Made by a program: the position numbers and the translations under genes. DNA of 63,992 nt, filler included, from Licmophora abbreviata (lineage: Eukaryota): the NCBI GenBank assembly GCA_900291995.1. It is 47 parts of 47 records of this genome, joined end to end, with 100 filler letters (N's around TTAATTAATTAA, not from the genome) between each part and the next. Parts side by side here need not be neighbours in the genome. Positions count along the whole stretch, not along the records: positions 29,310 to 30,573 come from OLMU01006639.1; 46 more parts are not named here. One strand, written 5' to 3'. The notes beneath the pieces are model-generated. The model was not told where the DNA came from. It made no database searches and saw only the letters and a list, made by a program, of their open reading frames with translations. Positions 1 to 63,992 of this stretch are shown one piece after another; positions within the stretch are counted from its first letter, which is position 1; every line of letters begins with the position of its first letter.

Positions 1-1320
1 CCGTTCCGAATAATACCGCCCCACTCCTGGTCAGTGCCTGGCAAGAAGCCAGGAACGTCGACGAACGTGACAAGAGGGATGTTGAAAGCATCACAGAAGC
101 GAACGAAGCGTGCGGCCTTGGTCGACGATTCAACGTCGAGACATCCGGCGAGTACGAGAGGATTGTTCCCAATTACGCCAACTGTGTGGCCCTCCATTCG
201 AGCGAAGGCCGTGACAATGTTCTGAGCCATATCGGGCATGAGCTCAAACATGTCACCGTGATCAACGACTTCGCGAATCACATTCTTCATGTCGTAGGGG
301 GTGTTTGGATCATAAGGCACCAATCTTGCGGCAGCGGGGACCTTTCGGTCGCCCGGGTCCGTTGCGTCCTTCACAGGCAATGTGCCCTTATCGTTGGAGC
401 TCGGGAGGAAGTCTAGAAGACGCCTCATGGCGCGAATCGCTGCAACATCATTCGGGAAGCTGTCGTGTGCTACTCCGCTCTTGCTCGTGTGTACGCTCGC
501 TCCTCCCAGCTCTTCCTTTGTCACATCCTCGTTTGTAACAGTCTTGACGACCTCAGGGCCAGTAACGAACATGTACGACGTGTCGTCAACCATGAAGATG
601 AAGTCAGTCATGGCCGGGCTATAAACCGCTCCTCCCGCACAAGGTCCCATCTATATATAGAGCGATTCGAAACGAATAGAGTCGGGAGATCGAGTGAGGA
701 AGGTCTCTCACAATCGACACAGCGCCACTAGCGAGCAGAGGCCAAACTTACAATGACTGAAATCTGAGGAACAACGCCGGACGCATCCACATTAGCCTGA
801 AAGACATCGGCATAACCACCTTAAAAATAAGATAAGTACAGTGAATGAGCGCGCCTTGAGTGCAGATCAAGCCGTGTGAACTGGTCACGACCGGCGAATA
901 TGGCTACGTACCGAGACTGTCCACTCCCTCTTGAATTCGTGCACCACCACTATCGTTCAGACCAATGACAGGAGCTCCTACTCGCATAGCCATGTCCATA
1001 ACCTTGACCATCTTCTGCGCATGAGTTTCCGACAATGATCCACCAAAGACTGTGAAATCTTGTGAGAAGGCATAGGTTACACGACCATTGACAAGGCCGT
1101 GCCCAGTAACGATACCATCTCCTGGAATTTGGTGTTGCTCATCCTGAGCGTCCATACCGAACTCAGTACAACGATGTGACTTTAGCTGGTCCAGCTCTTT
1201 GAAACTTCCTTCGTCAAAGAGAAGCTCAAGTCGCTCTCGCGCAGTCAGAGACCCACGTTTATGCAATTTCGCGATGCGTGCTGTCCCTCCCCCGAGCAAC
1301 GCCCTTTCGCGCTCCCTATC
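1..1320 (-). CDS. PCCB: Propionyl-CoA carboxylase beta subunit (partial, spliced; introns 820-911 and 651-751)
   Basis: Motifs [40 protein letters not shown], and after splicing [39 protein letters not shown] introns restore the frame. Confidence 0.9.
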
Positions 1321-1420
1321 NNNNNNNNNNNNNNNNNNNNNNNNNNNNNNNNNNNNNNNNNNNNTTAATTAATTAANNNNNNNNNNNNNNNNNNNNNNNN
1401 NNNNNNNNNNNNNNNNNNNN
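1321..1420. other. Artificial contig spacer N44-TTAATTAATTAA-N44 (first of 46 identical spacers)
   Basis: The identical 100-nt block recurs every ~1.3-1.4 kb. TTAATTAATTAA gives stops in all six frames. Base composition switches abruptly across spacers. Confidence 0.99.
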
Positions 1421-2740
1421 TCGGAGTTGCAGTTCCATCCTCCCCCTGGCTGCGTAGGCACTGAGCTCGACGTCGGAATGGCCGTGCCACCCTCCCCCTG
1501 GCTGCGTAGGCGCTGAGCTCGACGTAGGGGTTGCGGTTCCGTCCCCCCTGGCTGCGTGGGTGCCGAGCTCGGCGTTGGGGTTGCGGTGCTATTTCCCTCT
1601 ACTGACGGCACAATAATCGTGTGACTCTCCGAAAACCCAAATATTCCGTCGCTCTGCACAAGAACGACATCACCACTGTCCAGTTCCAAGACAATGGCAT
1701 AGCTGCCCAGGCCATAATCGCAGCAGATTCCATCCTCGAACTCGTCTGTAATTGTGAAACTGTATTCTCCAGGACTCAGATCGACGCGCTCTACCGTAAG
1801 TCCTACAGCGTATCCGAGAGATCGGTAGACGCTGACGCCGTTCTGTGAAATACTCCAGGAGCTTTCGAAGGGGTAGTCGTCGAGCGTCATTTCCAGACGA
1901 ACCGTGACAAGGCCGGTCGGTGGCTCTGGACAGTCGCTAGGGGGATTGCTGGAGAGCTCGCAAATCTTCTGCTGAAGCCACGGTTCGTAGTTGCTGACTC
2001 GAGTATTGACTCCGGGAATGCCTGGATCGCCGCAGCCGATTCCAAAGGATACGATTCCGACCAAAACGTACGTGCCGTTGCGCCATTCGAGGACAGGTCC
2101 GCCTGACCAACAGAAAATTTGCAGTAGGTACACATGTAAGTCACACATGTGCTGTGCAAGAACTATTATGGTGCTGAACGGCGCTCGCCATTGACTTACC
2201 TGAATCGCCTTGGCATGACTGATGGAGGTGAGAGAGGAAAGGGAAACCCGAAGGGTGAGGTAATTTGTGAGAAAGGGGGACCAGTCGCACTGTAATTCTT
2301 ACGTACGTCTTTGCCGTCGGCGCCAGCACAAAGCATGGTATCCTCGTCGATATTGATGAAGAAGTCGCCGTAGACATCGCTGCACTGGCTATGCGACACG
2401 ACTGGGATAGTCACTTCGCGAAGCTCCATACTGTCAAAAAAACCTCCAAACGATAGCGTTCCGTGCCCAATAACGACCACATCCTCGCCAACGGTGGGTT
2501 GACTTGGATTGGCATTGATTGCCAGTGTAGGAAGGGTGGATGCTTGGTTAATCTTAAGAACCATGATATCGTGGCTGTCCTGGAAAGGATCATAGGCTGG
2601 ATGGATGCTCCGGCCCGTGATTTGTCGCGTTTCGGTTGGGAGAGTGGAAAGGCGCCGCAGGTTGGTGGTGTTGTACGCATTGATAAACACGTCTGTGTCG
2701 TCGAGGACTCCACAATGGGCAGCGGTTACGACGATGTCCT
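1421..2740 (-). CDS. Trypsin-like (S1) serine protease with a C-terminal DGICC-type domain and Pro/Thr/Gly repeats (partial; introns 2219-2306 and 2103-2199)
   Basis: TAAHC, HDIMVLKI, spliced KD|SCQGDSG|GPV, GIVSFGIGC..PGVNTRVS. Confidence 0.9.
1443..1590. repeat. ~51-bp tandem repeat (3 copies) encoding a PTSSSAPTQPGG-like linker
   Basis: cccctggctgcgt recurs at ~1443, 1495 and 1545. Confidence 0.75.
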
Positions 2741-2888
2741 NNNNNNNNNNNNNNNNNNNNNNNNNNNNNNNNNNNNNNNNNNNNTTAATTAATTAANNNN
2801 NNNNNNNNNNNNNNNNNNNNNNNNNNNNNNNNNNNNNNNNACACGCTTCCTCTGCGCAAGACGCATCTAACGTGGTAACCAATTCGAC

Positions 2889-4159
2889 ATGTCGACCAGG
2901 GCTACCACTCGACGAGGAGGACAAGCCGCCGACGCACCCGCTCCAGCAGTGGATGCGCCAATCCCTGCACCAGTTGCAGCCGGCAACGTCGGACAACCCC
3001 CTGCTCAAGGAGCAGGAGGCGGTGGAGGAGGTGGCGGACCTCCAGGAGGTGGAGGTGGACCCCCGGGAAACCCGGGCCCAGCTCAGCCAGCTGCAGGACC
3101 AGGCCCTGTACCCTTTGCCCTCGTTCCGGCTCAAGCCAACGTCGACGTCCTTGACTATCGATCGAACGAGGCACAAAGGCTCTTCCGATCGGGCACGACG
3201 AACCTCTACAATGAGACGTCCGAGATGTTCGATTGCGAGCCAGACGGTCTAATGGACTTCATTCAACTCGTCGAGGACAGGAGCAACATGCTCGGCCTTC
3301 GAGCCGTATACCAAATCCCCGACAACACCGATCCTCTCAACCCGGTCATCCGTCCGTTCATCCAGAACTACGGAAGCGTCTCTCTGGAGCAAGTGCAGGC
3401 ACATGCCGCAACGTATGTCACGACCCAAGCGAGGGCGGCTCAGGATTCGACGATGCTTTACTATGCATTAATGAATTCGTTATCGGCAACCGGACGAGCC
3501 AAGATCTCTGTCTGCAACGCCGAATTCACGGTGAACGGAATCCCAGCCGGAGTTCCGCTCCTCAAAGTGATCATCCGCGAGTCGGACGTGGACACCCAGG
3601 CAACTGCGGGCCATATCCGTACACAGCTCGCGAGCCTAGACGAGTACATGGGTACCGTCGATTCGGACATCAACAAGTTTAATGTCCACGTTAAGTCTCT
3701 CCTCAGGCAGCTCATGCGTCGCCGCGAAACGTCAAACGACGTCCTCACCAACCTGTTCAAGGGCTACAAGGCAGCCTCGGACAAAGTCTTTGTCGAGTAC
3801 ATTCATCGCAAGGAAGAGGAATACGAGGAAGGGATTACGATGACTCCAGAGTCACTCATGAACCTTGCAGCGAACAAGTTCAAGATCCGCACCCGTCGCG
3901 AACAGTGGAATTCCCCCTCCGAGGAGCAGACACAGATTCTCGCCCTCCAGGCGCAGCTCAAACGCGTCGAACAGAAAGCAAACGCTGGAAAGACCAACAA
4001 GACGAGCAGCAAGAAACCCAGCAGTTCATCAACGGGACAGACAAAGTCAAGCGGAAACAAAGGCGGAAAGTCGAGCACCAAGCCCAAGAAGCCAGAATGG
4101 ATGCTCAAACCGCCAGCCAAAGACGAAGAAGGCAAGCCCAAATTCGTCGACGGAAAGAA
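2889..4159 (+). mobile_element. Ty1/copia (diatom CoDi-like) gag N-terminal region (partial)
   Basis: Long intronless ORF. Motifs YGSVSLEQV, RAAQDSTMLY, LFKGYKAASDKVF, WNSPSEEQ, and a Lys-rich stretch leading toward a zinc knuckle resemble diatom copia gag. Confidence 0.7.
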
Positions 4160-4259
4160 NNNNNNNNNNNNNNNNNNNNNNNNNNNNNNNNNNNNNNNNN
4201 NNNTTAATTAATTAANNNNNNNNNNNNNNNNNNNNNNNNNNNNNNNNNNNNNNNNNNNN

Positions 4260-5572
4260 GGTCGTTCAGGCCGCTCGTCGGCTTCATCATCATACTCGAC
4301 CGTCCCCTGGAGCCGGGGATCGGCCGTCTTCAAAGATCCAAGTTGAATAATGGAAGGATTCCAGGACGCGCGACTGGTCATGTCGATATGGGGGCAGATC
4401 GCTAACTCTCGGTCAGTAGGTACCCGACTGGAGAAACGAATCTTGGTTCCTTCTGCGGCCATGTTGATACGCAGATCTGGGTAGGCTTCAATACAGAGTC
4501 CCCTTTCAACATCAAACGGGTTGTCCCAATAAGGGACACCATACTGTCGGACCTGATTGGGGTTGATCAAGGAATGGTTCAGCTTCTCCCCGTAATATAG
4601 GGACTCATGGAATACCAAGATGTATGTACTGCCAGTACTGGGATCATCGTAGGCAGTGGCTCCAGTAACAATCGGGACAGAAGTCGTGGGCGCAATGGTG
4701 TCATCATATGCATAGACATCGGCAATCCGTTCAGTGGCCTGAAGTACTTTGAAGTTCTTACCAAGAACGCAGGTATCAGCGTTGCTGTCGGTCTCATTGT
4801 ATGCAAAGGTATTGGGAGGTGGATCAGTCCAGGTACGTTCGGCACGAGCCGACCTGACATGACGTATCGTCTTCACTGCATTGATCCTCCGACCTCCTTG
4901 GCCAGAATGCCGTTGGCTAGCTTGTTCATTGCGTCCACCCATCATGGATTGACCACCAGTCATCTGGCTAAACCGTCCCGCATCGGTGCCTGTGTCAACT
5001 TCGGTCGGCGGTCGATCGCCGCCATCAGTTGTACCACCGCCTGACAATCGTGATTGTAATTCACGAATGGTTCGTCGGTCGCTTTCTTTTTCACGGTATG
5101 CAGTACGGTCGCGTCGCAAGCGGTCTTTGTCTTCCTGCTTGAACTTAGCATATAGATGCCCAGGGAACTTGAAGGACGGGTGGTATTCAATCTTCTGACC
5201 ATCCGTGAGCGTTATGATCTCACTGTCGGTCCTGGTACGCTGAACTTTGTGATCCTTTTCTCGACCACCACGTCCGCCACGTCCCCGGCCGCCACGGCCA
5301 CCGCGTCCCCTACCGCCGCGACCACTGTAAGAGTCTAGTCCCCTGACTTGACGTCTTTGAACATTCGCCGAGTTGAGCTGAGGAGGGAATTTCATGTTCA
5401 CTTGGTTCCTGAATGAGGCCAGGGCCCGTTCGTACGTCATTCGCAACGGGATCTCAGTAAGTGCAATCTGTATGCCCGCCTTGGTGTCCTTCAGGAAGTC
5501 AGCGTCAACTTTGCTGATCAAAATACGTAGCTTCATCGCATCCGAATAGACCTGGCGTCCTTCTTTCTTGTC
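4260..5572 (-). mobile_element. Ty1/copia gag-pol fragment (gag end plus aspartic protease)
   Basis: RGG-rich segment, then ETDSNADTCVLG (protease active-site motif) and HSLINPNQVR, typical of diatom copia elements. Confidence 0.8.
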
Positions 5573-5672
5573 NNNNNNNNNNNNNNNNNNNNNNNNNNNN
5601 NNNNNNNNNNNNNNNNTTAATTAATTAANNNNNNNNNNNNNNNNNNNNNNNNNNNNNNNNNNNNNNNNNNNN

Positions 5673-6104
5673 AAGAGCCTTTCGTCAACCGACACCTTCC
5701 GAAGACGCAATCCCGGTCAAGTATGCAGGATTCGCCTTTATTGAAGCGCTCGGCCAAGCACATTTTCCTTATTTTGTGAGATTTGGAAGGAGGTTCGGGT
5801 GAGTATTCGTAGTGTCAAACGTTCCTCAATGTTGACGACTGACGGAGAGTCGGTCGTTGTCTTTCTTACCGCGAGAGCAGTCGGCGTCGATCAAACAGGC
5901 GTCTCCCTTCTTCCCGGTTTCACATTTTTTACTAATCCCACACACACCACAGTCCTTCGGACATTTGGAGCAGCTCTCGCTCGGAAAAGTACATTCCCCA
6001 TTGCCGCAGTCGCTTTTTCCCAAGTCGAGCTCCATATCCCGATATTGATCCGCAACCGATGGAGTGAGCAGCAGCACCAGACGAGCGAGTCTTAAGATTC
6101 GCAT
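5673..6104 (-). CDS. Putative secreted Cys-rich protein (5' part)
   Basis: Signal-peptide-like start MRILRLARLVLLL, then CGNGECTFPSESCSKCPKDCG and a C-x3-DC repeat. Confidence 0.5.
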
Positions 6105-6625
6105 CGTCTCTTTCTCACAGGAAACTACAAACAAGAGTGTATTGTCTAGGTTCAATCACAGTCATACTCGTATCTTTCATCGCGCCATTGCCAACATGAA
6201 ATATATACTAGACTATCAATACAACTGATGGCCGTTTGTCTGAAGAGAAATTCAAATTTCAAATCACGTTCGTTGTTTCTGGTATCATACCAGGCAGTAT
6301 ACATTGCGTTACCAGGTACTACCGGTACCAGGTACAGACTGCGGGCACGTGAGGATGGGCCAGAAAAGCGATTTCCATCGCTATCGCATTCCTAAATGAG
6401 GAGATGTACAATGGTTCGCTTCTTAATCGCATCCGGTTGAATAGCCTAGAGCGCTATGAACTTTCACGACTTGGCTCGACCGATTTCATCGACTATAGAC
6501 TCGAAACGAACGAGCTAGCACTCAGGCCTGATCTAGCGTGACTTACCAACCTAAAACATGAGCTAGGGCTAGGGTTAGGCTATCGCAAAAAACATTCCGG
6601 ACTATTTTTGCCTCATCACAAGCCT

Positions 6626-6981
6626 CTACAGCCTAGGATTCCGTCCCCTTGTGCGCCCCTCTGTTCCATGAACTACAGATTGCTCCTCCTCGGGAGGTCC
6701 CTGTACGTAGCGGTAGCCGCCAATGATGCTGTCCGACTTCATGCCATCCTGTGTGATCACGTCAACCACCACGTCAACAGTTCTACCCGCCGTCCCCGGG
6801 GGAATGATGCACGACAGCGAGTTATCCTTAATAGGTTCATTCGTGAGAGGGCAGTCCTGGCCGCCCACAGTCACCTGGGGCAGCGTTCCTGAGCTTCGGC
6901 TATCAAGATTTCTGCCGTAGACGGAGAGTACACTACCTCCCTGCCACAGCCCTCGTCTCGGAAATATACTCTTGATTCGAA
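6626..6981 (-). CDS. C-terminus of an IPT/TIG-domain protein (partial)
   Basis: SIFPRRG..GGS..SVYG.NL....VTVGGQDC...LSCIIPPG pattern. Confidence 0.6.
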
Positions 6982-7081
6982 NNNNNNNNNNNNNNNNNNN
7001 NNNNNNNNNNNNNNNNNNNNNNNNNTTAATTAATTAANNNNNNNNNNNNNNNNNNNNNNNNNNNNNNNNNNNNNNNNNNNN

Positions 7082-8390
7082 GTCTTTATACATAGCGCGT
7101 GTATGTGCGCTGCTAAGTCGCAGCAAGATGTTGCGCCAGCTGTCGTGGTCGCCGACCAAAGCGGCGATCTTGGTGCAGTATGGTTTCGCGCGAAGCCAGA
7201 GTCCCTGAGATGCTTTGCGCCGTGCCCGACGATCCGCTTCCATATCAAAAATGGTTTGGAGTCCTTTGCTGATTTCTTTGTCAATGGAGAGTGTACGCCA
7301 TCGTATTTGGAATCGGAGTCCAGTCGGGCAACGGAAGTTGTCAGGTCTTTCGAAAAGGTCAGTGCAGGTTGCTCCAGGGAAAGTACCAATAGCTAGGCTC
7401 GCAGCGTTGTCTGCAGCTTGATTGGCTGCCACCATACTCCAGCACGGCGTGATTCGGGAGTATCTGGATCCCTTCACTCCATAGCAATCGATCTGGTGGG
7501 AGTCGATTTTGATTATAGCCCGGTGCATGTGGTCGTCCCAGTATTCAGCCGGCCATGGCGCTTCCGGATCACTGCTTATATGTTGTTTCAATTGGCAGGT
7601 GCTGACAACGAGTGCTGCCCTTCTTGCCATTGGGATATTACACTGTATGGTCGTGTCCCATTTGGTGAGGTTGCGTTCAAGCCTGGCCGAAATCGATTTG
7701 GAGATTCCCGGGAAGGTGCGGCGAATGAGTTTCCTATCTCGTTGTCCCAGGTGGCTATCACGAATGGACATGTAGGCGCCTCTCGCTATTTTGGAGTCGG
7801 AGATCAACAGCGCAGTTGCATCGAGTGGGAGCATCTCTTCCGCGAGGCATAGGGCGAGTGCCTCCCCGTGGTTGTTGTCCGTCAGTTCGAAACCTATCCG
7901 TTCAGGCAACACGGCAATGCGAATGTGAATTGGTGTGACTGTGTTCCCTTGAATAGAGAGGAGGACAGCCGCAGCAGCAGTGGTTGGTTCAAGGTCATCG
8001 CTTGCATCCAGGTGGCCCGAGTCGACAGATACCATCGCACAGCCGTCGACGGCACCGGCGGCCTGAAGGACGGCTAGGTCACGCTGCCAGTCGAGACGGT
8101 GTGCTTCGATAACTCTGTCCGTTGTCTGCTGTTGCCAGTTATCATTGCAATGTGGTCCTGCAATGTCTGTGGGAAGGTCAATTTGGTTTTGTTTCCAATC
8201 AGTACTGAGCCACGGATTTGTGTCGGTTTCGGATCTGGTCCATGCCATGTAAGTGAGGGGTCCCTTCGTGTCGGCAATGAGGTCCTGCATTGCTAGTTCC
8301 GCCGCTCGTGCCAAAGTCGCAGTGTTGACTTTTGGGAGTCTCCGCGTTTTCTCTTTCCAAAATGCTTGCCTGCAGATGTCTCGAATGGGG
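7082..8390 (-). mobile_element. Non-LTR (LINE) ORF2 fragment containing an RNase H domain
   Basis: Open through the contig. RNase H catalytic set in order: AVDG, NNHGEALA, LISDS, KIDSHQ, NQAADNAA. Confidence 0.7.
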
Positions 8391-8490
8391 NNNNNNNNNN
8401 NNNNNNNNNNNNNNNNNNNNNNNNNNNNNNNNNNTTAATTAATTAANNNNNNNNNNNNNNNNNNNNNNNNNNNNNNNNNNNNNNNNNNNN

Positions 8491-9505
8491 GTACTCAATC
8501 ACGTCGCCTGCACGGAGCTTTTCTTTCTTTTCATCTTCGTCCAACGATTCTTGATCGGAGTCATCAGTCATCCCAGCCTGTGCACTGCTACTTGCATTTG
8601 TTTCCATGATGGACTCGTCAAAGAGCACCGTGGGAGCATTGGCCTCCCCGCGTCTTTCCTCCTCTGCCGCTTGCTCCTTGCGCCGTGCCTCCTCCAAGAC
8701 GCGCTGTAGAAAGAATCGCTCTACCAAAATCCCCTTCCTATCCAGCTTGTTTGCAATATGCTTCTCGTATCGGTTCCAATACTCTGGACTCCAAGACGCT
8801 TCGTCGTCTCCTTCATCCGTCGTCGCTGTGTTGGCATCGACAGTCTCCGATCGTCCATGATAGGGGCGTAGCTGCCCCCACTTGACCTTAGAGTATTCCC
8901 CAGCTGCCACTTTGTGATTGTGTGCTAGAAATCTAACAATGGTCTGCTTGGCGGGGTCCAGCGGTTTCCCCTGAATGCTGGACAGATGTTGCGCTTCCGC
9001 GAATGGACGTATTTCGCAAGGCGAGAAGACGGAGCCCTTCTTGTTGGGCTTGAAAGAGTGCCAAAAGAGTTTTGAGGGAGACTTGGAGACAAACGATTGA
9101 TCGGACAGGAAGGTATAAACGATCTTGCGAGCTGCAGTAGCAAGGATATGAGTAGGCGGGGCAGTCAGTGAGGTGCATCGATCGAGCAGGACGATGGGCG
9201 GCAGGGCACAGAAATTGGAAACACCAGCATGAAAATTTCTGTTCTGGTCCTGCCGGAATAAACGTCCACCAGTACACTTGATTCCTCCGTTTCGTACCTT
9301 GTGCTTCTAAAGGTTGGATTTGAGTGGCGCTGGGTGCTTCTGTGGACGAATCGGACTCTTGCGTGACAGCATTGGTACTGCCCACAGCCGGCTTGGGAGC
9401 AGACGCGGCGTTCGCAAAGGGACTCGGTGCCGTCGTTTCTAGATCGTCGTCGTCACTCTCCTCTTGCGTCAGCAACTCGCTGTCGAAAAGGCTCTTTTGC
9501 GACAT
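8491..9505 (-). CDS. Hypothetical eukaryotic protein (5' part, probably spliced or frameshifted)
   Basis: Two consecutive acidic, low-complexity minus-strand ORFs. No family recognised. Confidence 0.45.
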
Positions 9506-9933
9506 GCTAGGGACCAGGGATCAAAGCGAGAGGCAGAAGTACAGTAGATATAGTCTACTGCATTCATGCCACTTTCAACTTGGTGTTTTGTGGTTGATTT
9601 TTTTGTTTTCTTGAGGATGTTCGATGTGTCAACCGCGAGACTTTTGGACGCGCGTCGGTCTTCCCGCAAAAAAAATGTTCGTAGAAGCCTACAAGAAGTC
9701 AGTACTAAAAGAGACATTTGTATGACCAAATAAATAAATCCATGCTCACAATTTGACCTCACTTTATGATGTGTGATAGTCGAAAGAGTCGACAGTNNNN
9801 NNNNNNNNNNNNNNNNNNNNNNNNNNNNNNNNNNNNNNNNTTAATTAATTAANNNNNNNNNNNNNNNNNNNNNNNNNNNNNNNNNNNNNNNNNNNNACAG
9901 GCTTTTCAAATAGTCACAATGTCCACCAAAGCA

Positions 9934-11201
9934 CTACGTATCCACCACAAGCGCATCCAACGCGTCTTCATATTGCTCTGGCATATGATCGGTAATCATA
10001 TCTTGACAGACGAAGACGTTCATATCGGCCACGTCGCTCGGACTGCAACCGAAGGCGTCAAAGGACCCAGCAAAGTTCTTTTTCATCCAAACGACGACCT
10101 TGGCTGGAATTCTCAGTTTGGATGCCACATCTGACGACTCGGCGCTGCGCCGAAGATCTCCAGTCTCGGCGTGTTGGACAGCATCCGAAATGACCCGCGG
10201 GATCGTGTCCCATTCCCAGAAAATCCGGAACCGTCGATAAGCCCACATGTGCTCTGTTTCATTGTCAACAGCGTCCATCAGGATCGCCAATCGACGAATG
10301 CTTACCACTGACAACAGCGGAACACAATCATTATCATGAATATAACAAACCGAATTGTCAATGGCCTTTTGTACTCGAGCGGCTGTCAAAGGATCTTGCA
10401 GAGCCTCGGTAGGGAAGTACGTTGGCGGGGGTGCAAACCCATAACACCGCACTTTTCGGTCGCCCAAGAGCTGCTCCACATGACACTTGACATTCAATAA
10501 GCACGCCGTGCCCGCTCCTAGACTATGCCCACATATCACAAACGAGAAATCCTTTAGCAGCTCGTGCTCGTCCTCAAAGAGCTCCCGAATCTTGTCACCC
10601 GACCCGTTCCATACATTATCTGCCATCTCGGCCATGCCTTTGTGTGATTTACCACAGCAAAAGTCAAAATCCATTGCTTTCATGTCGGTCAAAGCTCCCG
10701 AGATGCTGAGCGTCCCACGCAGTGCCAGCACGACCGATTTCGTCTCTCGGTCAATGGCCACAAAGTGCCGCAACACCTTCATGTCCCCGCCATCATTGAC
10801 ATAGAGAATGACAAGGTCCTCCTCACTGACACCAGCGTGAAATGCGATCGCCTTCTTTTGGTTTTCTAGTTCTTGAGGGCGAGCTTCTCGATCCAGCGCG
10901 CTTCGAATCATCTCGGTGCCATACGCTGAAGAGTAAATATGAGTATGTAGAGTGAGGGATTGCTAAGTGGAAACAGTACGGACTCATCTTCCCTCAAGAT
11001 TGCACAGACTTACCGGCAGTGGCAAAACGCATCATCCTGGAGGACAAAGCACACACACACAAAAAGTCAGCACGAACCTTCATAATGACTACCGAGGCGA
11101 AAAAGTATATTAATCGTCCTCACCTTTGTCCCTCTTGAATAGGCCCCTGTAGTTCCTCCGCAGTACACATTTGAATTCCACTGCACCGATCTACGTAAAG
11201 C
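9934..11201 (-). CDS. Lipase class 3 (diacylglycerol lipase-like), 3' part, spliced upstream
   Basis: VVLALRGTLS, HKGM, GHSLGAG nucleophile elbow, DCVP, DHMP. Confidence 0.9.
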
Positions 11202-11301
11202 NNNNNNNNNNNNNNNNNNNNNNNNNNNNNNNNNNNNNNNNNNNNTTAATTAATTAANNNNNNNNNNNNNNNNNNNNNNNNNNNNNNNNNNNNNNNNNNN
11301 N

Positions 11302-12602
11302 CGGGACAGCTCTTTGGCGAGGAAGGTTCCATTGCCATGGCGCGCATCGACAGCGCCACACTGCGCCAGGCCACCAAGGATCTCGCGGATTTTGGCGTGG
11401 TGGTCTCTGAGCAGGATGCAGCACAAATCGAGCGCACCAATGACGCGCTGTCGCGCCTGGGGCTGATCTGGCGCGGGCTGTCAAACCAGCTGGCGGTGGC
11501 GGCGGCACCCGCGCTGGAGGGTATCGCCGAGGCGTTGGCGGCAGCCGCGCGTGTGACCGGGCCATTGGGCCAGGCGATCAAGGGGCTGATGAGCAATCTG
11601 GATCGCCTTTTGACCTATGCCGGGACATTTGCCGGTCTGATGGCGGGCAGATGGGTTGCGGGTGTGGCGGCAGCGGCTCTGTCGGTCAAAGGGCTGGCGA
11701 CCGCGCTCGTTGTGCTGCGCGGCGCGCTCATTCGCACTGGGATCGGGGCGCTGGTCGTCGGGGCCGGCGAGCTAGTGTATTGGTTTACCAAACTGGTCAG
11801 GGGCGCGGGCAGCTTTAGCGACGCCATGGGCCTGCTCAAGGATCTAGCCTCTGAGGCCTGGTCAAAGGTAGCGCTCTCGGCGCAGGCGGCATGGGCAAGT
11901 GTTGAGAGCGATTGGGCGACAGCACAGGCCGGGATCCTCGACGGCCTGCAGGCGGCCAGTGACGCGTTGGTGGGCTGGGCCAACTCTGTGCTGAATACCT
12001 TCGAGGGCACCTTCCTCGCAGTAGAGGCCATCTGGCAGGCGCTGCCGGCGGTGTTCGACCGGATCGGGGCGCTGGCCATCAACGGTCTTGTCGCGGCCAT
12101 GGAAACTGGGCTCGTGGGGATCACCGCGGCGGTAAACAGCCTGCTCACTCTGGGCGGGCGTCGCCCGGACTGGGCGATCGAGGCGCCGGATCTGTCGGAA
12201 TGGAAAGCCACCGTGCCCGAGGCGGTGGAACTCGGTGAGGCGGCCCGCGCTGCCTATGACGAAGCCTTCACCGACAGTCCGCTGACGGCACCGGATTTGT
12301 TCGGTGGTATGGCAGATGACGCCCGACTGCGGGCCGCGGGCTACGCCGAGGCGGCACGCATGCTGGGCGACGCCGCCGCGCGCCCGCTCACCGCCTGGCA
12401 AGCGCTGCGCAACGAGGTGACCGGCGCGGGCACAGAGGGTGCCGCATCGCTCGAGCAAGCCGCAGCTTCTGCCGACACGGTGACCGAGGCGCTCACCAAA
12501 GCCGGTGGGGCGGCGGGCGCGTTGGCCTCCAAGATCAAGCCCGATGAGCAGCTCAAGGGGTTTGCAGCGGTGAGCGCCAGCCTCAAGAGCTATGCCAAGA
12601 CC
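11302..12602 (+). CDS. Phage tail tape-measure protein (partial), alphaproteobacterial prophage
   Basis: GC-rich, Ala-rich helical ORF with QLFGEEG, IERTNDALSRLGLIWRGLSNQLAVAAAPALE and LRGALIRTGIGALVVGAGELVY. Confidence 0.8.
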
Positions 12603-12702
12603 NNNNNNNNNNNNNNNNNNNNNNNNNNNNNNNNNNNNNNNNNNNNTTAATTAATTAANNNNNNNNNNNNNNNNNNNNNNNNNNNNNNNNNNNNNNNNNN
12701 NN

Positions 12703-12953
12703 GACTTTCGTTCCTGCGCCTCACGTACCAGTTTCTTTTCAATATTCCCACCTTTGTCACACTCGTAGTCACACTCGTAGATCGCGTACCAAGAATTAAG
12801 CATAGATGGACTCCGGCTTGTGCGTCGATACGCGGTACCGGTGGGTTGACGACGGCCAAACGTCGTCGGGCGCGTCAATGAGCGACAGTCCCACAGAACA
12901 TTCACCCAAACCAGCCATCCAAACAATCTCCGACTCATCTGAGGTCTTGCCAT
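12703..12953 (-). CDS. Hypothetical secreted protein, 5' end
   Basis: ATG followed by a hydrophobic leader, open to the contig edge. Confidence 0.35.
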
Positions 12954-13284
12954 TCATCATGAAGGGACTAGGGTGACTTGTGAACGAGGTAAGAGGCAGA
13001 CTTTAGCCAGAATCGATTGGCCACAGCTGTGATGGGCGATGTGGAGCGTCTTGTCGCGCGTCTGACATCATCAGCGCGATCAATATTTTCTTGACAGCCA
13101 CAACACCCACCAACAGATGATGTTATGGTGACTGTGAATCAGGGTCTTCCAAAGGATAGTTCCAATTGATCTTACTGGGAGCAACGCGTTTGGGTGGCAC
13201 GTTCGGCGTTTCAGGGCTTCTTCTCAAGAGGTGTGAGTGAACGAAAGAGCGAGTCGAATCGAGTCTTTTTTTGTAGACAGCGCC

Positions 13285-13605
13285 ATGACTGCATCGAGTG
13301 CGACAAAACTCTCTGGCCTACAGAGAGAAGTTCTGTCACTTTACAGAATCATTCTTCGAGAGGCAACGAAAAAGGACCGGAGGCTTGTTGGTGTGCCCAC
13401 GACGTCTTTCGCAGCGCTGCTGGCAAGGCGGAACGCGGACGAGGACTCTTTGACCTCCGTATCCTTTGCAAGAGAAGAATTCCGTCGTCAAGTGGCCACC
13501 GTGAAACGTTCGGACTTTAAGAAGATCGAGTACATGATTCGGAAAGGTCAAAAGCAGGTCAAGCTGTTACAGATGCCAGGCGTCAAGAACGTGCATGGGT
13601 CTTGA
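13285..13605 (+). CDS. SDHAF1: LYR-motif protein, succinate dehydrogenase assembly factor 1-like
   Basis: LSGLQREVLSLYR...AREEFRR...DFKKIEYMIRKGQKQ. Confidence 0.75.
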   Translation: MTASSATKLSGLQREVLSLYRIILREATKKDRRLVGVPTTSFAALLARRNADEDSLTSVSFAREEFRRQVATVKRSDFKKIEYMIRKGQKQVKLLQMPGVKNVHGS

Positions 13606-14093
13606 CCGCCTTTCGAATGTGAGAATGATGCCACGAAACTTGACGTATTATCGCATGACCCAGGGCAGTGCCACCCAGAGGACAAAGCATGCCTGCTTGC
13701 AATCACCTAGTCCGGAATTCGCACGATGATCACAACGTTGGGCTGCCGCCATGCCGAAGAGCATCGAGCCAGTCATCTTCCCGCCTTTCTGCCAATGGTC
13801 ACGAGCCTGTGCCTTTGACACTGTTCGAGCTTTCACCAACCGCATCTATTATACTGCATGCTGGGCTGACGATATCAGGCGAAACTATGGTACCCATCTC
13901 GACCTAACCGATTTAGACAAATAAAGAGTGAAGCCTACTAGCATGAATTTTCAATCGAAGCTAGGTCGCTCGACTTTTTGCGCCATAGCATGGNNNNNNN
14001 NNNNNNNNNNNNNNNNNNNNNNNNNNNNNNNNNNNNNTTAATTAATTAANNNNNNNNNNNNNNNNNNNNNNNNNNNNNNNNNNNNNNNNNNNN

Positions 14094-15350
14094 GTAGCGC
14101 TCGATGAGCTCATACGAGGCGGCTCGCTCGACTGCCGTCTGGAAGCCGAACGTGAAACAATGGATGCCGGTACTGAGGTCTTCACTATTCGTCATCTCGA
14201 ATGACAAATTGCGAACCTTGGTCACGATGTCTGGCGTAATAGGGACATCGCTCCCTGGCAGGTTCAACTCTTGATGGGCCATGGCATTGAATGCCTGTTG
14301 TATGACAAGCACATCCTGCTTCTTGGGAGAGTTAGCAAGATCCTTCCAGAGCGTCGGTAGTGCCGCCTCATCCGCCACATGGCAGATACGAAGCAGCTTC
14401 GCGACGCCTACCGCCCCAAAGTACTTGGAGGGGGTTTTGACGCTGTCCGCTTGTTGACGAACTAGATCCGCCTGCCTGCTAGCCCGGTTATCGGCCACCA
14501 GGTCGTTCAATCCCGCCGCGATGGCATTGCCTGCGGCGAGAGTGGCGCCCGCGCCTAACGAAGGCAGATCGCGAACCACTAAATCCCAGCGCCTCTCGAT
14601 GAACGTGGGTAAAGCGAGGGGAATGCTAGGGAAGGCCCGACCGATACGGGAGATTGGAAGACCTGCGTCCCTCACCAAGGCCACCCGTAGCCAGTCCATG
14701 ACGGGCGCGCAATCCCCTTCCATGCCGTCGTTCACGATTGCTCCTCCAATCTGTAGCCAGGCCTCTCGCGGAGAGAGAGGCCCTGCCAGCAGCAACCTAA
14801 CGTACCGGAAAGGGAGGAGCACCGTGTTCCGTACTCGTACCACTTCCGTTCCCGCGTCCGCAGGGTCCGGGGGTTCGAATGACTCCACAGCGGGATCCGC
14901 CAGCGCCTGGTCAATGGCCTCTCGAGTCGGTACCCGGATGCCTCCGCCATTCGCCTGGTGAAAGTTGCCAGCCTCCCAATGAACAGTGGGTGGGGCTTGG
15001 CCCCGTACCACATCCCCGAAGAAAGCATACCCCTGGCTGTCGAACGGCGTGGCTCGACCCAATTGAGGCTCGTATCGTTGGAGACGATGGAAGAGCATAA
15101 CTTGGCCACCTGGATGGTCGGGCCCTTCCACCAGCAACATGAACGCTTGCGGATCAACCGTAGCAGATTGATACACAGCCGTTGCAATCGTATGCGGTGG
15201 CGGTGCTCCTGCCATTGGCACCCGAAATGTTGCCATGATACCCGCGTATTGGCCTTCGGCAAGGTCACGCGAGTCATCGTTGTAGAAGGAGGAGTAATCG
15301 CGATGCGGGGCCGCGACGGCTCCTCCCAGCGGCGGCACGGCGGCTGCCAT
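14094..15350 (-). mobile_element. ORF1 (gag-like) of a putative tyrosine-recombinase retrotransposon, 5' part
   Basis: Intronless ORF with a close paralog at 44196-45437. Assignment is inferred from the paralog's C-terminal CLSYH knuckle start and from the YR and RT contigs in the same assembly. Confidence 0.55.
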
Positions 15351-15615
15351 GTTCTCTGTGCAAGCGCCGGTGCTGGCGTGTATTGNNNNNNNNNNNNNNN
15401 NNNNNNNNNNNNNNNNNNNNNNNNNNNNNTTAATTAATTAANNNNNNNNNNNNNNNNNNNNNNNNNNNNNNNNNNNNNNNNNNNNCGCGTTTGTGCACGG
15501 TTTCGGGCACGAAGGCTTTGCTTGCGATATCGGGGCGCGTGCTCATCGCGGTTGTCTTAGGGGTTTTCGCCGGACAGGGAAAGAGGATGCGAGGGCCGCC
15601 ATATGCAGAACCGCG

Positions 15616-16777
15616 TCACTCGGTAACGGCCGGGGCTTGCCGTGTGGTCTGGAGCATGTGTTGGATCCGATCCTGCAACATGCGCGCGCCGTGGATCGAG
15701 AGGTGATTGGCATCGCTATAGGCGCTTTTGCCGTCAAAGGCCCAATGGAAGGTGCCATCGCGCAGGAAGGCATCTCCGAAGGACACAAGCGTCAGGTCCT
15801 CGACGTTCTGGAAAACGCCCAAGTTGTAGCTTTGCAAGGTCTGGTGACGCTCTGCGGGCAGGGTTTGCAGATCAAAGAAGCTCAAGGCGCTGTCGCCGGT
15901 CCGGTCCTGGAACAGGGCCGCATAGACCATGTCCTTCGGCTCGAAGGTCAGTTGGGGGATCTGTTCGATAACGAACAGCTTGACGCCAAGTCCCGCATAG
16001 AATTCGGCGGTGCGCCGGACTGCTGCCTCGAACACGGCGCGCGAGGCTGATGGCCCGCCGGTCTGCAGCGCGTTTTCGTCATTGAGTAGATAGTGTCGGC
16101 CATGCCCCTCATACCCGGCTTGTGTATAAAGCGACCATCGTGCCACCAGCACCACCGCCGAGATATCGTTTTCCCGAACGAATTTTGCCTGTGCCTCGGC
16201 CGCTGCATGGCAAACGCCAAGCGCATAATTCCCGTTCCACACATAGACGCCCAGAAGAGGGGGGCAGCCCGCCGTTCCCATCTTGATGACATTGGTCCGT
16301 GTGCTGTCGGCAAAGGCCTCGAAGGCGGGCAGGATCGCGTCGGCATGGCTGTCGCCGAACACGGCGATGGTTTGCGTGGCATCCGCGTAGTCATGGACAG
16401 GGCAGACAAGTTGCGGCGCCTGTCCGACATCGCCAAAGCCGGTGCAGCCTTCCGGGTGGGACATGCCGTGGGTAGTTTCCAGAAACTCCGAGTAGAACGG
16501 CGTCATTTTCGCGGTGAGGCGTGCGTTGCCCCAATCGGCGGCGAGGCCGGTGAAGCCGAAGGTTGCAAAAGCCGCGATGCCGGCGAGACTGGCGCCGAAG
16601 AGGGCGGGGCGCGCGGGCAGGAGCATGCGGTGGGGGCCTGAGCGGAAGGGCTGTTCGACATAGCGCCAGGTGAGGGCGGCAAGCGCGAAACTGGCCAGCG
16701 CCAGCCCGCTCATCAGCCACAGGGATGGCTCATGCAGGCTGCGGATACGCGCGAAGGCCAGGAGCGGCTGGTGCCAC
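15616..16777 (-). CDS. Acyltransferase-3/SGNH fusion (OafA/OatA-like O-acetyltransferase), 3' part, bacterial
   Basis: WHQPLLAF, TWRYVEQPFR, FGDSHA, GCPP, YSDANHLS. Confidence 0.88.
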
Positions 16778-17186
16778 NNNNNNNNNNNNNNNNNNNNNNN
16801 NNNNNNNNNNNNNNNNNNNNNTTAATTAATTAANNNNNNNNNNNNNNNNNNNNNNNNNNNNNNNNNNNNNNNNNNNNTGATGTGACTTGAGATTTGAGAT
16901 CGCCTTGTGGGAAATCAAAAATCAATCGTGCCCCGAGTAAGCGGGACTCATACATTTCAAGTCATGGATTCAAAACCCGTGACTGACTCTCAAAGTCGAC
17001 TTTCTGGGATGACGGCCGATGGCCAGGCCCGAAAATGAAATTGAAAAAATTGAAAAAAGATGAAAAGTGGCCGTGACCGCAAAATGACTCGCGACTCACC
17101 CGTCATACATCCGGCATGTCGCCGCAGCCGCTGTGTGGTAGTGTCGTCATTGATCTTGGCCTCCTTCCTTTGCAGCCTTCCCCACC

Positions 17187-18166
17187 ATGTCGACTTCCTC
17201 TCACAATGATGCTCCACCTGTGGAGTCGAACAGCAGCCACGACGAAGAAGGACTCGAGCTGCAAGCCTTTTTGCCCGACGACTCGGGCGCGAACAGAGAA
17301 AACGGCTCCGCGCGAGACCCGAAACTCGCGACACACCGAAAGGGACGGCTCTTGAGAAATGCAATAAACACGCTCGTTCCTCCTTCTCCTATAGTCCATG
17401 GTCCTGTTGAAACTTCGGACGACGACGAGACGGGAGACGATTCTTCCCATCATCATCATACGACAGATGGCCTGCACGACACGGGGGCATCGAACTCACA
17501 AGTCGCAGTCAATATATTCATCAGTTTCGTCGGTGCAGGCATGCTCGGAATCCCATATGCCTTCCAACAGAGTGGGTGGTTGCTCGGCAGTGTTGCCTTG
17601 TCACTGGTCTCAGGTTTAAATGTCTACTGCATGCTCTTGCTGGTCAAATGTCGGCAACACCTTGAAACACACAGCAACGTTACAGACATTGCTGGCTACG
17701 GTGATCTGGGACGTTACGTTATGGGGCCTCGCGGAGAGACCTTTGTCAATATTTGTTTGGTAGTTTCTCAAGTGGGCTTTGCCACGGCCTACATCATCTT
17801 TATATCGGCCAACGTCTACAATATTTCGCAGGGGAGTATCAATCGCGCTGCGGTTTGCTTTGGCTGTGTTCCTATACTCTCGCTGTTGGTACAGGCACGC
17901 CACATGCAGACCCTCTCGCCTTTTTCTCTAATCGCTGATGTTGCGAATCTCTTTGGTCTTTCTGCTGTTCTTATTCAAGACTTTGAATTCTACACGCATT
18001 CCGATTCCATTCAAGCAGTCGATTTCTCGGGACTCCTCTACGTCATGAGTATTGCACTGTATTCCTTGGAGGGTGTCGGACTCATTCTGCCACTGGAATC
18101 CTCTTGTGCCAATCGCAAGCACTTTCCAAGATTGCTCGTACAAGTCCTGTGTGGAATCACGCTTCT
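17187..18166 (+). CDS. Amino acid transporter (Aa_trans/SLC36-like), 5' part
   Basis: SFVGAGMLGIPYAF..SGWLLG, GYGDLG, YSLEGVGLILPLE. Confidence 0.9.
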
Positions 18167-18272
18167 NNNNNNNNNNNNNNNNNNNNNNNNNNNNNNNNNN
18201 NNNNNNNNNNTTAATTAATTAANNNNNNNNNNNNNNNNNNNNNNNNNNNNNNNNNNNNNNNNNNNNGCGTGC

Positions 18273-18287
18273 GTTCCTATTTTGTTC
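18273..18287 (+). promoter_or_regulatory. Alphaproteobacterial LexA (SOS) box GTTC-N7-GTTC
   Basis: GTTCctattttGTTC ends 11 nt upstream of the mmcB-like ATG. Confidence 0.8.
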
Positions 18288-18298
18288 ATATTTGAAGA

Positions 18299-18769
18299 AT
18301 GCCCTTGGAACCCGATCCCGACCCGCTCCTCGCCCCCGATCTGCAACCCGGTCAATTGCTGGCGCGCGGCGTCTGTCGGCATCTTCTGGGCCATGATTTC
18401 GCCTGCATCGAGGAATTTACCCCCGAACGCGGCAAGCGGGTGGATGTGATGGCGCTTGGCCCCAAGGGCGAGATCTGGGTGATCGAGTGCAAATCCTCGC
18501 GCGCCGATTTCACCTCGGATGGCAAATGGGAGGGGTATCTGGATTGGTGTGACCGGTATTTCTGGGCGGTCGATGCGGCCTTCCCGACCGAGCTTTTACC
18601 CGATCACACCGGCCTGATCGTGGCGGATGCCTATGACGCCGAAATCCTGCGCATGGCGCCCGAAACCCGGCTGGCCCCGGCGCGTCGCACGGCCCTGATC
18701 CGGCGCTTTGCGCGGCACGCGGCCCTGCGCCTGCAGGCGCTGCGCGATCCCGCCGTCAGGCAGATCTGA
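18299..18769 (+). CDS. mmcB: MmcB-family DNA repair protein (PD-(D/E)XK endonuclease-like)
   Basis: LARGVCRHL, RVDVMALGPKGEIWVIECKSSRADF..DGKW..YL.WCDRYFWAV. Confidence 0.85.
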   Translation: MPLEPDPDPLLAPDLQPGQLLARGVCRHLLGHDFACIEEFTPERGKRVDVMALGPKGEIWVIECKSSRADFTSDGKWEGYLDWCDRYFWAVDAAFPTELLPDHTGLIVADAYDAEILRMAPETRLAPARRTALIRRFARHAALRLQALRDPAVRQI

Positions 18770-18944
18770 GCCTTGCCGCCTTCACGGCTGCGGTGATCTC
18801 GGCCGCGATTTCCTCGGCCTCCTCGGGCGAGAAATCCATTGGGATCTCAAGTCCGTCGGCTTCGATGAACAGGCGGACCATGCCAAGGTCGGTCGGCCCG
18901 ATCTGAAGGTTGGCTTCGATGTCTCGTTCGGTGTTGATGCCCAT
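18756..18944 (-). CDS. Small conserved Rhodobacteraceae protein (DUF6324-like)
   Basis: MGINTERDIEANLQIGPTD.GMVRLF..IPMDF.PEEAEEIA; a GGAGG RBS lies upstream. Confidence 0.65.
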   Translation of the reverse strand: MGINTERDIEANLQIGPTDLGMVRLFIEADGLEIPMDFSPEEAEEIAAEITAAVKAARLRSA

Positions 18945-19117
18945 AGCGGCCTCCTGCACAAGCGATATGCGCCTAACGCCTTCTGTGCTGAATGGCAAGA
19001 CGGAACGCTGTGCACCGCCTTTGGGCTGCCGGTCCGACAAGGCCGCGAACAAAGCTGGCGATCAGCGCCGCTATGGGCTTGCAATCACCGGGCTGGGAAG
19101 TTAAATCGCGGCGCAGT

Positions 19118-19194
19118 GCCGCCTTAGCTCAGTTGGTTAGAGCGCTGGATTGTGGATCCAGAGGTCCCCCGTTCAAGCCGGGGAGGCGGTACCA
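19118..19194 (+). tRNA. tRNA-His (GTG)
   Basis: Acceptor stem GCCGCCT/AGGCGGT, D arm GCTCAGTTGGTTAGAGC, anticodon arm CTGGA-TTGTGGA-TCCAG, GTTCAAG T loop, encoded CCA. Confidence 0.97.
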
Positions 19195-19201
19195 TTAAAG
19201 A

Positions 19202-19504
19202 TCACTCCACCTGCACACTCTGCCGCAGCTGTCCGGTCACACGGTCGTAGATCAGGATGCGGTCATCATCCGTGACCACCGCGAACCAGTCGCCGCCTTG
19301 GGTGAAGGCCTGTACCTTGGCGCCATCGGGCAGGGTCAGCGTTTCGGGCAGGGCAGGGGGCTGTTCCGTGAAGCGCGTGACAAGCAGGAAGATCACGACT
19401 AGAACCCCCGCAATCATCGTGCCTGTCAGGATCGTGACCAGCAGGCGCAGATATCTCACCATCGCCGGATCGACCTCCGGCTGAGGCTCGGGGCTGTTAT
19501 CCAT
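19202..19504 (-). CDS. Single-pass membrane protein (DUF6476-like)
   Basis: YLRLLVTILTGTMIAG..LPETLTLPDG..AFTQG..WFAVVT, a common Rhodobacteraceae gene next to tRNA-His. Confidence 0.65.
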   Translation of the reverse strand: MDNSPEPQPEVDPAMVRYLRLLVTILTGTMIAGVLVVIFLLVTRFTEQPPALPETLTLPDGAKVQAFTQGGDWFAVVTDDDRILIYDRVTGQLRQSVQVE

Positions 19505-19552
19505 GCTGTCCACCCTTGTGACCTTCCGGATCGCCGCCGATCCGCCGCCCCG
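19503..19552 (+). CDS. Probable 5' end of an RluA/RluD pseudouridine synthase
   Basis: MLSTLVTFRIAADPPP(R) divergent start. Only 16 codons are visible. Confidence 0.4.
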
Positions 19553-19652
19553 NNNNNNNNNNNNNNNNNNNNNNNNNNNNNNNNNNNNNNNNNNNNTTAA
19601 TTAATTAANNNNNNNNNNNNNNNNNNNNNNNNNNNNNNNNNNNNNNNNNNNN

Positions 19653-20936
19653 ACCATTATGACACTCCCTCTCGAACAAAGCACCATGTACTAAGTACTC
19701 TTCGTGGACTAAACATGTAACATGTAACTTGAGATTCCTTGTAGATCACCAACCGCATAGAAGGAGGCGTATCTCTTGAAACTTGGCTTTGCGCAGCGCC
19801 TTCGTGAGGATGTCCGCTCGCTGAAGCTCTGTAGGGATCTTCTTGATTTCGACGCTATTCGGTTTCAACTTAGAACGAAACCAATGCATCTTGACGGCGT
19901 AGTGCTTGGACCTTGGGGTAACGCGACCTGGCTCCATATTGCCTAGGATAAGCGCTCCAGTGTTGTCTTCCCACACAGTCGTCTTGAAGCTTGTAAGGTA
20001 GTCTGCGGCCATGCCGATGCCACTTGCGACAGCACGTACTACTTCCTGGAAGGGAAGGACAGCTCGCATCGCAAAAGAGAGGGCATTATATTCACTCTCC
20101 ATGGTAGAAAGAGCAATGCTACCTTGTAATTTACTGACCCAAATGACAGGGCAGTTGGCGATGCAAATTGCATAGCCTGTTCGACTCTTGACGCAGTTTG
20201 GGTCCATCTTGTCTTCGAAACCCCACATGCCGGCAAAATCGGCATCAACGTAGACGTCAAGGTCTAAGGACTCAGACGGGCGGAGAACCAATCCTTTGTC
20301 CAATGTGCCTTTGAGGTATCGTCCGATCCTCTCGAGCGCTTTCTCATGAGAGCGTCGTGGCGAGTGTGTGTACCGAGCACATTGCGATACAGCAAAAGTG
20401 ATGTCAGGTCTTGAGTGACCTTGTAGGTAGCCAAGCATTCCAATGACGCTCGCATAGTTGTAGGTAGAATCTCCCATTTCACCGTCTTTGTCAGCTCCTA
20501 GTGCCCCATGCTCAGCTGGTGTGTCGATTGCTGGTTCTGAACCAATGTTCAGTGCATCTACGATTCGCTTCGCTAGTCCTTCTTGAGTCAGGGTGATGGT
20601 TCCTTCCGACTCGTTACGTTCGATATGAACGCCGAGGAATCCAGCTACGCTATCTTCGCGCTCGAAGTCCATTTCTGCTTCGTTGAGCTTGTCGAGAACT
20701 TCTTGAATGTGCTTGGGGTCTTGTGCATACAGCAAAGTGTCGTCTACGTACACTAGTATGATGCATGTCTTTGAGATGAAGAGACACGGATCGGCGGGTG
20801 ACTGCTCGAATCCGATCGCAACTAACTTGTCCTTGAGATGTTGGAAGAAATTTCGAGGACTTTGGCGAAGTCCATAGAGTGACTTCTTTAACTTGAGAAC
20901 CTTTCCTGGCTCCTTGAATCCTCTTGGCATCTCAAC
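19653..20936 (-). mobile_element. Ty1/copia RT-RNase H end (stop 19746), polypurine tract ~19665-19673, start of 3' LTR (TG at 19664)
   Basis: KSLYGLRQSPR, YVDD, VDADFAG, STMESEY, WEDN, QRADILTK; minus strand reads GAGAGGGAG-TGTC. Confidence 0.93.
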
Positions 20937-21132
20937 NNNNNNNNNNNNNNNNNNNNNNNNNNNNNNNNNNNNNNNNNNNNTTAATTAATTAANNNNNNNN
21001 NNNNNNNNNNNNNNNNNNNNNNNNNNNNNNNNNNNNGGGACATTCCGCAAAATATCGAGAATTTGGTATTTTGGCCAGAAAGTGCGACTCTGTGGCAGTA
21101 AGATTCCATTCATCCTGATGGCCACCTCTTGG

Positions 21133-21372
21133 ATCCCGATCTCGGCGAGTCGCCAGAATCGGGATCCCGATTTCGGCGATCCATCCCGATCAATCCCGAA
21201 CGATCCCGATTCATCCCGATCGGGATCCCGATTCTGGCGATAATCCCGATGCATCCCGATCGGGATCCCGATTCTGGCGATAATCCCGATGCATCCCGAT
21301 CGGGATCCCGATTCTGGCGATAATCCCGATGCATCCCGATCAGGATCCCGACTTTGGCGATAATCCCGATTC
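21133..21372. repeat. 40-bp tandem repeat with palindromic core ATCCCGATCGGGAT (left array)
   Basis: Unit atcccgatcgggatcccgattctggcgataatcccgatgc: about 4 clean copies plus degenerate ones. Confidence 0.95.
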
Positions 21373-21578
21373 ATCGCGACAGCTTGCACTGATGACTCGA
21401 CTCAGGGTCGGTCTTATCGAGTGCGAAGCTCAGTACAAATGATGAATCGATCTACTCTATGGACGGGGTGATCGACGTTGGGGAGCTCATCACCCAACTG
21501 TTTTGGTTGAATCTTGATCCTTACCCAAAGAAGCCAGGGACTGGCCGCATACAGGCGTCCATAACCGTCTAGTATTAC

Positions 21579-21991
21579 TAGAGTGTAAGATTCACAACGA
21601 CTCGATACCTGCGTTTGTTGCCACCCCCAGAGCTTCCTCGACGATTTCCCCGACGATCGTCATCACCGACGTCTTCCAGCTGCCGCTTGCGTTTATCATC
21701 TGCCATGGCCTGTCGTTCAATGCCTTCCCGATCCATGCCTTGCTCCTCAAGATATTTGTCAGCATCATAGTCTGACTTGTCCTCCGACTCAGACTCAAAG
21801 TCTTCCTATTCGTCCCATTCTTCCTCCTCCTGAGATATTGACGGGGTCGTCGCGCGTGAGAAATGTCCCTTACGCAAAGCACCAAAGAGTCAAACCACCG
21901 ATTGACCTCCAGCCTTCTCCTCTCTAAATTCCGAATCATAGTCTTCGTCCTCCTCTTCCTCTTCGTCGTCCTTGCCGAAAAGCCGGAGGAA
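21579..21991 (-). pseudogene. Decayed fragment resembling the FACT subunit SPT16 acidic C-terminus
   Basis: FLRLFGKDDEEEEEDEDYDSEF..., GT-AG intron-like segment 21830-21906, then EEEEWDE*EDFESESED..YDAD..LEEQGMDREGIERQAMADDKRKR with an in-frame TAG. Confidence 0.6.
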
Positions 21992-22198
21992 TCCCGATCG
22001 GGATCCCGATTTTGGCGATAATCCCGATTCATCCCGATCGGGATCCCGATTTTGGCGATAATCCCGATCAATCCCGATCGGGATCCCGATTTTGGCGATA
22101 ATCCCGATTCATCCCGATCGGGATCCCGATTTTGGCGATAATCCCGATCAATCCCGAACAATCCCGATCGATCCCGATCGGGATCCCGATTTTGGCGA
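21991..22198. repeat. 40-bp tandem repeat (right array, same orientation as the left array)
   Basis: Unit atcccgatcgggatcccgattttggcgataatcccgatt/ca, about 5 copies. Confidence 0.95.
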
Positions 22199-22428
22199 AG
22201 AGCACCGATGGAAATACCGATTTTGGCGAGTATGATCTTCGCCCATTCAACTAAATGGAATTTTGAATTTTGAAAACGGAAAAAATATCCGCTCAGAACG
22301 ATTTTTCCGATTTTTTGCGGAGTGTCCCNNNNNNNNNNNNNNNNNNNNNNNNNNNNNNNNNNNNNNNNNNNNTTAATTAATTAANNNNNNNNNNNNNNNN
22401 NNNNNNNNNNNNNNNNNNNNNNNNNNNN

Positions 22429-22767
22429 CCATCTGCCGATTTTGACAACTTTCGCAAACAATTGCACGCCTTTCGTGTCAACAACAAAAAGCTCAGCAAG
22501 GCAGTATCCGCAGGGCGACCATCGTGTGAGGCGGTACTGCAAGAACTCGAAAAGACGTGCAAATTAAACTTGTTTCCTGTCGATCGCATGCCGTCGTACT
22601 TCCGGTCTTGGGGAGATTCAAAATACTTGTCGGCGGGACGTGGCATCACTCTATCGGTCTTGCTTGCACTCTTGCTGCTGCTGGCCATTGCATTCTATTG
22701 CGTCATCTGTCTCAAACGAAAAAGACACGGGAAGATTCACAGGACGAACACCATTTTGCGGCAGTAG
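22429..22767 (+). CDS. 3' end of a hypothetical protein with a C-terminal TM helix
   Basis: Open frame from the contig edge with a hydrophobic segment followed by a basic tail. Confidence 0.45.
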   Translation, partial: PSADFDNFRKQLHAFRVNNKKLSKAVSAGRPSCEAVLQELEKTCKLNLFPVDRMPSYFRSWGDSKYLSAGRGITLSVLLALLLLLAIAFYCVICLKRKRHGKIHRTNTILRQ

Positions 22768-22823
22768 GAACATCCTATCAGTCCATCAGTACGACTACTC
22801 CAGAATAGTATAAGGCTACAACA

Positions 22824-23705
22824 TCACCCATCTTTTTGACTTTGCTTCTTTTTCTTTTCTGGAACCGAGGGCGGATCCAACTTGTCCAAAAACCTCACAA
22901 GATACAACAATCCGACCAAGCTCAAGTAATGACTCAGCATGAGATTCGTATTGGCTTGCACAATCAAGATATCCAGCGGCTGCAGCGTCTGCAATCCACC
23001 TCCTCCTGCCGCATTCCCTACGGCCAGTACTGTCCCCTGCGACATGGTCAATACCTTGACCGCCAACCCACCGACAATCTGTCCAGATCCGAGCAGCGTC
23101 AGTCCCATACCTAGGAGATTGAGCATACTTCCCACCGTGATGGCCCGACGCAACATGCTGGCAGCCGTGATTTCGTCCGTGCTCCGTCGCTTCCAACGTC
23201 GTGCCAAGCGTGCCCCGCCCCGAGTCCACAAGATGCTCAAACAAGACGTGACGATGCCCGATCCAGCCCAAAAGAATCCGCCAATCACGGTGCCGGCGTT
23301 TGCCGAGTTTCCAATGACACTACGGGCAAAGAGCAAGGTGACCGCGGATACTGTGGTCAGGATGACTTGAGCCCACCACGAGAGCCACTCTGTGCGGCGT
23401 AAGATATTGGAAGTCGACAGGACCAGCGTGGGAGAAGTCGTGGGACTGCTGTTGGATGACATAGAACTCGTACCCTCCTCCTCCTCATCTTCGTCTCGCG
23501 AGAAAATAAAGCGGCGCGAGGTGGTCGGCGGTGATCTGATGGCGATGGAAGGACGGCGATACAGCAGACTTAGCGGGGGTAGCAGTAGAGAATGAGGTTG
23601 GGAGGGTGTCATAGGCATGGCACGTATGACGCTTGTCCGAGCAGGAGCAAAGGCATCGACGACCACGAGCGATACGGATGCTGCCATCGCGACCAGCATC
23701 ATCAT
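22824..23705 (-). CDS. Plastid-targeted DUF3611-family membrane protein
   Basis: Bipartite leader with DAF-AP (ASAFAP-like) motif; WLSWWAQVILTTVS, NLLGMGLTLLG, LQPLDILIVQANTN. Confidence 0.8.
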   Translation of the reverse strand: MMMLVAMAASVSLVVVDAFAPARTSVIRAMPMTPSQPHSLLLPPLSLLYRRPSIAIRSPPTTSRRFIFSRDEDEEEEGTSSMSSNSSPTTSPTLVLSTSNILRRTEWLSWWAQVILTTVSAVTLLFARSVIGNSANAGTVIGGFFWAGSGIVTSCLSILWTRGGARLARRWKRRSTDEITAASMLRRAITVGSMLNLLGMGLTLLGSGQIVGGLAVKVLTMSQGTVLAVGNAAGGGGLQTLQPLDILIVQANTNLMLSHYLSLVGLLYLVRFLDKLDPPSVPEKKKKQSQKDG

Positions 23706-23807
23706 CCNNNNNNNNNNNNNNNNNNNNNNNNNNNNNNNNNNNNNNNNNNNNTTAATTAATTAANNNNNNNNNNNNNNNNNNNNNNNNNNNNNNNNNNNNN
23801 NNNNNNN

Positions 23808-24725
23808 TGACAAGACGGAATCCATATGGAAGAGTCTTGTGGCGGAGTGTCGCTGACGTAGTCGCCGTGCTCACTTTCACACTGAACAACAAGAAGAGTG
23901 GCAAAGCTGTGAGTTCTTGGCCGATCGCTCAAACGGAGGCAACAAACCAAAGAGTTCGAGTACACTTACGCCTCCTTGAAACACATGCAAGAGACCCAAC
24001 CAATGGCCAACCTCGTGAATTAGGATTTTTCCAGAGTTATACTGCGGACAACTACCGCCTGGGACAGAGCAGTGTTCCACAAATACACCATCTTTAGCGC
24101 CGTCAAAGCCAGACGGAAACGTTGAGAGTCCAAGCGTCGCGGGGAGCAACTTTAGAGTGTAGATATTGAGAGTCCTACGGTCACCCACCCTCAAATCAGT
24201 GCCAAGAGCACTTTGCATCGAGGCGAAATCATAATTGAACAGCCTGACATCAAACAAACTAGAGTTGCTTGTTCGCGTTGTTCCCCTGAGTGTGAAGTTG
24301 AAGGGACTGCCAGAAAATCCGTCATTCAGAACATCGACTTGCTGTTGAATCTGTTCGTCAAGGACACGTCCGGATGACTCGTCAGTCTCCGTCACGACGT
24401 GAAAGTAGATGTCAATCTCGACACAGCGAGTGCACAACTCTTCTTCCCTTCTTCGACGATTGTTGGAATCAAGTGCGTGATACATTGCAAGTACAGACTT
24501 CTGCCTTTCTAACTGCTGTTCTGACTGCTCCGGGGTCGCACAGAGACCACGGCGGTCGGTATTCGAAAGTGAAGGCGAAGATTGGAAGGGCGAAAACGCC
24601 AATTCCATTGGCTCAAGGTCCCGGTCACCACGCCCGACATGCTGATGATGATGTTCGCCGTGAGCCCATACGACCAAAATCAACTGACCAAGGAGCAGAA
24701 ATGCAAGTAAGCTGCCGCTCTTCAT
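23808..24725 (-). CDS. Secreted M43 (pappalysin/ulilysin-like) zinc metalloprotease (5' part, intron after ~23968)
   Basis: Signal peptide, CATP cysteine switch, IYFHVV, QVDVLN, HEVGHWLGLLHVFQGG. Confidence 0.88.
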
Positions 24726-25185
24726 CCGTCTTAACATTGACTGGTGCTATCCTCGACGATGAAAAAGAAAGAGTAACCGGTCCAAGTTGCTGGCAAACAG
24801 CAAGCGGGCAAAATGTGGGGATCATGCCAGTCTTGGAACAATAGATTCAATTGCACCCAAAGGGTCATTGCCCATGCCTGGGGCGTATATTTTGAAGTTG
24901 CAGATATATATGTCATACCACGTGGTACACGTCACCATGAGGTTTCATTTATCCCAACAAGTCATTTCAAGCCTTCTCGTAATAAGTACTTGACGAATGA
25001 TATTTTAACGGTCATCAGTCGACGTTTGAAAGTCGAAACTAAAAATGCCTTCACTTTTCACTTTTGTGTCAACGCGCATCACATTNNNNNNNNNNNNNNN
25101 NNNNNNNNNNNNNNNNNNNNNNNNNNNNNTTAATTAATTAANNNNNNNNNNNNNNNNNNNNNNNNNNNNNNNNNNNNNNNNNNNN

Positions 25186-25608
25186 ACCATGCCTTCGGCG
25201 GCGGCGGATATCGCACATGACCACGCGGCCCACGATCATGGACAGGGCGGGCACGGACAGGGCGGGAGCCACGATCACAAGACCCTCACCGAAGTGGGGG
25301 ACATGGCGCCGGTATTGACGCTGAGCATTCATCCCGACGGGCCGCAAAGCCGCAACCTGCATATCGGTGTGACCGGCTTCACCTTTGATCCGGAGGGGGT
25401 GAACGGCACGCATATGCCGGGTCACGGCCACGCCCATATCTATGTCAACGGGGTCAAGATGCCCCGCGCTTACAGTCCCTGGGTGCAGCTCCTGGCACTG
25501 CCGAAAGGCACACATGAGATCCGCGTCACGTTGAACGCGAACGACCATTCACAGCTGGCCCGCAACGGCCAGCCCATCGAGGCCACCACAAGGGTGGTGA
25601 TCGACTGA
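25186..25608 (+). CDS. His-rich putative periplasmic metal-binding protein (partial)
   Basis: HDHAAHDHG..H, GHGHAHIYVNGVK..RAY, VTLNANDH; lies directly upstream of cobW. Confidence 0.7.
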   Translation, partial: TMPSAAADIAHDHAAHDHGQGGHGQGGSHDHKTLTEVGDMAPVLTLSIHPDGPQSRNLHIGVTGFTFDPEGVNGTHMPGHGHAHIYVNGVKMPRAYSPWVQLLALPKGTHEIRVTLNANDHSQLARNGQPIEATTRVVID

Positions 25609-25648
25609 GCGCAAATCGCGCATCCCCGTATGTCAAGGAGAGACCCTG

Positions 25649-26462
25649 ATGCCCGCCAAGATACCCGCAACGGTCGTGACCGGTTTCCTAGGGGCCGGCA
25701 AGACCACCCTGATCCGGCACATGCTGGAGAACGCCAACGGCAAGCGCATCGCGCTGATCATCAATGAATTCGGTGATCTTGGCGTCGATGGCGGCATCCT
25801 CAAGGGGTGCGGCATTGAGGGCTGCGCCGAAGAGGATGTGATGGAATTGAGCAATGGCTGCATCTGTTGCACCGTGGCCGATGATTTCATTCCCACCATG
25901 CAAAAGCTGCTGGACCGCGAGACTGCGCCCGATCATATCGTGATCGAGACGAGCGGGCTGGCATTGCCGCAACCCTTGGTGAGAGCGTTCAACTGGCCCG
26001 AGATTTCCACCCGCGTGACGGTGGACGGGGTGGTGACGGTGGTCGATGGCAAGGCCGTGACCGAGGGCCGCTTTGCGCATGATGTGGCCGCCGTGGACGC
26101 GCAGCGCGCGCAGGACGAGAACCTGGACCATGAAACGCCGCTGTCGGAACTGTTCGCCGATCAGGTGGCTTGCGCCGACATGATCGTGGTGAACAAGGCC
26201 GATCTTCTGGACGAGGCCGAAGCGGCCGGTCTGGTCGACAAGCTGCGCCGCGACAGCCGCGATGGCGTGCAGGTAATCAAGGCCACGATGGGGGCACTGC
26301 CGCTGGATGTTCTGCTGGGTCAGGGTGTGGGCGCCGAGACCGATATGGACGCGCGCCACGAGATCCACCATCACCACGCGCATGACGACGATCATCATGA
26401 CGATCACGATCACGATCACGATCACGATTATGACCACGATCACGACGCGTTCGAATCCTTTG
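25649..26462 (+). CDS. cobW: Cobalamin biosynthesis GTPase CobW (5' part)
   Basis: GFLGAGKTT, INEFG, NGCICCTVADDF, IETSGLALPQPL..FNWP, NKAD, His/Asp tract; GGAG RBS. Confidence 0.93.
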
Positions 26463-26678
26463 NNNNNNNNNNNNNNNNNNNNNNNNNNNNNNNNNNNNNN
26501 NNNNNNTTAATTAATTAANNNNNNNNNNNNNNNNNNNNNNNNNNNNNNNNNNNNNNNNNNNNGCCTTTAACCTGAGGCATCAGCGACAGGCGGAACGCGT
26601 ACAACGATTGAACGGAGCACTGCAATTCGCGAAAATCTGTGAGTCAGGTTTTTCGCGAAACACTTTAGGAGGACACAG

Positions 26679-27092
26679 ATGCAGACCCCAACCCTCATCA
26701 CTGCCGCTCTGGCCGTTGTTGCAGCCCTGACCGGCGCGGCGCAGGCCGAAGGCAATGCCCGCAACGGCGAGGCGATCTACGAAAGGTACTGTGCCGCCTG
26801 CCATGGCGCCGATGCCACGGGCGACGGGCCGATGCAGGCGGTGCTGACCGTGCGGCCCACCGATCTCACCGCGCTCAGTGCCGACAATGACGGCGTGTTT
26901 CCCATGGGCCGCGTGGTCAAGCGCATCGACGGGCGCGACCCGCTGGTGGCCCATGGCAGCCCGATGCCGATCTATGGCGATTTCTTTCAGGGGCAGGATG
27001 CCGCGCTGAAAACCGAAAGCGGCCAGCCGATCATCACCTCGACCCCGGTGACCGACCTTATCGCCTATCTCGAAGGGCTGCAGACCCGCTGA
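26679..27092 (+). CDS. Monoheme c-type cytochrome
   Basis: AGGAGG RBS, signal peptide, CAACH, HGSPMPIYG. Confidence 0.88.
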   Translation: MQTPTLITAALAVVAALTGAAQAEGNARNGEAIYERYCAACHGADATGDGPMQAVLTVRPTDLTALSADNDGVFPMGRVVKRIDGRDPLVAHGSPMPIYGDFFQGQDAALKTESGQPIITSTPVTDLIAYLEGLQTR

Positions 27093-27152
27093 GGCGCGAT
27101 TTGAAACGCGGCGCGCGCGGGCTATTTTGGCCAGCGTAAAGGAAGGTGTCCG

Positions 27153-27554
27153 ATGTTCCGTCTCCTGCTTGCTGCCGCCCTCGCCGCCTGTCTGTCCCTG
27201 CCGGCGCGCGCCGATGATCAGGCCATTCGCGGCGTGATCTCGGCCCAGATCGACGCCTTTCTGGCGGAAGATGTCGACACCGCCTTCACCTTCGCCAGCC
27301 CCACGATCAAACAGATCTTCGGCAACCCCGAACGCTTCGGACAGATGGTGCGCCAAGGCTATCCGATGGTCTGGCGCCCCGATAGCGTCCGTTTCCTGTC
27401 GATCGAGGAGCGCGGCGGGCGGCTGTTCCAGACCGTCATGATCCGCGATGGGGCAGGGGCCTTGCATCTGCTCGAATACGAGATGATCCCCGGCGAGGAT
27501 GGCTGGAAAATCGACGGCGTGCGCCTCTTGAAGCCCTCCGACGGCACCGCCTGA
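27153..27554 (+). CDS. DUF4864-family periplasmic protein
   Basis: QIDAF..D..TAFTFASP.IK..FG....F..MV..GYPMVWRP..WKIDGV. Confidence 0.8.
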   Translation: MFRLLLAAALAACLSLPARADDQAIRGVISAQIDAFLAEDVDTAFTFASPTIKQIFGNPERFGQMVRQGYPMVWRPDSVRFLSIEERGGRLFQTVMIRDGAGALHLLEYEMIPGEDGWKIDGVRLLKPSDGTA

Positions 27555-27586
27555 CCGCCCGGCCCTGACCGCTGCGCCTTGACCGC

Positions 27587-27839
27587 TCAGCCCGGCCCGG
27601 CCAGCCCGCGCACCGACCAGCCCCAGAACCGCGCCAGCATCAGCAGCGCCGCGCAGGCCAGCCCCACCGCCAGCCCCAGCCAGATGCCCGCACCCCCAAG
27701 GCCAAGCGTGAAGCCCAGCACATAGCTTGCCGGCACCCCGATCAGCCAATAGCTGACCGTCGCCATCACCATCGGCACCCGTGTGTCCTGCACCCTCGCA
27801 GCAGTCCAAGCGCCATGACTTCGCCCCGCACTCCACCAG
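27587..27839 (-). CDS. MATE-family efflux transporter, 3' end (apparent 1-nt homopolymer deletion near 27793)
   Basis: GLLRG/VQDTRVPM..SYWLIGVP..GIWLGLAVGL. Confidence 0.8.
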
Positions 27840-27939
27840 NNNNNNNNNNNNNNNNNNNNNNNNNNNNNNNNNNNNNNNNNNNNTTAATTAATTAANNNNN
27901 NNNNNNNNNNNNNNNNNNNNNNNNNNNNNNNNNNNNNNN

Positions 27940-28523
27940 CGTTGCATACTCTCGGTCATGGAGTCTTCCAAATCGTAGAGATCCGACAACTGTTCCGACA
28001 ATTGTTCCACCTCCCCTGGATCTCCATCCTCCATCCGTTGCTCCACCTGCTCTGTCCTGTGATGCACTTGATCAAGCCGAGATTGTAGACGAGACTGGAT
28101 GTATTCACGAGGGTATAGATCCACCGACCTGTCACCACCACCATCATCATGTTGTTCCTCACGGGAATGGCCATCTTCATCGTCAGCGGCCGCCAAATAC
28201 TCCACAGTCAATTCCGATACTGGAAACCCGTCAATCATCTTGGAGGCAAAGATCCGGGCAAAGGTGGTCTTGCCCGCCCCGTTGGTGCCGACAATACCCG
28301 TAATGCTGCCATGAGGTATCGTCACGTCGGCACTGTCAAACAAGATGCGGCCGCCATCGTGCGCGAGACTCAGGCCATGAATGTTGAGCGCTTGTCCGCG
28401 ATGGTACTGACAAGGCGCCGTGGTGGTAAACGTCGCTGCTGTCGCAACCAACAACTCGAACTCATCGCTGTCGGAGTCGTTGGCGTTGCTGCTGCTGCTG
28501 CTGCTACTGTTGCTGTCTGTCAT
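27940..28523 (-). CDS. ABC-F family ATPase, 5' part (eukaryotic)
   Basis: RILFDSA..I..G..TGIVGTNGAGKTT Walker A, then a coiled-coil arm. Confidence 0.75.
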
Positions 28524-29309
28524 CAACTAGTCAAGGCAATTGTTTGCTCTTGCTCTTTTATGATGATGCAACGAGAAGCGTTGGAGCTTCGACGCAGGGA
28601 AGCTTCGAGTGACGAAAGAGGCAAGAACGTCTGCAGCTAAGGAGTCTTTTTCGACTCGTTCGACCCACAACTACACTGTTCCGCAAGAGGGCAAGACGGG
28701 CGACGACACAAACACTCTGCAGCAACTACAAGTACAGCTGCATTCACCCTGCCTTTTGGTACTCCGGATTGATGGGCTTGTATAATTTATATGGGTTTGT
28801 ACATAGGACGGGCGGCCGGCCTTCCAATGTACCTTGCAGGTAAAGCTAGCTATTCGACAAAGGTATGTTTTGCCTAGCCCAAGACACGGATGATACACTG
28901 TCCTCAATACGAGTACTGGTAGTCATTTTTAGAATAAAACGAAAGGAAACGGAGGATTGCAATTTAGTCTAACGTTTAATAAGATAATTTCTGGTTGGCG
29001 AAACAAATGTTCTTTAGGAGCGACGACAAGGGTTACGGAAAGATTTCCAGGCAGAGTACCAGCCCAGAAGGCAGGTAAAGGGAGAGAGTCTTGTGAGAGG
29101 GACTGGCTGAGTTCTTTTAGCTGCTGCAGCAGCTTGTCTAACTTCGTCTTCTGTTGGACGACAGAAGATGTGGAGCAAGTCAATGTATTAGCTAGCTAGA
29201 ATCAACTCTNNNNNNNNNNNNNNNNNNNNNNNNNNNNNNNNNNNNNNNNNNNNTTAATTAATTAANNNNNNNNNNNNNNNNNNNNNNNNNNNNNNNNNNN
29301 NNNNNNNNN

Positions 29310-30573
29310 GCCGCGGTCGCAGCGCCATTCGTGGCTTCACAAAGCGTGCTACGGTGGAGGCATGCTTGGTCTCTAGCTGGGTCTGCGCTCCGGGCGGTTG
29401 CACCTCTAGGTCTTGCAGAGCCAAGGTGTCAAACTGGGGGGTCGAAGTCGGTCCGTCCAAGTGGGATTCCATCGGGTCCGGTGTCTCGCATGTGATGTCG
29501 GGGAGCGTGAAGAGAGAGGCTACACGGACCGGAGTCAACAGGAGAACTTCGTGGTCAGTTTCAATAGGGCCACCGTGATGGGTGTTCCGCAAGACGAACG
29601 CCGTGTACTTCCACCCTTTGGGAGGCGGCATGAGCTTGCGCGCTCGGCTGAAGACACTGGGCCATCGGATTGGGGCTACTAGCATGGTGGCTTGGGTGTC
29701 GCAGTGCGTCCGGAGGGTCGAGGCGAAGTTTAGAGATTTACGGCACCAAGTCTCCAGGGCGGCGTCAGGCTTTCCCACCGGATCGATGCTTCCAGTGTAG
29801 ATGGCGACTTGCCATTGGACCGTCGGCACGTCCTCTGAAGGTATCTCCGTTAGCGCGCGTGTCCAGGTGTCCAGCTGCTGGGTGCGCCAATCGGCAGCTG
29901 GTGAGGGGGTTGGCGACGGACCGTCTTCCAGCGCGACGACAGGGGAGCTCAGAGGGACGCCTGCACCGTGCAACGCTTCCTCTATTGGGATACCCACGCT
30001 GCCACAAGAGAGTATGGACCGGGTCCATCCCATGGAATCTGGCGTGCTTGGGTGGTCCGACGTATTGATCCCAGCAATTACGCTCGACAGGTGAGCTCGG
30101 AGGTCGCTCGATGGCACCGGGGCTAGGCAGGAGAGCGAAGCAACAGAAGTGGTAGACTGATGTGGCCGCCAGTCAGCCGTACTGGCGTTGTACCTCGACA
30201 GCACATCGCATTCTTTCATCATGGCTGCCGGCCTGTGCTCAATGGTGAAGTGGAACTGAAGTAGCTCAGCCCGCCACCGTTGAAGCATGTGATTGGCACC
30301 AGCGTCGCCTTCAAAGAACTGTCGAAGGCCGCCGCAGTCAGTCAGCCACGTGAACTCGGCCCCGATGAGCCATTTCCGGAATTTTCCAATTGCCCATCTG
30401 CCTGCGGCCGCTTCTCCAACATACGAGTGATAGTGTTGCTCCGGTTTGCTCGTCTGACGGTCTAGGAAGGCGATGGGGCGCAGGCGAGGGCCTGAGGCAG
30501 TGCGGTCGAAAGCACACTTCGCGCCGTCGGCCTCGGCTGCCTCCCTTTCCTTCCCTTGTTCGTCGTCTGGGTC
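29310..30573 (-). mobile_element. Ty3/gypsy pol fragment: RNase H followed by an extra methyltransferase-like domain
   Basis: Single frame RLRPIAF..HSYVGEAAAGRWAIGKFRKWLIGAEFTWLTDC..LQRWRAELLQFHFTIEHRP..CDVLSR, then ~290 further aa. Confidence 0.8.
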
Positions 30574-30673
30574 NNNNNNNNNNNNNNNNNNNNNNNNNNN
30601 NNNNNNNNNNNNNNNNNTTAATTAATTAANNNNNNNNNNNNNNNNNNNNNNNNNNNNNNNNNNNNNNNNNNNN

Positions 30674-31936
30674 GAACACCTGAGAGGCGCCGAGCACGGC
30701 GGCGGCGCGGGGGGTCATGCCGTCCTGGCGGCGGCGCTGGATGTTTTCGGTCACCACGATGGCGTCATCGACCACCAGCCCGGTCGCGAGCACCAGAGCC
30801 AGAAGGGTGATGAGGTTGATGGAAAAGCCCATGAGCCAGATCCCGGCGACCGAGCCGACAAGGGCCACCGGGATCGCGACGGCGGGGATCAGGGTGGCCG
30901 ACAGGCGCCCGAAGAAGAGCCACATGACGCCGATCACGATCAGGAGGGCGGCGCCCAGTGTCTTGAGCACTTCGGCGATGGCGCCACGGATGAAGACCGC
31001 GTCGTCGCTGGTGACCTGGAAGCCCAGATCGGGAAAGCGCTGCCGGAGCTGCGAGATTGCGCCCTGAACCTGGTCGGAGATGCGCACGGTGTTGGATTGC
31101 GCCTGTCGGACGATGCCGAGATTGATGACCAGCCGCCCGTCAAGGCGCGCGACACTGCTGGGGGTGGCGAGGCCGAAATAGACATCGGCCACATCGCCCA
31201 GACGGATCCGGTCGCGCAGCATCAGGTCCTCGATGCGGGCGGGGTCGGCGACGGTGGCGTCGGCGCGCACCAGCACTTCGAGAGGACCCGAGGAAAAGCT
31301 GCCGACCGGCACATCGAATTGCGCGGCGCGCAGCACGTTTGCCACCTCGCCGATGGACAGGCCGAACGCGGCCAGACGGTCGGGCCGGACCGCGACGCGC
31401 AGGACGCGCTGCCGGTCGCCGAACAGCACCACATCGGCCACACCGTCGATGGCGGTGAATTCGGGCACCAGAGCGTCCTCGACCAGCCGGGTCAGAGCGT
31501 CGATCGAGCGCGCCTCGCTCCAGACGGCGATATTGACGATGGGATCGGCGTCCTGTTCGGATTTGACCACAAACAGATCCTCCACCCCGTCGGGCAGGCG
31601 GTTCTCGACGCGGCTCACGGCCTCGCGCACATCGTTGGAGGCATTGGCCAGATCGCGGTCGGGGCTGAATTCCACGCGCATCCGGAAATTGCCCTCCTCG
31701 GAGGAGGTGCGCACCGCCTGTACCCCGGCGACGCGGGCGACGGCGCCTTCGACCACGGAGGCCAGTTCGGCATCGACGGTGGTGGGCGAGGCGCCGGGGA
31801 AATTGGCCCGGACCGACACCACGGGCCGATCCACATCGGGCAGTTCGCGCACTTCGATGCCCCAGAGCGCGCCGATACCCGCGATCATGATGAGCAGGCT
31901 CATCACCGCCGCCAGATAGGGGCGGCGCACGCTGAG
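30674..31936 (-). CDS. RND efflux permease (AcrB/AcrD/AcrF family), 5' part, bacterial
   Basis: RRPYLAAV, VRELPDVDRPVVSV, IPAVAIPVALVG, INLITLLALVLATGLVVDDAIVVTENI. Confidence 0.93.
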
Positions 31937-32036
31937 NNNNNNNNNNNNNNNNNNNNNNNNNNNNNNNNNNNNNNNNNNNNTTAATTAATTAANNNNNNNN
32001 NNNNNNNNNNNNNNNNNNNNNNNNNNNNNNNNNNNN

Positions 32037-33298
32037 TGTGTGATGTGAACCAAAAATATGCCCCATTCGTCACTACCGAGAACGGGAAGCGCGTACTGTA
32101 CGTGCGGCTTCTGAAAGCGCTGTATGGATGCGTCAAGTCTGCGTTACTCTGGTATGATTTGTTCGTTACCACTTTGAAAGGCAGAGGTTTTGTGATCAAC
32201 CCGTATGATCCATGTGTGGCAAATTGTACCATAAACGGCAAACAATGTACCATCGGATGGTACGTCGACGACAACAAGATATCACATGTGGACCCGGCTG
32301 TCGTTACAGAAATTATCGAGCTGATTGAATCGCGTTTCGGTAAGATGACTGTCACTCGAGGTAAGCAACATACGTTCCTGGGCATGGATATCACTTTTAA
32401 CGACGATGCCAGTGTCACGATTACCATGAAGGACTACATCCGTGAGGCCGTGAGTGATTTTGGCGAAGATGTATCGAGGCCAGCTGCGACGCCCGCTGGC
32501 AAGGATCTGTTTGAGATCGAAGAGACCGCTGAGCCCCTGGAGAAGACCAGGAGCGAGTTGTTCCACAGTATCGTCGCGAAGCTGTTGTATGTTTCGCAGC
32601 GTGGCCGCAGCGACATTTCACCAACAATCGCTTTCCTTTGTACGAGAGTGTCCCGCAGCACTGCCCAAGATTGGAGAAAGCTGAAGCGTCTACTACAGTA
32701 CCTGAACAACACCATTGACCTTGCTTGCACCATTGCAGCTGACAACCTATCGAGCCTAATGACATGGGTGGATGCATCCTATGCTGTACACAACGACATG
32801 AAGAGCCATACTGGCGGTGCATTATCTCTCGGCCGTGGCGCGATTATGTGCAAGTCCACCAAACAGAAATTGAATACGAAGAGTTCGACTGAAGCCGAGA
32901 TTGTTGGTGCTAGTGACTATCTTCCGAATACTATCTGGGCACGCATGTTCATGGAGGCCCAAGGGTATGAGATACATCGAAACGTTTTCGCGCAAGACAA
33001 CCAGAGTGCAATGCGACTGGCCACGAACGGCCGTGCATCCACTGGACAGAAATCCCGACACATCAATATCCGACATTTCTTCATCACCGACCGAATGAAA
33101 AGCGAAAAGCTGAATATAGTTCACTGCCCCACCGAGTCCATGTTGGCCGATTTCTTCACTAAACCGTTGCAAGGTCGTCTCTTCCGCAAGTTTCGCAGTG
33201 TAATTCTCGGCCATGAACCTGTCAGTGCGCTACTCGACGAACCGACGTCTCGACCCATTATGAACCAGAACGAACCGCCTCCCCAGTCTGAGGAGCGT
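32037..33298 (+). mobile_element. Ty1/copia RT-RNase H (second lineage); contig ends at a probable PPT/LTR boundary
   Basis: KALYGCVKSALLWY, YVDD, WVDASYAVH, SSTEAE, QDNQSA, LADFFTKPLQG; terminal GAGGAGCG-T. Confidence 0.93.
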
Positions 33299-34752
33299 NN
33301 NNNNNNNNNNNNNNNNNNNNNNNNNNNNNNNNNNNNNNNNNNTTAATTAATTAANNNNNNNNNNNNNNNNNNNNNNNNNNNNNNNNNNNNNNNNNNNNGA
33401 CCGCTCTCGGTGTATTGTGAGCTCACAGACTCAACAATTACAGTGTCGCAGTGCATTTGCCAACTGGTGGTGATAATCGGTAAACTCAGCCGCATAGACA
33501 CGGGTAGCTCAAGCATACTATAGAATAGTATTGTCTTCTCGTCCCCTGCTTGATCGTACCGTCGGTCTATCTCTCCTCGTCCGACGACTTTTCCAGACAT
33601 GATTCTGTCCCCTATCGGCAGCAGCTGTACCCCAGCGCTCGTCGTATACGTTTGCAGGTATTGGGATCGCATCATCAATGTCGTGTACACCCACGAGGTG
33701 GAGGAGTCGGGCCCCCATCGTCAACCTCGTACTAACAAGCTGATATTGTCGGTGTCTCTTTGTTTGCTCGGATTGTCTCGCTGAAAGTCCTCCTCAGCAA
33801 ATGAATAGCCAAACAACTCACGGGTACTCACATCGCAAGTGCTTCATTGGCCCTATTCACACCCGGACTGCCTCGTCCGGCATACAATCCCATCCTTCTG
33901 GGATCATCAATGATTCTTCAGCAGTCTCCTCTCCGGAGCCTCGCTTTTGCAGCATTGTCTCAACCGACTTCGGACATGTCGAACGCACCGAGTCCCATCG
34001 CGCGTGAGCCCTTGGACGCTTCCTGTCGTAAATGCTGTCGGCAATTAATAGCGTAGAGTGCATCACTATGTCGATCTCTCGCCTTGCCGCTTTTCTCAGC
34101 GCTGTCCTCGCTACTTTGTCGATGGTGTGCCACGGTAGGGTACATCGCTATGCTTCTCCCTCCGCGCAGGATCGATGCATCTGTCAGCGCTCGTCGCTGT
34201 CTCGGTAGCAGACGATGCGACACGGCGCATATCCGTTGCTCCATCATCAGTTTCAGCATACTTGGCTGTCTCGTTAGCGGGCGGTGCAACACAGCGCGTA
34301 TCCGTCACCGCTTCGTCGTGGTCAGCGTCAAACACGTGGACTCCTGCCACTTGCACACTCGGATATCAAGCAAAACGTTGCGCAGCCTTCCCCACACCAT
34401 TTGACGTCGCGGATCAGACGCTCTCTCTGACTATCACTCACGGTCACCTGCTCTGTATTACCTCGGGAAAGACTTTGCGGACAAACACGACGAGCTAGTC
34501 AACGCCCCTGTTTCATGTCCCCTGTGGGATCGCGTCCCCTGTCGAGTCGCCTCGTCGTTTCCCTGTCCCCGTTTTTCGCTAGGTCTACCCGAGGAATCCT
34601 TCCTATCTGGGCAGGTAGCGTGCGCTTCCTACGCAAGGGTTTGGTAAGTGAGNNNNNNNNNNNNNNNNNNNNNNNNNNNNNNNNNNNNNNNNNNNNTTAA
34701 TTAATTAANNNNNNNNNNNNNNNNNNNNNNNNNNNNNNNNNNNNNNNNNNNN

Positions 34753-36007
34753 GACTGAACTGTTCCGCATCCTCCACTAGTTCGCCATCGTTGTTGCGCT
34801 TTGGATGCTTGGAATACTTTGCATGATTTGCTGGATTGACGAATCCCCTTTCCCAAAGAACCTGTTTCAATCCCTTTGGTTTGTTTGCCCATCCTTCGGT
34901 TACATTGGGGACCGACATTCTCAGTGGAATTTCGTGTTGATTGGCGATAGCGACCAGCTCAGCTTTGCGGTATTTTCGGACAGCAGCAGCATTAATGAAA
35001 CCTCTCTCCTTCAGCTCTAACTCTAGCTCTCGAGATCTCTTATCTCTTTCAATCTCTCCATGGACAATGTCGTGTTTGTTCGCCTCACGCTCTGCCGCTG
35101 TCATCCAGAAGGGCCCAATCTCGTTCTCTCCAAATACGAAATGCTGCGTATCATCGACTTTCAGTTTACCTTCGTGCTCAAAGCTACCCAGGTATCCCTC
35201 CTCGCCCTTTATTACCACTGAGTCCATTTCGGCCTGTGACCCACCGTATGAAACGTTCATCCTCATAATATCCAGACCACCGACTCGTTTTTTTGCATGT
35301 CCTTGACTGTGATCGAAGCAGGCAGCGATGGAAATGTGAGGATACAGAACTCTCAAGCAGTCAATACAGTTCTCGAATTGAACTGCAATATGGTTGTAGG
35401 ACCAGTAGCCTTCTGCGTTTTGCCCCAGTTCGAAGTATTGGACAAATGGCGACTCTTTCAGATCGGCTTTCGCCGCTGTCCCAAGAATGGCCTCTGCAGC
35501 GCTTTCGTCGACATAGCGCTGCCCTCTTCGAAACACATTTATTGTGTCAAGCTGATCATCAGTCAGGACTAAACCGAATCCAAAATCTCTCGACTCAAAA
35601 GCCGAAACCATCCAAGAGCATCCTTCAGTTTTTGGATTGAGTGCACATTCGCCTTTAGGTCCTCCCCACTGTTTCGCGCGCATACAAAATTGCGCAAAAA
35701 CGCACTCGTCCTGCCCGATTATAATGAGTGGCCTCTCGTTCGCCGGCTTACGGATGCTCAGATCACCACCAAATTCTAATCCTCTCTCTTTCACAATATT
35801 AGGAAGGAACCCGAAATCATCGACATGGAATTCCACCATTTGTACTCCATCCACAGTCTCGTAGCGGTATCCTCGATTGTCTGCCCTGTCGATCATTCCT
35901 TCTTCCCTCATCTTTTCCACTTCGTCCATTCTGAATTGCACCCAACGAAAGCACCGCCGCTCAAGTAGAGTCAAATACTCTGTGGTGAACTTCACACGTT
36001 CGGCTAC
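34753..36007 (-). mobile_element. DDE transposase fragment (Tc1/mariner-IS630-related, large-insert type)
   Basis: IIGQDEC, PKTEG..WMVSAF, GYWS, FDHSQGH, KGLKQVLWERG. The first two acidic catalytic motifs are visible. Confidence 0.7.
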
Positions 36008-36107
36008 NNNNNNNNNNNNNNNNNNNNNNNNNNNNNNNNNNNNNNNNNNNNTTAATTAATTAANNNNNNNNNNNNNNNNNNNNNNNNNNNNNNNNNNNNN
36101 NNNNNNN

Positions 36108-37122
36108 ATCGACCCACTTCTCGAAGGCGTCCCCGACAAGATCGTCTTCCTTCAAGTCTACCTCCACCGCTATCGCACCGGCGTCATCGCCCCTCGCGGC
36201 CGTGCCGTCCGTGCACGCACCGCTGAGGATGCCCTACGGTCGGTTGGCCAAACGTTCTCTGCTATGGGGACCCAAGACCCACGTCTCACACTCCAAGGCA
36301 GCCTGGATTTCCGCCTTACCCGGCAAATCCGTTACTACAAGAAACAGGATCCGCCCCCCGATCGCGTAAAACCGGTCCCGATCACTGTCCTCCACTGGAT
36401 ACTGCACGCGGCATCCATCTCGCCACGTCACAGTACCCAAGCTATCGCCGACATGATCGCGCTAGCATTCTTCTTCCTGCTTCGGCCGGGCGAATACACT
36501 GCTACCGCCTCGGATACCACTCCCATTCCGACTGACCGACTTGCGTCTGTCCACTAGCTCCGCTTATTTGGACCCCTTTGTAGCGACCGACGCCCAACTT
36601 GACGCCGCCACCTTCGTTTCTCTGACGTTCACCACTCAGAAAAATGGCGTGCGTGGTGAAGTTATTGGGCTCGGTCGCTCTGGCCACCCACTCCTGTGTC
36701 CGGTCCAAGCCATTGTGTCCCGAGTTAAACACCTCCGTTCCCATGGCGCCCTTCCCGAGACCCCGGTCTCGGTTTATTTTGAAAATGGTCAATGGCGGCG
36801 CGTTTCCCCTGCTGACATCACTCACTTGCTCCGCACCGCCGTCCTGGCCCTTGGCCCTCAAAATTTAGGTTTCAACCCCTCCGACATCACCGCGCGCTGC
36901 CTGCGCGCGGCCGGAGCCATGGCACTGTTATGTGCCAATGTTGACACCGATATTATCCGACTCTTGGGCAGGTGGCGCTCCGACGAAATGCTCCGATACC
37001 TCCACCTTCAAGCGGAGCCTATCATGCGCAGCTTCGCCCGGGACATGCTTCAGGGAGGTAACTTTGTCCTCCACCCCAACGCCGATGTCCCTCAAGACGC
37101 TCCACCCGCCCTCCAGCCGTGA
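36108..37122 (+). mobile_element. Tyrosine recombinase of a DIRS/Ngaro-type retroelement (partial; +1 indel at ~36522)
   Basis: FFFLLRPGEY, TTQKNG, CPV, ARCLRAAGAMAL, LLGRWRSDEMLRYLH. Confidence 0.85.
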
Positions 37123-37458
37123 CCCACCCACCCGCCCAATGCACGCTGGCCTATACACCGCGTGTATGGTGGTGCTGGCGGCTCTGCCGACCAGCTTGGG
37201 TTTTTAGGGAGAGGCATTCACCAGCGCTAGTAAAGCCTAGTTTCCCAACAGCCGAGACTAGATCTGCTAGCCTTTGCGACCCGCGCTTCCTACCAAGCGC
37301 CGTCGCAGTGTCCTTACGCCTGACCGTCGTGACGAACGAGGAAAGCGGTGCCAACCGCNNNNNNNNNNNNNNNNNNNNNNNNNNNNNNNNNNNNNNNNNN
37401 NNTTAATTAATTAANNNNNNNNNNNNNNNNNNNNNNNNNNNNNNNNNNNNNNNNNNNN

Positions 37459-38710
37459 CCTAGCCTTGATCCGAGTCAAAGAAGCACCTCCATCAACGCC
37501 AACCGCCCCAAGTGTTGCGGCTCCAAGTGCACCACCAGTCCCTCCACCGTCAGTTGAAACACCGAAGACTCCTGTTGTGATGGTCAACTTTGGCAGTGAC
37601 ACTCCAGTCAACGGGTACGATATCCCCCCTACGGGTTCCATTGAGGGAGAGTACCAGACCTTTAATGGGGGCGGGGTCACCATCTCTGACACGAATGCGC
37701 CCGATGCCTACGCGTCGCACCTCTGGTTCGTCGGTGAAAATATCACGTATACTCTGCAGCTCGAGCAGGGCAAGATATATGACGTGACGCTTGGCTTTGC
37801 CGAATCATACCGCCCAAACTGTGGGGACTGGAGGCGAGTGTTTTCTGCGTCTGTCGGTGCTCAGATGGTACCTATAGTCGACGTCTTCAAAGCAGTTGGT
37901 TGCGAAAAGCCATACGATCTAGTCTTCAACAACATTCCTGGCGGGGATGTGGAGGTCGTTATAAGTCGTGGCCCCTTGAGAATCCATTCTTGGCATTGAT
38001 TCGCGTCGACGATCTTTCGTCTTCAGAGCCTACCGATAGAGATCCTGCGCTTATGGTCAACTTTGGCACCTTCTTTCAGACGGACGGATATGATGCGGCA
38101 ATAGCGAGCACGATTGAGGGAGACTACGAGATCTTCGATGGGAACGGAGTCGTCATAACAGATACCAATGCGCCCAGTGCATATGCGTCACACGTATGGA
38201 TCCCTGGCGACAACATCACGTACCCACTACAACTCGACCCTCAAAAGACATACGATATCACTCTTGGCTTTGCTGAGTCCTACGGTCCAAACTGCGGAAT
38301 CAACAAGCGTGTCTTCTCTGCGTCTGTTGGGGCCCAGATAGAGGATGGAATCGATGTGTTCGCGAGCGTGGGATGCGAAAGGCCGTACGACCTGACTTTC
38401 GAGAATGTGCCCGGAGGCAATTCTGAAATCGTCATACGTCGTGGTCCATTCGAGAATCCTTTCCTGGCGTTGATTCGCGTGTACGACCTTACGCCGCCCT
38501 CTCCGACGGCTCCAAGTCCGAACCCTTCAAGTCCACCCTCCAGCCAGCAAGCTGAGCCTTTGGTCCAGTTCAATTTCGGCACTTTCCTCCCGACGAATGG
38601 CTACGACGTTGCCCCACCAGGGGCAGTTGGAGGGGACTACGAGACCTTCGATGGACAAGGAGTCTTCATACCCAACACAAACGCGCCCAATGCGTATGCT
38701 TCACATATCT
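37459..38710 (+). CDS. Extracellular protein with tandem malectin-like domains and Pro-rich linkers (partial; 1-nt indel at ~37977)
   Basis: Three copies of VNFG...I.DTNAP.AYASH; the first two continue as YD.TLGFAESY...RVFSA.V...DVF..VG...ENP. Confidence 0.7.
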
Positions 38711-38810
38711 NNNNNNNNNNNNNNNNNNNNNNNNNNNNNNNNNNNNNNNNNNNNTTAATTAATTAANNNNNNNNNNNNNNNNNNNNNNNNNNNNNNNNNN
38801 NNNNNNNNNN

Positions 38811-39834
38811 CGCCGCTACGATCAGATTGGCAGCAGCTCTCTGGGTCGTCGAATGGCGGCGTTGTCGTGGGATGCGTGTAGCCAGCATTGTGGCTCAGCT
38901 CGTGCAGGAATACTTGGGCAACTCTAGTATCACTTTGACTGAGAAGAGTGTTGCGGCAGAGACCAAGGCAGGAGCCTCCTATTGAGGCTCTGGCGTTCAG
39001 CCATCTTATTTCATCATTCTGGCAGCAGACGACTTGAATGTCGGTTCCGCTCTCAAACATTCTCAACATCGTCTCCCTGACGGATGTATCAACTGGAGGA
39101 CTGGTGTTACAGTTCCAGAGTGCTTTGATGGCAATCCGCGATGCTCGGTAAATTTGTAACTCCTCATTATGAGTGGCCGAGGATATAGGCGAATTGATGA
39201 TCAAGTCGAAATATGCCAAAGGCAATTCTTCATATTCAAAGCACTGTGCTGGGACTACCAGCGTGTCGTAGTATGGGCCTGGAAAATCACTGGCAATTGT
39301 TGCAGACCCGAAACTTGGATGATATCCGAATGCAGTCCTGTCGACATTGTTTTGGATGTACCTATTGATAGCTCGGAAAGTGTGCGGGACATCGTTCGTT
39401 CTGTAGTCGACCAGAGAAGTGCTGATTTTGTACATATAGGAACCTGCTCCTCTGAAGAATACAATCGCACCTCGGACTCCTGGGCTATTCCCGTAAGTAG
39501 GATAGCCAGCGAGAAACCCCTTCCGTACAGCCCAGGAGTGCACTTCTCTTAGCGTTGACGCAAAGTCAGGGAGTGGACCCAACTCACTTTCCGGAATGGT
39601 GGTCAGGGCAGCGCATTGAGTACGAAATCGAACGTTGCCGCCAACCTCTGCAGATGGGTTTTGCCAGCGGCCCCTCTCAAAATTGTCCATTCCACCGCTG
39701 AAGCCTAGCTGCGAAATGGCATAGCGAAATCGGGCAAGGAAGTTATTCTCCAACGAGAGCGACAAGGCTCTTTTTAGGATCAAGAGAGCCAACGCAACCA
39801 GAAGAACTTTTTTTGGCCGAATAGTGTGGTTCAT
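38811..39834 (-). CDS. Putative secreted HExxH zinc metallopeptidase with N-terminal degenerate repeats (partial)
   Basis: Signal-like leader, three ~55-aa degenerate repeats, NARAS, AQVFLHELSHNAGYTHP. Confidence 0.6.
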
Positions 39835-39977
39835 AGTCTTGGCAATCTTCTCTCTTGAAAAGTATCGAATGTGCTTGCAGTGTACTATCGGGCTCGATAA
39901 TACCTTTTGCACTCGGTGTTACGACAAGATATGAACTGCTCAGTAAAACGACGCGGATAGCGACGATGGTTATCATA

Positions 39978-40058
39978 CAAGAAAAAAATAAAAAAATAAA
40001 AAAATAAAAAAATAAAAAAATAAAAAATAAAAAAAATTAAAAAAAAATTAAAAAAAAA
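39978..40058. repeat. A-rich microsatellite (A6-8T)n
   Basis: Directly visible at the contig end. Confidence 0.9.
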
Positions 40059-40158
40059 NNNNNNNNNNNNNNNNNNNNNNNNNNNNNNNNNNNNNNNNNN
40101 NNTTAATTAATTAANNNNNNNNNNNNNNNNNNNNNNNNNNNNNNNNNNNNNNNNNNNN

Positions 40159-41406
40159 GCTGCAGGCCGGCGGTGGTTACAGGATGCTAGCTGTGCTGCT
40201 TCAGCAAAGCAAGAAAATGCATGCCACTGTTCTGGATCAGTGCTTCGCTTTTGCAGTGCATGGCTTTGTCCCGTTGGTAATTGAAGAGCACCACGAAGCA
40301 TATATACGAAGTGGTGAACGCGGGATGCCGGCATCTTGGCCTGACTCCGATTCGTGGGTTTTCTCCGATCTCGACGCTATGAAATACCTCTTGCTGAATC
40401 ACCAGGTATGGGACATGCGCAAATCTGGTCCCGAGCTTCCGCTTCGACTGCTCTCCTTTTTGAATGGTCTGGTTTCGCAGCACTCATCTCACAAGGCCTT
40501 CAACTCGAGGCGCCTTCATTTGCTCGGAATCGTTCGCTGGACGATACATCTCATGCTCGAAGCGGCTGAACTTTACACTCTCGGAGAGATCGGAGCATCG
40601 CAGGCGAAAACTGATGCAGAAAATAATATCTCATCAAGAAGTCCCATGCGACCGCCAAATTCCGCAGATTCATTTAGAAGTCCTCGTCGACAAGAAGCAG
40701 CAGTGAGTCAAGCGGCAGCTTCGGCTTACAACAGTGGTTGGTACAGTCCAGCACCATCAATTCTATCGACGTCTGTAGGCGGCGATCCAGACAATGCGGT
40801 GTTGCAGGGGTGCAAGGCATTGCTCAGGCGCGTCCTTACATTCATGCTAACTCCCAGTGATCTCGCTGCCATCGCAGAGGCTGCTGTGTACACCGTTTCA
40901 ATCGCCAATACCGGAAAGAGCGGCGCCACTGGTACTCATCAGCACGTCATGGCTGACGGTGAGGACGGATGTCTCGATGACGACAAGTTGTTGCCTGGCC
41001 CAGTCGCCAGAGTGTACCTTTTGAGGTTAATTGAAGAGCTCGTCGTTGATGGTGTCAATGAAATCGTCGCGTCGGGGATGGAATCGAAAGGGAGTAAAGG
41101 GGACGGAGCTGAGCATGCGATCCAACCTCACGCCGGGGGAGGAGCAAGCACAAACCAGTCATACTTGACGATGGTGACAGGCAAATTAAAGCCTGGCGCT
41201 GACGGCACAAGCGTGGACGATTATGTGCTTCACCCAAAGCGTCATCAGGCTCAGGCTTTTCTTTCTGCTTTTGCTGGGGTACTTACACCAGTCTGGTTTG
41301 CTTGCTTGCTAGAGGGCTGTCACGAGGAAGCTTCGGCATCAGCAGTGCTCCGCCTGATGATTCTCATGTTGCAGAGCTCGCCCATGTTCGCTGAAGCGTT
41401 CGAAGA
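40159..41406 (+). CDS. Internal fragment of a large eukaryotic protein (possibly BEACH/WDFY-type)
   Basis: Open across the contig with a helical composition. The family guess is weak. Confidence 0.45.
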
Positions 41407-41506
41407 NNNNNNNNNNNNNNNNNNNNNNNNNNNNNNNNNNNNNNNNNNNNTTAATTAATTAANNNNNNNNNNNNNNNNNNNNNNNNNNNNNNNNNNNNNN
41501 NNNNNN

Positions 41507-42752
41507 ATCGGTGATCGTAGGGTAGGTGGGGAAGACGTCGGTGACGGTGACACGGGATGTGAGTCCAGTAGCGGGGACACTATCGTATCAGGATCAGGCG
41601 GCGGTGACGGCTCAACTGCATCTGGGGGAGATGTCGTAGTAGTTAGACGACGACGACGAGCAGCTCGTGTCTCCATCTGTGGACCAGAGGACGACTCGGT
41701 TACCATATTGGAAGAAATCGGTAAAATGGATGAATCAAATTTCGCGTTGGAATCCCGATGGCCAATCGATGATGACGGCAACGTGTTATCGGATGGAATC
41801 TGGGACTGAATGTCATGATAGTCAAAACTATCCGATGAGATATTAGTCACAGACGTCACACATTCCGATGGAAGTAAACAATCAGTGGTGTCATCAACAT
41901 CCAGAATGAATGTAGGAAATGTCAAGACACACTGTAGATTGTCTGCGATGAAAGAACAGCCAGATTGTCGACGGTGTTTGCGGACCGAAAACAAAGGCGA
42001 TCGTAACCCCGGGACATGCAATGCATTACTCACTTGAATCAATTTAGAACTGGATTGGAAAACCCAACTCCCGATACCACACACTGGTAGCATACCCTTT
42101 TCGTCCGCCAATTGCACATGGTGGGAACCCTCCGGAAATGGAGTATACTGACTGAATGCCTGACGGTGGGGGACCATGTGGTGAGTGGATCCACTATCCA
42201 CAACAATCGATGACGATCCCGATTGAGATCTTGACTGCGTAGTCGAAGCCGCATCAACACAACCCAAACAAATACTGGTGTCCAACGGAGTCCACTGTTC
42301 GAAAGAGTCCGATACCTCGGAAGACCCGACATATTCAGCTGAGCAAGGAACTACTAAGTGGTTATCGTCTGTATTATCTGAGTCCGCAGCAGATATCACA
42401 GGATGCACCTTTAGAGACCGAACGTCACTATCCAACTCATCTGTCTCAAACATCGATTCATCATCCTGAAGAGGAGAGAATCGATTAGACGATCGAGAGG
42501 ATGTGAAGGACGGCATTAGTAAAGGTGAATCACTGGGAGGCTGAGGCACAGATTTTACAGGCGATAACCACTTGCCTTGGTGTTCCGTAGAGGCAGACGA
42601 GGACTCCATAGTCGGTGGTGGAGGAGGAGAGCTAGAGGAAGCCACACGGGCAGCCCAGGTTAGCTTCTTATTATCCTTCTTGGTCGACGAAGCTGCATTC
42701 GATGACGTCGCAGCGCGGGGAGACTCCTTGATACCTTCTTTGGGAGAGGTCG
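41507..42752 (-). mobile_element. Ty1/copia pol fragment (aspartic protease region)
   Basis: IVVDSGSTHHMVP..AF..Y..VQLAD..V.GIG..LHVPGLRSPLFSV. Confidence 0.85.
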
Positions 42753-43324
42753 NNNNNNNNNNNNNNNNNNNNNNNNNNNNNNNNNNNNNNNNNNNNTTAA
42801 TTAATTAANNNNNNNNNNNNNNNNNNNNNNNNNNNNNNNNNNNNNNNNNNNNCGTGCTACACTCCATTATTTTCATGTGCTCCTGCGTAGGGCGGTCAAT
42901 TAAGACGAAGGGAAGTTTAGAGTTAGTGCCGGTAACCTTTTTCCATCAGCTGACACCGGTACTGGCAGGGGTCTTTATAAGTCTACCAGGTAGAGACTCC
43001 TGGGTACCGGTACCGCGTCACCGGTATCGTAGGTAAAGACTGGACAGAAAGTTCGAAAGCTAACCGGTATCGGTCAAAAATAAAACAAGAATGAAAGTTG
43101 GGGCCTTTGTACTGAGATGCCGTAGAAGTCAACGGTGCCTTTTTCACTCTCAAATTGAATGTGTGACGTGTGAGACGCGCTCGCCACGTCGTCTGTTGTG
43201 TCTTGCGTCCTTGCTTCTTTCCGCCAAATCTAGAAAAAAACCATTCTCTTTTCGCGCCGACATCGCGTTGTTACAACTCTCAGAAGAACATCGTGAGGAG
43301 AGCCGTCATCGAACAAGAAACACA

Positions 43325-44095
43325 ATGTCCTCCTACCCGTCCGGTAGTCCCTCTCAAGCAGAGGGGCTTAAAACCTCACCTTCGGCTCAATCCTTTCCGT
43401 CTACTACATCTTCAGAGGATAATATTGATTTATCCGATCTTTCAATTTCTCCAAACAGTATCTTTCCTGACGATGTCCAATGTGAAGAGTCGACTGATCC
43501 GCTCGTTCTCTTCCCCATGCAGGATGTATCTGCCACCGGAAAAAACAAGACTGATGGGGACCCACTACCGCCCTGCAACAATCCCAGGGCTTCTCATGCA
43601 GCCCCTTCCTTGGAACGAAAATCCGATCTTTCAGATCCTCCAAATGAGAGTTCTGATTTGTGTCATCAGGTCAAAGCGAAGATCTCGCGTGGTTGCTACG
43701 CCCCAATTGTAGAGTTGCCGGAGGAGGCCATCTACAATGAGCAGGATGTTTCTGCCCCGGCGAAGGACGAGACTGTGCTCCAATTTGATACCAAAGACGA
43801 TGCCTCGCACCAGTACATTCCTCAAGTCAACGATGGCATCTCCAATAGGTCATCGCACATGTTCGACTTCACGCTGGAGACGTCGCTCGAGCATTTATTT
43901 TCTCATGACATCTTTAAATCGCAAGACGACATCTCAAACGAGGATTTCGATAATACAACACAACTTTCTCTACCAGAAAATCACGAGAATCAGCAGAACG
44001 CCAAAACTGCAGATCGGTCACCCTCACCGTCCAGTCAGACTTTTAATGCCAAAGAGAGTACGGCACCGAATACCGCGACACCTGGTCGCCGTACC
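43325..44095 (+). CDS. Hypothetical low-complexity protein, 5' part
   Basis: ATG in good context (cacaATGt), Ser/Asp/Pro-rich, open to the contig edge. Confidence 0.5.
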
Positions 44096-44195
44096 NNNNN
44101 NNNNNNNNNNNNNNNNNNNNNNNNNNNNNNNNNNNNNNNTTAATTAATTAANNNNNNNNNNNNNNNNNNNNNNNNNNNNNNNNNNNNNNNNNNNN

Positions 44196-45437
44196 GTGGC
44201 GCTCGTCAAGGACGCAGGGATGCCGATCTCGCGTATAGGGCGAGCGTTCCCGGATGTACCTCTGGCGTTACCCACGCTCATCGAACGGCGATGGGACCTG
44301 GTAGTGCGAGACTTACCGGCGCTTGGCTCAGGCGCAACTCTCGCCGCGGGCAATGCCATCGCGGCAGGGCTGAATGACTTGGTAGCGGACAACCGCGCAA
44401 GCAGGCTAGCGGAGGTGGAGCGTCGTGTGGCGGACAGTACCAAAACCCCCACCAAATACTTTGGAGTAGTGGGAGTGGCCAAACTGCTGCGCATCTGTCA
44501 GGTGGCTGAGGAGGCCGCCCTGCCGCAGCTTTGGAAAGACCTGGCGAGTTCCCCCAAGAAGCAGGACGCTCTTGTCATTCAACAGGCTTTCAACTCCAAG
44601 GCCCACCACGAACTGAACTTGCCCGGTAGCGACATCCCGATCACGCCGGACATCGTAACGAAGATCCGAAACCTGTCGTTCGAGATGACGAACAACGACG
44701 ACCTTAGTACGGGCCTTCACTGCTTCACGTTTGGAGCGCAGACCTCGGTGGAGCGGGCTGCCGCCTACGAAATCATCGAGCGATACCAGTTGATGCAACA
44801 AGGCGTCGGAGCGCCCAGCCTGGCGGAGGCGGCCACCTTCAACCGTTCGGAAGTGAGCGGCAAGTTGCCGCAGACGTTGACTCAGGCCACCATCTGTTTC
44901 ACCAACACGAGGATTGCCTTGCATGTCTTGCTCTCCCCAACTCACCCAGTTGTGTTGGCGTTCGACCAGTTCTGGCAAGCCTGGGGCTCCAGTCAGAATC
45001 AATTGCTGAATGTCCATACACGGCAGACGGGTGGTCTACCTGCTTTAGCTGTGCGTTGGATCCAGCTTCGCTTATCCTTGTGGTTCGCGCAGCAGGCAGC
45101 GACCAACACCAATGTGAGCTCCCCGGAGTTTGTGCGGTTGTTGCACGAGATCCAGTTGCAGACTCCGTGGGAACCAACCCTACCAGGTCAGTACTATGAG
45201 GTGCCGAGGCCGCCGTTGAACTTCCTCTCCCAGCGCCACCGGTCGCGCCACCCCCTGCTGCTGATACGCCAAGCGGGGGCGGGCAACGCCAGACGCCGGA
45301 GAGGAACCCTTCGATGAACCCGGCTTTTGCGCCTTTCAACAGTCTGAACCTTCGGATCGTGGATGTGTTGAGCAGGGCAGGGTCCGGTAATCGTCCACCA
45401 CGTTTTGCAGGCGGTTCGGAAGTGTGCCTCTCCTACC
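44196..45437 (+). mobile_element. ORF1 (gag-like) of a putative YR retrotransposon, 3' part (indel at ~45230)
   Basis: Close paralog of 14094-15350. After the frameshift it ends RPPRFAGGSEVCLSYH, the start of a Cys/His knuckle. Confidence 0.55.
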
Positions 45438-45537
45438 NNNNNNNNNNNNNNNNNNNNNNNNNNNNNNNNNNNNNNNNNNNNTTAATTAATTAANNNNNNN
45501 NNNNNNNNNNNNNNNNNNNNNNNNNNNNNNNNNNNNN

Positions 45538-46778
<1,241 letters not shown>

Positions 46779-46890
46779 NNNNNNNNNNNNNNNNNNNNNN
46801 NNNNNNNNNNNNNNNNNNNNNNTTAATTAATTAANNNNNNNNNNNNNNNNNNNNNNNNNNNNNNNNNNNNNNNNNNNNTAAATTGAAGAT

Positions 46891-46925
46891 ATATTAAATC
46901 AGTTAAAAAGTAACCGATTTAATAT
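46891..46925. terminator. Plastid 3' stem-loop downstream of psaL
   Basis: ATATTAAATCAGTTA-aaaag-TAACCGATTTAATAT inverted repeat. Confidence 0.7.
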
Positions 46926-46937
46926 GACGACTGATAC

Positions 46938-47393
46938 TTAGAATATAAGGGCAGGGATACTCGAAAGACAAATAAATGCAAATCCTGCACTACCACAAGC
47001 ACCTACAAAGAATCCTCCCTTAAACTGATCCCATGCTTTTTTAGTTTGTAAATCAGTATCAGTGGTTGAACTTTCACTACTATCTTGGCCAAAAGTTGCT
47101 ACGCCATAAATAGTTAAACCTAATGTTAGAATTAAAATTAAACCAATTGTCGAAAGAAAACCTGCAAGTAAACCAATATCTGAATCACGTAACGGTCCTA
47201 ATTTTACAAAAGGGCCCATTAAAAAATAACCATGTGCTAAACCGATTTCTAAACCACGTAATAACGGAGTTAATCCAAATCGATATGCTGGTAAATTTTT
47301 TAAAATTGCTCTTGTTACTGCGGATGATGTAATTGGCGTTGCTAAATGACCTACAAATGGGTCATCATTATACGGTTTAATAAAATTAGCCAT
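46938..47393 (-). CDS. psaL: Photosystem I subunit XI (plastid)
   Basis: [40 protein letters not shown]-rich context. Confidence 0.97.
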
Positions 47394-47574
47394 AAATTTA
47401 TTTTAAAATTTAATGAAATTAATAATAAAATTTTTTGATTAAATTAATATACGGTCGACAAAATTTAATGAAAATTTTTACTAACCAAAAATTTTATATA
47501 GATTACTATATAATATATACTAATATATAGAAAAATTTTTATAAACTTCATTTTAATAAAATAACAAAAATTTT

Positions 47575-47670
47575 ATGACACTTGCTATTGACTATTTTTT
47601 ATTAGTAGGATTTTGCTTTGCAATCACTTCTGGTTTATATTTAGGGTTAAAATCTATTAAATTAATTTAA
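47575..47670 (+). CDS. petL: Cytochrome b6f subunit VI (plastid)
   Basis: 31 aa MTLAIDYFLLVGFCFAITSGLYLGLKSIKLI, in the psaL-petL-ycf4 order of red-lineage plastids. Confidence 0.9.
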   Translation: MTLAIDYFLLVGFCFAITSGLYLGLKSIKLI

Positions 47671-47691
47671 TTATTATTAAGTTACGATAAA

Positions 47692-48118
47692 ATGCAAAAC
47701 GAAATTCGTCAAGATAATATTATTGGATCAAGACGTTTTAGTAACTATTTTTGGGCTTTTTTTCTATCTATTGGAGGATTAGGATTTTTGTTAGCTGGAA
47801 TGTCAAGTTATTTTAAAGTTAATTTACTTCCATTTACAAATACAACAGAATTAGCTTTTATTCCACAAGGTTTAGTAATGATGTTTTATGGTACATTAAG
47901 TTTAATCATTAGTATCTATATTATAATTACTATTATTTTAGATATTGGGAGTGGTTATAATGAATATAATAAAATAGAAAATCTTGTTAAAATAGTTAGA
48001 AAAGGATTTCCTGGGAATAATCGTCAAATACTTTTAACATATCCATTAGTAAATATTAGAGCAATCGGTATAAAAATTACCGAAGGATTAAATCTGACAA
48101 GAAGTATTTACTTATGTC
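47692..48118 (+). CDS. ycf4: PSI assembly protein Ycf4 (5' part)
   Basis: GSRRFSNYFWA, FIPQGLVMMFYG, GSGYNEYNK, GFPG.NR. Confidence 0.96.
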
Positions 48119-48218
48119 NNNNNNNNNNNNNNNNNNNNNNNNNNNNNNNNNNNNNNNNNNNNTTAATTAATTAANNNNNNNNNNNNNNNNNNNNNNNNNN
48201 NNNNNNNNNNNNNNNNNN

Positions 48219-49304
48219 TTCAACCACCTCCTCAAGGCCATCCTTGAGCTAGGCCTCATCCAGAGTGCGGTCGACCCATGCCTCTTCTTTCGACACGATC
48301 TCGTCCTCGTCCTATATGTCGACGACGGCGGCATCGCCTCCCGTCACCCAGGCATCGCCGACAAGTTCATCTCCGACCTCCGCGCCAAGGGATTCGACCT
48401 GACCAAAGAAGGAAGCTTCGCAGACTTCCTCGGCATCAAGTTCACCCAACAAGATGATCAAGAGTACAAGCTCACCCAGCGTGGCCTCATTGACAAGATC
48501 ATCGGAGCCGCCTGTCTAGAAAACTGCAAGCCGAATCTCCTGCCAACGACCCAGCTCGCACTCGGCGCCGATGTCGATGGACCCGCGATGAACGAATGCT
48601 GGAGTTACCCATCAATCGTCGGCATGCTGCTGTACTTGGCGGGAAACAGCCGCCCAGACATCGCTTTCGCCGTCAGCCAGGTCTGCCGCTTCACTTCTGC
48701 TCCCCGACAGAGCCACGCCACGGCAGTCAAGACCATCATCCGGTACCTCGCCGGCACTCGGGACGAAGGGACGATCATCCGACCGACAGGAAGACTCAAC
48801 CTCGACTTGTTCGTCGACGCTGACTTCTGCTCACTTCACGGTCGCGAGGATTCGCGTGATGTCAACTCTGCGCGCTCGCGCACGGGATACATCATCCTAC
48901 TGAGCGGTGTACCTCTACTGTGGAAATCCCAACTCCAAACCCACATTTCCCTTTCTACGCTTGAGGCTGAGTATTCGGCTTTATCTTATTCTTTGAAAAC
49001 ACTCATCCCTCTCAAACGCATCCTCCTTGAACTCGTCGCCGCTCTCAGCATCAACCAGGAAATCAGCTCCTCTGTTCAAGCCCGTGTCTTCGAGGACAAC
49101 CAAGGAGCATTGACCCTCGCCTCCAACCACCGTGTCACCAACCGCACGAAGTACTTCCTCGTCAAGTGGCACTGGTTTTGGCAGCACTCCTCCGAATTCC
49201 TGCTCCTCAAGGTCGCCTCCGTCGACCAGCGTGCCGATTATCTCACCAAGGGCCTTCCCCGCGACGGCTTCGAGCACAATCGTCTCCTGGTTCAACGATG
49301 GTGA
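48219..49304 (+). mobile_element. Ty1/copia RT-RNase H end (third lineage)
   Basis: DPCLF, YVDD, SRPDIAFAV, FVDADF, STLEAEY, FEDN, QRADYLTK. Confidence 0.93.
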
Positions 49305-49554
49305 CATGAGGCACCATCACTATATGTCAAGACCTTCTCGATCAAGATGTACATCGAGCCCCGCTCCTTGGAACTTGCTCACACGTTCAACAAGGTCTTT
49401 GTTCACTCAGTCCCACTTCATCTTTCATCTTTTCTTTATTTTCTAAGAAACCATNNNNNNNNNNNNNNNNNNNNNNNNNNNNNNNNNNNNNNNNNNNNTT
49501 AATTAATTAANNNNNNNNNNNNNNNNNNNNNNNNNNNNNNNNNNNNNNNNNNNN

Positions 49555-50786
49555 CGTGCAGCAGCTCCGCAACCCCCGCAGGCGGAGAGCCTAGTTAGTA
49601 GGAATAAGCCGACCAAACGTCGGTCTGTGGACATTGCACGCAATGTCCACGATAGTGATAAACTAGGTAAGAGTATAACACAAGACTTAGCTGTTTATCG
49701 CCAACACGGACTCAAGCACCTTCTTCGTCTGCGCAGGGGGACAGGCGATTGGGGAGATCTACAGTCAGTGCGCCACCATCCAGCGCACCGCCTCCTCCGT
49801 CACTACAAAACCCACGGCGTTCCCGTCACCCTCGCCGATGCCCCCTGGACGCCAGACGAAGTCCGTGCTAGTGTAGCCCGTGGGCCCCACAAGTCCGCCC
49901 AAGAGTACATCGCTTCGCTCCGCGAAGACATGGCCAACATGGTCGATCAAGGTTTCTGGACAGTCCTCCCCTTCGACGCGGTCCGCCACGAGCCCGGTTT
50001 ACGCCTGAGTCCGATCGGCGTCGTGCCGCAACACGCGCGACGCCCTCGTCCGATAGTCGATTATACCTTTTACGGTATAAACGACGCGACCCAACCCAAC
50101 GCTTCGATGGAAGCCATGCAATTTGGCCGCGCGTTCGACCGGCTCCTAAGGCGAATTCTGCTTGCTGACCCGTCCAAAGGCCGGGTCTATCTGATGAAAA
50201 TAGACCTGGCCGATGGTTCTACAGAATGCACCTTCGCCCAGGCAGTGCGACAACACTAGCTGTTGTCATGCCGCATCTCCCAGGCGAGCCTCCCCTGGTA
50301 GCGATACCCACAAGGCTCCCCATGGGATGGAAGCTCTCTCCGGCCCTGTTTTGTACAGCGACTGAAACCATAGCGGATGTGACGAATGCACATCTCCTCC
50401 GCCACGCCCCGGCACCGCCTCATCGCCTCGACCAGCTCGCTGACAGTCGACCCCCTCGCCGTCAGCCTCCAGCCGTCGCTAAGCGGTCCGCTGCCGTTCC
50501 AGTCCCTCCTACCGCTGATCCGCACCTGAATCACCCGCGCCGCCGCCGCCTCGCCTGTGTTGAAATCTATATGGACGATTTTCTCGGCGCGGCCCAAGGT
50601 GATTTAGCCGCCCGACAAAACATCCGCCGGACATTGATGCACACCATCGATGGTGTCTTCCGCCCCCTGGGCCCTACGGACCCGCCTTCTCGTAAAGAAC
50701 CGATTTCCGTCAAGAAGCTACGCCAAGGCGACGCTGCGTGGTCAACTCAGAAGGAAGTTTTAGGCTGGCTTCTCGACACCGAAGCC
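49555..50786 (+). mobile_element. Reverse transcriptase of a DIRS/Ngaro-type YR retroelement (1-nt indel at ~50218)
   Basis: RLSPIGVVPQ..RRPRPIVDY, KIDLADG(F)YR, LPMGWKLSPALF, YMDDF, KEPISVKKL.QGD, LGW.LDT. Confidence 0.85.
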
Positions 50787-50954
50787 NNNNNNNNNNNNNN
50801 NNNNNNNNNNNNNNNNNNNNNNNNNNNNNNTTAATTAATTAANNNNNNNNNNNNNNNNNNNNNNNNNNNNNNNNNNNNNNNNNNNNGTGGAGTAGCCCCC
50901 TGAAAGTGGTCCGCCAACTGGGATAGTTTTGTCCCGCAAATTGGAGGATCAGCG

Positions 50955-51233
50955 ATGGCTGGGAAACGAGAGAGGCCCGAAGAGATAGTATCGAAGCTTC
51001 GGCAAGTTGAAGTTCTGCAAGGGCAAGGCATGACGATAGCGGATGCGGTGCGCCAGATCGGCGTGACGCAACAGACGTTCTATCGATGGCGTAAACTGTA
51101 TGGCGGGATGGGTCGGTCTCAGCTCAAGCGTCTGAAGGAGCTTGAGAAGGAGAACCAACGGCTGCGGCGGGCAGTTTCCGATCTGACATTGGACAAGCTC
51201 ATATTGACCGAAGCTGCGAGGGGAAACTTCTGA
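50955..51233 (+). CDS. IS3 OrfA (HTH plus leucine zipper)
   Basis: QTFYRWRKLYGG..LKELEKENQRLRR. Confidence 0.93.
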   Translation: MAGKRERPEEIVSKLRQVEVLQGQGMTIADAVRQIGVTQQTFYRWRKLYGGMGRSQLKRLKELEKENQRLRRAVSDLTLDKLILTEAARGNF

Positions 51234-52081
51234 GCCCTTCGCGTCGTCGCAAGTGCATCGATCATGTGCAGCAGGAATTGGGCGTGTCTGAGCGTCGTGC
51301 CTGCCGCACCTTGGGCCAGCACCGTTCGACACAGAGAAAGGTTCCGCAAGGCCGGGCCGATGAAGAGCGGCTGACCGATGATATCATTGAACTGGCCGAC
51401 AAATATGGCCGCTATGGCTATCGCATGGTGACGGGTTTGCTGAACAACGCTGGCTGGCACGTGAACCACAAGCGGGTCGAGCGTATCTGGCGACGCGAAG
51501 GGCTGAAGGTCCCACAAAAGCAAAGAAAGAAGGGGCGGCTTTGGCTGAATGACGGGTCTTGCGTTCGGCTCCGGCCGAAGCACCCGAACCACGTCTGGTC
51601 ATACGACTTCGTCCAAGACCGGACACATGACGGGCGGGCCTATCGCACGCTCAACATCATAGACGAATTTACCAAGGAGGCACTAATGATCCGCGTCGAT
51701 CGCAAGCTAAACTCAACCGATGTGCTGGACGCTTTGACGGACCTGTTCATCCTGCGCGGGCCACCAGAATACATCAGGTCAGACAACGGCCCAGAGTTCA
51801 TTGCACAGAAGGTGCGGGACTGGATCGTCGCCGTAGGTGCCAAAACGGCCTATATCGAACCAGGGTCGCCGTGGGAGAACGGATATTGTGAAAGCTTCAA
51901 TGCCCGGTTCCGAGATGAGTTGCTCAACGGCGAAATCTTCTACAGCCTGCGGGAGGCCCAAATCCTGATCGAGAAATGGCGCATCCACTACAATACGGTC
52001 AGGCCGCACAGCGCACTGGGCTACCGCCCACCCGCGCCAGAAAGCATCGTTCCGATGGACCAGAGGCCTACAATGCACTAA
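51230..52081 (+). CDS. IS3 OrfB DDE transposase (-1 frame relative to OrfA)
   Basis: WSYDF, SDNGPEF, PWENGYCESFN, RPHSALGY. Confidence 0.93.
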   Translation: MSPSRRRKCIDHVQQELGVSERRACRTLGQHRSTQRKVPQGRADEERLTDDIIELADKYGRYGYRMVTGLLNNAGWHVNHKRVERIWRREGLKVPQKQRKKGRLWLNDGSCVRLRPKHPNHVWSYDFVQDRTHDGRAYRTLNIIDEFTKEALMIRVDRKLNSTDVLDALTDLFILRGPPEYIRSDNGPEFIAQKVRDWIVAVGAKTAYIEPGSPWENGYCESFNARFRDELLNGEIFYSLREAQILIEKWRIHYNTVRPHSALGYRPPAPESIVPMDQRPTMH

Positions 52082-52317
52082 CGATTAAAATGGACCACCC
52101 GATGGGGGCACGCCANNNNNNNNNNNNNNNNNNNNNNNNNNNNNNNNNNNNNNNNNNNNTTAATTAATTAANNNNNNNNNNNNNNNNNNNNNNNNNNNNN
52201 NNNNNNNNNNNNNNNCTCAAAGTCGAGGAGCGACTAGCATTCGAGCGTTCGACCTTTGCTAAGCCACCACGCCACTACCGGTACGGACAAAAGCAGGGTG
52301 CAAAGTGTACAGTAAAG

Positions 52318-53446
52318 ATGCGGGTATCCTTGGCCATGGTGCTGCTTCCAGGCATCGCAGCGTCTGCGTTCCTTCATGAGACTGCCAGAAGTGCCTCTCC
52401 AATGGGAAGATCACTCTCGTCAACGAGAAATGTCTTGTCCATCCGGCTGAATGATTCGTGCGGCCGGAAGTCAACATGGTGTACACGTCGCAGGATATCA
52501 TCGCAGCGACGTCCAAATTCGAGGCCCGACTCGATGAGAACCGGTGCATTGATCTATCTCGCTGCAGGCGACGCTTCCGCATCAGACTACAGCGAGACAA
52601 AAAAGCTTGATCTTTATTTGTCGAAATTGACGTCTGCCTTTCCTCTTTTCGTATTGGTGTCGGCGCTACTGGGGCTGACAAACCCATCAACATTGATGTG
52701 GGTCAATCGAGGGAGTCTCGTTTCCTTCATGCTTGCTTCAGTCATGATGGGGACCGGCTTGACTCTCGAGAAACGTGATTTCACTGATGTCCTAGATGCA
52801 AACTTGGCCGCCGTGCCCGCGGGTGTTCTCTGCCAGTTCTGCATCATGCCCCTTGCCGCCCTCATCGTCGGTCGCACCGTCTTGCTGGGTGCTGATCCTG
52901 TCCACGGCCCGTCGCTCTTTCTTGGATTGGCCTTAGTAGGATGCTCCCCAGGAGGAACGGCGTCCAACTTGGTGGCATTGATTGCCGGTGCTGATGTTGC
53001 CTTGAGCGTTCTATTGACATCTTGCTCCACTCTTCTTGCCGCTGTCGTCACGCCCGCGCTCGTCAAGTTGCTGGTTGGTAGCACTGTTCGCGTTAGCGGT
53101 ACTGCGTTGTGTACGGCGACGGGACGGGTCGTGCTGGCACCTGTGCTACTCGGGATGCTGTTGAACACACGAGCGCCGAAGCTATCGAAGGCCTTGTCGC
53201 GATTTACTCCGTTTGCGAGTGTTCTCTTGGTAAGCTTGATATGTGGCGGTGTTGTGTCGCAGAATGCAGCTTCCCTGCTCGACTCTACTCTGGCATCATC
53301 GTCGACTATGCTCCCTCGGGTTGTTCTGTCAGTTCTATTGCTTCATGCGCTGGGATTTCTGGTCGGATTCATCGTTCCGCGGTTCGGACTGAGGTACTCG
53401 GAAAAGACAGCAAGAACAATATCGATCGAGACTGGTATGCAGAATT
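52318..53446 (+). CDS. Plastid-targeted bile acid:Na+ symporter family (BASS) transporter (5' part)
   Basis: Signal peptide with ASAF motif; QFCIMPL, GCSPGGTASN, RTISIETGMQN. Confidence 0.9.
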
Positions 53447-53546
53447 NNNNNNNNNNNNNNNNNNNNNNNNNNNNNNNNNNNNNNNNNNNNTTAATTAATT
53501 AANNNNNNNNNNNNNNNNNNNNNNNNNNNNNNNNNNNNNNNNNNNN

Positions 53547-54746
53547 GGTCCAAGAATATTGGTCACATTCAACCTTGGCGTGGGCTCAAGAGTATCACTG
53601 GTATTGAAATTGTACACTTCCATGTTGGTGGACGGACTTCTCGCATGTTCCAATGCCACTTGCGTAAGTCGAACGGCGAAACTCGTCCCCACAAAGACCA
53701 GGACCTCACACTCCTCCAGCCACGATTCCATTTGTTCAAATTGATAATGAGCGTGCGAATGATAGCCTTCGTCAAAGAGTAGTGTTTGAGGGAGACAGGG
53801 AGATTGACAGGCGGGGCAGCGCGGCACTGTGGAGAGCTTCTTAGCATTGGTCGAGGTGTGGTGCAGTGCATCCCTCACACTCGGTGGTTCGAGTTGCTCC
53901 AACGGAATCGAGTCAAGAATTTCGTAGCGACACGGCACGTGGTGAGGGCTGTGTGAGGTCGAGCCATCCAACGGGGGGTTCGGATCCGCCTGTGGTCGTC
54001 GTCGTTCGCGCGTTCGTCGCCATGTTTGCTCTGTTATGATGTTGCAGATACAATCGCTTTCTAGCCCGACTTTTCCGCCGATGCCCCAAGTGGAGAAGCC
54101 TATCATCGTCTTCGTCTGAATCGCTGTCCGTGTCACTGTCATAGCCTTCGGGGACACACTTGTAAAGATGCAGTCGCCCGTGCGCTTCAATAAGTCTCGA
54201 AGAAGAAGAAGTAGTAGTGGTGGTACCGGCAGTAGTCATCGCATGCAGACCATCGATATTCTGCGTAATGATTCGTACATTGTCACACATGTGCTGCAGT
54301 TGACGTAACGCAAGGTGTCCAGCATTCGGTTTCGCGTCTTCCACCTCTGCCGTGTGAAAGTGGGGCAGCCAGAAGTCGTTGTACCACTCCAACGGGTGGT
54401 CGCGAAAGGCCTCTCGCGTAGACTTTTGCCAAATGACACTCGACCAAATGCCGTCGCTTCCGCGGAAGGCGCGAACTCCTGAGGCTACGCTGAGACCCGC
54501 GCCCGTGATGATCACGACCTTCTTGCCTTGTGAGGCAGCAGCAGTACCAGCAGTACCAGCAGTTGCTTCGGAAGACGGAGACACAATGGCACGCGCCAGC
54601 TGGTACAGACAGCCGCGACGAGGACGCTTGAAACTGGCGCTGTTGGGACGGCCAAACGAACAAGAACAAGACTCCTGACTCCTCATGGTCTTGGTGACTT
54701 CTATATAATCTACAGCATATTCTGCATCGTAACAGTCACTCAGCAT
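53547..54746 (-). CDS. Sirtuin (SIR2-family NAD-dependent deacylase), partial, with one frameshift around 53940-54060
   Basis: ITGAGLSVASG..FRG, PNAGH, TQNIDGLH, EAHG, CPAC..LFDE, VGTSF.V. Confidence 0.88.
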
Positions 54747-54874
54747 TGTGTGTGACAGCGTTGGGTCGATTGTCNNNNNNNNNNNNNNNNNNNNNNNNNN
54801 NNNNNNNNNNNNNNNNNNTTAATTAATTAANNNNNNNNNNNNNNNNNNNNNNNNNNNNNNNNNNNNNNNNNNNN

Positions 54875-55925
54875 CCCATCATGTCACTCAAGGAATGAGA
54901 CACCACTGCACATTATGAGTTGCCCAGCAGAAACGAGAAAGAAGAAAAGAGAAAAAGCACAGAGAGATCTTATCACCAGCACCCTTTTAGCAAGCGACAC
55001 AGCGTTGCCTATTTACCAAACAATCACCACAGCGATTCAGACATGGACCACATCACCGAGCGACAGTCCGATCCCGATTCCAGAACCATCAACGGATGAT
55101 CCGCTACAAGCCACTCTCGCGTTAGCAATCTCGGAACAACACATCATCGGCTGGGAAATGTTCATGCGAGGCATCCTCTCCAAAGAATGGGCGGAAGCAC
55201 AACGACTATACCTGCAGGACCGATTCCCAACAACCGGCTCAAGGAAGCTCCTTACATGGCGACGCAAACTAATACAGGCGTTATGGCACTTTGGGGAGCA
55301 AGAATGGAAGGCACGCAATGACGACCTGCACGATGGTGACGAATCTTCCACATGCAGAAAGAACCAAAGATTGATACAAATGTACTTCGGAATCCAAGAT
55401 GAATACAACGAAAGAGATCGACACATTCTCTTCCACAATAAGCAGGCACTCATCGAAAACACCACACAACATCAACAGTCGTGGATCGACAATGCACAAC
55501 GCCTTCTCAGTGCAAGACAGGAAATTCAATACCAGAAGAAAGTTAAACAGGGTGCAAACCAAACAAGAGACACAATGGAAACAACACACGCCAAAGGAGG
55601 GACACAACAGAGGCGACGACACAAGTCAGGACAAACCAATACGATGGATCGATACCTCATTCGACACCCCACACAACCGACCCCGCATCGAACTACGATA
55701 CCACGCCACGACACAGCAGATTCACAGCCCAAGCAAACAGAACACACGGAACAACCTCAAAAACGATACTAACCTTCAGACAGATGCCGCATCCAAACAA
55801 AGCACCACCAGACACAGACATGACCCCGCCAAAGAAAAGTATTAAAGGACGCCGCCCTTCGGGGGCCGCAAGTACCAGAGGTTCCTATCTCGAAAATAGG
55901 TAGTGTAATCTCGGTTCTTTAACAA
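54875..55925 (+). mobile_element. LINE ORF2 C-terminus (stop 55772) and 3' UTR
   Basis: PSC..ETPLHIMSC knuckle, then Q..IGW..F.RG.LS.EW...Q, W...LI..LW.....W..RN..LH, typical of diatom LINE ends. Confidence 0.7.
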
Positions 55926-56058
55926 ACGTTACATATCTGATGTGTGTGATGCTCGCTGAATCACCATCATGCATGGACTAGTTGGACTAAACATGATTTG
56001 ACTAGTTGGACTAAACCTAACCCTTATTTTCTAGTCCTCACTCTTATCCTTGCCATTT

Positions 56059-56100
56059 TAACCCTAACCCTAACCCCTAACCCTAACCCCTAACCCTAAC
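56059..56100. repeat. Telomere-type (CCCTAA)n array with CCCCTAA variants
   Basis: About 6.5 units running into the contig end. Confidence 0.9.
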
Positions 56101-56200
56101 NNNNNNNNNNNNNNNNNNNNNNNNNNNNNNNNNNNNNNNNNNNNTTAATTAATTAANNNNNNNNNNNNNNNNNNNNNNNNNNNNNNNNNNNNNNNNNNNN

Positions 56201-57345
56201 ATCGCTGCAAACAGGGTGGAAGCTTCGACAAATTCATCAATTGCCACGGCGTATACGATAAATGACGTAACAGCAACAATTCCTGGTAGTGCTCCCATGT
56301 AGGCTCGAGAGAAGCCACGCAGGTAGGCCACGTCCTTCAAGAAGCCAAGCTCCTGGTCTCGACTCTGAGAAATCGTATTTTCAAACGACTCTTCCCACGT
56401 GTATATTTTGACGCATCGAATACCTTGAAGAGCTTCGTTCGTAGTCTTGACGCGCGCGTCTGTGTAGGTGACCATTTTTCGATTCATTCCGAAGAGGCGC
56501 TTCATGATGGTGCCCTGCATGGGCCCAGCACACAGCATGACAGCCAGTCCTGCAAAGCAGGGCCAGCCTATAAGTGTGTATAGGATCGTCATGTACCCAA
56601 ATATCTGTAGCAGTCCATCCCACAATACATGTATCTGAGGAACAAACATTTCAATCTTGGTGGCATCCACCTGCATTAGATTCACCAGTTCCCCAAGTGT
56701 TGTGCCCTGGCGTTCGCTGCTTGCCAAACGCAGTGCCTTGCCGTAAACTGCAACACTGACAGCCACACGAGCCTGATATCCCGCACGATAGACAGTGTGG
56801 AAGTAGAAGTTCTCCGTAACAGCCTTGGCACCCATAGCAAAGAATAGCACCCCCGACAGCCAGTAGCCTCGATTGCGAACGTTCCATGCGTCCTCGCTAT
56901 CAATGACTCCTGCCTGATATTCTTCAATAAATTTGAGAATGGCACTCAGTAGGAGAGGAAAGGTAAATTGAAGGCAAGTGTTGAAGAACTTGATTATTCC
57001 AGCATAGACGAATCGACGTCCCAACACAGCTTGGAGTGACTTTCTCACTCGGGTCGTAGAAGACTTGGAATTTTTGCCACTTGTACTGATGATACTATGG
57101 TCCGATTCTTCCTGTTTCTGCCATGCCGACTCGAATGTAGGTGCAATTGTGGCTCCGTAGTCCACTTTTGGGAGAGGAAGCAAGTCTTCGTGTTGGAGTG
57201 CCTTGCCTTGCCGATGTAGGACCGCCGCTTGTCGAAACAAGGGCCGACACCAGAAGAAAACAAGGCGAGAAACAATGTTGGCGTCCTCCTCGGGAACATT
57301 CTTCCAGACCCAGGGCTCCTCTTGGATAACAGAATTAGCAGTCAT
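56201..57345 (-). CDS. ABCC/MRP transporter, 5' part
   Basis: PEEDANIVSRLVFFW, VYGKALRL, GELVNLMQVD, DARVK.TNEALQGI..VKIYTWE. Confidence 0.92.
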
Positions 57346-58845
57346 AGCGAAGACTGTATGGCGAACACTCGTTCTGAGAGATCGATCTTGTCTGTATAGG
57401 ATAACAAGGAGGACCAAAGTCTNNNNNNNNNNNNNNNNNNNNNNNNNNNNNNNNNNNNNNNNNNNNTTAATTAATTAANNNNNNNNNNNNNNNNNNNNNN
57501 NNNNNNNNNNNNNNNNNNNNNNTCGGAGCAGAGACACCTCTAATTCGAGAATTGAAATCTGTGTCCACAGAGAGAATCTGTGTCCACAGAGAGAAGTGGT
57601 ACAACTGCTGGATCAGCCAGAGGAGGTTGCTCGTCGCGAGAACCTGTCGCTCGGACGAGTCGCTGCTCTCGCAACGCAGGTGGCATCGTTTCAAGCCTTC
57701 TCTCGAGGAGGATTTTACGGATTCTCGTATCGAACCTCTCAATAGTCTCTTGTGAGACCATGGCTTCTGTAGTGGCGACCACAGAGATGGCGAAAGTAAC
57801 TAGCCATCACGTGGCTAACTCGGTTTCACAATCTCCCCCCGCCGCCGCTGTTGCTGCTGCGCTGTACTCTTTGCATGATTATGTGGGGCAACCCTCTGGG
57901 GCCATTGCGGTTTCGAAGTCGCAAGCTGAGAGAAGCCTTTGTCGAGCGGTCGACTGCTCAGATGCCTTGGGGGTCAGCTCGCAGCGCTCGCGGGGCCGTG
58001 AACGCAACATCGAAACGTGAGTGTTGTGATCGAGAGCATCCCCAGGACTCATCACATGTGGTGGATCATCAACGATGACGCAGACTTGGAAAGAAATTCT
58101 CCCGTCACTTACTGCAGAAATCGGGTTCAAGCGAAGTTATGCCGTTGGTTCGAGCGGTGTGGACTGAGAGTGGCCGACGACGCTGCCATGACGCTGTCGG
58201 AAGGCAGGTGTCAACGGCGGCGATAGCCCTACGCAGCAGCACAAAGCTGTCTCAGCTGGCGGCGGGAGGCAAAGTCAGGCTAGCTTTCATTGACCATTTG
58301 GGGCTAACAAGTCAACTGAAGAATCTCCGTACAAATCGCCACACCTGGCGCTATCATGTATGTCACAGAGCGAGTGTGACCCATCGTTGCAAGGCCGCAA
58401 CAAACCGGACAAATAGTCATTGGGGTTGTACCAGGTAGACTAATCTAGTGATGTGCTTTAGCTCAATTATCATTTTTTACGAAGTGAATTACGGCTTAGC
58501 TTAGAAGAATTGACATATTCGTTCACTTTGCATGGTTGGGTGGTGGTCCATCAATTTGGTGTATCCCGGCCGAAAGGATTACAGTGCGCAACGCGGTGCT
58601 CGTCATATCAACATTTTGGAACCGAAAATGCCGTCGACCCCAGACCATAGACACGCATCGTCATTAACTCTAAGCTCCTGGTGATCTTCAGCACCACAAT
58701 CTACGGATCGTCTCCACGGACCATGTCATCCAGGCATCCGTAGCTNNNNNNNNNNNNNNNNNNNNNNNNNNNNNNNNNNNNNNNNNNNNTTAATTAATTA
58801 ANNNNNNNNNNNNNNNNNNNNNNNNNNNNNNNNNNNNNNNNNNNN

Positions 58846-59722
58846 GCTCGCCCGTCGCGAGACCCGTGCCCTGCGCGCCGTCACAGGGATCGAAGGCTGC
58901 CCCCTGCTGATCCGCGTCGACCGCAGCGGCCTTCTGCGCAGCTGGACCCAAGGGACACCCCTGCAGCTGGCAAAACCCTGCGATCCGGCGTGGTACCGCG
59001 ACGCAAAACGCCTCCTGCGCCAGATGCGCCGCGCCGGTGTGACCCATAACGACATCGCCAAACCGCAGAACTGGCTGATGACACAAGCAGGCCGCGCCGC
59101 CGTGATCGACTTTCAGCTCGCCACCGTGCATCGCCGCCGGGGCAAGCTCTTTCGGATCATGGCGCGCGAGGATCTGCGCCATTTGCTCAAGCAGAAACGG
59201 GCCTATGCCCCGGATCTGCTCACCCCCTCCGAATCCCGAATGCTGGCGCAAAAAGCGCTGCCCGCACAAATCTGGATGGCCACCGGCAAGCGCCTCTACA
59301 ATTTCATCACCCGACGCCTGATGAACTGGTCGGATGGGGAAGGCACCGAAGACCGGATCGAACGCGATGGCCCCGGCCTGCGCGCCGCCCTTCTGAAACA
59401 CCCGAATGTCACGGATATCGCGCTTTACACCTATGCGCGCCCTGCCAAGGGTGTGGGGCTTTACGCTTTCGTGGAAACCGATCTCGATGCCGGTCGCATC
59501 TCGGCGCTGGCCCCCGATCCCGCCCCCGATCTCATGCAGCCGGTGGCAAGACTGCCGCGCGACGCCGCCGGCGCCATCCGCCATGACGCCTTGCAGCTTG
59601 TCGCCACGAACCGGCTCGACGAGCTCACCGGCCTGACAGCCACCGACCCCGTACTGGCCGAGGCCCTCAGACCCATCGTCGCCGACCGGCTCAACCTGAC
59701 CGACCGTGTGCTCCGGTCCTGA
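58846..59722 (+). CDS. RIO1/Kdo-like Ser/Thr kinase with a C-terminal AMP-binding_C-like domain (partial, bacterial)
   Basis: ARRETRAL, HNDIAKPQNWL, IDFQLA, REDLRHLLKQK. Confidence 0.8.
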
Positions 59723-59730
59723 CCGATTTT

Positions 59731-59860
59731 GGGGGCCTTGCCCCCGCCGTTGAAATCCTCAAGGGGATTTCAACGACTCCCCTAGGATATTTCCAGCCAG
59801 AAGAAACGCGCGCGTGGCGCGTCTTTCATCGTTCCCCAAATACTCCCGCCGGAGGCCCCC
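59731..59860. repeat. Intergenic palindromic (REP/MITE-like) element between convergent genes
   Basis: GGGGGC-CTT-GCCCCC and CGTTGAAATCC-TCAAGG-GGATTTCAACG hairpins, plus an imperfect GGATATTT...AAATACTCC pair. Confidence 0.6.
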
Positions 59861-59880
59861 ACCCACCCGAGGCGCACCGC

Positions 59881-60067
59881 TCAGAACGGGGTCTTCGCCC
59901 GGAACCGCAGGCCCATGCCCCCATCGGGATGACGCAGGCGCAATTCTTCGGAATGCAGCATCAAGCGGGGATGGTCGGCAGCGGCGCCGCTGGCATAGAG
60001 AGGATCGCCCAAAATGGGATGCCCGAGGGCCAGCATATGGACCCGCAGCTGGTGGCTGCGCCCGGTC
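59881..60067 (-). CDS. rluA: RluA-family pseudouridine synthase, 3' end
   Basis: [35 protein letters not shown]. Confidence 0.88.
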
Positions 60068-60883
60068 NNNNNNNNNNNNNNNNNNNNNNNNNNNNNNNNN
60101 NNNNNNNNNNNTTAATTAATTAANNNNNNNNNNNNNNNNNNNNNNNNNNNNNNNNNNNNNNNNNNNNATGCTCACAAAATTGGCTGTGCCGAATGAAAAA
60201 ATATTAAAAATGCGTATATCTTTTGCCCCGTAATGTCGCACAATCAATCCATACACAAGCAAGGGTCAGTCAACAACACATGGATGGGTTCCGCTCCGCG
60301 GTCGACTTTGGGTCATTGAGCATAGCGATCATCACGATCTCTGTCATTCTACAAGTAGCGATAGAGCAGAGCAATCATCACGATCTCTGTCATTGGACAA
60401 GCAGCGACACACGGGCATCATCGAGTTGTAGTTCTGGACTCATCTGTTTGATTCGATTGGCCCGGCGTGCGCCTACCGTTTACCGAAGTTCGAGGGGCGT
60501 CATCCATTCCGATTCGAAAGAAAAGCGGGAGATCTGTCTTTGGCTTTCGCGTCGTCTCTGTGTTGGATGATTCTTCTTTAGAACCACTAGCAGTAGGTAC
60601 TCAATTTTCATGGACTGCGCAATACTACACATGACTACAAGCTCGCTCAAGGGCTGGATTCATCTTGCCCGTACAGCATGGAGATTTGGAAGCGAGATGA
60701 TCCGGGAGATGGGATTGTACAAGTCTTCGACCTCCTAGTGGACGAAGAGAGCACTGCTGCAGAGCCTGCCAGGAGCGATCGTAACACGTTGAGTTTGTTG
60801 GAGACTCGGATACAGTGGGATTCGGAAATCTAGTACCTACGAAATCTGGTATGATCTACTCTATTTGAGTGTAAGTTCCCCTG

Positions 60884-61386
60884 TTGTTGATGGGATTGCC
60901 TGCGCTGCGAAAGGCCACGGATCTGTGTCAGTCGTGGGCTGCTCGTGTCGGACGAACGCTAAACGTGGACTACAGTGTGATTGCACCGAGTGGTATTACT
61001 GCCGAGGGCATGCGCCACGTGTATCGTCGGTGTTTATTTGACGACTCGCAATCGCAAGAAGCGCTGGAATCAGCGGATGCTGTGGTGGTGTACATTGGGA
61101 ACAACGATCAAACTGAGATTGCCATATCCATGGAAGATGCTCTCTACAGTCGCTTTTACAAACTGTTGCAGCTCATTCGCACCTCCCGTGGTGAAGGCGT
61201 CAAGATTATCGTGGTGGCCCCACACCAAGATGCAGTGGTGGCGTGTATAATGAATGAGCACCAGCGACACAAGACTGCCAAAACACAAAAAGGTCGCATG
61301 GACACGAGCAGTGAACGAAATAGGTGAAGAGGCGAGCGGATGTTACGTTGTGGAAGCCCGCCATCAACAACAGATTCAACTCAATT
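60884..61386 (+). CDS. SGNH/GDSL-like hydrolase fragment (eukaryotic; spliced or frameshifted)
   Basis: SWAARVG..L..DYSVIA.SG, VVVYIGNND. Confidence 0.55.
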
Positions 61387-61486
61387 NNNNNNNNNNNNNN
61401 NNNNNNNNNNNNNNNNNNNNNNNNNNNNNNTTAATTAATTAANNNNNNNNNNNNNNNNNNNNNNNNNNNNNNNNNNNNNNNNNNNN

Positions 61487-61922
61487 TTAATTTACTAAAT
61501 GCGCTCAGCATCAGTAGATTGGCAAATCGTTTGCGTTTCCTGTTGGAGGAATGGGGTGCAGGCTCGACTACCCTTTTTATCAAAGCGGCAAACTCTGTCC
61601 ACTCTTCAATGATGAGCGGGTAGTGCCTCTTTTTGCGCTGTTCGCTGAAGTGGGAGCGGGCGGACGCCACGGACACGCTGCTGGTAAAATAAGGCGGAAC
61701 AATAGCAGTCGACAAGAATTTCTCTGCTGAGTAGACGAAAAGGCCACTCTCAGTGAGAGCGTCAGCATTGTCATCGACGAACGTCTTTTTTGGTTGTTCC
61801 ACTGTTCACGAGCCAGTTCCTCTTCATGAGTGAGCTTGCGTTTGGTTTTGTCCACGGCAAAATGCTTCGAGAACAAGTCAAGCTCCTTGAACCCGTCCAC
61901 TTTTGTGATAAGCGACTCCATC
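61487..61922 (-). CDS. Hypothetical protein 5' part (frameshift near the A-run at ~61790)
   Basis: Two overlapping minus-strand ORFs. No family recognised. Confidence 0.3.
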
Positions 61923-62803
61923 TTTTGAAGTTTCGAAGAAACGAATTTTCTTTCTTCTGGATCTGATGGATTGTCTTGATTGCGAAGACTTTGTTTCTTT
62001 GAAGGAAAGCTACGAGAGGCAGAAGACCATGGTCGTGGCTGTAGTCTACTGTCCCATTTCCAGTTTCGAATTTGTGTTCGGTATTTTGTATTTTGTGTTT
62101 TGCCATCAAAGATGACTTGGCGAGCTCTCCGTGATTTTGATATGTAGTGTGTATATATATTTGTACATACTTCTTTTCGTAGGAACGACCATACAACGAT
62201 GACAGCGCCGCTTCCCGTCTGCTCAGCGAAGCTAAGCATCGTCTGGCCCGGTTAGTACTACGGTGGGGGACCACGTTGGAATCCCGGGTGTTGTTCTTTT
62301 TGCACTTTTTACGAGTACAACCAGCACAGTTCTCTTGCACTTGCACTTGTAGTCAATGCAGACATACGCATGTCACATTAACTAAATGTCGAAAGTGCGT
62401 AGTGACGAGAGAGCAAAGTTTGGATGGGAAGAGCACGATCTATGATGATCACAGCCACTATAACTTGCACAAGTAGTGCGACAATGATACGTAAACAAAG
62501 TAGAAAGCAGCTCTATATAAAACTCTTCTAGTGTGTTCCATTGTTATGACAATACGGTACGAGTCTCGACTGAACTGACTGACTCGACTCTTCTCTAACC
62601 GGCGCGGGTATCCTCCCAGCTGTCTAGATTGATGACAACCAGCTTTTCAGTACCATCATTGCCAGGGACATAAATGACATTTTGCCCATACGACCAATCC
62701 AGANNNNNNNNNNNNNNNNNNNNNNNNNNNNNNNNNNNNNNNNNNNNTTAATTAATTAANNNNNNNNNNNNNNNNNNNNNNNNNNNNNNNNNNNNNNNNN
62801 NNN

Positions 62804-63992
62804 CCCCGTGATCATACTCATGCGCTCCTTGAAAGAGGCATATCCAGAATGAGGTGCCATCGATGCAAGTGCACGCTGCTTCTGCCTCGTCGTTGTCGAA
62901 AGTTGTCTGAATTGAGAGTTGCTGCAGAGCCGCACAGATCCGGATACCAAGACCGCTCGGCTTTACTTGGGCTACGAACCGTGCGGTCTTTGATGTGTGA
63001 TAAAACTTTGGCACTACAGAGAGCTTTGAAACACTCCACTTGCTCGTTCGATCGGCCTTTTCAGACTCGACGCCTAAATCTGAATCGCCCAAACCCGTGA
63101 CGTTGGTGGGAAGGTTCAAGTTCTCCAAAACCTTCTGAGAATGTAGTTGAATGCTATTCTGCAACGGGAAGTTTAGCTTGGCGGCGTTCAATACTTCAGT
63201 GACTCGACTCTGAAGGAGGATTGTGTGATTGCGGACAGCACAAGATAGGTAATACAATACTTCACATCCATTCTTCTCCACATCTGTGTGTTCCGAGTGC
63301 TGCTGCATCGCATTGATGACACACGTAATGCCTCCCGCTTTCGCGATGGCGACTTGGTTGTCGGCGTTGTTAGCGGCGAGTCTCCCCAACGCCCAACAGC
63401 CATATTCTTGCACACCCACATGATAGGAGTGCTGTTGCATCGCGTCGGTGACACACGTAATGCCTCCCGCTTTCGCTATGGCAACTTGGTTGTCGGCACT
63501 ATTATTCGCCAAAGTCGAGGCTGCCCCACAGCCACATTCTTGCACGCCCGCATGATACGGGTACTGCTGCATCGCATTGATGACACATGTAATACCTCTC
63601 GCCTTCGCTATCGCGACTTGGTTGTCGGCATTGTCACCAGCCAACGTCGACAGTGTCAAACAACCAAAATGTTGCACACACGCATGATCCGAGTGCTGCT
63701 GCATCGCGTTAGTGACACACGAGATGCCTCCGGCTTCCGCAATGGCGACCTGGTTGTCGGCATTGCTACCAGCCAAAGACGACAAAGCCAAACATCCGCA
63801 TTCTTGCAAAACCGCATGATCCGAGTGCTGTTGCATCGCGTTGATAACACCCACAATTCCTCCCGCTTTCGCAATCGAAACTTGGTTGTCGGTGTTGTTG
63901 AAAGCCAGTTTCCACAATGCCTCACAGCCACATTCTTGCACGACCGCAAGATCCGAGTGACGCTGCATCGCGTTGATGATACGCGTGATGCC
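62804..63992 (-). CDS. Armadillo-repeat protein with near-identical 42-aa repeats plus a C-terminal domain (partial)
   Basis: About 6 copies of VQECGC.AL..LA..NADNQVAIAKAGGITCVINAMQQHS with a 126-bp DNA period. Confidence 0.88.

Follow-up and report, generated by a model that had tools for sequence, protein, structure and literature searches.

Results

A pol fragment of a Ty3/gypsy-type retrotransposon

The window, the whole stretch of 63,992 nucleotides from Licmophora abbreviata that was analysed, consists of 47 short unrelated contigs of 1189-1320 bases each, joined by N44-TTAATTAATTAA-N44 spacers. The finding reported here is confined to one contig of 1264 bases and 61% GC (29310-30573), which stands alone; the remainder of the window is no neighbourhood for it. 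The other contigs include eukaryotic ones with Copia-type RVT_2, transporters and ARM repeats, while some are AT-rich and look organellar and others are GC-rich and bacterial (AcrB, CobW, IS integrase).

One open frame, P0001, runs through the contig on the minus strand and stops at residue 421 because the contig ends at 29310 (Table 1). A chance ORF is ruled out by the 421 open codons and by 46 homologues, and the plus-strand ORFs of the contig (138 aa at most) found no support. In a Pfam search of P0001 at E<=10, RNase H alone was matched and PF00145 was not. When compared by tblastn with the pol proteins of three full-length relatives, the contig gave E values of 7e-77 to 2e-81, and no further pieces of the element were detected elsewhere in the window with these three pol proteins and one ORF1 as queries (tblastn, E<=1e-3). 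The peptides quoted in the preliminary description were recovered in the minus-strand frame where it had placed them, and its RNase H assignment was confirmed (PF17917, E 7e-13). We conclude that the contig is a pol piece of a Ty3/gypsy-type LTR retrotransposon that occurs in marine metagenome data.

Short, low-depth pieces of the contig were also observed in marine and oyster metagenome contigs from four studies. Among the sequencing runs that hold such pieces, none is listed as RNA and one is guessed to be RNA; these runs have no bearing on expression.

Table 1. Features of the pol fragment, in positions of the window
Feature	Residues of P0001	Position	Strand	Basis
Open frame P0001, Ty3/gypsy-type pol fragment, 421 codons, open at both ends		29310..30573	-	translation without stop
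RNase H	27-107	30253..30495	-	PF17917 RT_RNaseH E 7.1e-13; PF17919 E 7.7e-7
CDVLSRYN, end of RNase H	122-129	30187-30210	-	translation
Ser/Pro-rich linker, poorly conserved, from RNase H to methyltransferase-like domain	130-184	30022..30186	-	gappy alignment
Methyltransferase-fold core	185-366	29476..30021	-	
Peptide RSILSCGSVGIPIEEALHGAG	185-205	29959-30021	-	translation
Glycine loop after strand 1, G191-S-V-G194-I-P196, putative place of motif I	191-196	29986..30003	-	presumed from register to HhaI
Peptide VVALED		29923-29940	-	translation
Glu216, end of strand 2, putative place of motif II ribose-binding acid	216	29926..29928	-	E/D in 17/22 family sequences
Peptide EDVPTVQWQVAIY		29797-29835	-	translation
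Y259-T260-G261 after strand 4, putative place of motif IV F-P-C; no catalytic cysteine	259-261	29791..29799	-	
Peptide LNFASTLRTHCDTQATMLVAP		29671-29733	-	translation
V299-A300-P301, end of strand 5, putative place of motif VI ENV	299-301	29671..29679	-	no E-N in family
Peptide GWKYTAFVLRNTHHGGPIETDHEVLLL		29536-29616	-	translation
L-R-N-T-H-H-G-G-P-I-E-T-D-H, strand 6-7 hairpin, putative place of motif VIII QxRxR	328-341	29551..29592	-	
Start of variable region after hairpin, cut by contig end	367-421	29311..29475	-	alignments

The module is an insert between RNase H and integrase

Relatives of residues 130-421 were collected with HMMER from 1.84 billion representative proteins. This search returned 46 sequences at E<=1e-3, ten of them at E<=1e-10 and the best at 5e-23; most of the 46 are short fragments. 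The matches start at about query residue 42-57, past the linker. A word-indexed homologue search with the same residues found no near-length protein at E<=0.01, and the ESM Atlas gave no usable match.

The long relatives reveal the architecture of the element. P0003 (1862 aa) carries RVT_1 (160-326), RNase H (403-556), the match to the domain (671-899) and Integrase_H2C2 (1140-1198), and the domain is likewise followed by Integrase_H2C2 in P0011, P0019 and the L016 ORF. When the family's most conserved motif was turned into a degenerate DNA pattern, 17 metagenome loci matched it; the frame through the motif spans at least 400 codons in 10 of these and 96-299 codons, bounded by stops or contig ends, in the other 7. 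One locus, L020, is a unit of about 10 kb with identical 127-nt ends, which look like the assembly overlap of a collapsed repeat and not like resolved LTRs. It holds an ORF1 of 927 codons with no Pfam match, one in-frame TGA, and a pol of 1901 codons with RVT_1 (274-436), RNase H (516-671), Integrase_H2C2 (1215-1273), a weak rve and SH3_Tf2-1; the conserved motif lies at its residue 912. The order RVT_1 - RNase H - module - Integrase_H2C2 - rve - SH3_Tf2-1 is thus shared by P0003 and this independent locus, and both have the Ty3/gypsy pol order of RT, RNase H and an integrase with H2C2 zinc finger and rve core.

Because of this domain order in P0003, L020 and other long relatives, we conclude that the module adds about 450-540 residues to pol between the RNase H and the integrase of a Ty3/gypsy-type family, and that its first two thirds lie in the window. 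The preliminary description had reported a frame without an integrase zinc finger. This holds within the contig frame but not as a trait of the element, since the finger is missing from the frame because the contig ends; in full-length relatives Integrase_H2C2 lies about 240 aa beyond that end point. The module does not take the place of the integrase, as the relatives run RT - RNase H - module - integrase.

The module is predicted to adopt a class I methyltransferase fold

An AlphaFold2 model of residues 175-421, built from a 47-row alignment, had a mean pLDDT of 77 and a pTM of 0.70, with pLDDT >90 over model residues 60-150. A second family member, P0011, was modelled with a core pLDDT of about 90. 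The core is arranged as strand 1, helix A, strand 2, a helix, strand 4, a long helix, strand 5, a helix and a strand 6-7 hairpin; strand 3 (motif III) is missing from the model of the window domain, where residues 42-59 are of low confidence. Confidence is also low in the variable region after the hairpin, and the part of the relatives that would hold the TRD and motifs IX/X, beyond the window, was modelled with pLDDT 35-72 and aligned to no DNMT.

When the model was compared with the PDB by Foldseek, 185 matches were obtained at E<=1e-3, led by DNMT1, M.HhaI and MET1 (E 2e-5), with COMT, METTL16, TrmK-like and other methyltransferases close behind. A second PDB comparison had DNMT-type proteins as 37 of its best 50 entries, in a database that is redundant for them. 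VIA-align was run against 48,161 non-redundant chains and scored 3g7u and aTrm4 at 10.0, DIM2 at 9.9, DNMT3A2/3B3 and EhMeth at 9.7, NSUN5 at 9.6, DNMT1 at 9.4 and M.HhaI at 9.1. Judged by their titles, all of its best 50 rows are methyltransferase-fold proteins and 20 are DNMT-type, DNMT3L included; the DNMT-type chains had 160-187 residues aligned, most of the other methyltransferases 125-150. The best 50 rows from BFVD comprise 15 named cytosine methyltransferases, 18 unnamed proteins and 17 others. C5 cytosine methyltransferases therefore rank at the top in the PDB, by Foldseek and VIA-align and with both models, as well as in BFVD, with a lead over generic methyltransferases of less than one Z unit that we count as a tie.

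The register with M.HhaI is close to 1:1, model residues 9-189 aligning to HhaI 10-186, and the model has the class I Rossmann methyltransferase fold with its terminal antiparallel strand 6-7 hairpin. Thus the fold that had been proposed by eye was recovered by AlphaFold and Foldseek with C5 methyltransferases ranked first, and the proposed collinearity with the C5 methyltransferase core holds along the model. The prediction of a class I SAM-methyltransferase fold for the module is solid. Relative to M.HhaI (2uyc/10mh) and the prophage CP-933R methyltransferase (3g7u, titled "putative DNA modification methyltransferase", which we take to be a C5-type enzyme), sequence identity is 7-9% and all catalytic motif residues differ.

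C5 catalytic residues are lost and a new motif is conserved

The places of the C5 motifs in the family were set by the register of the model to M.HhaI. At the place of motif I the family has G-x-x-G/A/T-x-P and not FxGxGG (first G in 13/17, G/A/T at the fourth position in 16/17, P196 in 17/17), and the residue that closes strand 2 is acidic (E/D, 17/22). After strand 4 the family alignment has Y/F (22/30) followed by P (18/30) or T (7/30); the position after that is variable, with Cys outside its six commonest residues (at most 2/29). The most Cys-rich column of the alignment (15/34) falls in a helix, and no column is mainly Cys. After strand 5, V-A-P replaces ENV, with P301 in 35/40 and P305 in 36/40, and at the place of motif VIII I-E-T-D-H replaces QxRxR. 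This last segment belongs to LRNTxHGGxIETDH, a new and nearly invariant family motif in the hairpin, with N330 in 36/41, H333 in 34/41, G334 in 33/40, G335 in 37/41, I337 in 39/41, E338 in 36/40, T339 in 36/40 and H341 in 38/40. Across the family alignment, neither the PC cysteine nor ENV nor QxRxR was found at its expected position. Conservation is strongest in the segments that form the lining of the substrate cleft in C5 methyltransferases, namely the loops after strands 4 and 5 and the strand 6-7 hairpin.

C5 methylation chemistry requires a cysteine nucleophile. Because the nucleophilic cysteine, ENV and QxRxR are absent, C5 methylation is excluded on present alignments and the module is predicted to be unable to methylate cytosine C5. 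The glycine loop and the strand 2 acid are kept, so that the module may bind a cofactor and the word "dead" applies to C5 chemistry alone. The loss of motifs that had been described by eye therefore stands for PC, ENV and RxR, whereas FxGxG is lost in part, its glycine loop being kept; similarly, the description of the module as catalytically dead is upheld for C5 chemistry but does not extend beyond it.

Sequence searches and layout

No family member (0/46) matched PF00145 at E<=10, in a search whose HMMER filtering removes the majority of hits weaker than about 0.1, and the profile match to this family that was looked for did not materialize. Searches of NCBIfam and of PDB sequences returned nothing relevant and no match, respectively, and the family profile matched no methyltransferase in the PDB, its sole match being NDUFA13 by chance (E 0.89). 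Comparison of the family by hhalign with E. coli Dcm and five phage C5 methyltransferases, a shallow reference profile of 6 sequences, was not significant (P 0.37, 0.16, 0.27). The best local piece, not significant, covers helix A, strand 2 and strand 4 and pairs AVYP with GFPCQ; a second, likewise not significant (E 0.16), pairs CRPVRLPEVFRMLGIED of the relatives, beyond the window, with the motif IX segment RRLTPRECARLMGFEA of Dcm. Both pieces are collinear with the structural register (motifs I-IV and motif IX, respectively), which we regard as a weak, qualitative hint at C5 likeness.

In relatives the variable region that begins in the contig runs on into segments resembling C5 methyltransferase motifs IX and X: past strand 7 there is a long variable region and then CRxIRxxElxxLxGl and PGxHG..A segments. 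C5 methyltransferases typically have this layout, in which strand 7 leads into a variable region and then into a conserved R..E..LxGh segment. Since no profile match was significant, C5 ancestry is argued from the structure ranking and this layout.

The module is under purifying selection

Diverged intact copies were used to compare the module with the core enzymes. Between L020 and L011, with dS of about 0.75-0.88, dN/dS was 0.132 for the module (266 codons, dS 0.745) and 0.127 for RT/RNase H (678 codons); between L011 and L019 it was 0.135 and 0.116, respectively. Very recent pairs and pairs with degraded copies gave noisier and higher values (0.2-1.2), as is expected for decaying insertions; for recent pairs the ratio was 0.3-0.7 or more. 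Because dN/dS is nearly equal in both regions, we conclude that the module is kept under purifying selection as strict as that on RT and RNase H. The proposal that the domain is conserved among related elements is thus supported by 46 relatives and a dN/dS of 0.13.

Discussion

The contig encodes a selected methyltransferase-fold domain that probably derives from a C5 methyltransferase. Judged from the structural models, descent from a captured C5 DNMT that has since diverged beyond sequence detection is the origin we lean towards. We see about an even chance that the module is a C5-derived, non-methylating DNA- or chromatin-binding part of Ty3/gypsy pol that serves the integrase. The present-day role is a more tentative matter: the module may now act as a non-methylating DNA- or chromatin-binding part of the integrase complex, in targeting or in anti-silencing, and we hold this with less than even confidence.

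In the mechanism that we propose, a DNMT-type domain would have been captured into Ty3/gypsy pol downstream of RNase H. The captured domain would have lost its C5 catalytic residues, with the fold and the cleft-lining loops staying conserved, and the module would travel with the integrase and bind DNA or chromatin. Once bound, it could influence where and how the cDNA integrates, or shield the cDNA from silencing.

The retained glycine loop, the acid and the invariant His, Glu and His fit an enzyme as well as a reader, and this bears on the main alternative, itself rather unlikely, in which the module has stayed active as an enzyme of non-canonical chemistry. Such an enzyme would use SAM or another nucleotide together with N330, H333, E338 and H341, and its target would not be cytosine C5 but could be another atom of DNA or RNA, the RNA-DNA hybrid of reverse transcription, or a protein. 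It would account for the usual cofactor contacts being kept (G 13/17, G/A/T 16/17; acid 17/22), for conservation that peaks at the cleft-lining loops with nearly invariant His, Glu and His, and for purifying selection equal to that on RT/RNase H. However, inspection by eye showed none of the known catalytic motifs of any methyltransferase class (no PC/TC cysteine, (D/N/S)PP(Y/F) or K-D-K-E), the model lacks strand 3 together with the adenine-binding region of motif III, and no family profile matches. The likeness to C5 enzymes could instead be that of a common fold, had the module come from a class I methyltransferase of non-DNMT source (RNA m5C, 2'-O or small-molecule). This origin is unlikely, somewhat more so than the live enzyme, as DNMT-type chains came first in the PDB with both aligners and both models, cytosine methyltransferases are the commonest named class in the best 50 BFVD rows, and DNMT-type chains align over 160-187 residues as against 125-150. 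Furthermore, the two best hhalign pieces, not significant in themselves, fall at the collinear motif I-IV and IX places, and the variable region and R..E..LxGh layout of the relatives are C5 methyltransferase-like.

DNMT3L has lost its cofactor-binding motifs. An inactive partner of this kind, which would modulate an active DNMT of the element or the host, is quite improbable here, for the family, unlike DNMT3L, keeps the glycine loop and acid, and no second methyltransferase was found in the L020 pol, the L020 ORF1 or P0003. DNMT3L (2pv0, 2qrv) is moreover a host gene and has no counterpart of LRNTxHGGxIETDH, whereas the present module sits in a transposon. A partner encoded by the element is unlikely because the full-length relatives carry no second methyltransferase, and the active DNMT that had been anticipated elsewhere in the element did not appear, L020 having no other Pfam methyltransferase match. 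Still harder to credit is a very diverged form of the DAM-type adenine methyltransferase domain of LTR retrotransposons, since both the Asn-Pro-Pro triplet and a profile match are missing: NPP occurs at no conserved column of the family, none of the 46 members has a Pfam methyltransferase match at E<=10, and no Dam-type structure is among the best 50 rows of VIA-align or of the second PDB comparison. Known domains of this type keep Asn-Pro-Pro and are detected by hmmsearch at E<=1e-5 (10.64898/2026.05.21.726589).

The descent from a C5 DNMT that we favour also admits a specific form, which we put forward as no better than a tentative suggestion. The module may be a domesticated C5 methyltransferase that has kept the base-flipping cleft and target recognition, with the invariant His, Glu and His replacing the methyl-transfer residues. 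It could then be a reader of sequence or methylation state that steers the adjoining integrase, or an enzyme that has acquired a novel chemistry, with DNA or the RNA-DNA hybrid as its substrate.

The closest known case is KnitGypsy-Dnmt3 of Klebsormidium nitens, described by de Mendoza et al. 2018 (PMC5890265) as a recognisable Dnmt3 in a Gypsy Pol with Ka/Ks <0.2, conserved key functional residues and CG methylation proven in yeast. Both families have a DNMT-type domain inside Gypsy Pol under purifying selection (<0.2 versus 0.13 here), but KnitGypsy-Dnmt3, as portrayed there, is recognisable and active, whereas the present family lacks a DNMT profile match, PC, ENV and QxRxR. The same paper also describes SymbioLINE-DNMT and SymbioDIRS-Dnmt3 of Symbiodinium, which are Pfam-detected and have conserved catalytic positions (PMC5890265). 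These resemble the present family in being retrotransposons of marine microbial eukaryotes with cytosine methyltransferase-type domains, but they are LINE and DIRS elements, not Ty3/gypsy. According to a further report, DAM-LTRs are Ty3/gypsy-like and carry in pol an adenine methyltransferase with an Asn-Pro-Pro pocket, placed between RT and integrase in one clade, and in EpiLTRs the 3' end of pol encodes DNMT4-like DNMTs (10.64898/2026.05.21.726589). On that account both share with our family a methyltransferase-fold domain in pol; our family has neither Asn-Pro-Pro nor a DNMT4-like DNMT.

Profile invisibility, the loss of all C5 catalytic residues and an invariant motif of its own set the present family apart from these known elements. 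Full-text literature searches brought up no account of a degenerate DNMT-like domain located between RNase H and the integrase, and the available portion of a diatom DNMT paper (PMC9998398) makes no mention of such a domain. Published screens rely on Pfam matches and would miss a family whose methyltransferase-like domain has diverged out of the reach of profiles.

The discovery of retrotransposons that encode functional DNA methyltransferases is recent and striking, and it suggests that transposons manipulate the silencing marks of their hosts. If the tentative reading of a domesticated C5 methyltransferase is true, the module would be the first pseudo-DNMT, or the first neo-functionalised DNMT, known inside a transposon. 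The methyltransferase fold has been kept under selection at the level of RT after the loss of every C5 catalytic residue, and selection that persists after catalytic loss implies another service to the element. Since the module adjoins the integrase, it may point to a novel means by which such elements select integration sites or escape silencing, and the family offers a test case for the origin of pseudo-enzymes in selfish elements.

Composition of the window

The window (1-63992) strings together 47 contigs that are unrelated to one another, each of about 1.2-1.3 kb, ordered from longest to shortest and separated by spacers of the form N44-TTAATTAATTAA-N44. Because the contigs are unrelated and merely joined by these spacers, adjacency within the window is meaningless. 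The DNA itself is a mixture of eukaryotic, organelle-like and bacterial sequence. The GC-rich contigs with bacterial-type genes probably represent bacterial DNA that was co-assembled with the eukaryote. Two AT-rich contigs, 45538-46778 (38% GC) and 46879-48118 (26% GC), are organellar in appearance, and their frames, judged by eye, bear a resemblance to cox1 and a photosystem I subunit. Telomere-like CCCTAA-type repeats terminate contig 54875-56100 (at 56089-56100), and a run of A terminates contig 38811-40058 (at 40050-40058). The four contigs with Copia-type or Pol beta-barrel domains belong to other retrotransposon families of the same assembly and have no relation to the methyltransferase-like domain.

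Coordinates of features in the window, in two related pol proteins and in the complete relative L020
Feature	Source	Position
Copia-type reverse transcriptase (PF07727 RVT_2; three contigs) and Pol beta-barrel domain (PF22936; one contig)	window	19653-20936, 32037-33298, 48219-49454, 41507-42752
Bacterial-type genes on GC-rich contigs: CobW, AcrB-type efflux pump, IS-type integrase (HTH_21/rve/rve_3)	window	25186-26462, 30674-31936, 50887-52115
Long C-terminal pol tail past the integrase SH3-like domain	P0003	1700-1862
Same	P0048	1780-1940
ORF1 (927 codons)	L020	1231-4014
pol	L020	4015-9723

Organization of related elements

In P0003, a full-length library relative, and in P0048, the pol tail includes a run of acidic residues and a W-rich segment that is conserved; Pfam gave no chromodomain match in the tail of either protein. 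The metagenome locus L020 carries an identical 127-nt sequence at its two ends (1-127 and 9982-10108). These ends do not have the appearance of resolved LTRs but of an assembler overlap by which a repeat was closed, the repeat being either tandem copies or LTRs that collapsed. ORF1 of this locus gave no Pfam matches. Only one in-frame TGA divides ORF1 from pol, an arrangement of the reading frames which suggests expression of pol via stop-codon read-through.
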